NCBI RefSeq assembly: GCF_013167455.1
Contig: NZ_CP038328.1
Length of the DNA: 64,000 nucleotides
Source of the DNA: Escherichia coli O157:H7
Lineage (GTDB): Bacteria; Pseudomonadota; Gammaproteobacteria; Enterobacterales; Enterobacteriaceae
Strand: one strand, 5' to 3'
Made by a program: the position numbers and the translations under genes. How positions within the stretch are numbered: the first letter of the stretch is position 1; the number at the start of each line of letters is the position of its first letter. The notes under the pieces are model-generated. The model worked only from the letters and a program-made list of their open reading frames with translations, searched no databases and was not told the DNA's origin. Shown here piece after piece: positions 1 to 64,000 of the stretch.

Positions 1-764
<764 letters not shown>

Positions 765-787
765 GGCATGCTCCAGGCCGAAAAAGC

Positions 788-1444
788 CTAGCGTAATGGA
801 ATGATATCGCCTTGCCAACCCTGTGATGAACGCTGACCGACTAACAATAATGAACCACGATCGGCGCGAACGATGAGACGACCATGTTCATCCCATAGTG
901 CACTGTTACCACGGGCATTTGCCATCAGCACAGCAATCGAGTACTGATGTGAAAAAAATTGTAAGCGACGGGCCGATGCCAGCAGGTCGGGTTCTCCCAG
1001 ACATTGCCCTGTCGTAAACAGTGAACAGGTCGGGTCCATATCCATACCTTGCGGTTGTTCATCGACCACCGTGATGGTTCTGGAACGACGGCCCAGACAT
1101 GCACCATGACTCTGATGGTAGATCCCAGGCGTTTTTCGCCACGGTGCGAACACCGCAATTCCACGAATAAAGCGATCGTTATATTCAACGGGAAGGCCGG
1201 CAATGATGGTCATTCGCCAGGTCGTTGCGGCATAACAAAGCGGGTCTAACAGTGAGAGATCGGGTGGGGCAGGAAGGGCACGTCGCGAATAATCACACCC
1301 CAGTAAAGAAAGCGATGGAAAAACTAACAGCTGACATTGTTGCCTGGCGGCGGCCCTCACAAACTCCAGATGATGAGCTACCTGTTCGGTGAGTGAGGTT
1401 TTACGAGGCTCATATTGCGCTGCTGCAACTTTCCAGAACGACAT
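788..1444 (-). CDS. yobB: C-N hydrolase (nitrilase superfamily) protein
   Basis: 218 aa track ORF; K-12 position between exoX and holE. Confidence 0.85.
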   Translation of the reverse strand: MSFWKVAAAQYEPRKTSLTEQVAHHLEFVRAAARQQCQLLVFPSLSLLGCDYSRRALPAPPDLSLLDPLCYAATTWRMTIIAGLPVEYNDRFIRGIAVFAPWRKTPGIYHQSHGACLGRRSRTITVVDEQPQGMDMDPTCSLFTTGQCLGEPDLLASARRLQFFSHQYSIAVLMANARGNSALWDEHGRLIVRADRGSLLLVGQRSSQGWQGDIIPLR

Positions 1445-1545
1445 AATGACTTCCTTTTCAAAATGACTGCAAATTATGGGTGCGGTTTAGAAAATACTCA
1501 TAATTTAGCAGGCGTTATGTAAGAAAGTGTAACTCTGTATAAGTT

Positions 1546-1776
1546 TTATTTAAGTTTGGGCTCGTAAGGTAAACGTGACAGATTGACCGAAGCCAAACGG
1601 TGGGCAATAAGCCGCTCGCGAAACCAGCTGCGCAAATGTTCAGGCTGTTCACGTTCAACCGCTTCAGCGATCACTGGCATATTGTAGCGTTCTTTAAATG
1701 CCACCCCGGCCGCCGCCAAATCGACATTCACTTTATCCATTTCTGTTTGATCCAGTTTAGCCAGATTCTTCAGCAT
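1546..1776 (-). CDS. holE: DNA polymerase III theta subunit
   Basis: Track ORF trimmed to ATG at 1776 ([35 protein letters not shown]..., 76 aa); GAGGAG Shine-Dalgarno upstream. Confidence 0.9.
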
Positions 1777-1914
1777 TCTTAATCTCCTCATCATTCGCGG
1801 GCAAAAGTTACTAAGAGTGAGCCTGGATGGCAAGCCGGAATTGATGATCCTCGACTCAGACATTAGACAAGGTTATGCTCTGTAAAAAAGTTATTACAAA
1901 AAGGAATAGATAAT

Positions 1915-2289
1915 ATGGCTTCAACTGCACGCTCCCTTCGCTACGCGCTGGCAATCCTGACCACTTCGTTGGTGACACCTTCCGTCTGGGCACATGCGCA
2001 TTTAACGCATCAGTATCCTGCGGCAAACGCGCAAGTGACAGCTGCACCGCAGGCAATCACTTTAAACTTCTCGGAAGGTGTTGAAACAGGATTCAGTGGT
2101 GCAAAAATCACGGGGCCAAAAAACGAAAATATTAAAACATTACCGGCGAAGCGAAATGAGCAGGACCAAAAGCGACTGATTGTTCCACTGGCCGATTCGC
2201 TGAAACCCGGAACCTACACCGTTGACTGGCATGTTGTTTCGGTGGACGGGCATAAAACGAAAGGACACTACACCTTTAGCGTGAAATAA
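1915..2289 (+). CDS. yobA: Periplasmic CopC-family copper-binding protein
   Basis: 124 aa with signal peptide followed by HAHL (CopC N-terminal His motif). Confidence 0.9.
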   Translation: MASTARSLRYALAILTTSLVTPSVWAHAHLTHQYPAANAQVTAAPQAITLNFSEGVETGFSGAKITGPKNENIKTLPAKRNEQDQKRLIVPLADSLKPGTYTVDWHVVSVDGHKTKGHYTFSVK

Positions 2290-2292
2290 ATC

Positions 2293-3165
2293 ATGCTGGC
2301 GTTTACCTGGATCGCGCTGCGATTTATCCATTTCACCTCGCTGATGCTGGTCTTTGGCTTCGCAATGTACGGTGCCTGGCTGGCACCCTTAACGATTCGT
2401 CGCTTGCTGACGAAGCGTTTTCTGCGTTTACAACAGCACGCTGCCGTCTGGAGTTTGATCAGTGCCACTGCAATGCTCGCCGTTCAGGGCGGGTTGATGG
2501 GAACGGGATGGAAAGATGTATTTTCGCCAAACATTTGGCAGGCTGTTTTGCAAACGCAGTTTGGTGGCGTCTGGTTATGGCAAATTGTTCTCGCCCTCGT
2601 AACGTTGATCGTCGCCCTTATGCAACCGCGGAATATGCCACGTTTGCTGTTTATGCTCACTACCGCGCAATTTATTCTGCTGGCGGGAGTGGGGCATGCG
2701 ACGCTGAATGAAGGGGTAACGGCGAAAATCCATCAGACTAATCACGCGATTCACCTGATTTGTGCGGCGGCGTGGTTTGGGGGATTACTGCCGGTGCTCT
2801 GGTGTATGCAACTCATCAAAGGCCGTTGGCGACACCAGGCTATTCAGGCGCTGATGCGTTTTTCCTGGTGCGGGCATTTTGCGGTGATCGGCGTACTGGC
2901 AAGCGGCGTGCTTAATGCATTGTTGATTACCGGATTTCCCCCCACGCTTACGACTTACTGGGGCCAACTCTTATTGCTCAAAGCCATCCTGGTGATGATT
3001 ATGGTGGTCATTGCGCTGGCTAATCGTTATGTTCTTGTACCGCGCATGAGGCAGGATGAAGATCGTGCGGCACCCTGGTTTGTGTGGATGACTAAACTCG
3101 AATGGGCGATAGGTGCGGTAGTGCTGCTGATCATCAGCCTGCTTGCGACTCTCGAACCTTTTTGA
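2293..3165 (+). CDS. yebZ: CopD-family inner-membrane protein
   Basis: 290 aa polytopic membrane protein starting 4 nt after yobA (operon). Confidence 0.9.
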   Translation: MLAFTWIALRFIHFTSLMLVFGFAMYGAWLAPLTIRRLLTKRFLRLQQHAAVWSLISATAMLAVQGGLMGTGWKDVFSPNIWQAVLQTQFGGVWLWQIVLALVTLIVALMQPRNMPRLLFMLTTAQFILLAGVGHATLNEGVTAKIHQTNHAIHLICAAAWFGGLLPVLWCMQLIKGRWRHQAIQALMRFSWCGHFAVIGVLASGVLNALLITGFPPTLTTYWGQLLLLKAILVMIMVVIALANRYVLVPRMRQDEDRAAPWFVWMTKLEWAIGAVVLLIISLLATLEPF

Positions 3166-3177
3166 TGGATTACGAAA

Positions 3178-3519
3178 ATGATGAAAAAAAGTATTCTGGC
3201 GTTTCTGTTACTCACCAGTTCTGCAGCGGCGCTGGCTGCACCGCAGGTGATTACCGTCAGCCGTTTTGAAGTGGGTAAAGACAAATGGGCGTTTAATCGC
3301 GAAGAGGTGATGCTGACTTGCCGACCGGGTAATGCTTTGTATGTCATCAACCCAAGTACCCTCGTGCAGTATCCTTTAAACGATGTCGCACAGAAGGAAG
3401 TTGCCAGTGGGAAGACTAAAGCCCAACCCATTTCGGTGATTCAGATTGATGATCCCAACAATCCCGGCGAAAAAATGAGTCTGGCACCGTTTATAGAACG
3501 AGCTGAAAAACTCTGTTAA
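3178..3519 (+). CDS. yebY: Secreted DUF2511-family protein
   Basis: 113 aa with signal peptide; third gene of the yobA-yebZ-yebY operon. Confidence 0.85.
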
Positions 3520-3548
3520 TTACCTAAAATAGCCTTTTGATTTCCAAT

Positions 3549-3591
3549 AAAAAAACCGCCTCAGTTCTTTCACCAGAACGGGCGGTTTTTA
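3549..3591. terminator. Bidirectional intrinsic terminator downstream of yebY
   Basis: Hairpin AACCGCC...GGCGGTT flanked by an A-tract on the 5' side and a T-tract on the 3' side, so it is terminator-like on both strands. Confidence 0.6.
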
Positions 3592-3639
3592 ACATTTAAG
3601 CTGATGACCACCGCGCTTTTTATTGACCATTTTGCACGC

Positions 3640-3677
3640 AAACTGGAAAACCTGGCGTCGTCATCTATTCTTAAAGG
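3640..3677 (+). promoter_or_regulatory. Sigma-S-type promoter of sdsR
   Basis: TCTATTCT (-10 TATTCT with upstream C) ending 6 nt before the SdsR 5' end. Confidence 0.45.
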
Positions 3678-3780
3678 GCAAGGCAACTAAGCCTGCATTA
3701 ATGCCAACTTTTAGCGCACGGCTCTCTCCCAAGAGCCATTTCCCTGGACCGAATACAGGAATCGTGTTCGGTCTCTTTTT
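3678..3780 (+). ncRNA. sdsR: Small regulatory RNA SdsR (RyeB)
   Basis: Sequence GCAAGGCAACTAAGCCTGCATTAATGCC...GTTCGGTCTCTTTTT matches remembered SdsR; ends in a hairpin (GACCGAA/TTCGGTC) plus T-tract; lies in the yebY-pphA intergenic region as in K-12. Confidence 0.75.
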
Positions 3781-3914
3781 ATCTGTTAAAAGCCAGAAGC
3801 ATTTCCTTCGCTGACTTTATAGTCAACCATAACACACACTCTACTGTCTGAGTCCAGCGTTTTTTAACATTCTTGTTAAGATTATGTGATCTTTAGCGCG
3901 GGAGGAAAATATTG

Positions 3915-4571
3915 ATGAAACAGCCTGCGCCCGTTTATCAGAGAATTGCGGGTCATCAATGGCGACATATCTGGCTTTCTGGCGATATACACGGTTGTCT
4001 TGAGCAGTTGCGCCGCAAATTATGGCATTGTCGTTTTGATCCGTGGCGAGATTTACTTATCTCAGTGGGAGACGTTATCGATCGTGGGCCGCAAAGTTTA
4101 CGTTGTCTGCAGTTACTGGAACAACATTGGGTTCGTGCGGTAAGAGGCAATCATGAACAGATGGCGATGGATGCGCTGGCATCCCAGCAGATGTCTTTGT
4201 GGTTGATGAATGGCGGCGACTGGTTTATTGCGCTGGCAGATAATCAACAGAAACAAGCGAAAACGGCGCTGGAAAAATGTCAGCATTTGCCCTTTATTCT
4301 TGAAGTACACAGCCGCACCGGCAAACATGTTATTGCTCATGCCGATTATCCAGATGATGTTTATGAATGGCAAAAGGACGTTGATTTGCATCAGGTCTTG
4401 TGGAGCCGCTCGCGATTAAGTGAACGCCAAAAAGGGCAGGGAATTACAGGTGCTGATCATTTCTGGTTTGGTCATACACCGTTGCGCCATCGCGTGGATA
4501 TTGGCAACCTGCATTATATTGATACCGGCGCTGTCTTTGGGGGCGAACTGACTTTCGTGCAATTGCAATAA
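3915..4571 (+). CDS. pphA: Serine/threonine protein phosphatase 1 (metallophosphatase)
   Basis: Motifs GDIHG, GDVIDRG and GNHE in the translation; 218 aa from the second ATG. Confidence 0.9.
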   Translation: MKQPAPVYQRIAGHQWRHIWLSGDIHGCLEQLRRKLWHCRFDPWRDLLISVGDVIDRGPQSLRCLQLLEQHWVRAVRGNHEQMAMDALASQQMSLWLMNGGDWFIALADNQQKQAKTALEKCQHLPFILEVHSRTGKHVIAHADYPDDVYEWQKDVDLHQVLWSRSRLSERQKGQGITGADHFWFGHTPLRHRVDIGNLHYIDTGAVFGGELTFVQLQ

Positions 4572-4763
4572 TTAAAAATCACCATACTCCTGTGCTGGTC
4601 GCCAGAAACCATCTATAAAATCCTCAATCGGAAAACAACCGCCATGACGGATCCGTTGATCGCTCATAGAATAAAGACACTGCTGTTCCGTGTTGTAGAC
4701 ATCCACAACAATATCTTCACAACCGCCATCCAGGTAGCAAACAAAAAGTACCAGCGCGAACAT
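4572..4763 (-). CDS. yebW: Uncharacterized small protein YebW
   Basis: Track ORF trimmed to ATG at 4763 (MFALVLFVCYLDGG..., 63 aa); stop abuts pphA stop. Confidence 0.7.
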   Translation of the reverse strand: MFALVLFVCYLDGGCEDIVVDVYNTEQQCLYSMSDQRIRHGGCFPIEDFIDGFWRPAQEYGDF

Positions 4764-4867
4764 TTCATCCCCGAAGTGTGGTGCCGTACCGTTAAGTTTA
4801 GGAGAGATTTTACAACGGGGGAATAACCAGGACAAATAACCCGCCATGCCGACGGGTTCTTTTTGGA

Positions 4868-5104
4868 TCAGGCAAGACGCATAATCCAGGCATCAGATTG
4901 TTGATCGTAACGGGTACGGTAAAGGACAGAGTGTTCGCCATTTAGCAGGGCAGGGATACTGGTTTCAGCATCCCAGGCATCCAGTTGCATACATAAATCG
5001 GGGTCTGATTTACAAGGAATGGTTAACGTTCGATCACCCGGCGATTCACCGTGTAATTCGCCGTCGTCGATTTCAAAAGCGCCTATGCGCACACTGGTTT
5101 TCAT
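4868..5104 (-). CDS. yebV: Uncharacterized protein YebV
   Basis: Track ORF trimmed to ATG at 5104 (MKTSVRIGAFEIDDGELHGE..., 78 aa). Confidence 0.85.
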   Translation of the reverse strand: MKTSVRIGAFEIDDGELHGESPGDRTLTIPCKSDPDLCMQLDAWDAETSIPALLNGEHSVLYRTRYDQQSDAWIMRLA

Positions 5105-5221
5105 CTTCGTGCTCTCCATTTAGCTGCCGGTTGTGGTACGACCAGTCCGATCGCACCATTTTTCAGCCTAGTTGAGGCCGCCGAATGTGCCAGTCAAAAA
5201 GTGCGCTTTTTTTGTGCGCTG

Positions 5222-6661
5222 TCATGCGTTACTGGTAAAAAGTTTCCCGTCCCGCACCAGTTCACGCGGGTAGCTGTTTTTCAGTCGCGAACCAATCCGT
5301 TTGGCTAAACCAATCGGCTGATGCTGGAAAGTAACCAACACGTCATCCGCCACTGGCGCGGCTTGCGGGTAAACATCGCGCCCGCGATACCACTCCTCCG
5401 CTTCTTGCGGTGTCAGTTCAAAAGCGTTCTCGTTGTCGGGGGAGGCAAGGGCAATAACCGCTTCATGCTGCCAGCGATAACCTTTGTTGTGCGTTTCGGC
5501 AAGTTTAATCCCCAGGCGAGAAAATCGGACTTTACCGATCAGGGCTTCAATGCCTACCGGAAACAACCACACTTCTTTGTCGCGCTGCCAGAGTCGCAGG
5601 TTTCCATCCCAGTTTAAGCCAACACTTGCAGCCGCCTGACGAATTTGTGCGGCTTCGCGATCTTTCACCGGGCTGAACGGGAAATTGCCCACTTTGTATT
5701 TTGGGGTGGGTAAGGCGGGAATGGCCTGAGTTTTACGCAGACGAGCAACGAAGAAGCCTTCGCAGTCGTAAATTTGTGGGAAAACATGCAAAAAGCCTTC
5801 TTCGGTCAGCGCTTTGTTTGCACCAGGGAAGAGATCGCCAAGTGGTAAAAACTCTACTGCGTCGGGGTAAGTCTCTTTAAGCCACAGGCAAACGGATTCG
5901 TTTTCTTCCCGGTTTAAGGTACAGGTCGAGTAAACCAGTGTACCGCCAGAGCGTAATGCATGAAAGGCACTGTCGATCAGTTCCCGTTGGGTAGCTGCGA
6001 TTTCCTGATTGCTTTCTGGTGACCAATTTTTTAGCGCATCGGGATCTTTACGCACCACGCCTTCGCCGGAGCAGGGAGCGTCCAGCAAAATGGCATCGAA
6101 CATTTCTGGCAATGCCGCACCAAACACGCGGCCATCAAAATGTGTGAGCGCAACATTACTGATACCACAGCGGCTGATATTGGCATGTAACACTTTTACC
6201 CGACTGGCGGAAAACTCATTGGCAAGGATTGCCCCTTCGTTATTCATCCGCGCGGCAATTTGCGTCGTTTTGGAGCCTGGCGCAGCAGCGACATCCATCA
6301 CCCGCTGTGGTGCATTACCGTCAGCAAACAAGGCGGCGACGGGCAACATTGAACTGGCTTCCTGAATATAAAACAGGCCACTTAAATGCTCGGCGGTACT
6401 ACCCAATGGCAATGCATCTTCATCGTCGCGTTCAATCCAGAAACCTTCTTCACACCACGGAATTGGCGTAAGCGTCCAGCCATAAGGAGCGGTTAATCGC
6501 AGGAAATCAGCAACGGAGGTTTTCAGCGTATTAACGCGAATGCTGCGGCGCAACGGGCGCTGACAGGCGGCAAGAAAATCATCAAAAGAGAGCGTCGAAG
6601 GCATTGCTTCGCGCATTTGCGTCAGAAAGGCGTCCGGGAAATAAACGGTGTGTTGGGCCAC
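5222..6661 (-). CDS. rsmF: 16S rRNA m5C1407 methyltransferase (NOL1/NOP2/Sun family)
   Basis: SAM-methyltransferase motifs [10 protein letters not shown] and DAPCSGEG; start set at GTG 6661 for the recalled 479 aa (ATG at 6667 is an alternative); track ORF is over-extended upstream. Confidence 0.85.
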
Positions 6662-6741
6662 GAGCATATACCACTGGCAAAAAAAACAGGCGCGCAGTTT
6701 AGCATAAACGCTCCGGCGCAGGCACGCCGGAGCAGTGGGCA

Positions 6742-9375
6742 TTATTTGGGAAGCGCAGTTCCCCATTCACGCCACTCTTTCGGTTCACTTTCCTGCAACA
6801 GGAAGTGCTTGCCTTCCTGGGCTTTCGGTGCCAGTGGCGTACCCGGAGGCGTGGCGAAGGCGATGCCGCCACGGATAAACTGGTTAAAGGTGCCGGTTTT
6901 CACTACGCCGCCCGTCAGACCAAAGTCCAGACTGTAACCCGATGCCAACCAGAAGACGGAATTGTTACGCACCAGGTGTTGATAGCGTTTACTGATGCGC
7001 ATCGCAATCATCACGCGATCTGACAATGTCCCCAGCGTCATTCCGGTAACCGTACCGACTTCCAGACCACGGAACAGCACAGGCGTACCGATGCCTAACG
7101 AACAGGCTTCCGGCGCTTCAACAATAATGCTTAAACCATCCAGGTAACGCGAATCAGTAATGGTGGCCTCTTGTAATTCAAAGTCGCGACGAGGATTGCC
7201 ACGGCCTGGTTCGACGTTGATATACGGCTGGAGGATAGTATCAAGATGCTCAACGCCAGCTGCCGAAATTTGCGGTGTGACCACTGAGAAGCGCGTACCA
7301 CCGCGAGCAAAGGTCTGGACATATTCCGGATAGAGCACCGCCTTTGCCTGTACTTCATTGCGCGCGGTAATCAGATCCAGCGTCTGGATTTGCCCGATAT
7401 CAATACCGAGATAGCGAATTGGCATCCCGACCGCCAGTTTTCCGGCATCGAAAGCATGAAGCGTAATCTGCCCGCCAACCGCACGGGCCGCTGTTTCGGA
7501 AGCATACAGAATACGCTTATCGCCTTTACGCTGACTGGCGCTGGCACCGCTGAGGTTATCGAAGCTAATGGCTCCCTTTAATGCTCTGGAGAGTGGGGAT
7601 GCCTGTACGGTCAGGCCACTACCATTCAGCTGAACTTTCGCCCCGCCTTCTGCCCAGAACACGCTATTGTTGGTCAGAAGGTTGCGATACTCCGGCTTAA
7701 TATGCAGATCGATATCAAACGCGTTAGCTCGCGGACGCACGGTAATAACTTCACCAACTTCAAATTTACGGTACAGCACTACCGATCCTGCCTGCACATC
7801 CGGCAGCGTCTCTGCACTCAAACTCACGGTTGTGGTGGGTAAATCGCTAAGGCTGTTCTCCAGCGCTTTTTCCAGATTGGCATACAGTGGATAGCTGGCT
7901 TTCATCTCACCTTTATCGCCCGGCAGAATACGTATCCCGCCATTGATCCATTCTGAGGCGCTGGCACCGAGAAACTCAACGCCATCCAGCCCCACCTTCA
8001 CATCGACACGGCTGTTGACGACAAATTTGCTATCGCCTTTTACCAGTTCGCGATGCTGAGGCTCAATGGCGACGGTAAAGGTAACGCCTTTGCTGGTGAG
8101 TTTACGATCAATAACCTGGCCTACCTGCACGCCGTGAAGAATGAGCGGCTGACCAGCATCAATACCGTAACTTTCCGGTGCTGTCAGGGTCAGTGTCAGA
8201 ACATCAGGTTCATGCAGCAGTGCTTTTTCGCCTGGCACAACAACGAACTCTTTGCGTGGCTCGCCATCGCCAGGCACCAACTCAAAGGTTTTTCCGGTCA
8301 GCAGGGCGCTGAGATTGGCATCGCTAAGGGATAATTTCGGGTTGCGTAATTCGATGCGGGTATTTTCCCGTAACAGCGTAACGACGCTGGGATCAACGGT
8401 CATTTCTCCGGTGACTTTACCACCAGGATTTAAATCCAGTTTAGTCAGCTGTCCGACTTCCAGCCCCTGATACATTAACGGCGTCGAGTCGGCGGTTAAT
8501 CCGGCCCCACTCGGCAGTTCCAGTTTTATTATTACGCCACGCTGGCTGTGGGCCAGATCTTCATACAGACCAAAGGTATCTTCCGCCTCGGCAGGTTTCG
8601 ACTCTTCTGGTGAATCGAAGGCAATCGCACCGTTAACCAGTGCCGCCAGACTTTCCAGTTTCACCTTCGCGCCACTGATACTGACGTTGGCATCAACGCC
8701 TGAAACGTTCCAGAAACGGCTACCTTTTTTCACCAGGTCGGTAAAACGCCGCTCGATCAGGACATCAATCACCACGCCTTGTTTATTGGGATTGATGGCA
8801 TAGTCGTAGACTTTTCCCACCGGGATCTTGCGGAAATAGACCAATGAACCGCTGTTCAGCGAACCGAGATCGGGAGCTTGCAGGTGGATCATCAGATCGC
8901 CGTTATCCAGCCGATACTTCGGTTGGGTATCGAGCGCGACAAAGTGATCCTGCTCTTTACCTTTACCTGGCATCATGCCGATATAGTTACCACCGACGAG
9001 GGCGTCCAGCCCGGAGACACCTGCCAACGATGCTTTTGGCGTCACCAGCCAGAACTGAGTCTCTTCGCGCAGCGCATCTTTCATATCGGACTTGATGCTG
9101 ACCTTGACTTCAATCTTACGAAGATCGTCGCTGAGGCTGATATCCTGCACTGTTCCGACTTCAACGCCCTGATAACGAACAGGCGTACGGCCCGGGACAA
9201 TACCATCCGCCGACATAAAGTCGATGGTGACGGTATTACCCCGGTCCTGATAACTGTCCCAAATCAGCCAACCGGCAATCATTAGCGCGATGAACGGCAG
9301 CAGCCAGAAAGGTGAGATACGGCGTTTATTTTTAATCTGCGCTTCAGTCGTCGAAGCGGGCGTTTCCTGACTCAT
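6742..9375 (-). CDS. letB: Periplasm-spanning multi-MCE-domain lipid transport protein LetB (YebT)
   Basis: 877 aa from ATG 9375 ([28 protein letters not shown]...), one N-terminal TM then long repetitive beta-rich body; overlaps letA stop by 32 nt. Confidence 0.9.
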
Positions 9376-10627
9376 GTGCATCCCAAAGTAAGCGGCTGTC
9401 CAGCCATTCCACAGCAAGAATAGTCAAAATTACCGCTGCGCCGAAATAAAACGCAGCCGGTCCCATAGTAAAAGCGAGGATCTGATCGCGATTAATCAGC
9501 GACATGGTTAAAGATATGACAAACAGGTCGAGCATCGACCAGCGACCAATCCAGGTCACCATCCGCAGTAACAGAATGCGTGTGCGTAAACCTTGCTGGC
9601 ATTTAAAATGAATGCTCAACAGTAAAGTGAACATGACGATCACTTTAGTAAACGGTACCAGAATACTGGCGATAAACACGATTCCTGCAACCGCAATGTT
9701 GCTACTTGCCAGCGACATAATTCCGGAAAGAATTGTATCTTCCTGCCGTCCTCCGTTCAGATAAATGATAGAAATAGGCAACAGGTTGGCAGGTAACAAT
9801 AAAACGATTGACGCTAACAGCGCCGCCCAGCATTTTTGCAGACTATGACGGCGACGCAGGCGTAGCGGAATATGACAACGCGGGCAGCGACCACGCTGAT
9901 CAGGATAGCCGGTAAAATGGCACCCAAGACAGACACGAAGTTTCTCGTCCCTACGCGTAGCGGGGCGCTGCGGATAAAATCGCTCCCACAGCTCCTCGAC
10001 ATTAAGATGTGACAACGTCACCGTCGTTAAAATCACCAACGCCACAAAAGAGAACAAGCCGACACCCGCCTGGATATGGGCATAATCCTGTACCTTTATA
10101 GAAGCAACGCCAATGCCGACCAGGTAGATATCGAGCATTACCCACTCTTTAAGTCGCTCAAGCATCAGCAGTACCGGGCGTAGATTCATTCCCAGTCGGT
10201 TACCAAACCATAAATAAGCTATGGAGGTCACCAGAATGAGCGGGGCACCAATAACGCAGAAAAAGACCATCGACCCCGTTATCGCATCGCCCTGTTTGGT
10301 CATTTGCCAGATGCCTTGCATAACGTTGGCGTCAATACGAATGCCTAACAGCCAGATATGCAACAGCGGTTCGCCCCAGGCAAACGGCATCAGCAACAGC
10401 ATGGTGAAGGCCATTGCCGCCAGGCGCGTTAGCGACCAGTCGCGCCCGTCACGAATTTTTGCCTGACAGCGCGGACAATAGGCACTTTGATGAGAATTTA
10501 TCTCGGGCAGGCTAAACAGCATGTCACATTGCGGGCAACGTTGGTAATCACCACGCGGCAGTTCCTCGCCGATTGCCCTCACTGTTATCTTTTTTGTCGG
10601 CGTAATTTGTGGTGTGTTAAGAGCCAT
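9344..10627 (-). CDS. letA: PqiA-family inner-membrane protein LetA (YebS)
   Basis: 427 aa; two CxxC pairs (CPQCD...CPRC, CLGCH...CPRCH) and polytopic TM segments. Confidence 0.9.
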
Positions 10628-10756
10628 GACGTGCCAAATGTAATAAGAATTAACATTAATCTTAACCCATGATGGGAATGATCTTGAGCATTAACGCATT
10701 TAATGCTTATTTTAATAGGCTGGCAGTTCCAGGTAAGACAACCAAGTGATTATATA

Positions 10757-11254
10757 ATGAACAAAACAGAATTTTACGCGGATTTAAATCGCGACTTTAA
10801 CGCGCTGATGGCGGGAGAAACCAGTTTTCTGGCAACGCTTGCGAACACCAGTGCGTTGTTATATGAGCGTCTCACTGACGTAAACTGGGCAGGTTTTTAT
10901 TTGCTTGAGGACGATACACTGGTGCTCGGACCATTTCAGGGCAAAATTGCCTGTGTCCGGATACCCGTCGGGCGTGGCGTGTGCGGCACTGCGGTTGCCC
11001 GCAATCAAGTGCAGCGTATCGAGGATGTTCATGCGTTTGACGGGCATATTGCCTGTGATGCGGCGAGTAATTCTGAAATTGTTCTGCCGCTGGTGGTGAA
11101 AAATCAGATTATTGGTGTTCTCGACATCGATAGTACCGTCTTCGGTCGCTTTACAGACGAGGACGAGCAAGGCTTACGTCAGCTTGTGGCACAGCTTGAA
11201 AAAGTGCTTGCAACGACGGATTACAAAAAATTCTTTGCGAGCGTCGCAGGATAA
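10757..11254 (+). CDS. msrC: Free methionine-(R)-sulfoxide reductase (GAF domain)
   Basis: Track ORF trimmed to ATG 10757 (MNKTEFYADLNRDF..., 165 aa). Confidence 0.85.
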   Translation: MNKTEFYADLNRDFNALMAGETSFLATLANTSALLYERLTDVNWAGFYLLEDDTLVLGPFQGKIACVRIPVGRGVCGTAVARNQVQRIEDVHAFDGHIACDAASNSEIVLPLVVKNQIIGVLDIDSTVFGRFTDEDEQGLRQLVAQLEKVLATTDYKKFFASVAG

Positions 11255-11350
11255 TCAACGGATAACGTAGCATTTACTGATAGCGTCATTATAATGACGC
11301 CTGTTCATGCCTGCGCTTGTTGGCTACGTCCGTTGTAATCAGGAAATTTC

Positions 11351-12049
11351 ATGGAAAATCAACCTAAGTTGAATAGCAGTAAAGAAGTAATCGCGTTTCT
11401 GGCCGAACGTTTTCCCCACTGTTTCAGTGCGGAAGGTGAAGCGCGTCCGCTGAAAATCGGTATTTTTCAGGATTTGGTCGATCGTGTTGCCGGGGAAATG
11501 AACCTGAGCAAAACGCAATTACGATCCGCTTTACGTCTCTACACTTCGAGCTGGCGTTACCTTTACGGTGTTAAACCCGGCGCAACGCGTGTCGATCTTG
11601 ACGGCAACCCATGCGGTGAGCTGGACGAGCAACATGTAGAGCATGCTCGCAAGCAGCTTGAAGAAGCGAAAGCGCGTGTTCAGGCACAGCGTGCTGAACA
11701 GCAAGCGAAAAAACGCGAAGCTGCCGCAGCTGCTGGTGAGAAAGAAGACGCACCGCGTCGCGAACGCAAGCCACGTCCGACCACGCCACGCCGCAAAGAA
11801 GGCGCTGAACGTAAACCTCGTGCGCAAAAGCCGGTAGAGAAAGCGCCAAAAACAGCAAAAGCACCTCGCGAAGAACAGCACACCCCAGTTTCTGACATTT
11901 CAGCTCTGACTGTCGGACAAGCCCTGAAGGTGAAAGCGGGTCAAAACGCGATGGATGCCACCGTATTAGAAATCACCAAAGACGGCGTCCGCGTCCAGCT
12001 GAATTCGGGTATGTCTTTGATTGTGCGCGCAGAACACCTGGTGTTCTGA
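11351..12049 (+). CDS. proQ: RNA chaperone ProQ
   Basis: 232 aa; FinO-like N-terminal domain, K/A/R/E-rich linker, C-terminal domain; followed by prc. Confidence 0.95.
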
Positions 12050-12068
12050 AACGGAGGCCGGGCCAGGC

Positions 12069-14117
12069 ATGAACATGTTTTTTAGGCTTACCGCGTTAGC
12101 TGGCCTGCTTGCAATAGCAGGCCAGACCTTCGCTGTAGAAGATATCACGCGTGCTGATCAAATTCCGGTATTAAAGGAAGAGACGCAGCATGCGACGGTG
12201 AGTGAGCGCGTAACGTCGCGCTTCACCCGTTCTCATTATCGCCAGTTCGACCTCGATCAGGCATTTTCGGCCAAAATCTTTGACCGCTACCTGAATCTGC
12301 TCGATTACAGCCACAACGTGCTGCTGGCAAGCGATGTTGAACAGTTCGCGAAAAAGAAAACCGAGTTAGGCGATGAACTGCGTTCAGGCAAACTCGACGT
12401 TTTCTACGATCTCTACAATCTGGCGCAAAAGCGTCGTTTTGAACGTTACCAATACGCTTTGTCGGTACTGGAAAAGCCGATGGATTTCACCGGCAACGAC
12501 ACTTATAACCTTGACCGCAGCAAAGCGCCCTGGCCGAAAAACGAGGCTGAGTTGAACGCGCTGTGGGACAGTAAAGTCAAATTCGACGAGTTAAGCCTGA
12601 AGCTGGCAGGAAAAACGGATAAAGAAATTCGTGAAACCCTGACTCGCCGCTACAAATTTGCCATTCGTCGTCTGGCGCAAACCAACAGCGAAGATGTTTT
12701 CTCGCTGGCAATGACGGCGTTTGCGCGTGAAATCGACCCGCATACCAACTATCTTTCCCCGCGTAATACCGAACAGTTCAACACTGAAATGAGTTTGTCG
12801 CTGGAAGGTATTGGCGCAGTGCTGCAAATGGATGATGACTACACCGTTATCAATTCGATGGTGGCAGGTGGTCCGGCAGCGAAGAGTAAAGCTATCAGCG
12901 TTGGTGACAAAATTGTCGGTGTTGGTCAAACAGGCAAGCCGATGGTTGACGTGATTGGCTGGCGTCTTGATGATGTGGTTGCCTTAATTAAAGGGCCGAA
13001 GGGCAGTAAAGTTCGTCTGGAAATTTTACCTGCTGGTAAAGGGACCAAGACCCGCACTGTAACATTGACCCGTGAACGTATTCGTCTCGAAGACCGCGCG
13101 GTTAAAATGTCGGTGAAGACCGTCGGTAAAGAGAAAGTCGGCGTGCTGGATATTCCTGGCTTCTATGTGGGTTTGACAGACGATGTCAAAGTGCAACTGC
13201 AGAAACTGGAAAAACAGAATGTCAGCAGTGTGATCATCGATCTGCGTAGCAATGGTGGTGGGGCGCTGACCGAAGCGGTATCGCTCTCAGGTCTGTTTAT
13301 TCCTGCGGGTCCTATTGTTCAGGTCCGTGATAACAACGGTAAAGTTCGTGAAGACAGCGATACCGACGGACAGGTTTTCTATAAAGGCCCGCTGGTGGTA
13401 CTGGTTGACCGCTTCAGTGCTTCGGCTTCAGAAATCTTTGCCGCGGCAATGCAGGATTACGGTCGTGCACTGGTTGTGGGTGAACCGACGTTTGGTAAAG
13501 GCACCGTTCAGCAATACCGTTCATTGAACCGTATTTACGATCAGATGTTACGTCCTGAATGGCCAGCGCTGGGTTCTGTGCAGTACACGATCCAGAAATT
13601 CTATCGCGTTAACGGCGGCAGTACGCAACGTAAAGGCGTAACGCCAGACATCATCATGCCGACGGGTAATGAAGAAACGGAAACGGGTGAGAAATTCGAA
13701 GATAACGCGCTGCCGTGGGATAGCATTGATGCCGCGACTTATGTGAAATCAGGCGATTTAACGGCCTTTGAACCGGAGCTACTGAAGGAACATAATGCGC
13801 GTATCGCGAAAGATCCTGAGTTCCAGAACATCATGAAGGATATCGCGCGCTTCAACGCTATGAAGGACAAGCGCAATATCGTTTCTCTGAATTACGCTGT
13901 GCGTGAGAAAGAGAATAATGAAGATGATGCGACGCGTTTGGCGCGTTTGAACGAACGCTTTAAACGCGAAGGTAAACCGGAGTTGAAGAAACTGGATGAT
14001 CTACCGAAAGATTACCAGGAGCCGGATCCTTATCTGGATGAGACGGTGAATATCGCACTCGATCTGGCGAAGCTTGAAAAAGCCAGACCCGCGGAACAAC
14101 CCGCACCCGTCAAGTAA
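12069..14117 (+). CDS. prc: Tail-specific periplasmic protease Prc (S41, PDZ)
   Basis: Track ORF trimmed to ATG 12069 (MNMFFRLTALAGLLAIAGQTFA signal peptide), 682 aa. Confidence 0.95.
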   Translation: MNMFFRLTALAGLLAIAGQTFAVEDITRADQIPVLKEETQHATVSERVTSRFTRSHYRQFDLDQAFSAKIFDRYLNLLDYSHNVLLASDVEQFAKKKTELGDELRSGKLDVFYDLYNLAQKRRFERYQYALSVLEKPMDFTGNDTYNLDRSKAPWPKNEAELNALWDSKVKFDELSLKLAGKTDKEIRETLTRRYKFAIRRLAQTNSEDVFSLAMTAFAREIDPHTNYLSPRNTEQFNTEMSLSLEGIGAVLQMDDDYTVINSMVAGGPAAKSKAISVGDKIVGVGQTGKPMVDVIGWRLDDVVALIKGPKGSKVRLEILPAGKGTKTRTVTLTRERIRLEDRAVKMSVKTVGKEKVGVLDIPGFYVGLTDDVKVQLQKLEKQNVSSVIIDLRSNGGGALTEAVSLSGLFIPAGPIVQVRDNNGKVREDSDTDGQVFYKGPLVVLVDRFSASASEIFAAAMQDYGRALVVGEPTFGKGTVQQYRSLNRIYDQMLRPEWPALGSVQYTIQKFYRVNGGSTQRKGVTPDIIMPTGNEETETGEKFEDNALPWDSIDAATYVKSGDLTAFEPELLKEHNARIAKDPEFQNIMKDIARFNAMKDKRNIVSLNYAVREKENNEDDATRLARLNERFKREGKPELKKLDDLPKDYQEPDPYLDETVNIALDLAKLEKARPAEQPAPVK

Positions 14118-14122
14118 TATCA

Positions 14123-14153
14123 ATCAGGCACAAGAAATTGTGCCTGATTTTTT
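14123..14153 (+). terminator. Intrinsic terminator after prc
   Basis: ATCAGGCACAA-GAAA-TTGTGCCTGAT hairpin followed by TTTTTT. Confidence 0.65.
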
Positions 14154-14308
14154 AACAGCGGCAAGATGCCGTAAATCAGATGCTACAAAATGTAAAGTTG
14201 TGTCTTTCTGGTGACTTACGCACTATCCAGACTTGAAAATAGTCGCGTAACCCATACGATGTGGGTATCGCATATTGCGTTTTGTTAAACTGAGGTAAAA
14301 AGAAAATT

Positions 14309-15190
14309 ATGATGCGAATCGCGCTCTTCCTGCTAACGAACCTGGCCGTAATGGTCGTTTTCGGGCTGGTACTGAGCCTGACAGGGATACAGTCGAGCAG
14401 CGTTCAGGGGCTGATGATCATGGCCTTGCTGTTCGGTTTTGGTGGTTCCTTCGTTTCGCTTCTGATGTCCAAATGGATGGCATTACGATCTGTTGGCGGG
14501 GAAGTGATCGAGCAACCGCGTAACGAAAGGGAACGTTGGCTGGTCAATACTGTAGCAACCCAGGCTCGTCAGGCGGGGATCGCTATGCCGCAAGTGGCTA
14601 TCTACCATGCGCCGGACATCAACGCTTTTGCAACCGGTGCGCGCCGTGATGCCTCTCTGGTTGCTGTCAGCACCGGTTTGCTGCAGAACATGAGCCCGGA
14701 TGAAGCCGAGGCGGTAATTGCTCACGAAATCAGCCACATCGCCAATGGTGATATGGTCACCATGACGCTGATTCAGGGCGTGGTGAACACCTTCGTTATC
14801 TTTATTTCCCGTATCCTGGCGCAGCTTGCCGCGGGTTTTATGGGCGGAAATCGTGATGAAGGTGAAGAGAGCAACGGCAACCCGCTGATCTACTTTGCGG
14901 TTGCAACGGTTCTGGAACTGGTGTTTGGTATTCTGGCGAGCATTATCACCATGTGGTTCTCGCGTCATCGTGAATTCCATGCTGATGCCGGTTCGGCAAA
15001 ACTGGTTGGTCGCGAGAAAATGATTGCCGCGCTGCAGCGCCTGAAAACCAGCTATGAACCGCAAGAAGCAACCAGCATGATGGCTTTCTGCATTAACGGT
15101 AAGTCGAAATCGCTCAGTGAGTTGTTTATGACTCACCCGCCGCTGGATAAACGTATTGAAGCTCTGCGTACGGGTGAATACCTGAAGTAA
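14309..15190 (+). CDS. htpX: Membrane zinc metalloprotease HtpX
   Basis: 293 aa; HEISH zinc-binding motif and N-terminal TM helices. Confidence 0.95.
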
Positions 15191-15205
15191 TATGAAGTAA
15201 ATACT

Positions 15206-15237
15206 AAAAAGCGCGTCCTGCTCGACGCGCTTTTTTT
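15206..15237. terminator. Bidirectional intrinsic terminator between htpX and yebQ
   Basis: AAAAA-GCGCGTC-CTGCT-CGACGCGC-TTTTTTT; the T-tract overlaps the yebQ stop codon. Confidence 0.65.
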
Positions 15238-16609
15238 ATGCCCTGGATCTTGGCTGAGTGATACGTAACCCACTGATACAGGCAGCAATCACTGCCAGAA
15301 TAGCCGCAGCCATCAGCGAGACGTGTGTACCATTATCTCCAAACTGATTTAGCATCAGCGCCACCAGCGCCGCGCCGCTACTCTGACCCAGTAGACGAGC
15401 CGTTCCTAACATGCCACTGGCTCCACCGCTACGTTCGCGAGGCGCGGAGGTAATAATGGTGTGGTTATTGGGTGACTGGAACAAGCCAAATCCAGCGCCA
15501 CATAAGATCATCGGCCAGATAATATTGATATCCGCAGGTGACGCGGGCAGCAGAACCAGGGAAAAAAGCCCCGCAGCCATGATGAATAATCCTAAAGCAC
15601 CCAGCAATCCTGCATGTACGCGTTCAATCAAATAGCCTGCCAACGGAGCCATCACCATCGTTGCTAACGGCCACGGTGTCAGAAGTAAACCTGTTTCGAC
15701 TTCACTACGCCCGAGCACGGTTTGCAGGTAAAAGGGCAGGGAAACCATTGCCAGCATTTGTGCGCAGAAAGAGCAAACAGATGTGCAAATAGAAAGTGAA
15801 AACAGCGGGATACGCAGTAAATCCACCGGTAGCAGCGGTACTGGAAGAGAAAGCTGGCGGCGAATAAAGAAAATACCAACGACAACCATTACAACCAGTT
15901 CCGCAGCAATTAACGTCAGCGATTGCCCCTGAGCGAAACCACTCAACGCAGTGATAAGCAGGCCGAAGGTTAACGCGTTCATCACGGCGCTGGGCAGGTC
16001 GAAACGGGGTTTACTGGCGCGAGAACCATTGGGTGGCAGAAAACGCATCGCCAGAAGCAGGGCGATAATACCCAACGGTACGTTGATTAAAAATAACCAT
16101 TTCCAGGATGCGATGGAGAGGATTGCTGCAGCAATTGTCGGCCCGGCAGCAGAAGAGACGGCAACAATAAACGAGTTTATGCCCATCCCTCTACCCAGAA
16201 AACGTTGTGGATAGATCAGGCGGATAAGGGCGGTATTAACGCTCATCAACGCTGCACCGCCGAAACCTTGTATGACACGCGCAAGGGTGAGTATTTGCAG
16301 CGAATCAGAAAGGGCGCAGAACAGTGAAGACAACAGAAAAACGACCAGACCGCATTTATAAATACGTCGATAGCCAAACATATCACCCAGAAACGAAAAC
16401 GAGAGCAGGGAGATGACAATGGCGATTTGATAGGCGTTCACTACCCAGATGGAACTGGCTGGCGTGGCATGAAGGTCCGTGGCGATTGTTGGCAGGGCGA
16501 CGTTGGCGATTGCGCCGTCAAGGACAGCCATCGAAATACCAATCACAATGGTTAATATCGCACCGTATCGCTGGGGCAATGGCAGGCCGTCGGCCTGAAC
16601 TTTTGGCAT
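15236..16609 (-). CDS. yebQ: MFS transporter YebQ
   Basis: Track ORF trimmed to ATG 16609 (MPKVQADGLPLPQRYGAILTIVIG..., 457 aa); about 14 TM segments. Confidence 0.85.
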   Translation of the reverse strand: MPKVQADGLPLPQRYGAILTIVIGISMAVLDGAIANVALPTIATDLHATPASSIWVVNAYQIAIVISLLSFSFLGDMFGYRRIYKCGLVVFLLSSLFCALSDSLQILTLARVIQGFGGAALMSVNTALIRLIYPQRFLGRGMGINSFIVAVSSAAGPTIAAAILSIASWKWLFLINVPLGIIALLLAMRFLPPNGSRASKPRFDLPSAVMNALTFGLLITALSGFAQGQSLTLIAAELVVMVVVGIFFIRRQLSLPVPLLPVDLLRIPLFSLSICTSVCSFCAQMLAMVSLPFYLQTVLGRSEVETGLLLTPWPLATMVMAPLAGYLIERVHAGLLGALGLFIMAAGLFSLVLLPASPADINIIWPMILCGAGFGLFQSPNNHTIITSAPRERSGGASGMLGTARLLGQSSGAALVALMLNQFGDNGTHVSLMAAAILAVIAACISGLRITQPRSRA

Positions 16610-16785
16610 AGGAATTTTAAATCTTTGGTGAATAATCAACAGGGGTATGATTCTAGCACTGATATTCACGGTGGATGTCGCAGAATTGTAACTAACCGGC
16701 AAAAGATGGATTGCGACCACCCTGGTGCGAAATTATAATAAAAAACAGTTCTGATTTTTATAAAACACTCGCAATGAGGTGATAA

Positions 16786-17577
16786 ATGGCTAACGCAGAT
16801 CTGGATAAACAGCCTGATTCTGTATCTTCCGTGCTAAAAGTTTTTGGCATTTTGCAGGCGCTGGGTGAAGAGCGCGAAATAGGGATAACCGAGCTGTCGC
16901 AGCGCGTCATGATGTCAAAAAGCACCGTTTATCGCTTTTTACAGACCATGAAAACCTTAGGTTATGTGGCGCAGGAAGGGGAGTCGGAGAAATATTCCCT
17001 GACCCTGAAATTGTTTGAACTGGGCGCTCGCGCGTTACAAAACGTCGATTTAATTCGTAGCGCAGATATCCAGATGCGTGAGATCTCCCGCCTGACCAAA
17101 GAAACTATCCACCTCGGCGCACTGGACGAAGACAGTATTGTTTACATTCACAAAATTGACTCTATGTACAATTTGCGCATGTATTCACGGATTGGGCGTC
17201 GTAATCCACTGTACAGCACCGCGATTGGTAAGGTACTGCTGGCATGGCGCGATCGCGATGAAGTGAAGCAAATTCTTGAGGGCGTGGAGTATAAACGCAG
17301 TACCGAGCGGACCATCACCAGTACAGAAGCGTTATTACCGGTTCTGGACCAGGTGCGCGAGCAGGGGTATGGCGAAGATAACGAAGAGCAGGAAGAAGGG
17401 CTGCGATGCATTGCGGTTCCGGTATTTGATCGCTTTGGCGTGGTCATTGCCGGTTTGAGCATCTCCTTCCCGACGTTGCGTTTCTCTGAAGAGCGTTTAC
17501 AGGAATATGTCGCAATGTTGCATACCGCAGCGCGCAAAATTTCTGCCCAAATGGGTTATCACGACTATCCGTTCTGA
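16786..17577 (+). CDS. kdgR: IclR-family transcriptional repressor KdgR
   Basis: 263 aa; N-terminal helix-turn-helix (ITELSQRVMMSKSTVYRFLQTM) and IclR effector domain. Confidence 0.9.
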   Translation: MANADLDKQPDSVSSVLKVFGILQALGEEREIGITELSQRVMMSKSTVYRFLQTMKTLGYVAQEGESEKYSLTLKLFELGARALQNVDLIRSADIQMREISRLTKETIHLGALDEDSIVYIHKIDSMYNLRMYSRIGRRNPLYSTAIGKVLLAWRDRDEVKQILEGVEYKRSTERTITSTEALLPVLDQVREQGYGEDNEEQEEGLRCIAVPVFDRFGVVIAGLSISFPTLRFSEERLQEYVAMLHTAARKISAQMGYHDYPF

Positions 17578-17585
17578 TGAGAGTA

Positions 17586-17624
17586 AGAACCTGTCGGAAT
17601 ATCAAACAGACAGGTTCTTTATTT
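17586..17624 (+). terminator. Intrinsic terminator after kdgR
   Basis: GAACCTGTC...GACAGGTTC hairpin followed by TTTATTT. Confidence 0.6.
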
Positions 17625-17720
17625 AGCATGAGAAAAATAAAGTTGAAGGTGGCGTTAGATTAAACGCAGTTGATATAAGAATATTTTACTCATGAGTGAG
17701 AATCTGGTTATTTATTACAC

Positions 17721-17960
17721 TTAACCATTATCGACCACGATATTGCTTTTGCGTAACAGCGGGCAATCTGTTATCCCCAAAAAACCACTTTTAGTGTGCA
17801 AGTATTGTACCGTGCTGGTGCCTCTGGCAGTCAGATAGGTACATTGCAAACCTAATTCTGCGGCATTCTCTTTGCTTCCAATCAAAACGCCATATCCGCT
17901 GAGTAATAATCCTATCCATACCAGTGCTATCAGCATAACTGTGCGAATGATGAATCGCAT
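17721..17960 (-). CDS. yobH: Small membrane protein YobH
   Basis: 79 aa with N-terminal signal/TM segment. Confidence 0.75.
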   Translation of the reverse strand: MRFIIRTVMLIALVWIGLLLSGYGVLIGSKENAAELGLQCTYLTARGTSTVQYLHTKSGFLGITDCPLLRKSNIVVDNG

Positions 17961-18119
17961 TACAACCTCTTCTCTTTTTTATGTTCGCTTAATCGTAGCG
18001 GCAATATGCGCTGAAGCAAGCGACTCATTCCGAAAAAGCACGAATATCGACATAGTTAGACGCTGTTTAACTAACGCATGGTAGTTTAATGACATAAGGT
18101 AGGTGAAACGGAGATTGGA

Positions 18120-18263
18120 GTGAAAAAGTTTCGATGGGTCGTTTTGGTTGTCGTGGTGTTGGCTTGCTTGCTGCTTTGGGCGCAGGTATTCAACATGATG
18201 TGCGATCAGGATGTACAATTTTTCAGCGGAATTTGTGCCATTAACCAGTTTATCCCGTGGTGA
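18120..18263 (+). CDS. mgrB: PhoQ-inhibiting small membrane protein MgrB (47 aa, GTG start)
   Basis: Not in ORF track (<60 aa); read directly: [51 protein letters not shown] Shine-Dalgarno upstream. Confidence 0.9.
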
Positions 18264-18337
18264 TATCATTTTTTCAGCACTAGATTTTCTTCCTCTCCAG
18301 CAGTGGTAGAATAGCGCCTCTACTCAGAGGTGGTGAA

Positions 18338-18625
18338 ATGAACGAAGTTGTAAATTCAGGCGTGATGAACATTGCGTCTTTGGTTGTATCGGTGGTGGTT
18401 CTTCTTATCGGGCTCATCTTGTGGTTTTTTATTAATCGTGCCAGTTCTCGGACTAACGAACAGATTGAACTGCTTGAGGCGTTGCTGGATCAGCAAAAAC
18501 GTCAAAATGCACTGTTACGTCGTTTGTGCGAAGCAAACGAACCAGAGAAAGCAGATAAAAAGACTATTGAGAGTCAAAAATCGGTTGAAGACGAAGATAT
18601 TATTCGCCTGGTCGCCGAACGATAA
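18338..18625 (+). CDS. yebO: Small membrane protein YebO
   Basis: 95 aa with one N-terminal TM helix and a charged C-terminal tail. Confidence 0.8.
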   Translation: MNEVVNSGVMNIASLVVSVVVLLIGLILWFFINRASSRTNEQIELLEALLDQQKRQNALLRRLCEANEPEKADKKTIESQKSVEDEDIIRLVAER

Positions 18626-19293
18626 TCCTTCCTCAATCTTGAGTAACCCCGTCGTTGAAGGGTTACTCAATTCATCCTGATTATACGCACTGTCATGGTG
18701 CAACTGCTTCAAATTAAAACTCTGGTCTGACTTCAAATAATTATCATATTATTTATTTGCGTAACGGGATATCAGAAAAAGATATTTACCCCATTAATTT
18801 ATTAGGATGTTTACATCGGATTTGTGATTAAGCGTGGTATTATTTATTAGCGAAACGTTTCTCTCTTGATTTTTTTTGCTTATTCATCAATTTTTCTTAT
18901 TTTAAATTTCCAATTCCTTTGGGATTGACTTCTCTTTGGGGTGATTGAGAGCCGTTAACTGCCTGTTTTATGAGAAAAAGTGATATAACTTTTTATTCAT
19001 TGCATAGCAGAAAATGTGATATTGCACGCACTATGTAATAACTTCTCCCACTGACCTGGAACAACTGAACTTATTGAACTATGTTAGAAACTACGTCAGT
19101 TTAAGTATCTGCGGAACTGACAAGGTTAAGCACAATGATATATCGGCGCGTATTCCGTTGCATAAGTGTGCAAAAAAAGTGGAAGACGTATCGAGATTTG
19201 TGCGTCTGATCGAGACATGTTTAAAAATGGCTTGCCATAATTAACGTTGTATGTGATAACAGATTTCGGGTTAAACGAGGTACAGTTCTGTTT

Positions 19294-19437
19294 ATGTGTG
19301 GCATTTTCAGTAAAGAAGTCCTGAGTAAACACGTTGACGTTGAATACCGCTTCTCTGCCGAGCCTTATATTGGTGCCTCATGCAGTAATGTGTCAGTTTT
19401 ATCTATGTTATGCCTGCGGGCGAAGAAAACAATCTAA
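19294..19437 (+). CDS. yobF: Small protein YobF (47 aa)
   Basis: Read directly: [47 protein letters not shown]; stop 12 nt before cspC start (yobF-cspC operon). Confidence 0.8.
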
Positions 19438-19449
19438 GGAATTTTTCAA

Positions 19450-19659
19450 ATGGCAAAGATTAAAGGTCAGGTTAAGTGGTTCAACGAGTCTAAAGGTTTT
19501 GGCTTCATTACTCCTGCTGATGGCAGCAAAGACGTGTTCGTACACTTCTCCGCTATCCAGGGTAATGGCTTCAAAACTCTGGCTGAAGGTCAGAACGTTG
19601 AGTTCGAAATTCAGGACGGCCAGAAAGGTCCGGCAGCTGTTAACGTAACAGCTATCTGA
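19450..19659 (+). CDS. cspC: Cold-shock-domain protein CspC
   Basis: 69 aa [20 protein letters not shown]... with RNP1/RNP2 motifs. Confidence 0.95.
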
Positions 19660-19703
19660 TCGAATCCACTGATCTGAAGTGTGAATACGCTTCAATCTCG
19701 CTA

Positions 19704-19731
19704 TAAAGCCTCGTCGAATGCGAGGCTTTTT
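19704..19731 (+). terminator. Intrinsic terminator after cspC
   Basis: AAAGCCTCG-TCGAAT-GCGAGGCTTT hairpin followed by T-tract. Confidence 0.7.
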
Positions 19732-19824
19732 ACTATGCTTTATCTTCGCTCCTGGCGTTCGGATATTTGCCCGCCGCGTGATTCGCGTTACACTTGCGGC
19801 CTTTAGTATCCTGCCGGAGTTGTC

Positions 19825-20634
19825 ATGTCGTTTTCCTGTCCACTTTGCCATCAGCCTCTTACGCGTGAAAAAAACAGCTATATCTGTCCCCAACGACATC
19901 AGTTTGATATGGCGAAAGAAGGGTATGTCAATCTGCTGCCCGTTCAGCATAAACGGTCTCGTGATCCGGGCGACAGCGCGGAAATGATGCAAGCACGCCG
20001 CGCATTCTTAGATGCCGGACATTATCAGCCGCTGCGTGATGCAATTGTCGCCCAACTGCGTGAACGGCTTAATGAAAAGGCCACGGCGGTGCTGGATATT
20101 GGCTGTGGTGAAGGGTATTACACACACGCATTTGCCGATGCGTTGCCCGAAATCACCACGTTTGGTCTGGATGTTTCGAAGGTAGCGATAAAAGCGGCGG
20201 CGAAACGCTATCCGCAGGTCACTCTTTGTGTCGCTTCCAGCCACCGTTTGCCGTTTTCCGATACCAGTATGGACGCCATAATACGTATTTACGCGCCGTG
20301 TAAAGCAGAAGAATTAGCACGAGTAGTGAAGCCCGGCGGCTGGGTCATTACTGCCACGCCGGGACCGCGACATTTGATGGAGCTGAAGGGGCTGATTTAC
20401 AATGAAGTACATCTTCATGCACCTCATGCAGAACAACTGGAAGGTTTTACATTACAGAAGAGTGATGAGTTGTGTTATCCGATGCGTCTTCGCGGTGATG
20501 AAGCCGTCGCATTATTGCAGATGACGCCGTTTGCCTGGCGTGCGAAGCCAGAAGTCTGGCAAATACTGGCAGCAAAAGAAGTGTTCGACTGCCAGACGGA
20601 CTTTAATATTCACCTCTGGCAGCGTTCTTATTAA
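19825..20634 (+). CDS. rlmA: 23S rRNA m1G745 methyltransferase RlmA
   Basis: 269 aa; N-terminal Cys4 zinc finger (CPLCHQ...CPQRH) and SAM-methyltransferase fold; stop overlaps mntP stop. Confidence 0.9.
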
Positions 20635-21197
20635 CCGTGGAAGTGCGTCCAGAGGATCTGGACGCCGATGCCGATCAGCACCAGCCCGCCGAGAATTTCC
20701 GCTTTTTTCCCAATAATTGAGCCGATAAAGCGACCAACCATCATCCCTAATGTCGACATAATCAAGGTTGCACAACCAATGGCCAATGCGGTCGCGATAA
20801 TGTTGACCTGAAGGAAAGCAAGACCAACACCCACAGCCATGGCATCCAGGCTGGTGGCAATCGCGGTGGTTACCAGTAGCCAGAAACCGTGCCGACGGCG
20901 CGGCTCTTCATCTTCATCATCTGCGCCACGAAAACCCTCAATAATCATTCGCCCGCCGAGGAATATCAGCAGCACAAACGCAATCCAGTGATTCCATTCA
21001 AGGACAAACCGGCTGGCTAACATGCCCATTCCCCAGCCGATCAGCGGCGTCAGGGTTTCGACGGCACCAAAAATAAGGCCGGTTCGCAATGCTTCAGAAA
21101 ATTTCGGTTTATGGAGGGTGGCACCTTTACCGATTGATGCAGCAAATGCATCCATCGACATACCAAACGCAAGAAGAACAGTAGCAGTGATATTCAT
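20631..21197 (-). CDS. mntP: Manganese efflux pump MntP
   Basis: Track ORF trimmed to ATG 21197 ([25 protein letters not shown]..., 188 aa); the upstream in-frame extension is leader RNA, not protein. Confidence 0.9.
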
Positions 21198-21432
21198 GAC
21201 AACGTCCTGACCGGGGTATCCATAAAACACATCATCGCCCCCAGCAAACATGCATACATGAACAACAAGCCGCGATGGGTTTTCGCGTTCATGCAGGCAT
21301 AGCGATTGATGTGCATATGGTCTCGCCTGACTGAAAGTCTTCAGTCCGTACGTGCCACGTTTTGCAACGAGTATGTTGACACGTACATTTCCGGAATCTG
21401 GAAATTGGCTACTCCCCAAATGAGGGCGCAAC
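21198..21432 (-). promoter_or_regulatory. mntP 5' leader containing a yybP-ykoY-class Mn2+ riboswitch
   Basis: Minus strand reads TTTGGGGAGTAGCC (plus 21405-21418) and a downstream GGCGAGACC element, the hallmark conserved loops of this riboswitch class, in the long leader of a Mn exporter. Confidence 0.65.
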
Positions 21433-21626
21433 CTTAACATATTTTGAGAATATAAAACAACTGTTGGAATATATTATTTTATTGCTTTGTTGATAACGAT
21501 TTTCATTTAGATTTATATATCAATGAAACGTTATAATAAATAACAAATAAGGGAAGAGGTAATATAGCCTAAGCTATGTCTGATTATTAAAAATACACTA
21601 AACATAGCTTTGGCTAAATTAATAAC

Positions 21627-22085
21627 TCATTGAGTTGAAACGAGAAGTTTATAAATTCTTTCCAGATCGTCGATATTTCGAACGCGGATTAACAGCCGAC
21701 GCTGTTCTAATTGCATCACCAACACGCCATCTTCCGACAAGTTCATCGCTTTGATTCGGCTATATTCAATCCAGACATTGGCGAAGAAAAAACCTTTTTG
21801 TTTAAAGATGATCTTCGGAACGCGGATCCAGAATATATAAAAACCCATCAGAGCCAGTGCGCTTAATAACCATGTCGTTATTAACGCACCATGATTCGTG
21901 ACGTTGTTATAGATAAGAATGACAATCAATCCGACGAAGATAACGCTATCGATGCGACCACGCCGGAGCAAAGGAATTGCCAGCAGGGTGGGGCCGTTAC
22001 GGCGGGGCATGATGAACTGATCGTAGATCGCGAAGGCCAGGAGTGCGGCGATGAAAAGAATCAGTACCAGGTCCGTGATTGTCAT
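21627..22085 (-). CDS. yobD: UPF0266 inner-membrane protein YobD
   Basis: 152 aa, 3-4 TM helices; K-12 position between mntP and manZ. Confidence 0.85.
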
Positions 22086-22096
22086 TAATCCTCCAG

Positions 22097-22124
22097 ATAA
22101 AAAAACGGGGCCAAAAGGCCCCGG
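22097..22124 (-). terminator. Intrinsic terminator after manZ
   Basis: Minus strand: CCGGGGCC-TTTT-GGCCCCG followed by TTTTTTT. Confidence 0.65.
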
Positions 22125-22139
22125 TAGTGTACAACAGTC

Positions 22140-23000
22140 TTACAGTCCCAGCAGGCCGCAAGCGTAACCAGCGATACCGATGACGAAGAAGCCAACGATG
22201 ATCCACAGCGGGTTAACTTTTTTGCGCAGTAGCCACATACAAGCAAAGGTCAGCAGCAGTGGTACCAGGCCTGGCATTAACTGGTCCAGAATAGTCTGGA
22301 CAGTAGTAACGTGTTCTTTGCCCGTCTGGTCAGTAATGCGAGAGACAACCAGCGGGATGTTGACATGTGTCCACTTGTTAACCAATGCCCCCATGACAAA
22401 CAGGCCGAGGATAGACGCCCCTTCCGTCAGTTTTTGCAGGAAGCCACCACCCATATCTTTAACGATATCGATACCTTTGGAGTAACCATACGCTACGCCG
22501 TAGTAACGGGTTGCCAGACGCACCAGGTTAAACAGGATGAAGAACAGCAGCGGACCTAACAGGCTGCCGCTCATCGCGATACCGGCACCCAGTGCTGCAA
22601 ATACCGGACGTACGGTTCCCCAGAAGATCGGGTCGCCTACACCAGCCAGCGGCCCCATCAAACCGACTTTGATACCGTTGATAGCACCGTCGTCGATCTC
22701 TGCGCCATTAGCACGCTGTTCTTCCAGCGCCAGGGTTACGCCGAGAATCGGCGCAGCCACGAACGGCTGGGTGTTAAAGAACTCCAGGTGACGGCGAATA
22801 GCTTGTTTACGAGCTTCGTTGTTCTCAGGGTAGAGGCGACGAATTGCCGGTACCATAGAGAAGCAGAAACCCAGTGCCTGCATACGTTCGAAGTTCCATG
22901 AACCCTGGAAGAGGTTAGAACGCAGGAAGACGCCACGAATATCACTTTGAGTGAGTTTTTTCTCGGTGGTAGTTTGAGTTGTATCAACCATTTCGCTCAC
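22140..23000 (-). CDS. manZ: Mannose PTS EIID component
   Basis: 286 aa track ORF (MSEMVDTTQTTTEKKLTQSD...); last gene of manXYZ. Confidence 0.95.
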   Translation of the reverse strand: MSEMVDTTQTTTEKKLTQSDIRGVFLRSNLFQGSWNFERMQALGFCFSMVPAIRRLYPENNEARKQAIRRHLEFFNTQPFVAAPILGVTLALEEQRANGAEIDDGAINGIKVGLMGPLAGVGDPIFWGTVRPVFAALGAGIAMSGSLLGPLLFFILFNLVRLATRYYGVAYGYSKGIDIVKDMGGGFLQKLTEGASILGLFVMGALVNKWTHVNIPLVVSRITDQTGKEHVTTVQTILDQLMPGLVPLLLTFACMWLLRKKVNPLWIIVGFFVIGIAGYACGLLGL

Positions 23001-23003
23001 CTG

Positions 23004-23804
23004 TTAGTCCAGTTCGTTATCGAGATCGTTGTTACCAGCTGCCTGAGCAGGCGCACCGGCTACGCGGTTGTATTTCGGGCTAAGTTGGATGTAGAGCACT
23101 GCCATAACAGTACCAATCACACCCAGAGCAACCAGGTTAAAGTTGGTGAATGCTGCGGTTACGAAGCCGAGGTAGAAGAACGGCATCAGGTAGCCAGCAC
23201 GCATCATGTTGATAACCATCGCATAACCAACCACCACGATCATGCCACCGGCGATATTCAGACCATTGGTCACCACTTCCGGAATCGCATTCAGCATGTT
23301 CTGTACTTCGCTGGTACCTACAGACAGCGCAACGATGACGGCCGGAATAGCCACACGCATTGCTTGCAGGAACAGAGAAGAAACGTGGATCCAGGAAATC
23401 GCTGTCAGGTTGCCGTTATCAGCAGCCTTATCCGCAGCGTGCTGGAAAGCAACGGTAATAGTACGAACGATGATGGTCAGTACCTGGCCCGCAGCGGCCA
23501 GAGGGATTGCCAGTGCAATACCTGCACCAATGCTCTGATGACCTGCGATAACCAGAATGGTAGAAATGATAGATGCCAGAGCGGCGTCAGGCGCAACTGC
23601 AGCACCGATGTTCATCCAGCCCAGCGCGATCATTTCCAGCGTACCACCGATAATAATACCGGTTTTCATATCCCCAAGAACGATACCCACCAGGGTACAC
23701 GCGATTAGCGGACGGTGAAACTGAAATTCATCGAGGATTGATCCCATACCTGCGATACAGGCTACGATAAATACCAGCACAATTTGAAGAGTGGTAATCT
23801 CCAT
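23004..23804 (-). CDS. manY: Mannose PTS EIIC component
   Basis: 266 aa polytopic membrane protein between manX and manZ. Confidence 0.95.
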   Translation of the reverse strand: MEITTLQIVLVFIVACIAGMGSILDEFQFHRPLIACTLVGIVLGDMKTGIIIGGTLEMIALGWMNIGAAVAPDAALASIISTILVIAGHQSIGAGIALAIPLAAAGQVLTIIVRTITVAFQHAADKAADNGNLTAISWIHVSSLFLQAMRVAIPAVIVALSVGTSEVQNMLNAIPEVVTNGLNIAGGMIVVVGYAMVINMMRAGYLMPFFYLGFVTAAFTNFNLVALGVIGTVMAVLYIQLSPKYNRVAGAPAQAAGNNDLDNELD

Positions 23805-23866
23805 TGTACTTCTCCTGTTTACGTATGACTAAAGTGTGAAAACTGACTGATAATCAACACAATACG

Positions 23867-24838
23867 TTACTTATCGATTTTGCTGATCAGATCCATCATT
23901 TTCAGTTTCGGATCGGTGGAAACCTTACGGACTTCCAGCTCAATACCGCGTGCATTCAGTTTTTTGAACGCCTCGATATCTTTTTCATCAACCGAAACCG
24001 CGTTATTCACTTGGGTTTTACCCTGACGGAATGCCATACCACCGACGTTAACAGAGGTGATTTTCACGCCGCCTTCAACGAGACGCTCTACATCTGTTGG
24101 GTTGGTAAATAACAGCATTACACGTTCGCCAGCATATTTCGGGTTGTTGTAGACGCGAATCATTTTGGCAACATCAACTACGTGTGCTGTTACGCCCGGA
24201 GGTGCAACCTGGGTGAGCAGTGTCTTACGAACAGTATCCGCAGCCACTTCATCACTAACAACAATAATACGGGAGACATTGGTTTCTTTGGTCCAGCGGG
24301 TGGCGACCTGACCGTGAATCAGACGGTCGTCGATACGCGCAAGGCCAATAACCATGTAGTCGTTTGGCCCCATTGGTTTTGCCGGAGTTGGAGCCGCTTT
24401 GGGTGCTGCGGCAGCGGGTGCTGGCGCGGCTTTTTCAACCGGTTTGGCTTTCAGTGCTTTCACGCCTTCACGGCCTGTTTCTACTGCCAGCGCAACCAGT
24501 TCATCAAAGCTTGGGTCATCATCACGAGCCATTAACGTTTCCACGAGCATTGGAATGTTAACGCCTGCAATGACTTCATAATGCTCTTTGTCGACGACAA
24601 TGCGGCTGGCAGCATTGAACGGGCTGCCTCCCCATGTATCAACGAGAAACAGCACGCCTTTAGTGGTGTCGAGTTTTGCCAACTGAGCGTTGTACTTTTC
24701 AATCAGCGTTTCGGCATTTTCACCTGGAACGAAATCGATCCAGCCGACGTTTTCCTGCTCGCCTAACAGCATTTCTGCCGTTTTAAGCAACTGCTCTGCA
24801 GCCCAACCATGTGTGCCTATAACAATAGCAATGGTCAC
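23867..24838 (-). CDS. manX: Mannose PTS EIIAB component
   Basis: 323 aa with A domain, Ala/Pro-rich linker (KAAPAPAAAAPKAAPTPAKP) and B domain. Confidence 0.95.
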   Translation of the reverse strand: MTIAIVIGTHGWAAEQLLKTAEMLLGEQENVGWIDFVPGENAETLIEKYNAQLAKLDTTKGVLFLVDTWGGSPFNAASRIVVDKEHYEVIAGVNIPMLVETLMARDDDPSFDELVALAVETGREGVKALKAKPVEKAAPAPAAAAPKAAPTPAKPMGPNDYMVIGLARIDDRLIHGQVATRWTKETNVSRIIVVSDEVAADTVRKTLLTQVAPPGVTAHVVDVAKMIRVYNNPKYAGERVMLLFTNPTDVERLVEGGVKITSVNVGGMAFRQGKTQVNNAVSVDEKDIEAFKKLNARGIELEVRKVSTDPKLKMMDLISKIDK

Positions 24839-25300
24839 TTGCTACCTCCTTTATTATCGTTAACACCTCAACGTGCCAGATGTATTTTTGAATCGTCGTC
24901 CACAATCGAATCGATTCAGATAAGGGCTACAACCAAAAACCCCTGCGTTTCGCGATTTATTTTAGATATCGAAAAAATTATTTTATGTGATGAAGATCCG
25001 TAATTTAACTTTCGATTAGCAGAAATTTCGAAAGGTAAAATATCCTTGTCACATTCGTTTGCAAAGGAAGGTAAATCTTTGCCAAATCAGAGGCGTCTCT
25101 GATATGTTTAACTCCCGTTTAACAATCATGGAGTATAGGGCAGTAGCCCGCAGTATGGATCGTCACCGACGTCATTTCAGCATCAGGCCTTTTAACGCCT
25201 GCCTTTCTGGCACTCTATGCCGCACCTTTCGTTTGCATTTTGTCGTTACGCCTGCATTATTTCTGGCGTCGAATAGCTATTCCTTAAGCAGGAGCTTGTC

Positions 25301-26857
25301 ATGGAATTCTTAATGGACCCCTCAATTTGGGCGGGGCTACTCACGCTTGTTGTTCTCGAAATTGTGCTGGGTATCGATAACCTGGTCTTCATCGCCATTC
25401 TTGCTGACAAACTGCCGCCAAAACAACGCGATAAAGCGCGTTTGCTGGGGTTATCACTGGCGCTGATTATGCGTCTGGGGCTGCTGTCGCTGATTTCATG
25501 GATGGTCACGCTGACCAAACCGCTATTTACCGTCATGGATTTCTCCTTCTCCGGACGCGACCTGATTATGTTGTTCGGGGGGATATTCTTGCTGTTCAAA
25601 GCAACAACCGAACTGCATGAACGGCTGGAAAACCGCGATCATGATTCCGGCCACGGTAAAGGCTACGCCAGTTTCTGGGTGGTCGTCACACAGATTGTCA
25701 TCCTTGACGCCGTCTTCTCGTTGGATGCGGTAATTACTGCAGTAGGGATGGTTAACCATCTGCCGGTGATGATGGCGGCGGTAGTGATTGCGATGGCGGT
25801 TATGTTGCTGGCATCCAAACCGCTGACGCGATTCGTTAACCAGCACCCCACGGTGGTGGTGCTCTGTCTGAGCTTCCTGTTAATGATTGGTCTGAGTCTG
25901 GTGGCAGAAGGTTTCGGTTTCCACATTCCGAAAGGTTACCTGTATGCCGCGATTGGCTTCTCGATCATCATCGAAGTGTTTAACCAGATTGCGCGTCGCA
26001 ACTTTATTCGTCACCAGTCGACTTTGCCGCTGCGAGCGCGTACTGCCGATGCCATCCTGCGTTTGATGGGCGGGAAACGTCAGGCCAATGTTCAGCACGA
26101 TGCCGATAACCCGATGCCGATGCCGATCCCGGAAGGTGCATTTGCCGAAGAAGAACGTTACATGATTAACGGCGTACTGACGCTGGCGTCGCGTTCTCTG
26201 CGCGGGATCATGACGCCGCGCGGTGAAATAAGCTGGGTTGACGCTAATCTCGGGGTCGATGAAATCCGCGAGCAGCTGCTCTCCTCACCGCACAGCCTGT
26301 TCCCGGTATGTCGCGGTGAACTGGATGAAATCATCGGAATCGTACGTGCTAAAGAACTGCTGGTGGCGCTGGAAGAGGGCGTTGATGTGGCGGCGATTGC
26401 TTCGGCGTCTCCGGCGATTATCGTCCCTGAAACCCTCGATCCGATCAACCTGCTGGGCGTGCTGCGTCGTGCTCGCGGGAGCTTTGTTATCGTGACCAAC
26501 GAGTTTGGTGTGGTACAAGGCTTGGTCACGCCGCTGGATGTGCTGGAAGCCATTGCGGGTGAATTCCCGGACGCTGACGAAACGCCGGAAATCATTACTG
26601 ATGGTGACGGCTGGCTGGTAAAAGGCGGTACAGATTTGCATGCCTTGCAGCAGGCGCTTGATGTTGAGCACCTTGCCGATGACGATGATATCGCGACGGT
26701 CGCGGGCCTCGTGATCTCGGCAAATGGTCACATTCCCCGTGTGGGCGATGTGATTGATGTAGGGCCACTGCATATCACCATCATTGAAGCCAATGATTAT
26801 CGTGTTGATCTGGTTCGCATTGTTAAAGAGCAACCGGCGCACGATGAAGATGAGTAA
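25301..26857 (+). CDS. yoaE: Inner-membrane protein with TerC-like N-terminus, CBS pair and CorC/HlyC C-terminal domain
   Basis: 518 aa; membrane N-terminal half followed by a soluble CBS/CorC-like half. Confidence 0.9.
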
Positions 26858-26860
26858 GCG

Positions 26861-28459
26861 TTAACGTAACGGCATAATGGGCGTGATATGTCCATTATGC
26901 CGGGCGGGCGGCGGTTGGCTGCCCGCCAGCCATTTGGGAAAATCACGTAGCGGCATCGGCTGTGCGTACAAATACCCTTGCAAAATATGCACGCCATGAC
27001 GGCGCAAATACTTCGCCTGTTCTTGCGTTTCCACGCCCTCCGCCACCAGTTCAATATTCAGTCTTTGCCCCAGCGCGATGATGATATCGGTCACCGTCGA
27101 GTTAACCGCGTCAGAACCTATAGCTGCGGTAAATGACTTATCAATTTTCAGCACGTCAGGACGTAATGTTTCAAGCCAGGAAAATGAACTGTTGCCGGTG
27201 CCGAAGTCATCAATCGCCAGTTTGACGTTTTTACGATGTAGCTCGCGGGCAATCCGATAATCAACATCCAGTAAGGCATCGCGTTCGGTGATTTCGAGGA
27301 TCAGTTGCTGAATCGGGTGAGCGCTAAACCAGTACTGATTGAGATCTTTTATCAGCACACCACGGCGAAAATGGCTGGGTGCGACGTTAATGCCAACATG
27401 AAACTGACTACTCATCGGGAAAACATGGCGCTGACGAATGGTTTCTGCCATCACATAGCGGGTCAGTGGCACAATTAAATGATGTTCTTCCGCGATAGGA
27501 ATAAACACATCCGGTGAAATCCAGCCCTGACGCGGATTGTTCCAGCGCAGCAAAATCTCTACACCAATACATTGCTGGCTGCGCGCATTAAGCAAAGGCT
27601 GACAGAACAATTCGAACTCATGTTGCGCCAGGCCCAGATTGATTTCGCGGGAAAAGCTCATTCGGTAAGCGGTCGCCAGCCAGGCGATGTAGCCCACCAG
27701 TAAACTTAGCAGTACCGCCAGCGGTAATTGTGTTGGAAGATAGTGCCATGCCAGCGCCGGAGCCCCCGGACCATTAACGTTAATGGTAAAAGAAAAGCGT
27801 TGCGAAGAAACCTGATAGTTTTCATTGTCTTCAGGTTGTGGAAGGGAATCTACCAGCCCATTACCATAGAGCAAATGCCGTTTGTCCACCGTCAGGCTGG
27901 CGCTACTGATTTGCGGCAGTTGTGGCTCAAGCAGCATTGCCGTCAGTAAGTCGATGTTAATCATCTCCATGACCCCAGCATTGCTACTGCTCGCTGCAGG
28001 CGTCCATTGAATCAAAACCGGACTGCCTTTAATCAGGACACGGTCGGTCGTCAGGCGTAAAAGTGGTTGCGGTGCAGGAAGTTCAGCCAGAATGTCCACG
28101 ACGGGCACATTGCGATAACCAAAAATGCTGGAGCAATAAAGTGTGCCGTCTTGCACCAGGCCAATGGATCGCACAGTTTGGAGTTTTGCCGCCTGTTTAC
28201 GTAATGGCAAATGGGCGACAGAGCAGGGCAGACCAATCAGCGGAAGCAAGACTTCGCTACCTGCCTGTAGGGGAAGCAGTACTTTATCTAATTCCTCTAC
28301 AGCGTGATTGGCGAATTGTACTACCCGTTGTTGATTTAAGTTACGCTGTGAAATAAATCGCACGCTCAGGGTCGAAGCGAGCGTAACGAGTGCGCAAATC
28401 GTACAAACAATCATTCGATTACGGCGATAGGTTTTAATGATCCGTTGTGCTTTTTGCAT
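26861..28459 (-). CDS. pdeD: CSS-domain c-di-GMP phosphodiesterase PdeD (YoaD)
   Basis: Track ORF trimmed to ATG 28459 (MQKAQRIIKTYRRN..., 532 aa); periplasmic CSS motif (LYCSSIFGYRN), TM2, EAL domain (FELFCQP..., EILLRW). Confidence 0.85.
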   Translation of the reverse strand: MQKAQRIIKTYRRNRMIVCTICALVTLASTLSVRFISQRNLNQQRVVQFANHAVEELDKVLLPLQAGSEVLLPLIGLPCSVAHLPLRKQAAKLQTVRSIGLVQDGTLYCSSIFGYRNVPVVDILAELPAPQPLLRLTTDRVLIKGSPVLIQWTPAASSSNAGVMEMINIDLLTAMLLEPQLPQISSASLTVDKRHLLYGNGLVDSLPQPEDNENYQVSSQRFSFTINVNGPGAPALAWHYLPTQLPLAVLLSLLVGYIAWLATAYRMSFSREINLGLAQHEFELFCQPLLNARSQQCIGVEILLRWNNPRQGWISPDVFIPIAEEHHLIVPLTRYVMAETIRQRHVFPMSSQFHVGINVAPSHFRRGVLIKDLNQYWFSAHPIQQLILEITERDALLDVDYRIARELHRKNVKLAIDDFGTGNSSFSWLETLRPDVLKIDKSFTAAIGSDAVNSTVTDIIIALGQRLNIELVAEGVETQEQAKYLRRHGVHILQGYLYAQPMPLRDFPKWLAGSQPPPARHNGHITPIMPLR

Positions 28460-28589
28460 GCGGGCCACTCTGTAAGCGTATGGCGACAAACGCCTGACGC
28501 AACAGTGGAAGTGTAGTGGGGAATATTACAGCAGACGAGAAAGCGGGGATAAATTCGCCCATCCGTTGCAGATGGGCGAGTAAGAAGTA

Positions 28590-29954
28590 TTAGTCACACT
28601 GGACTTTGATTGCCAGACCACCGCGTGAGGTTTCGCGGTATTTGGCGTTCATGTCCTTACCGGTTTCGTACATCGTTTCGATGACCTTATCCAGCGAGAC
28701 GCGCGGTGCACTGGTGCGGCGCAGAGCCATCCGTGCGGCGTTAATCGCCTTCACAGAGGCAATGGCATTACGCTCAATGCACGGCACCTGAACCTGCCCT
28801 GCAACCGGGTCGCAGGTTAAACCAAGGTTGTGTTCCATGCCAATTTCCGCCGCCACGCAAACCTGTTCCGGGCTACCGCCCAGCAGTTCTGCAAGACCCG
28901 CAGCAGCCATTGAACAGGCAACACCCACTTCGCCCTGGCAACCAACTTCCGCACCGGAAATAGAGGCGTTCATTTTATACAATGCACCAATCGCGCCCGC
29001 TGCCATAAAGTAACGGGTATAGATGTCCGGGCTGACCGATTCAATAAAGTGGTCATAGTAAGCCAGCACTGCCGGAACGATACCGCAGGCACCGTTGGTT
29101 GGCGCAGTTACCACACGACCACCGGCGGCGTTTTCTTCGTTAACTGCCAGCGCAAACATGTTTACCCAGTCAATGACATTCATCGGATCGTTAGACAGTT
29201 TATCGCTGGAAACCAGCATCCGGCGCAGGGCAGACGCACGACGTGGCACGCGCAGCGGGCCTGGCAGTACACCTTCGGTGTTCATCCCGCGATCGATACA
29301 TGCCTGCATGGTTTGCCAGACATGCGCGAAATACTCGTCGATCTCTTTCTTGCTGTGCAGCGCCAGTTCGTTCTGCATAGCGAGACCAGACAGCGAATAG
29401 CCGGTTTCATTACAGTACGCGAGCAGTTCGGTGGCAGATTTGAACGGATACGGCACGCTCACTTCGTTGGCAGTATCCTGACCAAAGTGTTCTTCATCGA
29501 CGATAAAACCGCCGCCGATGGAATAATAAGTTTTGCTGTAGACGACTTCATCGCCGTTATAGGCGTGGATTTGCATACCGTTTTCATGCAGCGGCAGGTT
29601 GCCGTTATGAAAACGCATCCCGTTGTCGCGCGGGAAATCCACTTCATGCCGTCCCTGTGCCAGCAGCAGACGTTCGCGCTCTTCTACGTCGCGAATAAAA
29701 CCGGGAATACTGTCGATATCCACGGTGGCAGGTTCGTTACCTGCAAGACCCATAATAATGGCGATATCGGTGTGGTGGCCTTTACCCGTCAGCGACAGTG
29801 AACCATAAACGTCCACGGCAACGCGAGTAACGCTATCCAGTAAGCCTTTTTCGACCAGATCATCGACGAACTGTTTACCCGCCTTCATAGGCCCTACGGT
29901 ATGGGAAGATGAGGGACCAATCCCCACCTTAAACATGTCGAATAGACTAATCAC
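28590..29954 (-). CDS. sdaA: L-serine dehydratase 1
   Basis: 454 aa; Fe-S L-serine dehydratase alpha/beta fusion. Confidence 0.95.
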
Positions 29955-30137
29955 GATAATACTCCTGACAAGGTGACTGGACTTCCAGTAACGAACTAAT
30001 AACAGCGCATAGTGTAAGAGGGAACGCGGCGACTGGCTTAACTATTCACATGAATTAAACTAATCAAAAACCGCGATTTAACTAATATTGCGATGATTGT
30101 CTCAAGTAGTGTTTTGTAGATGTAAAGATAAGTATAG

Positions 30138-30716
30138 TCAGGGTTTCACACCAATTTGCAGCGCCAGCTCACGAATTATGCCTGCGGTCATTCCCCATAC
30201 AAAATACTGTTCGTACCAGGATAGCCATACCCGATGTGAATCGCCGCGGCGGTAGATATCTAAAGGGTGATAACGACCCAGATGTAATGCCTGGGCGAGC
30301 GGCATTTCAAACACAGCGGAAACTTCATCTTCACTGGCGCGATACGGCAGATCGGGCGGGATAATGCCGACCACTGGGGTTACCTGGTAGCCAGTTACGC
30401 TATCGACGGGCGGCAGCACGCCGATAACTTCAACGGCGGAAGGCGGTATAGCAACCTCTTCTTCAGCTTCGCGCAGCGCGGCGGCGATAACTGATGCGTC
30501 CGTGTCATCGACTGCACCTCCAGGGAATGCCACTTGTCCAGCGTGTTTACGCAGATGAATTGAACGCTGAGTCAGCAACAACCCCGGTTGCGGTCGACGG
30601 ACGATGGGGATTAACACGGCAGCCTGACGATGATTTAGGGTTTCCCGGTTAATTTGCGGGCGCAAAAGTTGAAAGCGCGATAAAAAATCATCAAGCGTCA
30701 GGCTACGGTATTCCAC
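30138..30716 (-). CDS. nudL: Nudix CoA pyrophosphatase NudL (YeaB)
   Basis: 192 aa; Nudix box [25 protein letters not shown]. Confidence 0.9.
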
Positions 30717-30719
30717 GTC

Positions 30720-32081
30720 TTACTTCTCCAGTTGGCGTAATATCTTATTAACTTTATCAAAAGTTTCCTGATATTCCGCTTCTTCCTGGCTATCGGCGAC
30801 AATTCCACCTCCCGCAGAGCAGTATATTTGTCCGTTAATGGCAGTCAGCGTGCGGATAGTAATGCTGGTATCCATGTTGCCGCAAAAGCTCAAATAGCCA
30901 ATGCTGCCGCACCAGGCATTACGTCGCTGCGGTTCCAGTTCGTCGATAATTTCCATAGCCCGTACTTTCGGAGCCCCGGTTATTGAGCCACCAGGAAAAG
31001 CTGCGCGCAGCAGATCGCTGGCGTGTAACTGTTCTGGTAGTTGCGCCGTTATGGTGCTGACCAGATGATGCACGGCAGGGAAGGGTTCCACCACGAACAG
31101 CTCTGGTACTTTTACCGAACCTGCTACGGCAACACGACCGATATCATTACGCATTAAATCGACAATCATCAGATTTTCGGCACGATCTTTCGCTGAGTTC
31201 GCCAGTTTTTCTGCTTGTTTGCTATCTTCCTGAGGAGCGGGCAGGCGTGGTAGCGTGCCTTTAATCGGGCGGGTCTGGATTTCACTATTATCACAAAGAA
31301 TAAACCGCTCTGGCGAAAGGCTTAAAATTGCACCCTGTTCAAGACGTAAAAAAGCGCTAAATGGCGCGCGGTTGGCCTGATTAAGCTGAAGGAATGCCTG
31401 CCATTCATCGCCAGAATAGGTCGCATGAAAACGCTGGGCGAGATTCACCTGATAGCAATCACCGCTGTGCAGATATTCCTGTACCCGGCGAAATTTTTCG
31501 CCGTACTGCTCGCGGGTCATATTGGATTGCCAGTCGGAAGTGAGCGTGAAATCTTCCTGCGGTGAGAATTGCTGGCTTTCCAGCCAGGCCCGACGGGCAT
31601 TGACATCATTATGACTCAGCAAAGAAACTGTATGACGCTGGTGGTCGACAATGAGCGCCCAATCGTAGATACCCACTGCCATATCCGGCAGAACGATATC
31701 TTGTTCCGCAATTTCTGGCAGTGACTCAAAACGGCGGCCCAGATCGTAGCCAAACAACCCCAGTGCGCCGCCCTGAAATGGCAAATCTTCGTTATGCGTT
31801 GGGCGAATGTCTGCGCGATCCAGCACCTGCTGGAGCACCTGTAGCGGGTCATCAGTGGTCGTTGTGCGTTTTTCGCTTTCACTAACAACGGTTTCTTTAC
31901 CTAAAGTGGTTAAAGTGCAAATCGGATCGGCGACCACAATATCAAAGCGGCTATACGGATGATCGGCATAGCCGGAGTGTAAAAGCATCGCCCACGGCAG
32001 GTGGCTTAAGCGGGAGAAATAAAATTCAGCGGCGTCCTGACGCCAGGGTAAAGTAATCACAGCGGGAGATAACGTCTTCAT
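30720..32081 (-). CDS. pabB: Aminodeoxychorismate synthase component I
   Basis: 453 aa chorismate-binding enzyme; 3 nt upstream of nudL. Confidence 0.95.
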   Translation of the reverse strand: MKTLSPAVITLPWRQDAAEFYFSRLSHLPWAMLLHSGYADHPYSRFDIVVADPICTLTTLGKETVVSESEKRTTTTDDPLQVLQQVLDRADIRPTHNEDLPFQGGALGLFGYDLGRRFESLPEIAEQDIVLPDMAVGIYDWALIVDHQRHTVSLLSHNDVNARRAWLESQQFSPQEDFTLTSDWQSNMTREQYGEKFRRVQEYLHSGDCYQVNLAQRFHATYSGDEWQAFLQLNQANRAPFSAFLRLEQGAILSLSPERFILCDNSEIQTRPIKGTLPRLPAPQEDSKQAEKLANSAKDRAENLMIVDLMRNDIGRVAVAGSVKVPELFVVEPFPAVHHLVSTITAQLPEQLHASDLLRAAFPGGSITGAPKVRAMEIIDELEPQRRNAWCGSIGYLSFCGNMDTSITIRTLTAINGQIYCSAGGGIVADSQEEAEYQETFDKVNKILRQLEK

Positions 32082-32154
32082 CAGTCCTGACTCTACTGGC
32101 TATGTGCCGGGTAGCATGAAATAATTAGCGCCAACAATTTAGCAGGAGTTAACA

Positions 32155-32334
32155 ATGTTTGCAGGTTTACCTTCACTCACCCATGAACAGCAGCAAAAAG
32201 CTGTCGAGCGGATCCAGGAACTGATGGCACAAGGGATGAGCAGCGGCCAGGCAATCGCGCTGGTGGCAGAAGAGCTGCGTGCCAACCACTCCGGCGAGCG
32301 AATCGTGGCGCGTTTTGAGGATGAAGACGAGTAA
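32155..32334 (+). CDS. yoaH: UPF0181 small protein YoaH (59 aa)
   Basis: Not in ORF track (<60 aa); read directly: [64 protein letters not shown] Shine-Dalgarno 7 nt upstream. Confidence 0.8.
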
Positions 32335-32453
32335 CACACTAATCCGTATCGATTTCGTTATAGAAGCTGATGATTATTTGATTGTGAGAAAAAGGACGCT
32401 TTTTATATGTGATTAAAAGCGTCCTGACCCATTTATGCTGATATAAATTTAAC

Positions 32454-32753
32454 TCAGACCAGTGCTTTTAGTTCTTCCTGCATATATGTTGAAAAGTACT
32501 CAGGATTTTTAATCACAGAGCGTTCACCTGTCTCCATTTTTTTTGCCCATCCAACCATTTTTTCCGTGAACCCAGGGTTCCAGCCTTCCTGGTCAGCTCG
32601 CGCCGTAATATCAGCGGCACTCGCGGGTACTCCCAGTTCTTTTAAATATTTAAAGATTCCCTTCGCCGTGCTTTCATTCATCGAACTTGGTGTTGGCGCT
32701 GATACATCCATGGCACCAATGAAATCCAGGGCTTTATCTATTACAGCAGGCAT
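32454..32753 (-). CDS. yoaC: DUF1889-family protein YoaC
   Basis: Track ORF 119 aa; start set at internal ATG 32753 (MPAVIDKALDF...) for the recalled 99 aa. Confidence 0.7.
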   Translation of the reverse strand: MPAVIDKALDFIGAMDVSAPTPSSMNESTAKGIFKYLKELGVPASAADITARADQEGWNPGFTEKMVGWAKKMETGERSVIKNPEYFSTYMQEELKALV

Positions 32754-33174
32754 ATTCTTATCCTTAAAATTAACCATGTTATCGATAAGGCTATATATGA
32801 CCTTAATTTGCATCTAATATCAAAGGGATTATAACGATATGGCACGAGTTAACCTGTTGATATTCAGGTGTTTTAAAGGTAGCAGCTCATGGTGTGTTAT
32901 CCAGTAAGATGGAGAAAATTAACGGTCAGTCCGCACGCTATAACCAGATTGTTCAGCTAAGAAAGAAAACCAGAGTTGCTAATCAAAGGGCGAACACAAC
33001 GGCATGGTTATGTTTATTTATATAGTTAGTTTTATAGATAAAATTGAAATTATAAAAATAAATAATGAATTAGCAGAAGCATCAACAGTAATATCTTATT
33101 CTCTGGTCGATTTATGTATAACCGACCAGTATTATCGATAAATTATCGTCTGACTTATTTTGCTTCGATAAAGC

Positions 33175-33519
33175 TTACACCGCAGCCACAATCTTAATTT
33201 CAACTTTATACTTCGGGTTCATCAAACCCGCTTGTACCGTGCAGCGCACCGGCGCATGACCCGCGACAACCCAGGCATCCCACGCTTTATTCATCGCCGC
33301 GAAGTCGTTTTTATCGGCCAGGAAAATGGTGGCATCCAGAATGCTCGATTTATTGCTGCCCTGTTTTTCCAGCACGGCGTCAATCTGCGCCAGGGTGTTG
33401 GCGGTTTGCTCAAAGGCATCGGCGTCGAGGTTTTCCGGTACACCAGTGTAGTAGAGCGTGTTGTTGTGGATTACTACATCAGACCAGCGGGCTTCAGCAT
33501 CGATACGAACGATAGTCAT
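33175..33519 (-). CDS. yoaB: RidA/YjgF-family protein YoaB
   Basis: Track ORF trimmed to ATG 33519 (MTIVRIDAEARW..., 114 aa). Confidence 0.85.
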   Translation of the reverse strand: MTIVRIDAEARWSDVVIHNNTLYYTGVPENLDADAFEQTANTLAQIDAVLEKQGSNKSSILDATIFLADKNDFAAMNKAWDAWVVAGHAPVRCTVQAGLMNPKYKVEIKIVAAV

Positions 33520-33650
33520 CATTTTATCCTCATTATCCTTCCATTTTCGTGCTGCAAAGACTGCCACAATGTGAGGTCGCCGTCACCACTTCAACTGGCG
33601 AAAGCGCCCTCATCCTGACATAATCCCTGTTCAAATCAACAGGGGGTAGT

Positions 33651-35561
33651 GTGACGGACGATTTTGCACCAGACGGTCAGCTGGCGAAAGCGATACCAGG
33701 CTTTAAGCCGCGAGAACCACAGCGACAGATGGCGGTAGCCGTCACCCAGGCGATAGAAAAAGGCCAGCCGCTGGTGGTGGAAGCAGGAACCGGTACGGGC
33801 AAAACCTACGCTTACCTGGCCCCTGCGCTGCGGGCGAAAAAGAAAGTCATTATCTCGACCGGCTCAAAAGCGTTGCAGGATCAGCTCTATAGCCGCGATT
33901 TGCCGACGGTCTCAAAGGCGTTGAAATACACGGGCAACGTGGCGTTGCTGAAAGGGCGCTCAAACTACCTCTGCCTCGAACGTCTCGAACAGCAGGCGCT
34001 GGCGGGGGGCGATCTTCCGGTACAAATATTAAGCGATGTGATCCTGCTGCGCTCCTGGTCTAATCAAACAGTCGATGGTGATATCAGCACCTGCGTCAGC
34101 GTGGCGGAAGATTCGCAGGCGTGGCCGCTGGTCACCAGCACCAACGACAACTGTCTTGGCAGCGACTGCCCGATGTATAAAGATTGCTTTGTGGTCAAAG
34201 CACGTAAAAAAGCGATGGACGCCGATGTGGTGGTGGTAAACCATCATCTCTTTCTGGCGGATATGGTGGTTAAAGAGAGTGGATTTGGCGAGTTGATCCC
34301 GGAAGCGGACGTCATGATCTTCGACGAAGCCCACCAGCTACCGGACATTGCCAGCCAGTATTTTGGTCAGTCACTCTCCAGTCGACAACTGCTCGACCTG
34401 GCAAAAGACATCACCATCGCCTACCGCACCGAATTAAAAGACACCCAGCAGTTACAAAAGTGCGCTGATCGTCTTGCCCAGAGTGCGCAGGATTTTCGTC
34501 TGCAACTCGGTGAACCAGGTTATCGCGGTAACCTGCGTGAGCTGTTAGCTAATCCGCAAATTCAGCGGGCATTTTTACTGCTCGATGACACCCTGGAACT
34601 TTGTTATGACGTGGCGAAACTGTCACTGGGGCGTTCCGCCTTGCTGGATGCGGCATTTGAGCGCGCCACGTTGTATCGCACACGGCTGAAGCGGCTAAAA
34701 GAGATCAATCAGCCGGGCTACAGCTACTGGTACGAATGCACTTCGCGCCATTTTACTCTGGCTCTCACGCCGCTCAGCGTGGCGGATAAATTCAAAGAGT
34801 TAATGGCGCAAAAGCCCGGTAGCTGGATCTTCACCTCAGCAACGCTGTCGGTAAACGACGATCTGCATCATTTCACCTCGCGGCTTGGGATAGAACAGGC
34901 GGAGTCGTTGCTATTGCCAAGCCCGTTTGATTACAGCCGCCAGGCGTTACTCTGTGTGCCGCGCAACCTGCCGCAAACCAATCAACCGGGTTCCGCGCGG
35001 CAACTGGCGGCTATGCTGCGCCCGATCATCGAAGCTAACAACGGTCGCTGTTTTATGCTTTGTACCTCGCACGCCATGATGCGCGATCTGGCCGAGCAGT
35101 TCCGCGCTACCATGACGCTTCCCGTATTATTGCAGGGGGAAACCAGCAAAGGGCAACTGTTGCAGCAATTTGTCAGTGCCGGTAACGCGCTTCTTGTGGC
35201 AACCAGTAGTTTCTGGGAGGGGGTGGACGTGCGTGGCGATACATTGTCATTGGTGATTATCGACAAATTGCCGTTTACCTCGCCTGATGATCCATTGTTA
35301 AAAGCGCGCATGGAAGATTGCCGTTTGCGCGGTGGCGACCCGTTCGATGAAGTACAACTGCCGGATGCGGTGATTACTCTCAAGCAGGGAGTCGGGCGAC
35401 TGATTCGCGACGCCGACGATCGCGGGGTTTTGGTAATTTGTGACAATCGGCTGGTGATGCGTCCTTACGGCGCGACGTTTCTCGCCAGTCTGCCGCCCGC
35501 GCCACGCACCCGTGACATTGCCCGTGCGGTTCGTTTCCTTGCGATACCATCCTCCAGGTAA
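33651..35561 (+). CDS. yoaA: DinG-family ATP-dependent DNA helicase YoaA
   Basis: 636 aa; Walker A AGTGTGKT, DEAH-like FDEAHQL, Fe-S cysteines (CLGSDCPMYKDC). Confidence 0.9.
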   Translation: MTDDFAPDGQLAKAIPGFKPREPQRQMAVAVTQAIEKGQPLVVEAGTGTGKTYAYLAPALRAKKKVIISTGSKALQDQLYSRDLPTVSKALKYTGNVALLKGRSNYLCLERLEQQALAGGDLPVQILSDVILLRSWSNQTVDGDISTCVSVAEDSQAWPLVTSTNDNCLGSDCPMYKDCFVVKARKKAMDADVVVVNHHLFLADMVVKESGFGELIPEADVMIFDEAHQLPDIASQYFGQSLSSRQLLDLAKDITIAYRTELKDTQQLQKCADRLAQSAQDFRLQLGEPGYRGNLRELLANPQIQRAFLLLDDTLELCYDVAKLSLGRSALLDAAFERATLYRTRLKRLKEINQPGYSYWYECTSRHFTLALTPLSVADKFKELMAQKPGSWIFTSATLSVNDDLHHFTSRLGIEQAESLLLPSPFDYSRQALLCVPRNLPQTNQPGSARQLAAMLRPIIEANNGRCFMLCTSHAMMRDLAEQFRATMTLPVLLQGETSKGQLLQQFVSAGNALLVATSSFWEGVDVRGDTLSLVIIDKLPFTSPDDPLLKARMEDCRLRGGDPFDEVQLPDAVITLKQGVGRLIRDADDRGVLVICDNRLVMRPYGATFLASLPPAPRTRDIARAVRFLAIPSSR

Positions 35562-35618
35562 TTTGTTACGGAGTATGGTATGATGCGCGCCTTTTTATTG
35601 ATCTAAGCACGAAGACCC

Positions 35619-36314
35619 ATGCGAATTCTGGCTATCGATACCGCGACAGAGGCCTGCTCTGTCGCCCTGTGGAACGACGGTACTGTCAACGCTCATTTTG
35701 AGCTTTGCCCTCGTGAACATACTCAACGAATCTTACCGATGGTGCAGGATATCCTGACCACCAGCGGAACTTCCCTGACTGATATTAACGCTCTGGCTTA
35801 CGGGCGCGGCCCCGGTAGCTTTACAGGCGTGCGCATTGGTATTGGCATCGCGCAAGGGCTGGCGCTTGGCGCGGAATTACCGATGATTGGCGTCTCCACG
35901 CTAATGACGATGGCGCAAGGGGCGTGGCGCAAAAACGGCGCAACACGCGTGCTGTCAGCCATTGACGCGCGAATGGGCGAAGTTTACTGGGCCGAATATC
36001 AGCGTGATGAAAACGGTATCTGGCACGGTGAAGAAACCGAAGCCGTACTCAAACCCGAACTCGTTCATGAACGAATGCAACAGCTTTCCGGGGAATGGGT
36101 GACGGTAGGTACAGGCTGGCAAGCCTGGCCGGATCTCGGTAAAGAGAGCGGACTGGTTTTGCGCGACGGAGAAGTTTTACTGCCCGCTGCAGAAGATATG
36201 CTGCCGATTGCTTGTCAGATGTTTGCCGAGGGTAAAACGGTGGCGGTGGAACATGCCGAACCGGTTTATTTACGTAACAACGTCGCATGGAAGAAACTTC
36301 CGGGCAAAGAATGA
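35619..36314 (+). CDS. tsaB: tRNA t6A37 biosynthesis protein TsaB (YeaZ)
   Basis: 231 aa; Kae1/YgjD-like inactive paralogue N-terminus ([17 protein letters not shown]). Confidence 0.9.
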
Positions 36315-36353
36315 ATCTTAAGAGTATGCCCTGAGAAAAAAAGGAGTCGCATC

Positions 36354-36935
36354 ATGGCGGTTCAAAAGAATGTTATCAAAGGCATACTGGCAGGTACGTT
36401 TGCGCTAATGCTGAGCGGTTGTGTCACTGTGCCGGACGCCATTAAAGGCAGCAGTCCCACGCCGCAACAAGATTTAGTTCGGGTGATGAGTGCGCCGCAG
36501 CTGTACGTTGGTCAGGAGGCACGCTTTGGTGGCAAAGTGGTTGCGGTACAAAACCAGCAAGGGAAAACCCGCCTGGAAATTGCTACCGTACCGCTGGACA
36601 GCGGAGCCAGACCGACGCTGGGAGAACCTTCTCGCGGTCGCATTTATGCCGATGTGAACGGTTTTCTGGACCCGGTGGATTTCCGTGGACAACTGGTTAC
36701 GGTAGTCGGGCCAATCACTGGTGCGGTTGACGGAAAAATCGGCAACACGCCCTATAAATTTATGGTGATGCAGGCAACAGGTTACAAACGTTGGCATTTA
36801 ACCCAGCAGGTGATTATGCCGCCTCAGCCGATTGATCCCTGGTTTTATGGCGGTCGTGGCTGGCCCTATGGCCACGGCGGATGGGGCTGGTATAATCCCG
36901 GCCCCGCGAGAGTACAAACAGTTGTAACTGAATAA
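36354..36935 (+). CDS. yeaY: Slp-family outer-membrane lipoprotein YeaY
   Basis: 193 aa; lipobox LSGC after signal peptide. Confidence 0.85.
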
Positions 36936-37139
36936 TTGCTTGTTTTTAAAGAAAAAGAAACAGCGGCTGGTCCGCTGTTTCTGCATTCTTACGGTAAAGA
37001 TAAAAATAAATAGTGACGCGCTTCGCAACCTTTTCGTTGGGTAATTATCAAGCTGGTATGATGAGTTAATATTATGTTAACGGCATGTATATCATTTGGG
37101 GTTGCGATGACGACGAACACGCATTTTAGAGGTGAAGAA

Positions 37140-38825
37140 TTGAAGAAGGTTTGGCTTAACCGTTATCCCGCGGACGTTCCGACGGAGATCAACCCTGACC
37201 GTTATCAATCTCTGGTAGATATGTTTGAGCAGTCGGTCGCGCGCTACGCCGATCAGCCTGCGTTTGTGAATATGGGGGAGGTGATGACCTTCCGCAAGCT
37301 GGAAGAACGCAGTCGCGCGTTTGCCGCTTATTTGCAACAAGGGTTGGGGCTGAAGAAAGGCGATCGCGTTGCGTTGATGATGCCTAATTTATTGCAATAT
37401 CCGGTGGCGCTGTTTGGCATTTTGCGTGCCGGGATGATCGTCGTAAACGTTAACCCGTTGTATACCCCGCGTGAGCTTGAGCATCAGCTTAACGATAGCG
37501 GCGCATCGGCGATTGTCATTGTGTCCAACTTTGCTCACACGCTGGAAAAAGTGGTCGATAAAACCGCAGTTCAGCACGTTATCCTGACCCGTATGGGCGA
37601 TCAGCTTTCCACAGCGAAAGGCACACTGGTTAACTTCGTTGTTAAATACATCAAACGTCTGGTGCCGAAATATCATCTGCCAGATGCCATTTCATTTCGT
37701 AGCGCCCTGCACAACGGCTACCGTATGCAGTATGTCAAACCTGAACTGGTGCCAGAAGATTTAGCCTTCCTGCAATACACTGGCGGCACCACAGGTGTGG
37801 CGAAAGGCGCGATGCTGACTCACCGCAATATGCTGGCGAACCTGGAACAAGTTAACGCTACGTATGGGCCTCTGCTGCATCCGGGCAAAGAGCTGGTGGT
37901 GACGGCGCTGCCGCTGTATCACATTTTTGCACTGACCATTAACTGCCTGCTGTTTATCGAACTGGGTGGGCAGAACCTGCTTATCACTAACCCGCGGGAT
38001 ATTCCGGGGCTGGTCAAAGAGCTGGCGAAATATCCGTTTACCGCTATCACCGGCGTAAACACCTTGTTCAACGCGTTGCTGAACAATAAAGAGTTTCAAC
38101 AACTGGATTTCTCCAGTCTGCACCTTTCTGCAGGCGGTGGGATGCCTGTTCAGCAAGTGGTGGCAGAACGCTGGGTGAAACTGACCGGACAGTATCTGCT
38201 GGAAGGTTATGGCCTGACCGAATGTGCGCCGCTGGTCAGCGTGAACCCCTATGATATTGATTATCATAGCGGTAGCATTGGTTTGCCGGTGCCGTCGACG
38301 GAAGCCAAACTGGTGGATGACGACGATAATGAAGTATCGCCAGGTCAGCCAGGTGAACTTTGCGTCAGAGGTCCACAGGTGATGCTGGGCTATTGGCAGC
38401 GTCCGGATGCTACCGATGAAATCATCAAAAACGGCTGGTTACACACTGGCGACATCGCGGTAATGGATGAAGAAGGATTCCTGCGCATTGTCGATCGTAA
38501 AAAAGACATGATTTTGGTTTCCGGTTTTAACGTCTATCCCAACGAGATTGAAGATGTCGTCATGCAGCATCCTGGCGTACAGGAAGTCGCGGCTGTTGGT
38601 GTACCTTCCGGCTCCAGTGGTGAAGCGGTGAAAATCTTCGTAGTGAAAAAAGATCCATCGCTTACCGAAGAGTCACTGGTGACCTTTTGCCGCCGTCAGC
38701 TCACGGGCTACAAAGTACCGAAGCTGGTGGAGTTTCGTGATGAGTTACCGAAATCTAACGTCGGAAAAATTTTGCGACGAGAATTACGTGACGAAGCGCG
38801 CGGCAAAGTGGACAATAAAGCCTGA
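37140..38825 (+). CDS. fadD: Long-chain fatty acyl-CoA synthetase FadD (TTG start)
   Basis: AMP-binding motif [12 protein letters not shown]; start at TTG 37140 preceded by GAGGTG Shine-Dalgarno gives the recalled 561 aa ([14 protein letters not shown]...); track ATG 37074 is an over-extension. Confidence 0.9.
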
Positions 38826-38842
38826 GCGTTAAGTCAGTCGTC

Positions 38843-38870
38843 AGACGCCGGTTAATCCGGCGTTTTTTTT
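38843..38870 (+). terminator. Intrinsic terminator after fadD
   Basis: ACGCCGG-TTAA-TCCGGCGT hairpin followed by TTTTTTTT. Confidence 0.75.
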
Positions 38871-38894
38871 GACGCCCACTAAAGAGAAAACAAT

Positions 38895-40022
38895 TTGAAT
38901 TACCAAATGATTACCACGGACGATGCGCTGGCTTCTTTGTGTGAAGCCGTCCGTGCCTTTCCGGCGATAGCCCTGGATACTGAATTTGTTCGTACGCGCA
39001 CTTATTACCCGCAGCTGGGGTTGATTCAACTTTTCGATGGCGAGCATCTGGCGCTAATTGATCCTCTCGGGATCACCGACTGGTCACCGCTGAAAGCGAT
39101 CCTGCGCGATCCGTCCATCACAAAATTTCTCCATGCAGGCAGTGAAGATCTGGAAGTGTTCCTCAATGTCTTTGGCGAATTACCACAACCCCTGATTGAC
39201 ACGCAAATCCTTGCTGCCTTCTGCGGACGCCCGATGTCATGGGGTTTCGCTTCCATGGTGGAAGAGTATTCCGGCGTTACGCTGGACAAGAGTGAATCGC
39301 GCACCGACTGGCTGGCCAGACCGCTGACCGAACGTCAGTGTGAATATGCAGCGGCGGATGTCTGGTATCTGTTACCGATCACCGCCAAGCTTATGGTAGA
39401 AACGGAGGCCTCCGGCTGGCTACCAGCGGCGCTGGATGAATGTCGCCTGATGCAAATGCGTCGTCAGGAAGTCGTTGCGCCGGAAGATGCCTGGCGTGAT
39501 ATCACCAATGCCTGGCAATTACGCACACGCCAACTGGCCTGTCTGCAACTGTTAGCCGACTGGCGACTGCGCAAGGCGCGAGAGCGCGATCTGGCGGTGA
39601 ACTTTGTCGTGCGTGAAGAGCATTTGTGGTCGGTAGCGCGTTATATGCCGGGAAGTTTAGGCGAACTGGACAGCCTGGGTTTATCCGGTAGCGAAATCCG
39701 CTTTCACGGTAAAACGCTGCTGGCGCTGGTGGAAAAAGCGCAGACATTGCCGGAAGAGGCCTTACCGCAGCCGATGCTTAACCTGATGGACATGCCGGGT
39801 TATCGTAAAGCGTTTAAAGCGATTAAGTCGCTGATTACTGACGTGAGCGAAACGCACAAGATCAGCGCCGAATTGCTGGCATCGCGTCGGCAAATCAACC
39901 AACTGCTGAACTGGCACTGGAAACTGAAACCGCAGAACAATTTGCCGGAGCTGATTTCCGGCTGGCGTGGTGAGCTGATGGCGGAAGCATTACACAATTT
40001 ATTGCAGGAATATCCGCAGTAA
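38895..40022 (+). CDS. rnd: Ribonuclease D
   Basis: 375 aa; DEDD exonuclease domain (IALDTEF) plus HRDC domains. Confidence 0.9.
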   Translation: MNYQMITTDDALASLCEAVRAFPAIALDTEFVRTRTYYPQLGLIQLFDGEHLALIDPLGITDWSPLKAILRDPSITKFLHAGSEDLEVFLNVFGELPQPLIDTQILAAFCGRPMSWGFASMVEEYSGVTLDKSESRTDWLARPLTERQCEYAAADVWYLLPITAKLMVETEASGWLPAALDECRLMQMRRQEVVAPEDAWRDITNAWQLRTRQLACLQLLADWRLRKARERDLAVNFVVREEHLWSVARYMPGSLGELDSLGLSGSEIRFHGKTLLALVEKAQTLPEEALPQPMLNLMDMPGYRKAFKAIKSLITDVSETHKISAELLASRRQINQLLNWHWKLKPQNNLPELISGWRGELMAEALHNLLQEYPQ

Positions 40023-40028
40023 AATTTT

Positions 40029-40071
40029 CCGAAGCCGGACTGGGCGCGCTCAGCGCCACATCCGGCTTCGG
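40029..40071. terminator. Extended perfect hairpin between convergent rnd and yeaX (bidirectional terminator candidate)
   Basis: 11-bp perfect inverted repeat CCGAAGCCGGA...TCCGGCTTCGG enclosing an inner GGCGC/GCGCC palindrome; no strong T-tract on either side. Confidence 0.5.
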
Positions 40072-40075
40072 CAAA

Positions 40076-41041
40076 CTACAAATCCAACACCAGGCGTTTA
40101 CCCTTCGCACGCGAACAACAGATCAACATACTTTGCTGGCTGGCACGCTCTTCATCGCTAAAATACTGATCCCGATGGTCAGCTTCACCTTCCAGTATTG
40201 CCGTTTCGCAGGTTCCGCATACCCCTTCACGACATAAACATTCCACTTTCGCGGCTTTATTATTTTCAATAACCTGCAAAATAGTCATCTCTTCCGGCAC
40301 CACAAACTCTTTTCCGGAACGGGCAAGCACCAGGGTAAATGCATCGCCGGTTTTGTCTTCGATAGCAAATTGCTCAAAGTGCAGCGTATCGGCAGCGATG
40401 TCCAGACGCGCAGCTTCACTTCTTACCGCTTCAATTAGCGCCTCGGGGCCACAGGTATAAACGTGTGTGCCAGGTTCGATATCCGCCAATAATCGCGCTA
40501 ATTCCAGTCGTGTTCCGGTCGATGATTGATGCAAATGGACTTTCTCAGCCTGCGGATGCTGGACTAGCTCATCACGAAATGCGCAACTTTCTGGATTTCG
40601 CGAGCAGTAATGTAGCTGCCAGTCGACGTCGCTGTGTTGCAACTCTGCCATGTGCGACAGGAAAGGGGTGATACCAATACCGCCCGCGATAAACAGATGC
40701 TTTCTGGCTGAGGGAATTAGCGCAAACAGGTTATTAGGCGTTGAGATCGTTAACCGATCGCCCACTTTTACCTGCTGATGCAAAAAGCGGGAACCGCCGC
40801 GCGAGTTTTCTTCCAGTCGAACGGCAATCTGATAACTAGAGGTGTTATGCGGTGAACTCAGTAGTGAATACGCATTACTGTACTGGTTATCACCATCGCT
40901 CATCTGCACTATGATGTGACTTCCTCCGGTGAACGCAGGCAGCGGTTTGCCATCGGTTGCCACCGGCGTGAAGCGTTTCACCTGTTCGGTAAGCGGTTCC
41001 ACCTGACTCACCTGTACTTCAAACATTTGATAGTCTGACAT
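40076..41041 (-). CDS. yeaX: Carnitine monooxygenase reductase subunit (ferredoxin-NAD(P) reductase with C-terminal 2Fe-2S)
   Basis: 321 aa; C-terminal plant-type ferredoxin cysteines (CREGVCGTCE). Confidence 0.9.
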   Translation of the reverse strand: MSDYQMFEVQVSQVEPLTEQVKRFTPVATDGKPLPAFTGGSHIIVQMSDGDNQYSNAYSLLSSPHNTSSYQIAVRLEENSRGGSRFLHQQVKVGDRLTISTPNNLFALIPSARKHLFIAGGIGITPFLSHMAELQHSDVDWQLHYCSRNPESCAFRDELVQHPQAEKVHLHQSSTGTRLELARLLADIEPGTHVYTCGPEALIEAVRSEAARLDIAADTLHFEQFAIEDKTGDAFTLVLARSGKEFVVPEEMTILQVIENNKAAKVECLCREGVCGTCETAILEGEADHRDQYFSDEERASQQSMLICCSRAKGKRLVLDL

Positions 41042-41096
41042 TGCTGTACTCCATCAAAAATCAGCCCGGCGGCGGAAAATACCGCCGCCGATGTCA

Positions 41097-42221
41097 TTAG
41101 TCCTTAAATACCTGCGCCAGCAGATTATGGAAATGGGCGATACCATGTTCGGAAATGCCGCTACCGCTACTGTCGGCCATGATGCGCCCCTGACCACGAT
41201 AGCCACGCGATTTCAGCCCTTTCTGTACGCTTTCAACCAGACGTAAATCTTCCGGACGGAACACATCGCGATACCACTCAATCAGCGATTTTTGCTCGTC
41301 GGTTAACTCTTCATTGGTGAAGTAAATATCGTAGTTTTGCAGGGTAGTTTCAGAATCCACCGGGAATTCATAAATGACCGTCATCATCCCTTTGATCGGG
41401 GTGACATTCAGCATCGTGCACGGCCACAGCCAGAAACCGTGGAATGCCGCATCCGTACCCTCTTCAAATTTAAACGACTGTTCGGACGGTTTGGCGAAAC
41501 CGTATTGCAGCGTCCAGTTACCGTGCATGGTGTGCCAGTAACGATCAACCTGTACGGAGTCGGAGAAACCTGGATGCGCCGGACCACAGTGATAGCACTC
41601 GAGATAGTTATCGACAATGTTCTTCCAGTTGGCAGGCGTGCGGGTGGTAAAGCGGGCCGCCAGTTTCAGATCGTGGACTTCCGGGCAGGCTTCCAGCACT
41701 TTCGCGCCCAGACCGGGTAACTGATCTTCTACGCTGGTGGCGTTGGGGTCCATGTTGATGAAGACGAATCCGGCATATTCTTCCAGACGCACCGGAACCA
41801 GTTGCGCTTTGTCGCTATCGAAATTGGCGACGTTTTCGCAGTTACGTGCATGGGCCAGATTGCCATCGAGTTTGAATGCCCATGCGTGATATGGGCAGGT
41901 AATCACATTTTTTGCTTTTCCTTCACCGCTCAACAACTGATGACCACGGTGCGGACACACGTTATAGAACGCGCGCAAAACCTTATCACGACCGCGTACC
42001 AGCACGATGCTTTCGCCAATGATCTCACGCGTCACATAATCATTGGCATTCGCCAGTTCGCTGCTGTGAGCGACGCAAATCCAGCTTTTGGCGAAGACGT
42101 TCTCTTTTTCGTGTTCAAAGGCGTTCTGATCGGTATAAAAACGGGCAGGAATGGTCCACGCCTCTTGCGGGTTAGCGCAAAAATTTTCGGGTAGTACAAA
42201 GTCAGGGCTCAGATTGCTCAT
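41097..42221 (-). CDS. yeaW: Carnitine monooxygenase oxygenase subunit (Rieske non-heme iron)
   Basis: Track ORF trimmed to ATG 42221 (MSNLSPDFVLPENF..., 374 aa); Rieske motif CPHRGH...CPYHAW. Confidence 0.9.
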   Translation of the reverse strand: MSNLSPDFVLPENFCANPQEAWTIPARFYTDQNAFEHEKENVFAKSWICVAHSSELANANDYVTREIIGESIVLVRGRDKVLRAFYNVCPHRGHQLLSGEGKAKNVITCPYHAWAFKLDGNLAHARNCENVANFDSDKAQLVPVRLEEYAGFVFINMDPNATSVEDQLPGLGAKVLEACPEVHDLKLAARFTTRTPANWKNIVDNYLECYHCGPAHPGFSDSVQVDRYWHTMHGNWTLQYGFAKPSEQSFKFEEGTDAAFHGFWLWPCTMLNVTPIKGMMTVIYEFPVDSETTLQNYDIYFTNEELTDEQKSLIEWYRDVFRPEDLRLVESVQKGLKSRGYRGQGRIMADSSGSGISEHGIAHFHNLLAQVFKD

Positions 42222-42252
42222 AGGGATACCTTTATCGTTAGGATGATGGCGC

Positions 42253-43863
42253 TCAGTTGTCGCCTTTGAATACGGTTCCCGCAGGGAGCACTGGTGTTTT
42301 TTCCAGGGCTTCAACCGGTGTCTGCGGGAGATAATGTTCAACTTGATGAGCCGGAATGTCGGCGTAATCCTGTTTCAGCCAGCGAATAAATCCGCCGACT
42401 TTCACCAGTAAAATGACGAGGAAGGGAAGGGCTGTGAGCACGACGGTGGTTTTCATCGTTTCCAGCGAAGCACCGGTAAACAAGATGGAAAGCGGGATCA
42501 GAGTGATCACCACGCACCAGAAAAGACGCAGCCCACGGTCAGGATCGTCACCTTCCTGGAGATTACGCGTACTGGTCGCCGCCATGGTGTAGGCCACTGC
42601 ATCCATATGCGAGGCAAGGAAAATAATCATCACGCCCAGGTATGCGGCGAGGAACAATTTACCGGCTGGCAACGACATCAGAACTTGCTGTACAGCTGTT
42701 TCGCCGCCCAGAGTTTCCAGCACCTGTGGGACGTTGATTACGCCATTGATAAACTGATGAATGGCATAGCTTTCCATTACGCCGAAGAAGAACCAGCAAC
42801 CGACGGTGCTGCCGAGGATCAGTCCCCAGATAACTTCTTTAATCTTACGACCGCGGGAAACGCGGGTGACAAACATTGCTACGCCAGGGGTGTATGAGAT
42901 CCACCACAGCCAGTAGAAAACGGTCCAGTTGCGGGTAAATGAACCATCGCCAAGCGGATCGGTGAATAAGCTCATTTGCAGGAAGTTTTGCGTGGTCAGG
43001 CCGATGGCATTGATGATGCTGTTGGTAATAAATTCGGTTGGACCGACAATCAGCACCAGTAATGGCAGCAGGAACGCGCCCCAGCCAACCATTTTGCTCA
43101 GACGTTGCAAACCGTTGTTGATACCAATCCATGAGCTTAGGCAAAAAATGCCGCCGGAAAGCAGGATCACAAATGCCTGCACGGTGAAGTTATCGGGTAA
43201 ACCGGTCAGTGCGGAAAGTCCACGAGTAAAGGTTGCTGCGGTGACAACAAGGGAAATAGTCAGTGCGCCGACAGTGGCGATCAGGAACATCAAATCAACC
43301 AGTTTTCCCCATGGGCCTTGCGGGCGAACGCCGGTAATCGCGGCAATAATGCCGGAAAGACTCAGACCTTTGTTTTTCCGCACATGAAAGTGATAAGCCA
43401 TGATTAATGAGGCCAGCGTATAAGTTGCCCAGGCGCTGATGCCCCAGTGGAAGAAGGAGTAAGGGACGCTAAATTCGAGTGCCTGTTGTGAACGCGGTGC
43501 GATATTTAATCCAGGCGTTTGATAATAATAGGCCCATTCAGCAACCCCCCAATAAAGCGTAGAAGAACCTAAACCGGCACAAATAAACATAAACAGCCAG
43601 GAGAGCGTGCTGTATTCCGGTTTTCCTTCGCCAAGACGAATATTGCCGTATTTACTGGTGGCTAAATAAATCACTAGTCCCATTGCCAGCAAAACCAATA
43701 CCTGTACTGCGGAACCTAACGTACGCGTAACAAAAGTGTATATTGCGTTGGCCGCGTCGGCCGATTGTTGTGGGAAAAGGCTTAATGCAGCTGCGATGAA
43801 AAGAATGGCCACCAGGCTGATGCTTATCAGCGGCACATCTTTTTTCTTAACATTGCTCATCAT
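42253..43863 (-). CDS. yeaV: BCCT-family transporter YeaV; full 536-codon ORF reported, an internal TTG at 43698 would give 481 aa
   Basis: ATG 43863 is preceded by AGGAGA with 7-nt spacing, and the extra N-terminal segment encodes a hydrophobic helix ([19 protein letters not shown]). Confidence 0.8.
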
Positions 43864-44059
43864 GAGTCATCTCCTGGGCATAAAAGCCCGTCTCTGGCTT
43901 TTGCCAGTTGTAATTATTTGCAGGGTAATGAGTTGTATGTCGTGTTTAACGAATTGATTATTTGCATGTTACATAAATTAAACAATTAAGAATACGGAAA
44001 GCCATAAAACACGAAACGGAAACAATAAAAGGTGAAATGACGCAGGTTATTAACTGCAA

Positions 44060-44094
44060 AGAACGAATAACAAAACCGCGTCAGTGACGCGGTT
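44060..44094 (-). terminator. Intrinsic terminator after dmlA
   Basis: Minus strand: AACCGCGTCA-C-TGACGCGGTT perfect inverted repeat followed by TTTTGTTATT. Confidence 0.55.
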
Positions 44095-44113
44095 CAAATA
44101 AACTGGTTTGACC

Positions 44114-55069: not shown

Positions 55070-55249
55070 GATAAATGGCACTCCTTCGGTTAGTGAAACG
55101 AGAAAACCAGATAAAGTTCGATTGCGGCCTGGCACAGGGGCGCTAATTATACTCATCTCTGCGCCGCTGGGGAGGGGAAATTTAGGGGTAATAGTAATAA
55201 ATTGTATGCAAAAGCCACGCAAAAAGCATGGCTCTGAATATTTTTGCAC

Positions 55250-56593
55250 TTAAATATGATGAATAATCACTTTGTTGCCCCCCTCGCTTTTCGCTTCGCG
55301 TAAGGCTTTATCTGCTTCCGTCATGACAAGCGAGATATTACGCGTGTCACCCGTTGAAAAAACTGTGCCAATACTGATGGTCATTTGTTCAGGAACATCA
55401 TATCTGTTACTAAAGCCGGTCAGGAGTTCGACATTTTTACGCATACGTTCCGCAATGATTTTTGCCTGGGCACTATTGAGTTCGGTAAATAGCAAGCCAA
55501 ACACCTCACCCTCCAGTCGCGCTAAAATATCATCGGGGCGGATGCTTTGCTGGATAATATCGACAATTGAAACCAGCACTTTATCACCCACACGATGTCC
55601 CCATTGGGCATTGATGCGTTTGAACTGATTAATATCAACCAGCATGACACAGAAGTCCTTAACAACAGGTCGCGACAATAATGACTCTACGCTGTTGAAA
55701 AAGTAGCGCCGATTATAAATATTGGTCAGCACATCATGAACTGCCAGTTTGCTGGAGAGTTGCAGCTCCTGAAAAATGTTATAAATCAGAAAAGACACAA
55801 CAAACAGTTTACTGGAGACTTCAATCCCGCGACTGATATACCAGATGGTATAATTATACTCATCCAGAGTCAGTAGAAGTAAGTTGCAGCATAGCGATGC
55901 CAGACATAATAATGCTATTAACGGCCATAGTTCGCTGGCTAATCGTGTACGCATGATAATAAAGAACAGTAAAAATGCCCACAGACAAACCAATATTTTT
56001 GTATAGTTGATTCCCCAGGTCGCAGTATGATTGTCCGGACAGTAATCGACGACATACAAAGAATAGTCAGCGTTATAACTGCTCAGATTGTGTGCCAGAA
56101 GGGGAAAAACTAAAAAAGGGATCAGCGCCAGCAACAGAATGCCAGTTTTTTTCTTATTGTTGTCAAGGATGTTGTCTTTTCCATAACAAAAGAGCGCCAG
56201 CGAGGTTAAACAAATAAAACTGAGTTGGCGGAAAATATAGAAAATAGAAACATCATTCGACTTTGTCTGGATCAGTGTACTGCCGTTAATTGGTTTATGG
56301 ATAATTACAATGGTTTCAACTAAATAGATAAGGCCACTTAAAAATGCAAGGCTTAAAATGAGTGTTGGTAAAATTTGTTTGTTAGTGAAATATTTCATTA
56401 ACATGAAAAGAAAAATGACGGCGTTAAGGAAAAACAAAGCCACAACAACCATCAGGTAATTCATCTGTGGGATGAGTTTTACATTTGTGTTTTCGTTATA
56501 TAAGGTAGTAATGCAAAATAAAATTAACGTCAGCAATAAACTGAAAATAAAAAAGCTTTGAGCTTTTAATTTTTGTGTACCCATAGAAACCAT
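55250..56593 (-). CDS. cdgI: Degenerate-GGDEF membrane protein CdgI (YeaI); 447 aa from the first ATG
   Basis: Eight predicted TM helices followed by a GGDEF-like domain whose signature is EGEVF; the frame is open for about 70 codons upstream with no ATG, GTG or TTG, and the ATG at 56593 has a poor Shine-Dalgarno. Confidence 0.75.
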   Translation of the reverse strand: MVSMGTQKLKAQSFFIFSLLLTLILFCITTLYNENTNVKLIPQMNYLMVVVALFFLNAVIFLFMLMKYFTNKQILPTLILSLAFLSGLIYLVETIVIIHKPINGSTLIQTKSNDVSIFYIFRQLSFICLTSLALFCYGKDNILDNNKKKTGILLLALIPFLVFPLLAHNLSSYNADYSLYVVDYCPDNHTATWGINYTKILVCLWAFLLFFIIMRTRLASELWPLIALLCLASLCCNLLLLTLDEYNYTIWYISRGIEVSSKLFVVSFLIYNIFQELQLSSKLAVHDVLTNIYNRRYFFNSVESLLSRPVVKDFCVMLVDINQFKRINAQWGHRVGDKVLVSIVDIIQQSIRPDDILARLEGEVFGLLFTELNSAQAKIIAERMRKNVELLTGFSNRYDVPEQMTISIGTVFSTGDTRNISLVMTEADKALREAKSEGGNKVIIHHI

Positions 56594-56871
56594 AAAAAGG
56601 AGAGCAATGTGAGTGCTGGATTTTATTGATGGCAGAGATATATAGTTTTGACCAGGATCAATTTTCGTTAACGATAAAAAATATTTAAAGAATAACCCCA
56701 GGGAAATACGTGTTGACAGAATAATTTTTCCGAATGATTGTTTTCTGGAACTAAATTGTGTAAAGGTTATGCTGTCATATTTAAAGCGATTGTAAGCTAA
56801 TGTATGTAATAAATGAGATAACTTACAGTGAGCTAAAAATCAGCCAGGCGATAATGACCCGGCTGATAGTT

Positions 56872-58167
<1,296 letters not shown>

Positions 58168-58267
58168 CTACATTTGCCAACTGTATGCTACGCCTGTGTT
58201 GCCATTTCTCTGGCCCACGGTTCGCTGTCGTTGTAGGCCCGGTAGCATGTGTACCGGGCCAGGGTTG

Positions 58268-60202
58268 TTAAGACGATTTACGTACGCGCAAATACCATTC
58301 GCACAGTAAACGCACCTGTTTACGGGTGTAGCCTTTTTCCATCATACGGTCGACAAAGTCGTCGTGTTTCTTCTGCTCGTCGGTTGACGTTTTGGCGTTA
58401 AACGAGATAACCGGCAACAGCTCCTCGGTATTGGAGAACATTTTCTTCTCGATAACCGTGCGCAGTTTTTCATAGCTGGTCCAGTTCGGATTGCGTCCGC
58501 TGTTATTGGCTCTGGCGCGCAGTACGAAGTTAACAATCTCGTTGCGGAAATCTTTTGGATTACTGATCCCCGCCGGTTTCTCGATTTTCTCCAGCTCGGC
58601 GTTAAGAGACTCGCGGTCAAACAGCTGCCCGGTATCCGGATCGCGATACTCCTGATCCTGAATCCAGAAATCCGCGTAGGTAACATAACGGTCGAAAATG
58701 TTTTGCCCATATTCGGAATAGGATTCAAGGTAGGCCGTCTGGATCTCTTTGCCAATAAACTCGGCATATTTCGGGATCAGATAACCTTTCAGGAACTCCA
58801 GATAGCGTTCTGCCTGCTCTTGTGGGAACTGCTCGCGCTCGATCTGCTGTTCCAGGACGTAGAACAGATGGACCGGGTTTGCCGCCACTTCTACATGATC
58901 GAAGTTGAACACGCGGGAGAGGATCTTAAACGCAAAACGCGTCGACAGACCGTTCATACCTTCATCGACACCGGCGTAGTCACGATATTCCTGATACGAC
59001 TTGGCTTTGGGATCGGTGTCTTTCAGACTTTCGCCATCATAAACCCGCATCTTTGAATAAATGCTGGAGTTTTCTGGCTCTTTCAGGCGCGAAAGAATGG
59101 AAAAACGTGACAGTGTTTCGAGAGTGCCAGGGGCGCATGGGGCGTGAGTCAATTCACTGTGATTAAGCAATTTCTCGTAGATTTTGATCTCTTCGGAAAT
59201 GCGCAAGCAATACGGCACCTTCACGATGTAAACACGATCGAGGAAGGCTTCGTTGTTTTTGTTATTACGGAAAGTGACCCATTCGGACTCGTTCGAGTGG
59301 GCAAGAATAATCCCGTTGAACGGCAGGGCGGAGATACCTTCCGTCCCGTTGTAGTTACCTTCCTGAGTGGCGGTTAACAAGGGATGCAGCACTTTTATCG
59401 GTGCTTTAAACATCTCGACAAATTCCATGATCCCTTGGTTGGCGCGGCACAGCGCACCGGAATAGCCGTAGGCGTCCGGGTCATTCTGCGCGTAATGTTC
59501 GAGTTTACGAATATCGACTTTCCCAACCAGCGCGGAGATGTCCTGGTTGTTCTCATCACCGGGTTCCGTTTTGGCGATAGCAATTTGTTGCAGAATTGAC
59601 GGCCAGACCTTCACTACCCGGAACTTAGTGATATCGCCACCAAATTCATGCAGGCGTTTTGCCGCCCACGGCGACATGATGGTGCCGAGATAACGGCGAG
59701 GAATGCCATACTCTTTTTCCAGAATCTGCGCATCTTCCTGCGGATTGAAAAGACAGAACGGATGATCGTTGACCGGGCTACGCTCACCGTTGGCGCTCAA
59801 TACATAAATCGGTACGAGCTGCATTAATGATTTCAGTCGCTCAGCAAGCGATGATTTACCCCCACCCACAGGCCCCAGCAGATACAGGATTTGTTTCTTC
59901 TCTTCCAGCCCCTGAGCCGCGTGTTTCAGATAAGAGACAATCTGTTCAATCGCGTCTTCCATGCCGTAAAACTCTTCAAACGCCGGATAACGTGCAATGA
60001 CCCGGTTAGAAAAGAGTCGAGAAAGTCTGGGTTCCTGGGCTGTATCGACCATGACAGGCTCACCGATAGCCATCAATAGCCGCTCAGCCGCGTTGGCATA
60101 AGCACTGCGATCTTGCCGACAAGTGGTAAGAAACTCCTGCAGTGTGAACTCTTCGTCCTTGGCAGCTTCATATCGCTGGCGATAGTGATCGAATATATTC
60201 AT
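58268..60202 (-). CDS. yeaG: PrkA-family serine protein kinase YeaG
   Basis: 644 aa; Walker A GPVGGGKSS in the N-terminal AAA-like domain. Confidence 0.9.
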   Translation of the reverse strand: MNIFDHYRQRYEAAKDEEFTLQEFLTTCRQDRSAYANAAERLLMAIGEPVMVDTAQEPRLSRLFSNRVIARYPAFEEFYGMEDAIEQIVSYLKHAAQGLEEKKQILYLLGPVGGGKSSLAERLKSLMQLVPIYVLSANGERSPVNDHPFCLFNPQEDAQILEKEYGIPRRYLGTIMSPWAAKRLHEFGGDITKFRVVKVWPSILQQIAIAKTEPGDENNQDISALVGKVDIRKLEHYAQNDPDAYGYSGALCRANQGIMEFVEMFKAPIKVLHPLLTATQEGNYNGTEGISALPFNGIILAHSNESEWVTFRNNKNNEAFLDRVYIVKVPYCLRISEEIKIYEKLLNHSELTHAPCAPGTLETLSRFSILSRLKEPENSSIYSKMRVYDGESLKDTDPKAKSYQEYRDYAGVDEGMNGLSTRFAFKILSRVFNFDHVEVAANPVHLFYVLEQQIEREQFPQEQAERYLEFLKGYLIPKYAEFIGKEIQTAYLESYSEYGQNIFDRYVTYADFWIQDQEYRDPDTGQLFDRESLNAELEKIEKPAGISNPKDFRNEIVNFVLRARANNSGRNPNWTSYEKLRTVIEKKMFSNTEELLPVISFNAKTSTDEQKKHDDFVDRMMEKGYTRKQVRLLCEWYLRVRKSS

Positions 60203-60637
60203 GGTATGCCGTCCTTTCGTTTTTTAGCACAGGTTAAGAGCCGTTCATATGAATAGTAGAGGCTCCCGGAAGAGGTAAACTGAACGACGTCTCTTGCTAA
60301 AACACAGCAACTCTCATGCCATTTTATCGACGATGAGAACAACGTGCCCGGTGATACACCTTCAAAATTAAGCGTAGATGGCAAATGGAAAACTTGCCTA
60401 CACGGCTTTCTTAATTTCAATGGCATATCAACAACTCATCCATAAATTTTGCATAATTAATGTAAAGACCAGGCTCGCCAGTAACGCTAAATTCATTTGG
60501 CTGTAAGCGCGGTGTCATCCGCGTCAGGAAAATTAAACAGTTACTTTAAAAAATGAAAACGTAAAAAGGTTGGGTTTCGATGTATTGACGGGTAAACTTT
60601 GTCGCCCGCTAAACATTTGTTTAAGGAATGATTAATT

Positions 60638-61384
60638 GTGACCAAACTCAAACTTCTGGCACTTGGAGTGCTTATCGCAACGTCTGCAGGCGTAGCGCAC
60701 GCTGAAGGTAAATTTTCCCTGGGCGCAGGCGTAGGTGTCGTTGAACACCCATATAAAGATTACGATACCGATGTTTACCCAGTACCGGTAATCAACTATG
60801 AAGGCGATAACTTCTGGTTCCGTGGCTTAGGTGGTGGTTACTACCTGTGGAATGACGCAACGGATAAACTTTCAATTACCGCTTACTGGTCGCCGCTTTA
60901 CTTCAAAGCTAAAGACAGTGGCGATCACCAAATGCGTCACCTGGATGACCGTAAGAGCACCATGATGGCTGGTCTGTCTTATGCTCACTTTACCCAGTAC
61001 GGTTACCTGCGTACCACCCTGGCTGGCGATACCCTGGATAACAGCAACGGCATCGTCTGGGATATGGCCTGGTTGTATCGTTACACCAACGGTGGCCTGA
61101 CCGTGACTCCGGGTATTGGTGTGCAGTGGAACAGCGAAAACCAGAACGAATACTATTATGGCGTATCGCGCAAAGAGTCCGCTCGCAGCGGTCTGCGTGG
61201 CTATAACTCGAACGACAGCTGGAGCCCTTACCTGGAGCTGAGCGCCAGCTACAACTTCCTCGGCGACTGGAGTGTTTACGGTACCGCGCGCTACACCCGT
61301 CTGTCTGATGAAGTTACTGACAGCCCGATTGTGGATAAATCCTGGACTGGCCTGATTTCTACCGGGATCACCTACAAATTCTGA
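60638..61384 (+). CDS. mipA: MltA-interacting outer-membrane protein MipA (GTG start)
   Basis: 248 aa; signal peptide ending AHA; beta-barrel ending in F. Confidence 0.9.
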   Translation: MTKLKLLALGVLIATSAGVAHAEGKFSLGAGVGVVEHPYKDYDTDVYPVPVINYEGDNFWFRGLGGGYYLWNDATDKLSITAYWSPLYFKAKDSGDHQMRHLDDRKSTMMAGLSYAHFTQYGYLRTTLAGDTLDNSNGIVWDMAWLYRYTNGGLTVTPGIGVQWNSENQNEYYYGVSRKESARSGLRGYNSNDSWSPYLELSASYNFLGDWSVYGTARYTRLSDEVTDSPIVDKSWTGLISTGITYKF

Positions 61385-61413
61385 TAATGCATCTTTCCAG
61401 GGCATTTTGTGCA

Positions 61414-61441
61414 TAAAAACAGGGCGTCACGCCCTGTTTTG
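61414..61441 (+). terminator. Intrinsic terminator after mipA
   Basis: AAAACAGGGCG-TCAC-GCCCTGTTTT hairpin with T-run. Confidence 0.7.
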
Positions 61442-61473
61442 CATTACGGTGGTGCAATACCTGGGAGGAAACA

Positions 61474-62328
61474 ATGCAACAAAAAATGATTCAATTTAGT
61501 GGCGATGTCTCACTGCCAGCCATAGGGCAGGGAACATGGTATATGGGCGAAGATGCCAGTCAGCGCAAAACAGAAGTTGCTGCACTACGCGCGGGCATTG
61601 AACTCGGTTTAACCCTCATTGATACCGCCGAAATGTATGCCGATGGCGGTGCCGAAAAGGTGGTTGGGGAAGCATTAACCGGTCTGCGAGAGAAGGTCTT
61701 TCTCGTCTCTAAAGTCTATCCGTGGAATGCTGGCGGGCAAAAAGCGATAAATGCATGCGAAGCCAGTTTACGCCGTCTCAATACTGATTATCTCGATCTC
61801 TACTTATTACACTGGTCTGGCAGTTTCGCTTTTGAAGAGACTGTTGCAGTGATGGAAAAATTGATCGCCCAGGGAAAAATCCGCCGCTGGGGCGTTTCGA
61901 ACCTTGATTATGCTGATATGCAGGAACTCTGGCAGCTGCCGGGGGGAAATCAGTGTGCCACTAATCAGGTGCTTTACCATCTCGGTTCACGAGGGATTGA
62001 GTACGATCTACTCCCCTGGTGCCAGCAACAGCAGATGCCGGTGATGGCTTACAGTCCGTTAGCCCAGGCCGGGCGGTTGCGCAATGGACTGTTAAAAAAC
62101 GCGGTAGTCAACGAAATTGCACATGCTCACAATATCAGCGCGGCGCAAGTATTGTTGGCGTGGGTAATCAGCCATCAGGGTGTGATGGCGATTCCAAAAG
62201 CGGCCACGATTGCCCATGTCCAACAGAATGCGGCTGTGCTTGAGGTCGAACTTTCGTCAGCGGAATTAGCCATGCTGGACAAAGCGTATCCGGCACCAAA
62301 AGGAAAAACTGCGCTGGATATGGTGTGA
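61474..62328 (+). CDS. yeaE: Aldo-keto reductase YeaE
   Basis: 284 aa; AKR fold. Confidence 0.9.
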   Translation: MQQKMIQFSGDVSLPAIGQGTWYMGEDASQRKTEVAALRAGIELGLTLIDTAEMYADGGAEKVVGEALTGLREKVFLVSKVYPWNAGGQKAINACEASLRRLNTDYLDLYLLHWSGSFAFEETVAVMEKLIAQGKIRRWGVSNLDYADMQELWQLPGGNQCATNQVLYHLGSRGIEYDLLPWCQQQQMPVMAYSPLAQAGRLRNGLLKNAVVNEIAHAHNISAAQVLLAWVISHQGVMAIPKAATIAHVQQNAAVLEVELSSAELAMLDKAYPAPKGKTALDMV

Positions 62329-62337
62329 TGTTGATAC

Positions 62338-62362
62338 GTGCCGGATGCATCGCACCCGGCAC
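62338..62362. repeat. REP-like palindromic element between yeaE and yeaD
   Basis: GTGCCGG-ATGCATCGCAC-CCGGCAC inverted repeat resembling the GCCGGATG core of REP elements. Confidence 0.35.
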
Positions 62363-62378
62363 ACAACATTGACGCAAA

Positions 62379-63263
62379 TTAACGTTTGGCAACGCGAATG
62401 GATTGCGCCAGATGTGCAGGTTTTTCTTTGGTCACTTTTTGCATTTCTGAGGCGTAAGCTGTTTCTACACAAACAAAGGTCTTGTAGCCATCGTCCGGCA
62501 TGTCGCCCATGCTAACTGAAAGCGCCGGTCCCGGGTTCCAGCCTACAACGTTCAGATGATGCTGGTGGCCTACGGCGATAATACGATTCAGCGCTTCATC
62601 ATTAATCACGCTGCAATCTTGCGGATTCAGATACACGCGATCGGTACGGTCAGGGAAGGTCTGAATACCGTCGGTCAGTACATCTTCTTTCGCGTCATTT
62701 ACTTTATCAATGAAGCGATCGCCCAGCCCACTGACGCTTACCTTAGCGATATCACCCACGTTAAAGTAGGTATGCAGGGCAGAGGTGGTTTCAAATTCGC
62801 CGTGTGCTTCAAGATCGATTTCACAGTTTTTATCCACGCGGAAATGCGCTAACAGAGTAAAGTCGTGCAGCCAGAATTTTTTCGTCTCTTCGCTTTGTGT
62901 CAATTCAAAAGTCAGCGCTACGCCATTAGCATCTTCACGATGTGATTTCAGCGTCCACGGCAGGTTGCGGGCAAAACCGTGCGCAGGCAGGCCTTGTTGT
63001 GCCGCCGGACCAAACCACGGCCAGCAAACCGGTACGCCACCGCGAATAGCAACGCCATTTTTGAACGGTGTGTTGTTGCTCAACCACAGAACTTCTTCTT
63101 CACCTGCAGGTTTCCACGAGAGAAGGTGTGCGCCCTGTAATGCAAAAGAGGCTTTTACCTGGGGATGATCGACTACAATGAGGTCCAGTTCATCCAGTTT
63201 ACGACGGGAGAGGACAGGGGAGATTTGTTCGATGACCGGAAGGGCAAAAATTTTCTTAATCAT
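62379..63263 (-). CDS. yeaD: Putative glucose-6-phosphate 1-epimerase (aldose-1-epimerase family) YeaD
   Basis: Track ORF trimmed to ATG 63263 (MIKKIFALPVIEQ..., 294 aa). Confidence 0.85.
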   Translation of the reverse strand: MIKKIFALPVIEQISPVLSRRKLDELDLIVVDHPQVKASFALQGAHLLSWKPAGEEEVLWLSNNTPFKNGVAIRGGVPVCWPWFGPAAQQGLPAHGFARNLPWTLKSHREDANGVALTFELTQSEETKKFWLHDFTLLAHFRVDKNCEIDLEAHGEFETTSALHTYFNVGDIAKVSVSGLGDRFIDKVNDAKEDVLTDGIQTFPDRTDRVYLNPQDCSVINDEALNRIIAVGHQHHLNVVGWNPGPALSVSMGDMPDDGYKTFVCVETAYASEMQKVTKEKPAHLAQSIRVAKR

Positions 63264-63292
63264 GACGCAGTCCTTTAACTTCATTTTATCAG

Positions 63293-63325
63293 GTAAAAAA
63301 AAGAGCGACCGAAGTCGCTCTTTTT
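63293..63325 (-). terminator. Intrinsic terminator after gapA
   Basis: Minus strand: GAGCGAC-TTCG-GTCGCTC followed by TTTTTTTT. Confidence 0.7.
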
Positions 63326-63346
63326 AGATCACAGTGTCATCTCAAC

Positions 63347-64000
<654 letters not shown>

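Follow-up and report, generated by a model that had tools for sequence, protein, structure and literature searches.

Translation start of fadD and identity of the SroD RNA at the 3' end of its transcript in Escherichia coli O157:H7

Introduction

The region 37074-38870 of the stretch analysed here, a 64-kb window of Escherichia coli O157:H7 DNA, contains fadD, the gene for long-chain acyl-CoA synthetase, flanked by yeaY and rnd. Two questions are raised by this locus: at which codon does translation of fadD begin, and what is the RNA that coincides with the 3' end of its transcript? The longest open reading frame is opened by an ATG at 37074 (37074-38825, 583 aa). A reading of the DNA letters without database searches (the sequence-only reading) had instead favored a TTG at 37140, preceded by a GAGGTG Shine-Dalgarno sequence that the upstream ATG lacks, and had tentatively equated the 3' end of fadD through its terminator with the small RNA SroD. 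The UUG start of fadD and SroD are both already known and have been in the literature for decades. Taken as a whole, the region is very probably the known fadD locus with its UUG start, and SroD is the 3'-terminal piece of the fadD transcript.

Results

Identity of the Locus

The window represents an E. coli O157-type chromosome, and the 2.1 kb around fadD are 100% identical to O157 chromosomes. The fadD region was found in 5425 of 5426 complete E. coli genomes. In RefSeq, the + strand of the window carries yoaA, tsaB, yeaY, fadD, and rnd in this order. The fadD open reading frame matched the NCBIfam FadD equivalog model NF006523 end to end with a score of 1170.1 bits, where the curated cut-off is 884 bits, and the Pfam domains AMP-binding and AMP-binding_C were detected in the product. 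The coding sequence extends on the + strand from the TTG start at 37140 to 38825, with a TGA stop codon at 38823-38825, and encodes 561 aa. E. coli FadD (b1805, UniProt P69451; NF006523) has the same 561 aa and the same TTG start, and its gene has a FadR/CRP/ArcA-controlled promoter; no difference from the E. coli gene or protein was found here.

Start Codon of fadD

The GAGGTG motif is located at 37129-37134 and ends 5 nt upstream of the TTG. Extended by the following A, the Shine-Dalgarno sequence reads GAGGTGA (37129-37135, + strand) and pairs with the 3' end of 16S rRNA at -11.7 kcal/mol, a value at about the 1st percentile of the energies at 3000 randomly drawn window positions. The energy obtained for the ATG at 37074 is -3.7 kcal/mol, which is at background level (median -3.1 kcal/mol). 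Both statements of the sequence-only reading on ribosome binding were thus borne out.

RefSeq annotates fadD in O157 and in K-12 with 1686 nt and 561 aa, beginning at TTG 37140 and not at the upstream ATG. Positions 1-560 of the 561 positions of NF006523 align to residues 23-582 of the 583-aa open reading frame, and residue 23 is the one encoded by the TTG; the FadD family model therefore leaves the first 22 residues of the longer frame uncovered. Models of more distant acyl-CoA ligases also start within 1-3 residues of the TTG residue. For a comparison between species, 80 Enterobacterales species were gathered via the FadD protein. The codon aligned to TTG 37140 is TTG in 75 of them and GTG in the other 5 (ATG in 0), and the UUG was never changed to AUG across the 80 species sampled. 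The Shine-Dalgarno sequence at the TTG or GTG is strong throughout, with a median of -13.2 kcal/mol in 79 species. Black and colleagues are said to have obtained Met-Lys-Lys-Val-Trp by N-terminal sequencing in 1992 and to have named TTG as the initiator.

The transcription start of fadD has been placed 60 bp upstream of the start codon (PMC3460868). Counted from TTG 37140, this position is A 37080. The ATG at 37074 then precedes this nucleotide by 6 nt, between the -10 region and the transcription start, and is consequently absent from the mRNA. Translation of a 583-aa protein from ATG 37074 has in its favor that this codon is the first ATG of the longest open reading frame. However, besides its position outside the mRNA, its background-level pairing energy, and its absence from the family model and from RefSeq, the ATG at codon -22 occurs only in a subset of the species, and several species carry in-frame stop codons between -22 and the TTG. 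A start at ATG 37074 is effectively refuted, and we assign it a vanishingly small probability. RefSeq, the family model, the transcription start, the 80-species alignment, and the unstructured leader described below independently agree on TTG 37140 as the start of fadD, as does the 16S pairing. Tracks based on the longest open reading frame therefore place the fadD start 22 codons wrong.

Promoter Region and Leader

In the same 1992 work, Black and colleagues are said to have located two FadR operators at -29 to -13 and -115 to -99. Operator site 1, AGCTGGTATGATGAGTT, was read against the FadR consensus (PMC9329746) at 37051-37067 on the + strand (-29 to -13), where it overlaps the promoter. 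Operator site 2, GGCTGGTCCGCTGTTTC, occupies 36965-36981 on the + strand (-115 to -99 relative to the transcription start) and matches the fadD-FadR-site2 probe of PMC3460868. The spacing between the two sites is 69 bp here, and PMC3460868 gives 68 bp. In the terminator scan, site 2 was found to sit within a terminator-like inverted repeat of yeaY at 36956-36982. The -10 region (TAATAT/TATTAT) and the transcription start A 37080 are contained in the segment 37067-37080 (+ strand), in which the block GTTAATATTATGTTAAC is conserved across genera. The consensus scan also returned the promoter-like arrangement TTAATA-18-TATCAT at 37066-37095; it lacks conservation between genera, is at odds with the published start, and was rejected. 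Transcription of fadD proceeds from the FadR-, CRP-, and ArcA-controlled promoter with A 37080 as the first nucleotide.

The 5' untranslated leader between this nucleotide and the start codon (37080-37139, + strand) is 60 nt long and unusually unstructured. The E. coli leader folds worse than 198 of 200 shuffled sequences (z = +1.93), and no conserved RNA structure was found in the leader alignment, the consensus energy being -0.68 kcal/mol. Such a leader is to be expected where initiation at a weak start codon depends on an accessible and strongly pairing ribosome-binding site. Ribosomes initiate at UUG 37140, drawn by the very strong GAGGUGA in the unstructured leader, and produce the 561-aa synthetase.

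An In-frame AUG in the Leader

One codon had been left unconsidered by the sequence-only reading. An ATG at 37107 lies inside the 60-nt leader, 33 nt upstream of the TTG and in frame with it. Together with a GGGG motif and a 5-nt spacer it forms a candidate minor alternative start 11 codons upstream of the TTG (37098-37109, + strand). If it were used, fadD would have two in-frame starts, and AUG 37107 might either give rise to a minor 572-aa form or serve as a ribosome-loading site that modulates or competes with the weak UUG.

Several properties of the alignment are consistent with such a role. Of 81 sequences, 70 carry an ATG at exactly -33 nt, and all of them have an open frame from it to the TTG. 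A GRGG motif is located 5-6 nt upstream of this ATG, in the form of GGGG or, in Erwiniaceae, Pectobacteriaceae, and others, of GAGG. Parsimony changes were counted on a tree of 70 taxa. Between -30 and -1, third codon positions carry an excess of them (49/43/79 for codon positions 1/2/3), and codons 2-4 of the putative extension give 10/13/38, whereas the same frame further upstream of the ATG gives 41/69/40. In addition, the conserved block GGGGYUGYGAUGACGACGAA is not explained by any RNA structure found in the leader. On the other side, the period-3 signal is much weaker than that of the true coding sequence (12/6/93), and codons 2-4 comprise nine columns only. The Shine-Dalgarno sequence of ATG 37107 is moderate, with -5.9 kcal/mol compared with -11.7 kcal/mol for TTG 37140. 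Several Yersiniaceae as well as Edwardsiella lack the ATG, and in Chimaeribacter it is out of frame. The FadD family models begin at the UUG and not at AUG 37107, and the N-terminal sequence that Black and colleagues reportedly determined likewise fits the UUG. No fadD peptide or start-site entry for AUG 37107 was present in the N-terminomics and ribosome-profiling supplements searched. On this evidence, use of AUG 37107 as a second start or loading site appears unlikely.

Identity and Extent of SroD

The proposed correspondence between the 3' end of fadD and SroD was confirmed with the Rfam family RF00370. The model matched 38784-38869 on the + strand over positions 1-86 of 86 with 115.2 bits (E = 8.8e-24; gathering score, 50 bits), and this is the sole sroD match in the 64-kb window. 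In K-12 MG1655, the identical sequence with the identical score is found at 1888017-1888102 on the - strand, overlapping the end of b1805 fadD. SroD thus takes in the final 42 nt of fadD, the TGA stop codon, a spacer of 19 nt, the terminator hairpin, and the U run. Compared with the known SroD (RF00370), the RNA has the same fadD-rnd context, lies on the same strand, and ends likewise at the fadD terminator, with no difference in sequence. Neither of the RefSeq records examined (O157 and K-12) lists SroD as a gene. The RNA reportedly originates from the RNomics screen of Vogel and colleagues in 2003. A location at the 3' end of fadD is also given in PMC5874903.

The intrinsic terminator has the sequence ACGCCGG-TTAAT-CCGGCGT followed by T8 and occupies 38845-38870 on the + strand according to the terminator scan, with the stem-loop at 38845-38863 and T8 at 38863-38870. 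It was given as a 9-bp stem followed by T8, and is of the Rho-independent type as defined by a U tail of at least 6. Transcription of fadD would end at this site, at 38870.

Origin of SroD

SroD has been reported as processed from a longer transcript in the fadD 3'UTR. Neither the promoter scan nor inspection revealed a promoter-like site upstream of 38784. The 5' end of SroD falls within GAGAA|UUACG, the sole AU-rich stretch in its vicinity and one similar to RNase E sites that carry a U two nucleotides past the cut. An endonucleolytic, RNase E-like cleavage at 38783/38784 would thus release SroD from the fadD mRNA. In E. coli, the 86-mer folds as a 5' hairpin plus the terminator (-30.8 kcal/mol, z = -2.8), and the terminator hairpin, assisted in E. 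coli by the stable 5' hairpin, may allow the fragment to outlive the body of the mRNA. Most likely, SroD represents a stable fragment from the 3' end of the fadD mRNA.

A different origin, in which SroD arises from the rnd promoter as an attenuated leader of rnd, was also considered. It was rejected because a -10-like hexamer is missing upstream of 38784 and because the start predicted from the promoter-like blocks described below, near 38823-38827, is downstream of the SroD 5' end.

A Putative rnd Promoter within the 3' End of fadD

Synonymous variation along fadD was measured as third-position entropy in 12-codon windows across 55 ungapped fadD genes with 71-100% nucleotide identity. The lowest variation of the whole gene was found at codons 548-559 (38781-38816), with an H3 of 0.416 compared with a mean of 1.077. 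The conservation is divided into two blocks around a variable 17-bp spacer: GTGACG (38788-38793) and GACAAT (38811-38816). This two-block pattern resembles a sigma-70 promoter, and the segment 38788-38816 (+ strand), inside the 3' end of fadD, is a putative rnd promoter with a predicted start near 38823-38827, ~70 nt upstream of the rnd UUG. The candidate matches the consensus at 8 of 12 positions, which is below the threshold of the consensus scan. In their 1989 study, Zhang and Deutscher are said to have placed the promoter of rnd ahead of a terminator-like hairpin with eight U residues behind it, and the position of the candidate fits this placement.

The downstream gene rnd (RNase D) extends from 38895 to 40022 on the + strand, with a TTG start and 375 aa in the K-12 annotation and with the Pfam domains 3'-5' exonuclease and HRDC. 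Its start codon is TTG in 76 and GTG in 3 of the 80 species, and PGAP probably mis-starts rnd by 4 codons in O157 genomes. Papers that cite Zhang & Deutscher (1989, 1992) confirm a UUG start and a U-rich translational enhancer for the rnd mRNA. The hairpin and U8 that end fadD and SroD are the sequence upstream of the rnd Shine-Dalgarno sequence in the rnd leader. The same hairpin and U-tract thus have three jobs: they end fadD, they form the 3' end of SroD, and they are part of the rnd leader. The U-rich enhancer acts in cis on translation of rnd and not of fadD, and its overlap with SroD has rarely been noted. Even Yersiniaceae keep the sequence of the hairpin, although no U run follows it there, which suggests a role beyond termination.

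A candidate outer helix, formed by CGTCA (38839-38843) and TGACG (38870-38874), encloses the terminator and the U-tract (38839-38874, + strand). In the alignment, 83.6% of cells are paired and two of the five pairs are changed on both sides; the helix is also present in the minimum-free-energy fold of 38823-38920 from E. coli. The pairing pattern is suggestive of a helix that would form only in read-through or rnd transcripts.

Structure, Conservation, and Function of SroD

The sroD family is confined to the Enterobacteriaceae proper, with 9 of 20 representative genera above threshold. Among 44 distinct sequences, the terminator helix is the only helix that is both predicted and supported, with 97.7-99.7% of cells paired and three pairs changed on both sides. 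For the two upstream helices of the Rfam SroD model, only 66-68% of cells are paired, no better than with shuffled partners (282 of 500). The sole non-coding single-stranded part of SroD, the spacer from the stop codon to the terminator, is also the most variable segment of the alignment. When complementarity between this 3'UTR spacer and the coding part was compared with shuffled sequences, 14 of 42 scored sequences gave p <= 0.05, with mixed z values from +1.3 to -5.2. In Escherichia/Citrobacter, Kosakonia/Phytobacter, and Buttiauxella, complementarity of the 3'UTR to the coding part exceeds that of the shuffles, and this lineage-limited excess hints at selection on SroD structure.

These data bear on whether SroD is a by-product of fadD expression or a trans-acting 3'UTR-derived regulatory RNA that, like CpxQ, SroC, SdhX, and Vibrio FarS, couples transcription of its parent gene to the activation or repression of other mRNAs through base-pairing. 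A regulatory role would fit a discrete and conserved RNA whose terminator and U8 tail, together with an (ARN)n motif at positions 31-54, are compatible with Hfq binding, and which is kept across 9 genera of the Enterobacteriaceae. The strongest synonymous constraint in fadD falls in the 5' half of SroD and could equally mean that this 5' part is functional. SroD is growth phase-regulated, with an increase in the transition phase (PMC4676190). For fatty acid genes there is a precedent in FarS from the fabB 3'UTR, as cited in PMC9329746.

However, no SroD target or phenotype has been reported in the literature. SroD was shown not to be responsible for the fadD-dependent phenotype in PldA signalling (PMC5874903), and overexpression of SroD had no effect on biofilm, motility, or fimbriae (PMC4606813). 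In Klebsiella, the abundance of SroD is not Hfq-dependent, with a 1.27-fold change in an hfq mutant (PMC3136514). No conserved single-stranded seed was found outside the coding constraint: the only non-coding single-stranded stretch differs between genera, the conserved part coincides with coding sequence and the promoter-like blocks, and the upstream helices are devoid of covariation. A trans-acting function of SroD is therefore possible but doubtful, and on balance we favor SroD as a stable by-product. Its conservation probably results from overlapping constraints, namely the FadD C terminus, the putative rnd promoter, and the terminator and U-tract that also belong to the rnd leader.

Discussion

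SroD shares several features with CpxQ (from cpxP), SroC (gltI), SdhX (sdhCDAB-sucABCD), and FarS (Vibrio fabB). Like these RNAs, it has the 3' end and the terminator of its parent mRNA, is reportedly processed from that longer RNA, and is co-regulated with the parent. In contrast, Hfq dependence, conserved seeds, and defined targets belong to CpxQ, SroC, SdhX, and FarS, and none of them has been demonstrated for SroD.

Beyond correct annotation, the importance of the results is small. Two mildly new leads emerge. The first is the conserved AUG 37107, a candidate for alternative initiation that is cheap to test; if it were truly used, it would amount to a so far overlooked level of translational control on the enzyme that acts as gatekeeper of fatty acid uptake. 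The second is the promoter-like synonymous constraint within SroD. The putative embedded rnd promoter, together with the shared terminator and enhancer, may contribute more to the conservation of SroD seen in Rfam than an sRNA function does, which is relevant to searches for SroD targets.

Upstream region and leader of fadD

Directly 3' of yeaY, a perfect inverted repeat, AGAAACAGCGG-CTGGT-CCGCTGTTTCT, was found at 36956-36982 that is terminator-like on either strand. The distal FadR operator of fadD, site 2 (36965-36981), falls within this repeat; its distal placement has been described as puzzling in a recent review (PMC9329746). In the fadD leader, 11 codons 5' of the TTG start at 37140, an in-frame ATG occurs at 37107 and is preceded by GGGG/GAGG (element 37098-37139). 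Of the 81 Enterobacterales sequences, 70 have kept this ATG precisely 33 nt upstream of the TTG with the frame open, and change within the resulting extension was in excess at the third codon position. The upstream ATG may serve as a minor alternative fadD start or as a ribosome-loading site. One comparison locus, L051 from Citrobacter amalonaticus AUH_CA_2023_1 (1501-1660), was left out of the analyses. Its fadD is open for only 52 codons before a stop that results from an additional G in a G-run; this copy is a pseudogene, or else the long-read assembly is wrong at this point.

The 3' end of fadD, SroD and the start of rnd

Synonymous-site variation reached its minimum anywhere in fadD at 38781-38816. 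The low-variation stretch consists of two blocks, GTGACG and GACAAT, with a spacing of 17 bp, which we read as a putative rnd promoter located inside the 3' end of fadD and, within SroD (38784-38869, + strand), in its 5' half. sroD was absent as an RNA gene from the feature tables of both RefSeq records examined, NC_000913.3 and NZ_CP022050.2 (comparison locus L001). Despite the missing annotation, the Rfam sroD model matched this RNA at full score (1888017-1888102 in NC_000913.3). Further Rfam matches in the window (3640-3784 and 19274-19734) comprised the SraC/RyeA and SdsR/RyeB antisense pair, scoring 175 and 114 bits, together with a thermoregulator leader of the cspA type at 137 bits.

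The start of rnd differs by annotation, being TTG 38895 in K-12 (375 amino acids) and ATG 38907 in the O157 PGAP annotation (371 amino acids). Across rnd from 80 species, the position of 38895 carried TTG in 76 and GTG in 3, whereas that of 38907 carried ATG in only 56 and CTG, TAC, TTT, ATA or TTA in 8. By these counts, the O157 annotation is probably 4 codons too short.

Around the fadD terminator and its U-tract, a candidate outer helix (38839-38843 with 38870-38874) has covarying pairs, CGUCA/UGACG in E. coli and CGCCC/GGGCG in Enterobacter. Its formation would be limited to read-through transcripts and those of rnd. In the loci from Yersinia, Serratia and relatives (L058-L070), the ACGCCGG...CCGGCGU hairpin was kept and lengthened (CAACAACGCCGG...CCGGCGTTGTTG), about 30-70 nt 3' of the fadD stop. 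There it is followed by GUUGUGUUUG in place of a U run and is unlikely to act as an efficient terminator. In Yersinia, Serratia and their relatives, fadD and rnd may be co-transcribed.

What the first reader, a model, noticed from the sequence alone, without database searches (positions are those of the whole stretch)
40023..40075. Unusually long perfect palindrome between rnd and yeaX
An 11-bp perfect inverted repeat with a nested GC palindrome fills the 53-bp gap between two convergent genes. It has no flanking U-tract, so it may be a processing or protective stem-loop rather than a classical terminator.
Basis: seen in the sequence. Interest (0 to 1): 0.2.

Follow-up and report, generated by a model that had tools for sequence, protein, structure and literature searches.

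The report
REP-derived hairpin ending rnd and yeaX
The palindrome between the facing E. coli genes rnd and yeaX is a real, very stable hairpin: a decayed copy of the common bacterial REP repeat that marks where both messages end, and it is ordinary and already catalogued.

Summary
The arms CCGAAGCCGGA (40029-40039) and TCCGGCTTCGG (40061-40071) are perfectly complementary and enclose a GGCGC/GCGCC stem. They fill the 53-bp gap between rnd and yeaX of an O157-like E. coli. The fold is -36 to -39 kcal/mol (z -5 to -7).

It is not a new object. In K-12 the same hairpin is entry #155 of a published table of 306 bidirectional terminators. Transcript 3' ends lie 4 nt (yeaX strand) and 6 nt (rnd strand) past the stem, in log and stationary phase.

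A covariance model built only from annotated K-12 REPs elsewhere puts this locus top in the window (20.3 bits, E~0.003). The orthologue in a sister Escherichia lineage is near-canonical (GTAA-GCCGGACAAGGCG...CGCCGCATCCGGC, 37.4 bits). So it is a REP relic that lost the GTAG tag and gained a 5-bp stem extension. The exact sequence is single-copy.

On the rnd strand there is no U-tract. The next ~240 nt are C-rich and G-poor, and a bicyclomycin-sensitive Rho region peaks ~140 nt downstream. Most likely the hairpin shields 3' ends from exonucleases and pauses polymerase, rather than acting as a classical terminator. Interest is low.

The parts
38895..40022 (+). rnd (RNase D) coding sequence, TTG start, TAA stop at 40020-40022
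   Evidence: ORF list; RefSeq annotation of identical DNA
40076..41041 (-). yeaX (carnitine monooxygenase reductase subunit) coding sequence, convergent with rnd
40021..40028 (.). AAAATTTT tract. It lies upstream of the stem for rnd RNA. It reads AAAAUUUU downstream of the stem for yeaX RNA. K-12 has AAAATCTT here.
40029..40039 (.). left arm CCGAAGCCGGA. The first 5 nt (CCGAA) are the E. coli-specific stem extension that occupies the place of the REP GTAG tag.
40043..40057 (.). inner REP-like stem GGCGC/GCGCC with the 5-nt loop GCTCA (40048-40052). It is separated from the outer stem by 3-nt mismatched segments at 40040-42 and 40058-60.
40061..40071 (.). right arm TCCGGCTTCGG
40030..40067 (+). 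match to a covariance model of annotated K-12 REPs, in REP orientation with the 5' tag side towards rnd: 20.3 bits, E~0.003, the top hit in the window
40025..40025 (-). position equivalent to the K-12 yeaX-strand transcript 3' end (NC_000913.3 1886861), 4 nt past the stem
   Evidence: coordinate mapping
40077..40077 (+). position equivalent to the K-12 rnd-strand transcript 3' end (1886809), 6 nt past the stem
40072..40310 (+). C-rich, G-poor stretch of the rnd read-through RNA (C/G 1.5-3.3), antisense to the yeaX 3' end. The K-12 Rho-region peak 1886672 maps to window 40214.

Best explanation
The palindrome is a solitary, decayed y-type REP (repetitive extragenic palindrome) fixed at the rnd/yeaX junction of Escherichia. 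In E. coli proper its 5' GTAG-like tag was replaced by CGAA. That change lengthens the stem to 11 perfect base pairs. Transcribed from either strand, it folds into a hairpin of about -35 kcal/mol that sets the steady-state 3' end of both mRNAs a few nucleotides past the stem.

For rnd the likely sequence of events is as follows. RNA polymerase often passes the hairpin, because no U-tract follows it. Rho then loads on the C-rich untranslated RNA just downstream and terminates within about 150-250 nt. 3'-to-5' exonucleases trim back to the hairpin, which protects the message. For the weakly expressed yeaX, the same hairpin plus a short offset U run does the equivalent job, possibly with some intrinsic termination.

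Shown: the structure, REP relatedness, conservation, and published 3' ends and Rho sensitivity in K-12. Inferred: the order of events, exonuclease trimming, and transfer from K-12 to this O157-like strain.
For: Structure. The hairpin is present in 5,423 of 5,426 complete E. coli genomes, as three main alleles that all fold strongly: the exact 43-nt form in 2,358, forms with 1-2 mismatches in 1,722, and a 36-nt form with a 7-nt deletion in 1,341. It is kept downstream of rnd in B2 strains that have lost yeaVWX.

REP relatedness: model R1 was built only from 7 annotated K-12 REPs at other loci. It ranks this locus first in the window at 20.3 bits. It scores the orthologue in CP089930.1 at 37.4 bits (E~1e-7) and the one in Escherichia sp. 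E1V33 at 25.5 bits. The alignment shows GTAA-GCCGGACAAGGCG...CGCCGCATCCGGC against the canonical GTAG-GCCGGATAAGGCG...CGCCGCATCCGGC. In 80 Enterobacteriaceae rnd loci, 25 of 28 model hits lie just 3' of rnd, so the site is a REP hot spot.

3' ends: entry #155 of the bidirectional-terminator table reused in Harris et al. 2026 Table S16 gives overlap 1886809-1886861, detected in log and stationary phase, genes yeaX:rnd:fadD.

Rho: Adams et al. 2021 supplementary file 2 lists position 1886672 (-) with -BCM coverage 56 upstream and 22 downstream, +BCM coverage 45 and 89, Rho score 5.03, p 9e-8. The rut-like C/G ratio of 1.5-3.3 spans 40072-40310. The general model comes from Dar & Sorek 2018 and from REP as a partly Rho-dependent terminator plus stabiliser in Harris et al. 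2026.
Against: The curated Term-seq list of Adams et al. has no 3' end in 1886500-1887099 in any of three conditions, and the TERMITe supplements do not mention the locus. Direct 3'-end support therefore rests on one dataset, seen second-hand. The Rho score uses 800-nt windows and modest read counts. The authors of the bidirectional-terminator class state that such sites do not depend on Rho. There is no compensatory covariation: the core pairs never vary and the outer pairs differ between lineages only with register shifts. All transcript data are from K-12, not this strain, which differs by one base in the A/T tract. Exonuclease trimming was not tested.
Confidence: 0.6

Rival explanations
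1. Collision-type overlapping bidirectional terminator. The hairpin only pauses RNA polymerases arriving from either gene. Head-on collision, followed by a push from a trailing polymerase, releases the transcripts without Rho or a U-tract.
For: [quoted passage not shown] The model and its hairpin-pausing role are described in the Liu-lab preprint. The ends on the two strands flank one shared hairpin.
Against: yeaX is very weakly expressed compared with rnd: about 65 against about 1,883 in the first numeric column of the expression table of Harris et al.. Head-on encounters should therefore be rare. Bicyclomycin-sensitive read-through exists downstream on the rnd strand. The hairpin is retained in B2 strains where the convergent partner yeaX is deleted.
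Confidence: 0.2
2. Weak classical intrinsic terminator, at least for yeaX: the hairpin plus the AAAAUUUU run releases polymerase directly.
For: A GC-rich hairpin is followed on the yeaX strand by four U starting 5 nt after the stem. In about a third of 80 other Enterobacteriaceae species, rnd is followed by a canonical A-tract/hairpin/U-tract terminator at the same place.
Against: The consensus scan does not call it. The reported yeaX-strand 3' end lies 4 nt after the stem, before the U run. The rnd strand has no U-tract at all.
Confidence: 0.1
3. Neutral REP fossil: a leftover of a mobile repeat that persists because it is harmless. Transcript ends map there only because any stable hairpin blocks exonucleases.
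For: The GTAG tag is lost. Allelic variation is free, including a 7-nt deletion in 25% of genomes, arm SNPs, and a degraded inner stem in E. albertii. There is no covariation. Different genera carry different, unrelated elements at this spot.
Against: Every allele and lineage keeps a strong hairpin of -18 to -37 kcal/mol. It is present in 5,423 of 5,426 genomes. Nearly every genus has some stable hairpin within about 100 nt of the rnd stop. This rival concerns selection and does not conflict with the molecular behaviour proposed above.
Confidence: 0.1

Closest known systems
E. coli y-type REP / palindromic unit (group 2 REP, substrate of TnpA_REP/RAYT)
   Same: Extragenic location in a 3' UTR between convergent genes. 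GCCGGA...TCCGGC outer stem, mismatched mid-stem segment, GGCG/CGCC inner stem and a 4-5 nt loop. 23 of 30 core positions match REP16, and 28 of 30 in the sister-lineage orthologue. The REP model matches significantly.
   Different: CGAA replaces the 5' GTAG tag, which tolerates no mutation for TnpA_REP activity. Position T11 is C, and the bulge bases differ. Five extra base pairs (CCGAA/TTCGG) make the stem longer and far more stable than typical REPs. It is solitary, single-copy as an exact sequence, and absent from the 355 annotated K-12 REPs.
Overlapping bidirectional terminators between convergent genes (SEnd-seq class, 306 in E. coli)
   Same: It is listed as one of them (#155), with a shared hairpin and ends on both strands.
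   Different: It is the most stable hairpin among the roughly 100 rows I read: -35.5 kcal/mol against -7.9 to -32.6. The proposed Rho independence conflicts with the bicyclomycin signal downstream.
Protective 3' stem-loops of Rho-dependent transcripts (Dar & Sorek 2018; Peters et al. REP association)
   Same: A stable hairpin without a U-tract, a C>G region immediately downstream, and bicyclomycin-sensitive read-through.
   Different: Exonuclease dependence is not shown for this locus, and the locus was not retrievable from that study's tables.
Rho-independent (intrinsic) terminator
   Same: A GC-rich stem-loop at the gene end.
   Different: It lacks the 7-8 nt U-rich tract directly after the stem on the rnd strand, and has only an offset UUUU on the yeaX strand.

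Membership tests
E. coli REP (y-type palindromic unit) | Extragenic location | tested here: met
   It lies wholly in the 53-bp gap 40023-40075.
E. coli REP (y-type palindromic unit) | Imperfect palindrome with a mismatched bulge in mid-stem | tested here: met
   The outer and inner stems are separated by unpaired 40040-42 and 40058-60. The model alignment places them at the REP bulge.
E. coli REP (y-type palindromic unit) | Conserved stem sequence shared with other REPs | tested here: met
   Model R1, built from 7 annotated REPs elsewhere, gives the top hit in the window at 20.3 bits, E~0.003 (rough calibration). The orthologue scores 37.4 bits. T11 is C here.
E. coli REP (y-type palindromic unit) | Conserved 5' GTAG tetranucleotide abutting the stem | tested here: not met
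   The window has CGAA at 40030-40033. Sister lineages have GTAA. GTAG tolerates no substitution for TnpA_REP. Some annotated solitary REPs also lack it: REP15 has GAAA and REP34 has GTAC.
E. coli REP (y-type palindromic unit) | Many dispersed copies in the genome | tested here: inconclusive
   The exact palindrome is single-copy. The 'second place' per genome is the palindrome hitting its own opposite strand. Family-level similarity is shown only through the model.
E. coli REP (y-type palindromic unit) | Inclusion in the curated list of 355 K-12 REP elements | tested here: not met
   The REP columns are empty for entry #155, while neighbours #151, #152 and #159 carry REP132, REP133 and REP136. 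The RefSeq copy available here shows no REP features at all, so it is uninformative.
E. coli REP (y-type palindromic unit) | Binding and cleavage by TnpA_REP | not testable with these tools
   This needs an in vitro cleavage assay.
Intrinsic terminator | GC-rich hairpin | tested here: met
Intrinsic terminator | U-rich tract of about 7-8 nt directly after the stem | tested here: not met
   The rnd strand has CAAACUAC. The yeaX strand has AAAAUUUU. The scan finds no terminator-like site at the hairpin.
Overlapping bidirectional terminator (SEnd-seq class) | 3' ends of convergent transcripts flanking one hairpin so that the transcripts overlap | tested here: met
   Published table entry #155: overlap 1886809-1886861, log and stationary phase. 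The data are from K-12 and were read second-hand.
Overlapping bidirectional terminator (SEnd-seq class) | Independence from Rho | tested here: inconclusive
   It is claimed for the class, but a Rho region (score 5.03, p 9e-8) lies about 143 nt downstream on the rnd strand.
Rho-dependent terminator with protective stem-loop | Bicyclomycin-sensitive read-through and a C>G-rich RNA downstream of a U-less hairpin | tested here: met
   rnd strand only
Rho-dependent terminator with protective stem-loop | 3' tails trimmed by PNPase/RNase II back to the hairpin | not testable with these tools
   This needs RNA-seq of pnp and rnb mutants at this locus.

The most novel reading that the evidence does not exclude
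A mobile REP copy was 'domesticated' at this junction. Loss of its GTAG tag and gain of five extra base pairs in E. coli proper turned it into an exceptionally strong two-way RNA-end element. Its stem starts only 6 nt after the rnd stop codon and 4 nt after the yeaX stop codon. Terminating ribosomes must therefore melt it, so the common alleles (43-nt, G.U variant, 36-nt perfect) could set different RNase D levels across E. coli phylogroups. REP within about 15 nt of a stop codon lowering expression through ribosome stalling is recalled from Liang, Rudd & Deutscher 2015, and I could not retrieve that paper here.
Probability: 0.1. Interest if true: 0.3.

Novelty: already known. Interest (0 to 1): 0.1.

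Why it matters
It matters little beyond annotation. The locus illustrates three things. First, a REP copy can lose its transposase tag yet persist as the structure that ends two facing messages. Second, curated REP lists miss such relics. Third, U-less hairpins at gene ends should be read as RNA-end-protecting or Rho-associated elements, not as failed terminators. The three common alleles offer a natural test of how hairpin strength affects RNase D expression, but nothing here suggests a new mechanism.

Tried and rejected
Rfam at a permissive threshold found no family over the hairpin, only sroD upstream.

RefSeq annotation of MG1655 lists no REP here, but that copy also omits the known REP132. 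Its silence therefore means nothing.

The idea of a second genomic copy came from 'median 2 places per genome'. It was rejected, because the extra place is the palindrome aligning to its own opposite strand.

The covariation test found no pair with changes on both sides, and shuffles do as well. I therefore do not claim covariation support.

Term-seq look-ups gave little. The curated list of Adams et al. has no 3' end at the hairpin. The TERMITe supplements do not mention the locus. The supplements of Dar & Sorek and of the 3'-UTR-valve paper are not held. The original SEnd-seq paper is not held either. Attributing the table to it is therefore my inference.

I could not find the 1988-89 rnd sequencing papers.

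A canonical-REP pattern search in the window found no classical y or z REP other than this locus.

Full report
**What is in the sequence**

The window is from an O157:H7-like E. coli chromosome: a 701-nt stretch around the finding is 100% identical to many O157 genomes, and RefSeq annotates rnd and yeaX there. rnd runs 38895-40022 on the + strand with a TTG start. yeaX runs 40076-41041 on the - strand. The gap between them is the 53 bp at 40023-40075.

The arms CCGAAGCCGGA (40029-40039) and TCCGGCTTCGG (40061-40071) are perfect reverse complements. Inside them, GGCGC (40043-47) pairs with GCGCC (40053-57) around the loop GCTCA. Three unpaired bases on each side separate the inner stem from the outer stem.

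As RNA, the 71-nt region folds at -35.8 kcal/mol on the rnd strand (z -6.8) and at -38.6 on the yeaX strand (z -5.3). No shuffle out of 200 folded as well.

It is less exceptional than the title suggests. Ten separate loci in this window carry perfect inverted repeats of at least 11 bp, against 0.59 expected by chance. This hairpin is the second most stable 60-nt fold in the window.

'No U-tract' holds for the rnd strand, where CAAACUAC follows the stem. On the yeaX strand the stem is followed by AAAAUUUU. The consensus terminator scan calls nothing at the hairpin.

**Conservation within E. coli**

The hairpin is found in 5,423 of 5,426 complete E. coli genomes:

| Allele | Genomes |
|---|---|
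| Exact 43-nt sequence | 2,358 |
| One or two differences | 1,722 |
| 36-nt form lacking CGCCACA | 1,341 |

- An example of the one-or-two-difference class is strain W. A C-to-T change in its right arm gives G.U in the rnd RNA but A.C in the yeaX RNA.
- The 36-nt allele is a 14-16 bp perfect hairpin.
- B2 strains such as UPEC 536 have lost yeaVWX but keep the hairpin after rnd.

The 'second place per genome' in the BLAST output is the palindrome matching its own opposite strand. The exact sequence is therefore single-copy.

**Relation to REP**

On the rnd-sense strand the core reads GCCGGA-CTG-GGCGC...GCGCC-ACA-TCCGGC. The y-type REP of E. coli reads GTAG-GCCGGAT-AA-GGCG...CGCC-GC-ATCCGGC. The defining REP features are:
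- the GTAG tag;
- an imperfect palindrome;
- a mid-stem bulge;
- conserved stem positions.

I built a covariance model from seven annotated K-12 REPs at other loci, using sequences from Table S16 of Harris et al. 2026. With filters off, the best hit in the 64-kb window is 40030-40067 (+) at 20.3 bits, E~0.003. The calibration is rough. The same locus on the other strand comes second.

A scan of rnd loci from 80 Enterobacteriaceae species shows the same element downstream of rnd in other Escherichia lineages:

| Lineage | Sequence feature | Model score |
|---|---|---|
| CP089930.1 | GTAAGCCGGACAAGGCGCAACCAGCGCCGCATCCGGC; 28 of 30 core positions canonical | 37.4 bits, E~1e-7 |
| Escherichia sp. 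E1V33 | same element | 25.5 bits |
| E. albertii | GTAA, with a degraded inner stem | 16.8 bits |

E. coli proper has CGAA where these lineages have GTAA. That change completes the pairing with TTCGG and yields the 11-bp perfect arms.

In Enterobacter, Kluyvera, Silvania and some Citrobacter, typical REP or BIME units with GTAG...CTAC follow rnd. Of the 28 model hits across 400 kb, 25 lie just 3' of rnd. In about a third of the 80 species, rnd is instead followed by an A-tract/hairpin/U-tract terminator. None of these species is an Escherichia.

I conclude that the element is a REP relic by descent. It fails the GTAG test and is absent from the curated K-12 list: the REP columns are empty for this entry, while neighbours carry REP132, REP133 and REP136. 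Some annotated solitary REPs are no more canonical. REP15 has GAAA, REP34 has GTAC, and REP198 is a perfect palindrome.

Covariation gives no support either way.

**Transcript evidence (all from K-12; K-12 coordinate = 1926886 minus window coordinate)**

- Table S16 of Harris et al. re-uses a table of 306 bidirectional terminators from 'a previous sequence-based study'. The Liu-lab preprint names SEnd-seq, Ju et al. 2019, as the source of such terminators. The link between the two is my inference.
- Entry #155 of that table gives overlap 1886809-1886861, 53 nt, -35.5 kcal/mol, stem 19, loop 5. It is marked convergent, detected in log and stationary phase, and assigned to yeaX:rnd:fadD.
- These coordinates put the yeaX-strand end at window 40025, 4 nt past the stem and just before the U run. 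They put the rnd-strand end at window 40077, 6 nt past the stem.
- Among the roughly 100 rows I read, this is the most stable hairpin.
- The curated Term-seq ends of Adams et al. 2021 include none between 1886500 and 1887099.
- Their bicyclomycin experiment lists a Rho termination region peaking at 1886672 (-), antisense to yeaX. Coverage is 56 upstream and 22 downstream without BCM, and 45 and 89 with BCM. The Rho score is 5.03, p 9e-8. That position is window 40214, about 143 nt past the stem.
- The rnd read-through RNA from 40072 to about 40310 has a C/G ratio of 1.5-3.3, the composition Rho prefers.

**Mechanism**

The pattern matches Dar & Sorek 2018. Rho-dependent transcripts end, at steady state, just after a stable U-less stem-loop that is followed by C>G sequence. 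Termination occurs downstream, and PNPase or RNase II trims back to the hairpin.

It also fits REP behaviour as a partly Rho-dependent terminator and mRNA stabiliser.

I therefore favour a hairpin that defines and protects both 3' ends, with Rho finishing rnd transcription downstream (confidence 0.6).

The collision model for bidirectional terminators is the main rival. Three things weaken it: the roughly 30-fold lower expression of yeaX, the Rho signal, and retention of the hairpin where yeaX is deleted. A weak intrinsic contribution on the yeaX strand and a purely neutral fossil remain possible.

Because the stem begins 6 nt after the rnd stop codon and 4 nt after the yeaX stop codon, terminating ribosomes must open its base. 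An effect on translation is conceivable but untested.

**Verdict**

This is a real, strong, conserved hairpin. It is a REP-derived element that ends two convergent messages and is already present in a published terminator catalogue. The only small additions are its REP ancestry, which the K-12 REP list does not record, and its allelic series. Interest is low.

Noticed in passing
window 38800-38869 (+): An sroD sRNA (Rfam RF00370, 85.8 bits) lies at the fadD 3' end, just upstream of rnd. K-12 Term-seq 3' ends 1888018/1888020 map to window 38868/38866, 27-29 nt before the rnd TTG start.
   Followed up: partly
window ~39003 (+): A strong Term-seq 3' end internal to rnd (K-12 1887883), about 108 nt into the coding sequence, is listed by Adams et al. 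It may reflect premature termination or processing.
   Followed up: no
window 26870-26930: This is the most stable local fold of the whole window (-45.3 kcal/mol): two adjacent hairpins (CGGCATAATGG...CCATTATGCCG and GGCGGGC...GCCCGCC). They sit right after the stop of the + strand ORF 25301-26857 (yoaE-like) and inside the 3' coding end of the convergent ORF 26861-28489 (pdeD-like).
   Followed up: no
window 62330-62375: The hairpin GTGCCGGATGCATCGCACCCGGCAC between yeaE and yeaD corresponds to K-12 REP133 and to bidirectional-terminator entry #152 (-32.6 kcal/mol). It scores only 12 bits with the REP model, less than the unannotated rnd/yeaX element.
   Followed up: partly
window 58233-58260 (+): A REP-like unit with an intact GTAG (GTAGGCCCGGTA...ACCGGGCC) lies between the tandem genes yeaH and yeaG: 13.9 bits here and 16.7 bits at the K-12 equivalent.
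   Followed up: no
L004 3040-3260 (UPEC 536) and L006: B2-type strains lack yeaV-yeaW-yeaX, and dmlA/dmlR are pseudogene fragments. The deletion starts about 25 nt past the hairpin, inside the yeaX 3' end.
   Followed up: partly
L054 3125-3150 (Escherichia sp. MOD1-EC7003): The rnd stop codon TAA is TAC. The reading frame therefore runs seven codons into the hairpin and ends at a TGA in the left half of the stem. The downstream gene is not yeaX.
   Followed up: no
L045 3160-3553 (Enterobacteriaceae MGYG-HGUT-00110): A tandem array of at least three identical REP pairs with a 121-nt period lies directly after rnd. This is an expanded BIME cluster at the site that holds a single relic in E. coli.
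   Followed up: no
window 40025-40027 vs K-12: The O157 allele reads AAAATTTT where K-12 reads AAAATCTT. In O157 this adds three A-U pairs below the stem in the predicted rnd-strand fold.
   Followed up: partly

Follow-up and report, generated by a model that had tools for sequence, protein, structure and literature searches.

The window analysed here, a stretch of 64,000 nucleotides from Escherichia coli O157:H7, contains the genes leuE, dmlR, dmlA, yeaV, yeaW, yeaX and rnd in this local order, and the region matches chromosomes of O157:H7 with 100% identity. The yeaV gene lies on the minus strand at positions 42253-43863 and comprises 536 codons plus a stop; the list of open reading frames, Pfam, NCBIfam and RefSeq all identify it as encoding a BCCT-family transporter. 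Downstream of it by 31 nt is yeaW (41097-42221, minus strand), which encodes the oxygenase subunit of the carnitine monooxygenase, and upstream a terminator-like hairpin after dmlA (44073-44095, minus strand) parts dmlA from the yeaV leader. A promoter scan of the spacer between dmlA and yeaV found no sigma-70-like site. The order dmlA-yeaV-yeaW-yeaX is the same in K-12, and dmlR-dmlA followed by a BCCT-Rieske oxygenase pair is kept in Klebsiella, [Enterobacter] lignolyticus, Citrobacter/Salmonella and Serratia. In those four genera an aldehyde dehydrogenase gene (PF00171, at about 5290-6610 in the loci) comes after the Rieske oxygenase gene; in E. coli the gene next to yeaW is that of the reductase, yeaX, and an aldehyde dehydrogenase gene seems to be absent at the locus.

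The first start codon of yeaV past an in-frame TGA is the ATG at 43861-43863 (minus strand), which is conserved in orthologues. Since the TGA (43867-43869, minus strand) bounds the reading frame two codons before this ATG, a form of yeaV longer than 536 codons is impossible. A Shine-Dalgarno sequence (SD), AGGAGA, is found at 43870-43875 (minus strand), and the spacer between it and the ATG is TGACTC (43864-43869). The initial annotation had placed the ATG 7 nt after AGGAGA, and this agrees with the sequence in that the ATG begins at the seventh nucleotide, the spacer itself being 6 nt long. Codon 2 is a second in-frame ATG (43858-43860, minus strand), and the subsequent in-frame starts are GTG at codons 10 and 18, TTG at codons 56 (43698) and 58, and ATG at codon 61. 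The SD is also overlapped at its 3' end by an ATG in another frame, which opens a frame of seven codons (AGGAG-ATG-ACT-CAT-GAT-GAG-CAA-TGT-TAA; 43847-43870, minus strand), so that the start region holds three ATGs inside 11 nt; the significance of this is probably nil.

The SD is kept in four other genera (as CAGGAGA, GGGAGA or CAGGAG), and in Klebsiella, E. lignolyticus, Citrobacter/Salmonella and Serratia the codon-1 ATG occupies the same position, always equally far from the SD. The second ATG could be the physiological start instead, or both could be used: its 9-nt spacing from AGGAGA is usable, and E. lignolyticus likewise has ATG-ATG. In Klebsiella and Citrobacter, however, codon 2 reads TTG, and in Serratia it reads CAG, whereas every one of these has an ATG at codon 1; 43863 is therefore favoured over 43860 as the conserved start. 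PGAP and the NF007412 model also take codon 1, and we regard initiation at the second ATG as unlikely. The two starts differ by one residue, which is of no functional consequence.

RefSeq/PGAP gives identical boundaries for the gene in O157:H7 PV15-279, where the product is WP_000987525.1, "BCCT family transporter YeaV". This protein, which belongs to the equivalog NF007412, is the YeaV of our window and does not differ from it; it is also annotated in the unrelated commensal/animal strains 58-3 and 2e, and the exact 536-aa sequence occurs on at least 1000 contigs of a public collection. The 536-aa model is already known as the standard RefSeq annotation, so it represents no correction.

Several profiles extend the homology of YeaV to its N-terminus. 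YeaV scores 406 bits against the Pfam BCCT profile PF02028 (gathering score 27; the BCCT family is TC 2.A.15), residues 14-499 corresponding to profile positions 3-485 of 485. The score against NCBIfam NF007412 (the YeaV equivalog, PRK09950) is 1033 bits over residues 1-536 of 536, with a curated cutoff of 647. The NCBIfam models of CaiT and BetT align residues 15-16 of YeaV to their own positions 17-18, and sequence matches in the PDB begin at YeaV residue 16 (DddT), 26 (CaiT), 12 (TmaT) and 9 (BetT). The N-terminal segment is also present in all full-length YeaV orthologues listed, of about 530-570 aa, including the 18 that were aligned. These orthologues come from Klebsiella, E. lignolyticus, Citrobacter/Salmonella, Leclercia, Shimwellia, Serratia, Yersinia, Xenorhabdus, Crenobacter, Pseudomonas, Aeromonas, Cupriavidus, Achromobacter and Helicobacter aurati. 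In the orthologue alignment, conservation is 90% or more at D9, L12, P31, A38, F42, T46, G50, Q54 and V57.

The transporters of the BCCT family have 12 transmembrane helices (TMs), of which TM3-7 and TM8-12 form inverted repeats and TM1-2 lie outside them (PMC11323884, PMC11708041). The BetT trimer is assembled through helix H2/h7 and the TM2 of an adjacent protomer (PMC11323884). We assigned TM1 of YeaV to codons 12-30 (43774-43830, minus strand) from Kyte-Doolittle (KD) hydropathy, the AlphaFold helix and the alignment to the N-terminal TM of CaiT. It is followed by a long helix, codons 31-69 (43657-43773, minus strand), which by AlphaFold and KD includes TM2, with a hydrophobic core at residues 49-67. 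No 19-mer of the protein is more hydrophobic than residues 12-30 (KD mean 2.72); residues 49-67 come next (2.27). The AlphaFold (AF2) model, with a mean pLDDT of 77 and a pTM of 0.77, has helices at residues 10-29 (pLDDT about 80) and 31-69, and together with the core these conform to the 12-TM architecture, the repeats being assigned by homology. A Foldseek comparison of this model with CaiT, TmaT, BetP and BetT gave query-normalised TM-scores of 0.81-0.84 over 484-520 columns. The tryptophan-rich signature that the BCCT family has in TM8 is present at residues 312-321, aligning to CaiT W323/W324; its residues W313, T314, Y317, W318, L319, W320 and W321 do not vary among 20 sequences.

Residues 1-55 are not an extension: in the standard BCCT architecture they correspond to TM1 plus the first half of TM2. 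That the N-terminus forms a hydrophobic helix of the kind expected for TM1, as proposed initially, is borne out by the KD maximum at residues 12-30 and the AF2 helix at 10-29. The accompanying expectation that homologues carry an equivalent segment is also supported, since the PDB matches, the CaiT alignment and the structural superposition all include TM1; the N-terminal comparison with CaiT and BetT likewise recovered an equivalent TM1 and not homologues devoid of it. One detail had to be amended: the TTG at 43698, thought to be inside the TM1 helix, is placed by AlphaFold and KD in the middle of the next helix (31-69, TM2).

The nucleotide sequence of codons 2-55 behaves as coding sequence. 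Relative to four other genera, the differences in this region are chiefly at third positions and pN/pS is 0.15-0.42; in the comparison with E. lignolyticus, for example, there are 6, 6 and 29 differences at codon positions 1, 2 and 3, respectively. By these measures codons 2-55 are under purifying selection. In codons 56-500 pN/pS is 0.08-0.18, that is, the values for codons 2-55 are 1.5-3 times higher, and the N-terminus is therefore less constrained, though clearly coding.

These data bear on the possibility that translation in O157:H7 starts at the TTG at 43698, giving a protein of 481 aa, and that the 55 upstream codons are not translated. In favour of this, the 481-aa sequence stands in UniProt/UniRef as YEAV_ECOLI, and the TIGR00842 "bcct" model aligns only to YeaV residues 55-499 (model positions 6-452 of 452), which makes the short form seem complete. 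TIGR00842 omits TM1 and most of TM2, and a 481-aa protein consequently looks full-length to it; this coverage may be the reason why the K-12 form escaped domain-coverage flags. Against it, the homology to the family, the conservation among orthologues and the codon-position bias extend as far as codon 1, and a conserved SD-ATG and purifying selection are observed upstream of the TTG. The TTG is itself devoid of a usable SD (cAGGta is just 2 nt upstream) and falls in mid-helix: the first 14 residues of a product started there would be hydrophobic but not enough to cross a membrane, and no N-terminal 19-mer has a KD of at least 1.6. The K-12 form, moreover, is accounted for by a deletion, as described below. 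We consider a TTG start in O157:H7 extremely improbable. The preference for a gene of 536 codons over the 481-aa form, put forward at the outset, is upheld by family homology, orthologues, selection and conservation of both SD and ATG, and on this sequence evidence the 536-codon yeaV is clearly the better, and very probably the correct, model for O157:H7.

In E. coli K-12 the gene is different. The yeaV gene of MG1655, b1801 (NC_000913.3, NP_416315.1, YEAV_ECOLI), spans 1446 nt, encodes 481 aa and begins at a TTG, which confirms the length of 481 aa that had been given for K-12. This annotated start is homologous to the TTG of codon 56 in our window (43696-43698, minus strand), in the middle of TM2. 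Alignments revealed that a segment of 225 bp, corresponding to 43736-43960 (minus strand; the boundary is ambiguous by 1 nt, a T), is missing from MG1655, MC4100 and BL21(DE3), and the alignment gap is identical in MG1655, the K-12-like TUM22760 and BL21(DE3). The segment contains 97 nt of the leader, the SD, the ATG, codons 1-42 and 2 nt more. The premise implied by treating the two lengths as alternative starts of one sequence, namely that the upstream ATG exists in K-12, hence does not hold: the deletion has removed it. In K-12 the reading frame is closed upstream of the TTG by a TAA 16 codons away, and as the stretch between the two holds no start codon, the TTG is the first in-frame start left. 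The 481-aa length of K-12 YeaV is therefore due to the 225-bp deletion and not to a mis-called start. PGAP treats the deleted allele as a pseudogene ("incomplete; missing N-terminus") in TUM22760 and BL21(DE3), while the curated MG1655 record keeps a 481-aa coding sequence and UniRef has YEAV_ECOLI. A full-text search of the literature found no mention of the K-12 yeaV deletion.

The polarity of this change can be deduced from its distribution. Of the 1636 bases that MG1655 shares with the intact strain 58-3, only 1 is different, which makes the K-12 allele the 58-3 haplotype minus 225 bp, and because the segment is present in other genera the deletion is the derived state. The reverse reading, in which the K-12 form came first and O157-type strains gained the 225 bp by insertion, draws on the presence/absence polymorphism and nothing further. 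It is refuted by the outgroups: TM1 is kept in Klebsiella, Citrobacter, Serratia, Yersinia, Pseudomonas, Cupriavidus, Helicobacter and the solved BCCT structures, and other genera have the leader, SD and ATG in collinear order. We regard an insertion as practically out of the question. The deletion junction has a microhomology of only 1 nt, for which reason we rejected a repeat-mediated recurrent deletion; together with the identical boundaries in K-12 and B, this argues for one event that spread by descent or recombination.

The O157:H7 window carries the intact, ancestral yeaV, very probably translated from the ATG at 43863 behind AGGAGA, and a single 225-bp deletion has stripped the K-12/B allele of the proximal leader with the SD and start codon, of TM1, and of the beginning of the TM2 helix. 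We consider it very probable that yeaV of O157:H7 encodes an intact BCCT transporter of 536 residues and 12 helices starting at this ATG, and that the 481 aa of K-12 are the residue of the 225-bp deletion.

Among 5,426 complete E. coli genomes, yeaV was found in 4,374 and gave no match in 1,052. Two thirds of the carriers (2,930 of 4,374) have the 225-bp segment and about 1,440, a third, do not; this sample is inflated by laboratory K-12/B derivatives, MC4100 among them. Other lesions were seen as well: CFSAN061770 (NZ_CP023142.1) has an internal stop at codon 105, and in strain 19SZHZ869Rt an IS1 element is annotated inside the matched yeaV region. In other strains, then, yeaV has been inactivated independently, and it looks dispensable and often lost in E. 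coli. In BL21(DE3) (NC_012971.2; 3967-5675 of the locus), an IS4-like element, IS421, interrupts yeaR, which lies some genes upstream of the locus; this disruption is unrelated to the state of yeaV.

The leader contains two small hairpins immediately 5' of the SD on the minus strand, CTGGCaaaaGCCAG (43894-43907) and GGGCttttatGCCC (43876-43889), and both (43876-43907) lie within the segment deleted in K-12. In E. lignolyticus the GGGC/GCCC of the hairpin at 43876-43889 is replaced by GGAT/GTCC. A search of Rfam with the yeaV leader returned no match at E values up to 1. A regulatory RNA in the leader was considered and rejected, as the hairpins are partly conserved, with two compensatory pairs in five sequences, and the covariation term is zero.

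We then come to whether the truncated gene still yields a functional protein. Residues 57-536 of YeaV are 100% identical between K-12 and O157, the TTG being read as Met in place of Leu56. The retained codons carry 20 synonymous and no non-synonymous differences, a pattern that reflects selection on the intact gene. Between MG1655 and BL21 there are 7 differences in yeaV, all synonymous and each also present in intact alleles; they therefore predate the deletion and are silent on selection after it, being old polymorphisms reshuffled by recombination.

A transporter made from the remnant would lack TM1 altogether and keep just the final 14 residues of the TM2 helix. A metabolomics screen with the Keio knockout and ASKA overexpression of K-12 "yeaV" reported uptake shifts, including carnitine depletion, and the substrate shifts observed for this gene were broad and non-specific (PMC10971958). 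That screen, which speaks for some residual function, unknowingly used the truncated allele. Another relevant strain is E. coli MKH13, presumably a derivative of MC4100. It accumulates no carnitine unless a heterologous transporter is supplied (PMC6562126). Non-induction explains this result equally well as a dead remnant. The loss of leader and SD, the mid-helix start and the MKH13 report are circumstantial evidence against function. It is conceivable but rather doubtful that the 5'-deleted yeaV is still expressed as a functional transporter, be it from the TTG or by means of vector signals in ASKA clones; a dead or crippled remnant is the likelier state, and we hold it to be reasonably probable.

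Concerning the substrate, the gene context dmlR-dmlA-yeaV-yeaW-yeaX suggests L-carnitine or a relative, and YeaV would import this compound, a quaternary-amine substrate of the YeaW/YeaX carnitine monooxygenase. YeaV is not CaiT by the profile scores: it obtains 346 bits from the CaiT equivalog NF002887 (cutoff 541), as well as 227 from the BetT model NF007399 (cutoff 695) and 312 from the glycine betaine model NF047988 (cutoff 650). It shares with CaiT (PDB 2WSX, 3HFX, 2WSW, 4M8J) the BCCT fold, with a TM-score of 0.83 over about 485 columns, and N-terminal helices TM1 and TM2 equivalent to YeaV residues 12-30 and 45-69. The last of these PDB entries is the CaiT R262E mutant. The aromatic box, whose residues bind the trimethylammonium group in CaiT, is also shared, E111, Y114, W142, W147, W323, W324 and Y327 of CaiT being E109, Y112, W140, W145, W320, W321 and Y324 of YeaV. 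On the other hand, identity between the two proteins is about 27%, and yeaV adjoins an oxygenase gene and is not in a cai operon. YeaV also ends in a C-terminal tail of about 40 residues, without an extended C-terminal regulatory domain, and CaiT has no such tail. The two proteins differ further at CaiT R262 and M331, which in CaiT take the place of the coupling ions and which are V259 and V328 in YeaV. These two valines and the missed CaiT cutoff favour ion-coupled uptake, and YeaV probably works, as far as its sequence indicates, by ion-coupled symport and not by exchange of the CaiT type.

Two other transporters can be compared with YeaV. DddT (PDB 21fh/21ff/21fk/21fi) is the best sequence match among solved structures (E = 3e-100, over YeaV residues 16-498 including TM1-2), but it is a different named transporter and not an orthologue by context. 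Aci01347 of Acinetobacter baumannii is a BCCT protein of 551 aa for which 12 TMs are predicted; its gene belongs to a carnitine-degradation cluster that also encodes a CntA/B-type oxygenase and a malate dehydrogenase. The protein takes up carnitine in an energy-dependent manner, and H+ symport has been proposed for it (PMC6562126). We suggest an analogous role for YeaV; Aci01347 is absent among the best 120 relatives of YeaV.

The gene model itself changes nothing, since RefSeq already has the 536 aa. What is added is that the discrepancy with K-12 is explained as a real deletion, with a consequence for experiments in K-12 and B strains; a length mismatch with K-12 can be a real allelic difference and not an annotation error. 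MG1655 and BL21(DE3) are devoid of the ATG at 43863, so their initiation-site data cannot decide the start. The TRAINSPOTTER N-terminomics supplements have no yeaV/b1801 entry, and data of the K-12/BL21 type cannot contain this ATG. In the literature, the O157 locus tags of yeaV were found only in a 2007 microarray table.

Keio and ASKA experiments on "yeaV" use a truncated allele, without the leader, ribosome-binding site, ATG, TM1 and part of TM2. Work on YeaV, or on the conversion of carnitine to trimethylamine by YeaW/YeaX (gut TMA/TMAO), is affected when done in K-12, MC4100-derived or BL21 strains, and an intact allele, from O157:H7 or commensals such as 58-3, is advisable instead. If the remnant is dead, the Keio/ASKA "yeaV" results do not describe the native protein, and K-12, MC4100 and BL21 would be without the importer of the carnitine-to-trimethylamine pathway. 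If it does work, TM1-2, which lie outside the LeuT-type 5+5 core, would be dispensable for folding and transport.

What the first reader, a model, noticed from the sequence alone, without database searches (positions are those of the whole stretch)
55250..56871. cdgI (yeaI) has no canonical start codon for a protein longer than 447 aa
The first ATG (56593) has essentially no Shine-Dalgarno. The frame stays open upstream to a TGA around 56846-56848, and that stretch contains no ATG, GTG or TTG in frame. My recollection is that K-12 CdgI is 491 aa, which would place the start 44 codons upstream at 56725-56723, where this sequence reads ATT. Either the true start is the SD-less ATG, or this allele carries a start-codon substitution (ATG to ATT), a coding-strand G-to-T like the dgcP change.
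Basis: partly seen in the sequence, partly recalled or inferred. Interest (0 to 1): 0.35.

Follow-up and report, generated by a model that had tools for sequence, protein, structure and literature searches.

The report
cdgI start codon: ATT allele, doubtful annotation
This E. coli O157:H7-type cdgI gene does read ATT where K-12 has its annotated ATG start, but that start is probably wrong in all E. coli: the 44 "extra" codons hold a conserved, FNR-bound promoter, so the protein most likely starts at the downstream ATG and the change is harmless.

Summary
cdgI (yeaI) lies on the minus strand. Its first in-frame ATG/GTG/TTG is ATG 56593, giving 447 aa. The frame is open upstream to a TGA at 56842-56840. 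Codon 56725-56723 is ATT where K-12 b1785 (491 aa) has ATG. The ATT allele is exact in 319 of 5426 complete E. coli genomes, mostly O157:H7. NCBI's annotation pipeline calls it either 491 aa from ATT or 447 aa.

The annotated K-12 start is itself doubtful:
- Every ortholog outside E. coli proper is 443-448 aa and starts at the equivalent of M45 or M48.
- Three of those orthologs have stop codons or frame-breaking indels in the "extension".
- Among six E. coli alleles the extension shows 8 nonsynonymous and 0 synonymous changes. The 447-codon body shows 3 and 33 (p = 9e-7).
- O157 and K-12 bodies are identical in protein.
- Inside the extension is a conserved class II FNR promoter layout: TTGAT-N4-GTCAA at 56661-56648, 22 nt, then TAAAAT at 56625-56620. 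Myers et al. 2013 found FNR bound there in vivo and labelled it "within yeaI".

The most likely start is therefore ATG 56593 or ATG 56584, and the G-to-T change is a neutral polymorphism in 5' regulatory DNA. Loss of a K-12-type long isoform is not excluded. This is an ordinary allele and an annotation problem.

The parts
55250..56593 (-). cdgI (yeaI) core ORF, 447 aa plus stop, with a MASE4 membrane domain and a degenerate GGDEF domain. The A-site reads EGEVF (55513-55499) and the I-site reads RPDD (55540-55529).
   Evidence: ORF list. Pfam MASE4 (1.4e-48) and GGDEF (9e-45). Motif coordinates. Protein identical to the K-12 body, with 0 nonsynonymous and 8 synonymous differences.
56591..56593 (-). 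ATG 'M45', the first canonical in-frame start. It has no Shine-Dalgarno.
   Evidence: It is ATG in most Escherichia orthologs, GTG in E. albertii, and absent in the two 445-aa Citrobacter-like orthologs (L018, L019).
56582..56584 (-). ATG 'M48', the only start codon conserved in all ten orthologs. A weak GGU lies 4 nt upstream.
   Evidence: (-2.2 kcal/mol).
56594..56725 (-). The 44-codon 'N-terminal extension' of the 491-aa annotation. It most likely is 5' regulatory DNA, not coding sequence.
   Evidence: 8 nonsynonymous and 0 synonymous changes among six E. coli alleles, against 3 and 33 in the body. Stops and indels in orthologs. It lies outside the MASE4 match, which starts at residue 88 of 491.
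56723..56725 (-). ATT codon at the position of K-12's annotated ATG start. The change is G to T on the coding strand at 56723.
   Evidence: Found in 319 of 5426 genomes.
56699..56719 (-). Two further differences from K-12: codon 3 CTG (56719-56717; K-12 has CAG, the B2-type allele of strain Seattle 1946 has CGG) and codon 9 CTG (56701-56699; K-12 has ATG).
56648..56661 (-). FNR box TTGATCCTGGTCAA, a 9/10 match to TTGAT-N4-ATCAA. It is a perfect match in the distant orthologs.
   Evidence: The same 14-mer is listed at U00096.2:1868473 as 'Within yeaI', PatSer score 15.15, at an FNR ChIP-seq peak, in Myers et al. 2013 Table S6 (PMC3688515).
56620..56625 (-). -10 hexamer TAAAAT (TAGAAT in four orthologs), 22 nt downstream of the FNR box. 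That spacing puts the box centre at -41.5.
   Evidence: The 22-nt spacing is kept in 9 of 10 orthologs and is 21 nt in E. albertii, while the spacer sequence itself diverges.
56612..56615 (-). Predicted transcription start. It is inferred from geometry and has not been mapped. The leader would be about 21 nt to ATG 56593 and about 30 nt to ATG 56584.
   Evidence: Inference. The predicted leader is essentially unstructured (z = -0.36).
56725..56738 (-). Conserved block ATCATTCGGAAAAA. It ends at the first base of the ATT/ATG codon and contains the weak GGA 'Shine-Dalgarno' of the annotated start. Its function is unknown.
   Evidence: Conserved in Escherichia and Citrobacter-like orthologs, while the following 'TG' is not. 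Coordinates.
56737..56764 (-). Sigma-70-like site TTTACA-16-AACAAT (9/12). The TTTACA is conserved in most orthologs.
   Evidence: This is a consensus match only.
56791..56804 (-). RstA box TACATTAGCTTACA. It overlaps a TACAAT hexamer at 56794-56789, which may be the -10 of an upstream promoter.
   Evidence: RstA gel-shift on the yeaI promoter and yeaI up-regulation in an EDL933 rstA mutant (PMC6824119). A sigma-70 ChIP peak lies near here in K-12 (Myers Table S2).
56840..56842 (-). In-frame TGA that closes the upstream open frame.
56839..56867 (-). Intrinsic terminator of yeaH.
   Evidence: Conserved in all orthologs.

Best explanation
The functional cdgI reading frame starts at the downstream ATG (56593, or 56584 three codons later) in O157:H7 and probably in all E. 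coli. The 44 codons that K-12 annotation adds upstream are not constrained coding sequence. They are the gene's regulatory region and contain a class II FNR-type promoter: an FNR box at 56661-56648, a -10 hexamer at 56625-56620, and a predicted start near 56613. Transcripts from that promoter cannot encode the extension.

On this view the O157 G-to-T change (ATG to ATT at 56725-56723) is a lineage-specific, effectively neutral polymorphism in 5' non-coding or unconstrained DNA. The 447-aa (or 444-aa) MASE4-GGDEF protein is still made. Translation would start without a Shine-Dalgarno on a short, unstructured, U/C-rich leader.

Shown here or in cited papers:
- the allele and its frequency;
- the lack of coding-type constraint on the extension;
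- the start positions of the orthologs;
- the conservation and geometry of the FNR box and -10 hexamer;
- FNR occupancy in vivo in K-12.

Inferred only:
- the transcription start;
- FNR-dependent activation;
- which of the two ATGs is used.
For: 1. **Ortholog lengths.** All homologs outside E. coli proper are 443-448 aa. They align from M45 or M48. These include E. albertii, three other Escherichia-like lineages and Citrobacter-like proteins. The five fetched orthologs whose loci reach both neighbouring genes lie between yeaH and dgcJ.
2. **The extension frame is broken elsewhere.** It carries stop codons and frame-breaking indels in E. albertii, P0007 and P0012.
3. **Substitution pattern.** Among six E. 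coli alleles the extension has 8 nonsynonymous and 0 synonymous changes, spread over codon positions [2,4,2]. The body has 3 and 33, at positions [2,2,32]. Fisher p = 9.3e-7.
4. **The O157 body is intact.** It is identical in protein to K-12, with 8 synonymous and 0 nonsynonymous differences.
5. **Conserved promoter layout.** The FNR box, an invariant 22-nt spacing and TA(A/G)AAT are conserved across ten orthologs while the surrounding sequence diverges. In E. albertii the -10 variant TAGAAT creates an in-frame stop yet remains a good -10.
6. **Experimental FNR binding.** Myers et al. 2013 Table S6 lists exactly this 14-mer as 'Within yeaI' at an FNR ChIP-seq peak.
7. **Polymorphism within E. 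coli.** The promoter half of the extension matches at 99% identity or better in 4210 of 5418 genomes. The common variant seen in fetched alleles falls in the non-specific N4 spacer. The 5' half matches at that level in only 308.
8. **Domain boundary.** MASE4 begins 43 residues after M45.
9. **Transcription in O157.** yeaI is transcribed and regulated in EHEC EDL933 (PMC6824119).
Against: - **The frame is unusually open.** In E. coli proper it has no stop for 54 codons (K-12) to 82 codons (O157) upstream of M45, in 31% GC sequence. Shuffles give p of about 0.03 and 0.004. The other two frames have 5 and 6 stops.
- **ATG1 is common and has the best Shine-Dalgarno.** About 94% of E. coli genomes carry ATG1, and its SD is the best of the three candidates, though weak (-3.5 kcal/mol).
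- **An upstream promoter is plausible.** An RstA box, a TACAAT hexamer and a sigma-70 ChIP peak lie upstream of ATG1. Transcripts from there would carry ATG1.
- **No FNR effect seen so far.** Myers et al. found no FNR-dependent expression change for yeaI in glucose minimal medium (Table S9).
- **No direct mapping data.** No transcription-start, ribosome-profiling or N-terminal data for yeaI could be found.
- **Weak motif on its own.** An FNR-like box with one mismatch is not rare by chance in 64 kb: 6 found against 2.8 expected.
Confidence: 0.63

Rival explanations
1. Two isoforms. K-12-type strains make a 491-aa long form from ATG1 on transcripts from an upstream, RstA-repressed promoter. They also make the 447-aa form from the FNR promoter or by internal initiation. 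In O157 the ATG-to-ATT change, together with loss of the codon-9 ATG, removes the long form or cuts it to a few percent through AUU. Only the short protein is left.
For: - The frame is open, and ATG1 has a weak GGA Shine-Dalgarno in about 94% of genomes.
- An RstA box, a TACAAT hexamer and a sigma-70 peak lie upstream of ATG1.
- AUU initiates at roughly 0.02-3% of AUG (bioRxiv 10.1101/063800).
Against: - The extension's amino-acid sequence is unconstrained (8 nonsynonymous, 0 synonymous) and absent from all other species. Any long form would carry a dispensable tail.
- Tagged CdgI was below detection by immunoblot in K-12 under standard conditions, so no isoform has been seen (PMC5635695).
Confidence: 0.25
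2. Start-codon loss that inactivates the gene. CdgI needs the 491-aa start, so O157 is a functional cdgI null. This would be part of the erosion of c-di-GMP signalling genes in EHEC.
For: - There is no canonical start for a protein longer than 447 aa.
- ATG 56593 has no Shine-Dalgarno.
- One O157:H7 genome (PV15-279) also has a 1-nt deletion in the extension.
Against: - The body is intact and identical in protein to K-12, with 0 nonsynonymous and 8 synonymous differences.
- The same ATT allele occurs in non-O157 strains A30 and 1604D011 with an intact gene.
- Orthologs in other species function with the short form only.
- The MASE4 domain is complete in the short form.
Confidence: 0.06
3. ATT is a genuine, regulated AUU start codon, as the NCBI pipeline's 491-aa model WP_024165563.1 implies. 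It would be an IF3-sensitive start like those of infC and pcnB.
For: - The NCBI pipeline annotates the ATT start in 39 of 40 sampled ATT genomes.
- AUU can initiate at low level.
Against: - The AUU is specific to one lineage (5.9% of genomes) and derived from ATG.
- Its Shine-Dalgarno is weak.
- The downstream peptide is unconstrained.
- Only infC and pcnB are confirmed AUU starts in E. coli.
- The annotation is most simply explained as homology transfer from the K-12 model (inference).
Confidence: 0.03

Closest known systems
E. coli K-12 cdgI/yeaI (b1785, NP_416299.1, 491 aa as annotated)
   Same: It is the same gene in the same yeaG-yeaH-cdgI-dgcJ context. The 447-aa body is 100% identical in protein. 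The FNR box, -10 hexamer and both downstream ATGs are identical.
   Different: K-12 has ATG at codon 1, CAG at codon 3 and ATG at codon 9. The window has ATT, CTG and CTG. K-12 also has an in-frame TAA ten codons upstream of ATG1, where O157 has CAA.
Class II FNR-activated promoters of E. coli (for example ydhY, narG and yfgF/pdeF in Myers et al. 2013 Table S6)
   Same: The box is TTGAT-N4-(A/G)TCAA with a high matrix score (15.15). A -10 hexamer follows 22 nt later, which places the box centre at -41.5. FNR occupies the site in vivo.
   Different: The transcription start and FNR dependence are not demonstrated. Myers et al. saw no FNR-dependent change in glucose minimal medium. The site is catalogued as intragenic because of the 491-aa annotation.
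Start-codon misannotation of a GGDEF gene in K-12: dgcF/yneF (Richter et al. 2014, PMC4287979)
   Same: This is a precedent in the same protein family. Comparison with pathogenic strains showed that the K-12 start annotation was wrong.
   Different: In yneF the cause is a 5' deletion in K-12 that truncates the gene. Here the K-12 model is probably too long, and the pathogen allele simply lacks the spurious ATG.
AUU-initiated genes infC and pcnB
   Same: There is an annotated ATT start codon in an E. coli gene.
   Different: In infC and pcnB the AUU is experimentally confirmed; in infC it is also used for autoregulation (established knowledge). Here it is a derived allele in 5.9% of genomes, upstream of unconstrained sequence.

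Membership tests
MASE4-GGDEF proteins (CdgI/DgcT/DgcX group) | N-terminal MASE4 integral membrane domain followed by a GGDEF domain | tested here: met
   Pfam MASE4 at 1.4e-48 (residues 88-319 of the 491 form) and GGDEF at 9e-45. Both lie entirely within the 447-aa form.
MASE4-GGDEF proteins (CdgI/DgcT/DgcX group) | CdgI-specific: degenerate A-site with an intact RxxD I-site five residues upstream | tested here: met
   The sequence reads RPDD...EGEVF at 55540-55499. This agrees with the description in PMC5635695.
Class II FNR-dependent promoter | FNR box TTGAT-N4-ATCAA | tested here: met
   TTGAT-CCTG-GTCAA at 56661-56648 is a 9/10 match. The match is 10/10 in three distant orthologs.
Class II FNR-dependent promoter | Box centred near -41.5, overlapping the -35 region, with a -10 hexamer at -12 to -7 | tested here: inconclusive
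   The geometry fits exactly: a 22-nt gap to TAAAAT, conserved in 9 of 10 orthologs. The transcription start has not been mapped, and no data were found.
Class II FNR-dependent promoter | FNR occupancy in vivo | tested here: met
   This comes from the literature and not from my own experiment. Myers et al. 2013 Tables S5 and S6 report an FNR ChIP-chip and ChIP-seq peak at this site in K-12. It has not been tested in O157, but the sequence is identical.
Class II FNR-dependent promoter | FNR- and anaerobiosis-dependent transcription | tested here: inconclusive
   Myers Table S9 places yeaI among FNR peaks with no FNR-dependent expression change in glucose minimal medium. Sigma-70 occupancy near yeaI is higher anaerobically (Table S2).
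Genes with a genuine AUU start (infC/pcnB type) | AUU conserved among orthologs and alleles | tested here: not met
   ATT is present in 319 of 5426 genomes, and the rest have ATG. The position is not conserved in other species.
Genes with a genuine AUU start (infC/pcnB type) | Experimentally determined N-terminus or initiation at the AUU | not testable with these tools
   No N-terminomic or initiation-profiling entry for yeaI/cdgI was found.
Pseudogene by start-codon loss | No usable alternative start, and decay of the downstream frame | tested here: not met
   Two in-frame ATGs are used by all orthologs. The O157 body has 0 nonsynonymous changes against K-12. The gene is intact in every ATT genome inspected.
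Protein-coding N-terminal extension | Purifying selection: excess of synonymous changes, third-position bias, frame kept in relatives | tested here: not met
   8 nonsynonymous and 0 synonymous changes at codon positions [2,4,2], against 3 and 33 at [2,2,32] in the body. Stops and indels occur in three orthologs. The only point in its favour is that the frame is open longer than chance in E. coli proper (p 0.03 to 0.004).

The most novel reading that the evidence does not exclude
cdgI is an FNR-activated gene, switched on in anaerobic or gut conditions, whose core promoter is hidden inside the over-long K-12 ORF model. This could explain why CdgI has not been detected under standard aerobic laboratory conditions. 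E. coli proper has additionally gained a young, unconstrained 44-residue N-terminal extension. That extension is translated only from an upstream RstA-controlled promoter. The O157:H7 lineage has therefore lost, or cut to a few percent via AUU, a promoter-specific long isoform while keeping the ancestral short protein.
Probability: 0.2. Interest if true: 0.45.

Novelty: already known. Interest (0 to 1): 0.27.

Why it matters
- **Annotation.** RefSeq currently carries two incompatible models for the same O157 sequence: 491 aa from ATT, and 447 aa. The 491-aa K-12 model is propagated to thousands of genomes. If the start is really M45 or M48, then the protein length is wrong, the 'intragenic' FNR site of Myers et al. 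is really a promoter site, and any construct cloned from ATG1 carries a spurious 44-residue tail.
- **EHEC biology.** The ATT allele should not be counted among the c-di-GMP gene lesions of O157:H7.
- **CdgI expression.** A conserved FNR promoter gives a concrete, testable condition for expression: anaerobiosis. AppY is a possible second input, since its overproduction raised cdgI mRNA 35-fold. Until now the conditions for CdgI expression were described as unknown (PMC5635695).

Tried and rejected
**Searches for direct evidence that found nothing for yeaI/cdgI:**
- N-terminomics (TRAINSPOTTER) supplements.
- The initiation-profiling preprint, for which no supplements were held.
- Cappable-seq on MG1655.
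- The EDL933 transcription-start tables, which list yeaG and yeaJ but not yeaI.
- SMRT-Cappable-seq.
- In vitro run-off transcription sequencing (ROSE).
- Povolotsky and Hengge 2016 and Jonas et al. 2008 are not in the held library. I could not check whether the ATT allele or CsrA control of yeaI is discussed there.

**Computations that gave no support:**
- Rfam at E up to 1 on 56300-57000 gave no RNA family.
- The predicted leader has no significant structure.
- An FNR-like box with one mismatch is not enriched in the window. The case rests on conservation and ChIP, not on the motif match.

**Rejected readings:**
- Sequencing error: the allele is exact in 319 genomes.
- Pseudogene: the body is intact and constrained.
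- Conserved AUU start: not conserved.
- The 466-469-aa homologs (P0002-P0005) as alternative starts: they are internal-deletion variants.

**Excluded data:** strain SCU-308 shows several homopolymer indels that are probably assembly errors, and was left out of the substitution counts.
Full report
**What the window is.** The 1851-base region around the finding is 100% identical to E. coli O157:H7-type chromosomes such as 2017C-4109 and cattle strain 132. It is about 99% identical to K-12 derivatives. It matches 5424 of 5426 complete E. coli genomes. On the minus strand the gene order is yeaH (56872-58155), cdgI/yeaI, then dgcJ.

**Checking the observation.**
- The first ATG/GTG/TTG after a stop in the cdgI frame is ATG 56593, giving 447 aa.
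- Upstream the frame stays open to TGA 56842-56840. No canonical start occurs in between.
- Codon 56725-56723 is ATT.
- In MG1655, b1785 is annotated as 491 aa and starts with ATG at exactly that position.
- O157 also differs at codon 3 (CAG to CTG) and codon 9 (ATG to CTG). The second in-frame ATG of K-12 is therefore missing too.
- ATG 56593 has no Shine-Dalgarno (+2.2 kcal/mol). The ATT/ATG1 site has a weak GGA (-3.5). ATG 56584 has a weak GGU (-2.2).

**How common the allele is.** Nearly all genomes fall into three 5' haplotypes:

| Haplotype (codons 1-3) | Genomes |
|---|---|
| ATG-ATT-CAG | 3280 |
| ATG-ATT-CGG | 1795 |
| ATT-ATT-CTG | 319 |

- The ATT group is almost entirely O157:H7. 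It also includes a few other strains: baboon isolate A30 and pig isolate 1604D011. The latter keeps ATG at codon 9.
- ATG is also present in the closest outgroup, P0007, so ATT is the derived state.
- RefSeq treats the O157 sequence inconsistently. WP_024165563.1 is 491 aa and starts at ATT. WP_000254252.1 is 447 aa, in strain PV15-279, which has a 1-nt deletion in a T-run of the extension.

**Is the 491-aa start real? Comparative evidence.**
- A database search found that every homolog outside E. coli proper is 443-448 aa. This covers E. albertii, three other Escherichia-like lineages at 77-89% identity, and Citrobacter-like proteins at 57-64%.
- These proteins align from M45 or M48. M48 is the only start shared by all of them.
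- I fetched seven of these loci. The five that reach both neighbours lie between yeaH and dgcJ; the contigs for the other two are cut short.
- In the extension frame, E. albertii, P0007 and P0012 have stop codons and frame-breaking indels.
- Among six E. coli alleles the 44 extension codons carry 8 nonsynonymous and 0 synonymous changes, spread evenly over codon positions. The 447-codon body carries 3 nonsynonymous and 33 synonymous changes, 32 of them at third positions. Fisher p = 9.3e-7.
- The O157 and K-12 bodies differ by 8 synonymous and no nonsynonymous changes.
- The Pfam MASE4 match begins at residue 88 of the long form, so the short form contains the whole domain plus a normal short, positively charged N-terminal tail.

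**What the extension contains.**
- Aligning ten orthologs shows one deeply conserved block inside the extension. It is TTGAT-N4-(A/G)TCAA, then 22 nt of divergent sequence, then TA(A/G)AAT.
- In the window these elements are at 56661-56648 and 56625-56620.
- The three most distant orthologs have the perfect FNR consensus TTGAT-N4-ATCAA.
- The spacing puts the box centre 29.5 nt upstream of the first base of the -10 hexamer. That is at -41.5 relative to a start about 7 nt past the hexamer, which is the textbook class II FNR layout (established knowledge of FNR/CRP-family promoters).
- In E. albertii the -10 variant TAGAAT introduces an in-frame stop but is still a good -10. This argues for promoter constraint, not coding constraint.
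- Myers et al. 2013 (PMC3688515) list exactly TTGATCCTGGTCAA at U00096.2:1868473 as 'Within yeaI', with matrix score 15.15, at an FNR ChIP-seq peak (Tables S5 and S6). The position matches the window site once the 1976-nt offset between genome versions is applied.
- Within E. coli the half of the extension from the FNR box to M45 is at least 99% identical to the window in 4210 of 5418 genomes.
- The variant seen in three fetched alleles lies in the non-specific N4 spacer.
- The 5' half matches at that level in only 308 genomes.
- A transcript from this promoter would start near 56613. It cannot encode the extension. Its leader is short and unstructured.

**Caveats.**
- In E. coli proper the frame is open for longer than shuffles predict: p of about 0.03 for 54 codons and 0.004 for 82. 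The other two frames have 5 and 6 stops.
- ATG1 has the best, though weak, Shine-Dalgarno of the three candidates.
- An upstream promoter is plausible. An RstA box (56804-56791) overlaps a TACAAT hexamer. RstA binds the yeaI promoter in EDL933 (PMC6824119). A sigma-70 ChIP peak maps nearby in K-12. Transcripts from there would include ATG1, so a K-12-type long isoform that O157 has lost cannot be excluded.
- Myers et al. saw no FNR-dependent change in yeaI expression in glucose minimal medium (Table S9).
- CdgI protein is below detection in K-12 under standard conditions (PMC5635695).
- I found no transcription-start, initiation-profiling or N-terminal data for this gene.
- AUU initiates at about 0.02-3% of AUG, and only infC and pcnB are confirmed AUU starts. 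The pipeline's ATT start is most simply a homology transfer.

**Verdict.**
- The most likely reading (about 0.63) is that cdgI starts at ATG 56593 or 56584 in all E. coli. On that reading the annotated extension is regulatory DNA with an FNR-bound class II promoter, and the O157 ATT is a neutral polymorphism.
- Loss of a long isoform is the main rival (about 0.25).
- Gene inactivation (about 0.06) and a genuine AUU start (about 0.03) are unlikely.
- This is an ordinary allele of a known gene plus an annotation problem. Its modest value is a re-annotation proposal and a testable suggestion that CdgI is expressed anaerobically.

Noticed in passing
window ~55837-55881 (inside the cdgI body): Two published K-12 data sets point to the same spot about 850-890 nt into cdgI. 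One is a sigma-70 ChIP peak that rises from 15.6 to 408 anaerobically (Myers 2013 Table S2, v2 1869297). The other is an AppY ChIP summit at U00096.3:1871229, with cdgI mRNA up 35-fold (log2 5.1) on AppY overproduction (PMC10057817). This may be an internal or antisense anaerobic promoter.
   Followed up: no
window 56791-56804 (minus strand): An RstA box TACATTAGCTTACA overlaps a TACAAT hexamer (56794-56789) upstream of the ATT codon. This fits the published RstA gel-shift on the yeaI promoter in EDL933. The box is conserved only in E. coli and its closest relatives, unlike the FNR promoter.
   Followed up: partly
window 56725-56738 (minus strand): The block ATCATTCGGAAAAA is conserved from Escherichia to Citrobacter-like orthologs and ends exactly at the first base of the annotated start codon. 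The following 'TG' is not conserved. Its function is unknown; it could be a transcription-factor site or a CsrA-type GGA site.
   Followed up: no
L004 (O157:H7 PV15-279), equivalent to window ~56673-56678: A T6-to-T5 deletion in the extension shifts its frame. The NCBI pipeline then calls the 447-aa form. It could be a real variant or a homopolymer assembly error.
   Followed up: partly
L024 (pig isolate 1604D011), equivalent to window 56699-56725: This is a mixed haplotype, with ATT at codon 1 but ATG kept at codon 9. The strain still has a canonical in-frame ATG 36 codons upstream of M45, which suggests recombination among 5' haplotypes.
   Followed up: no
window 56717-56719 and 56699-56701: Codon 3 of the extension has three different bases at its second position across E. 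coli (CAG, CGG, CTG). Codon 9 has ATG, CTG and CCG. This is unusually high diversity at single sites for E. coli.
   Followed up: partly
window 56839-56867 (minus strand): In the yeaH intrinsic terminator stem, O157 has a G where K-12 has an A, turning one A-U pair into a G-U pair. The hairpin is conserved in all orthologs.
   Followed up: no
window 53579-55249 (minus strand): The dgcJ frame is open for 556 codons from a GTG that abuts the cdgI stop, but the gene is annotated at 496 aa. This is another case in this cluster where the longest ORF exceeds the accepted gene model.
   Followed up: no
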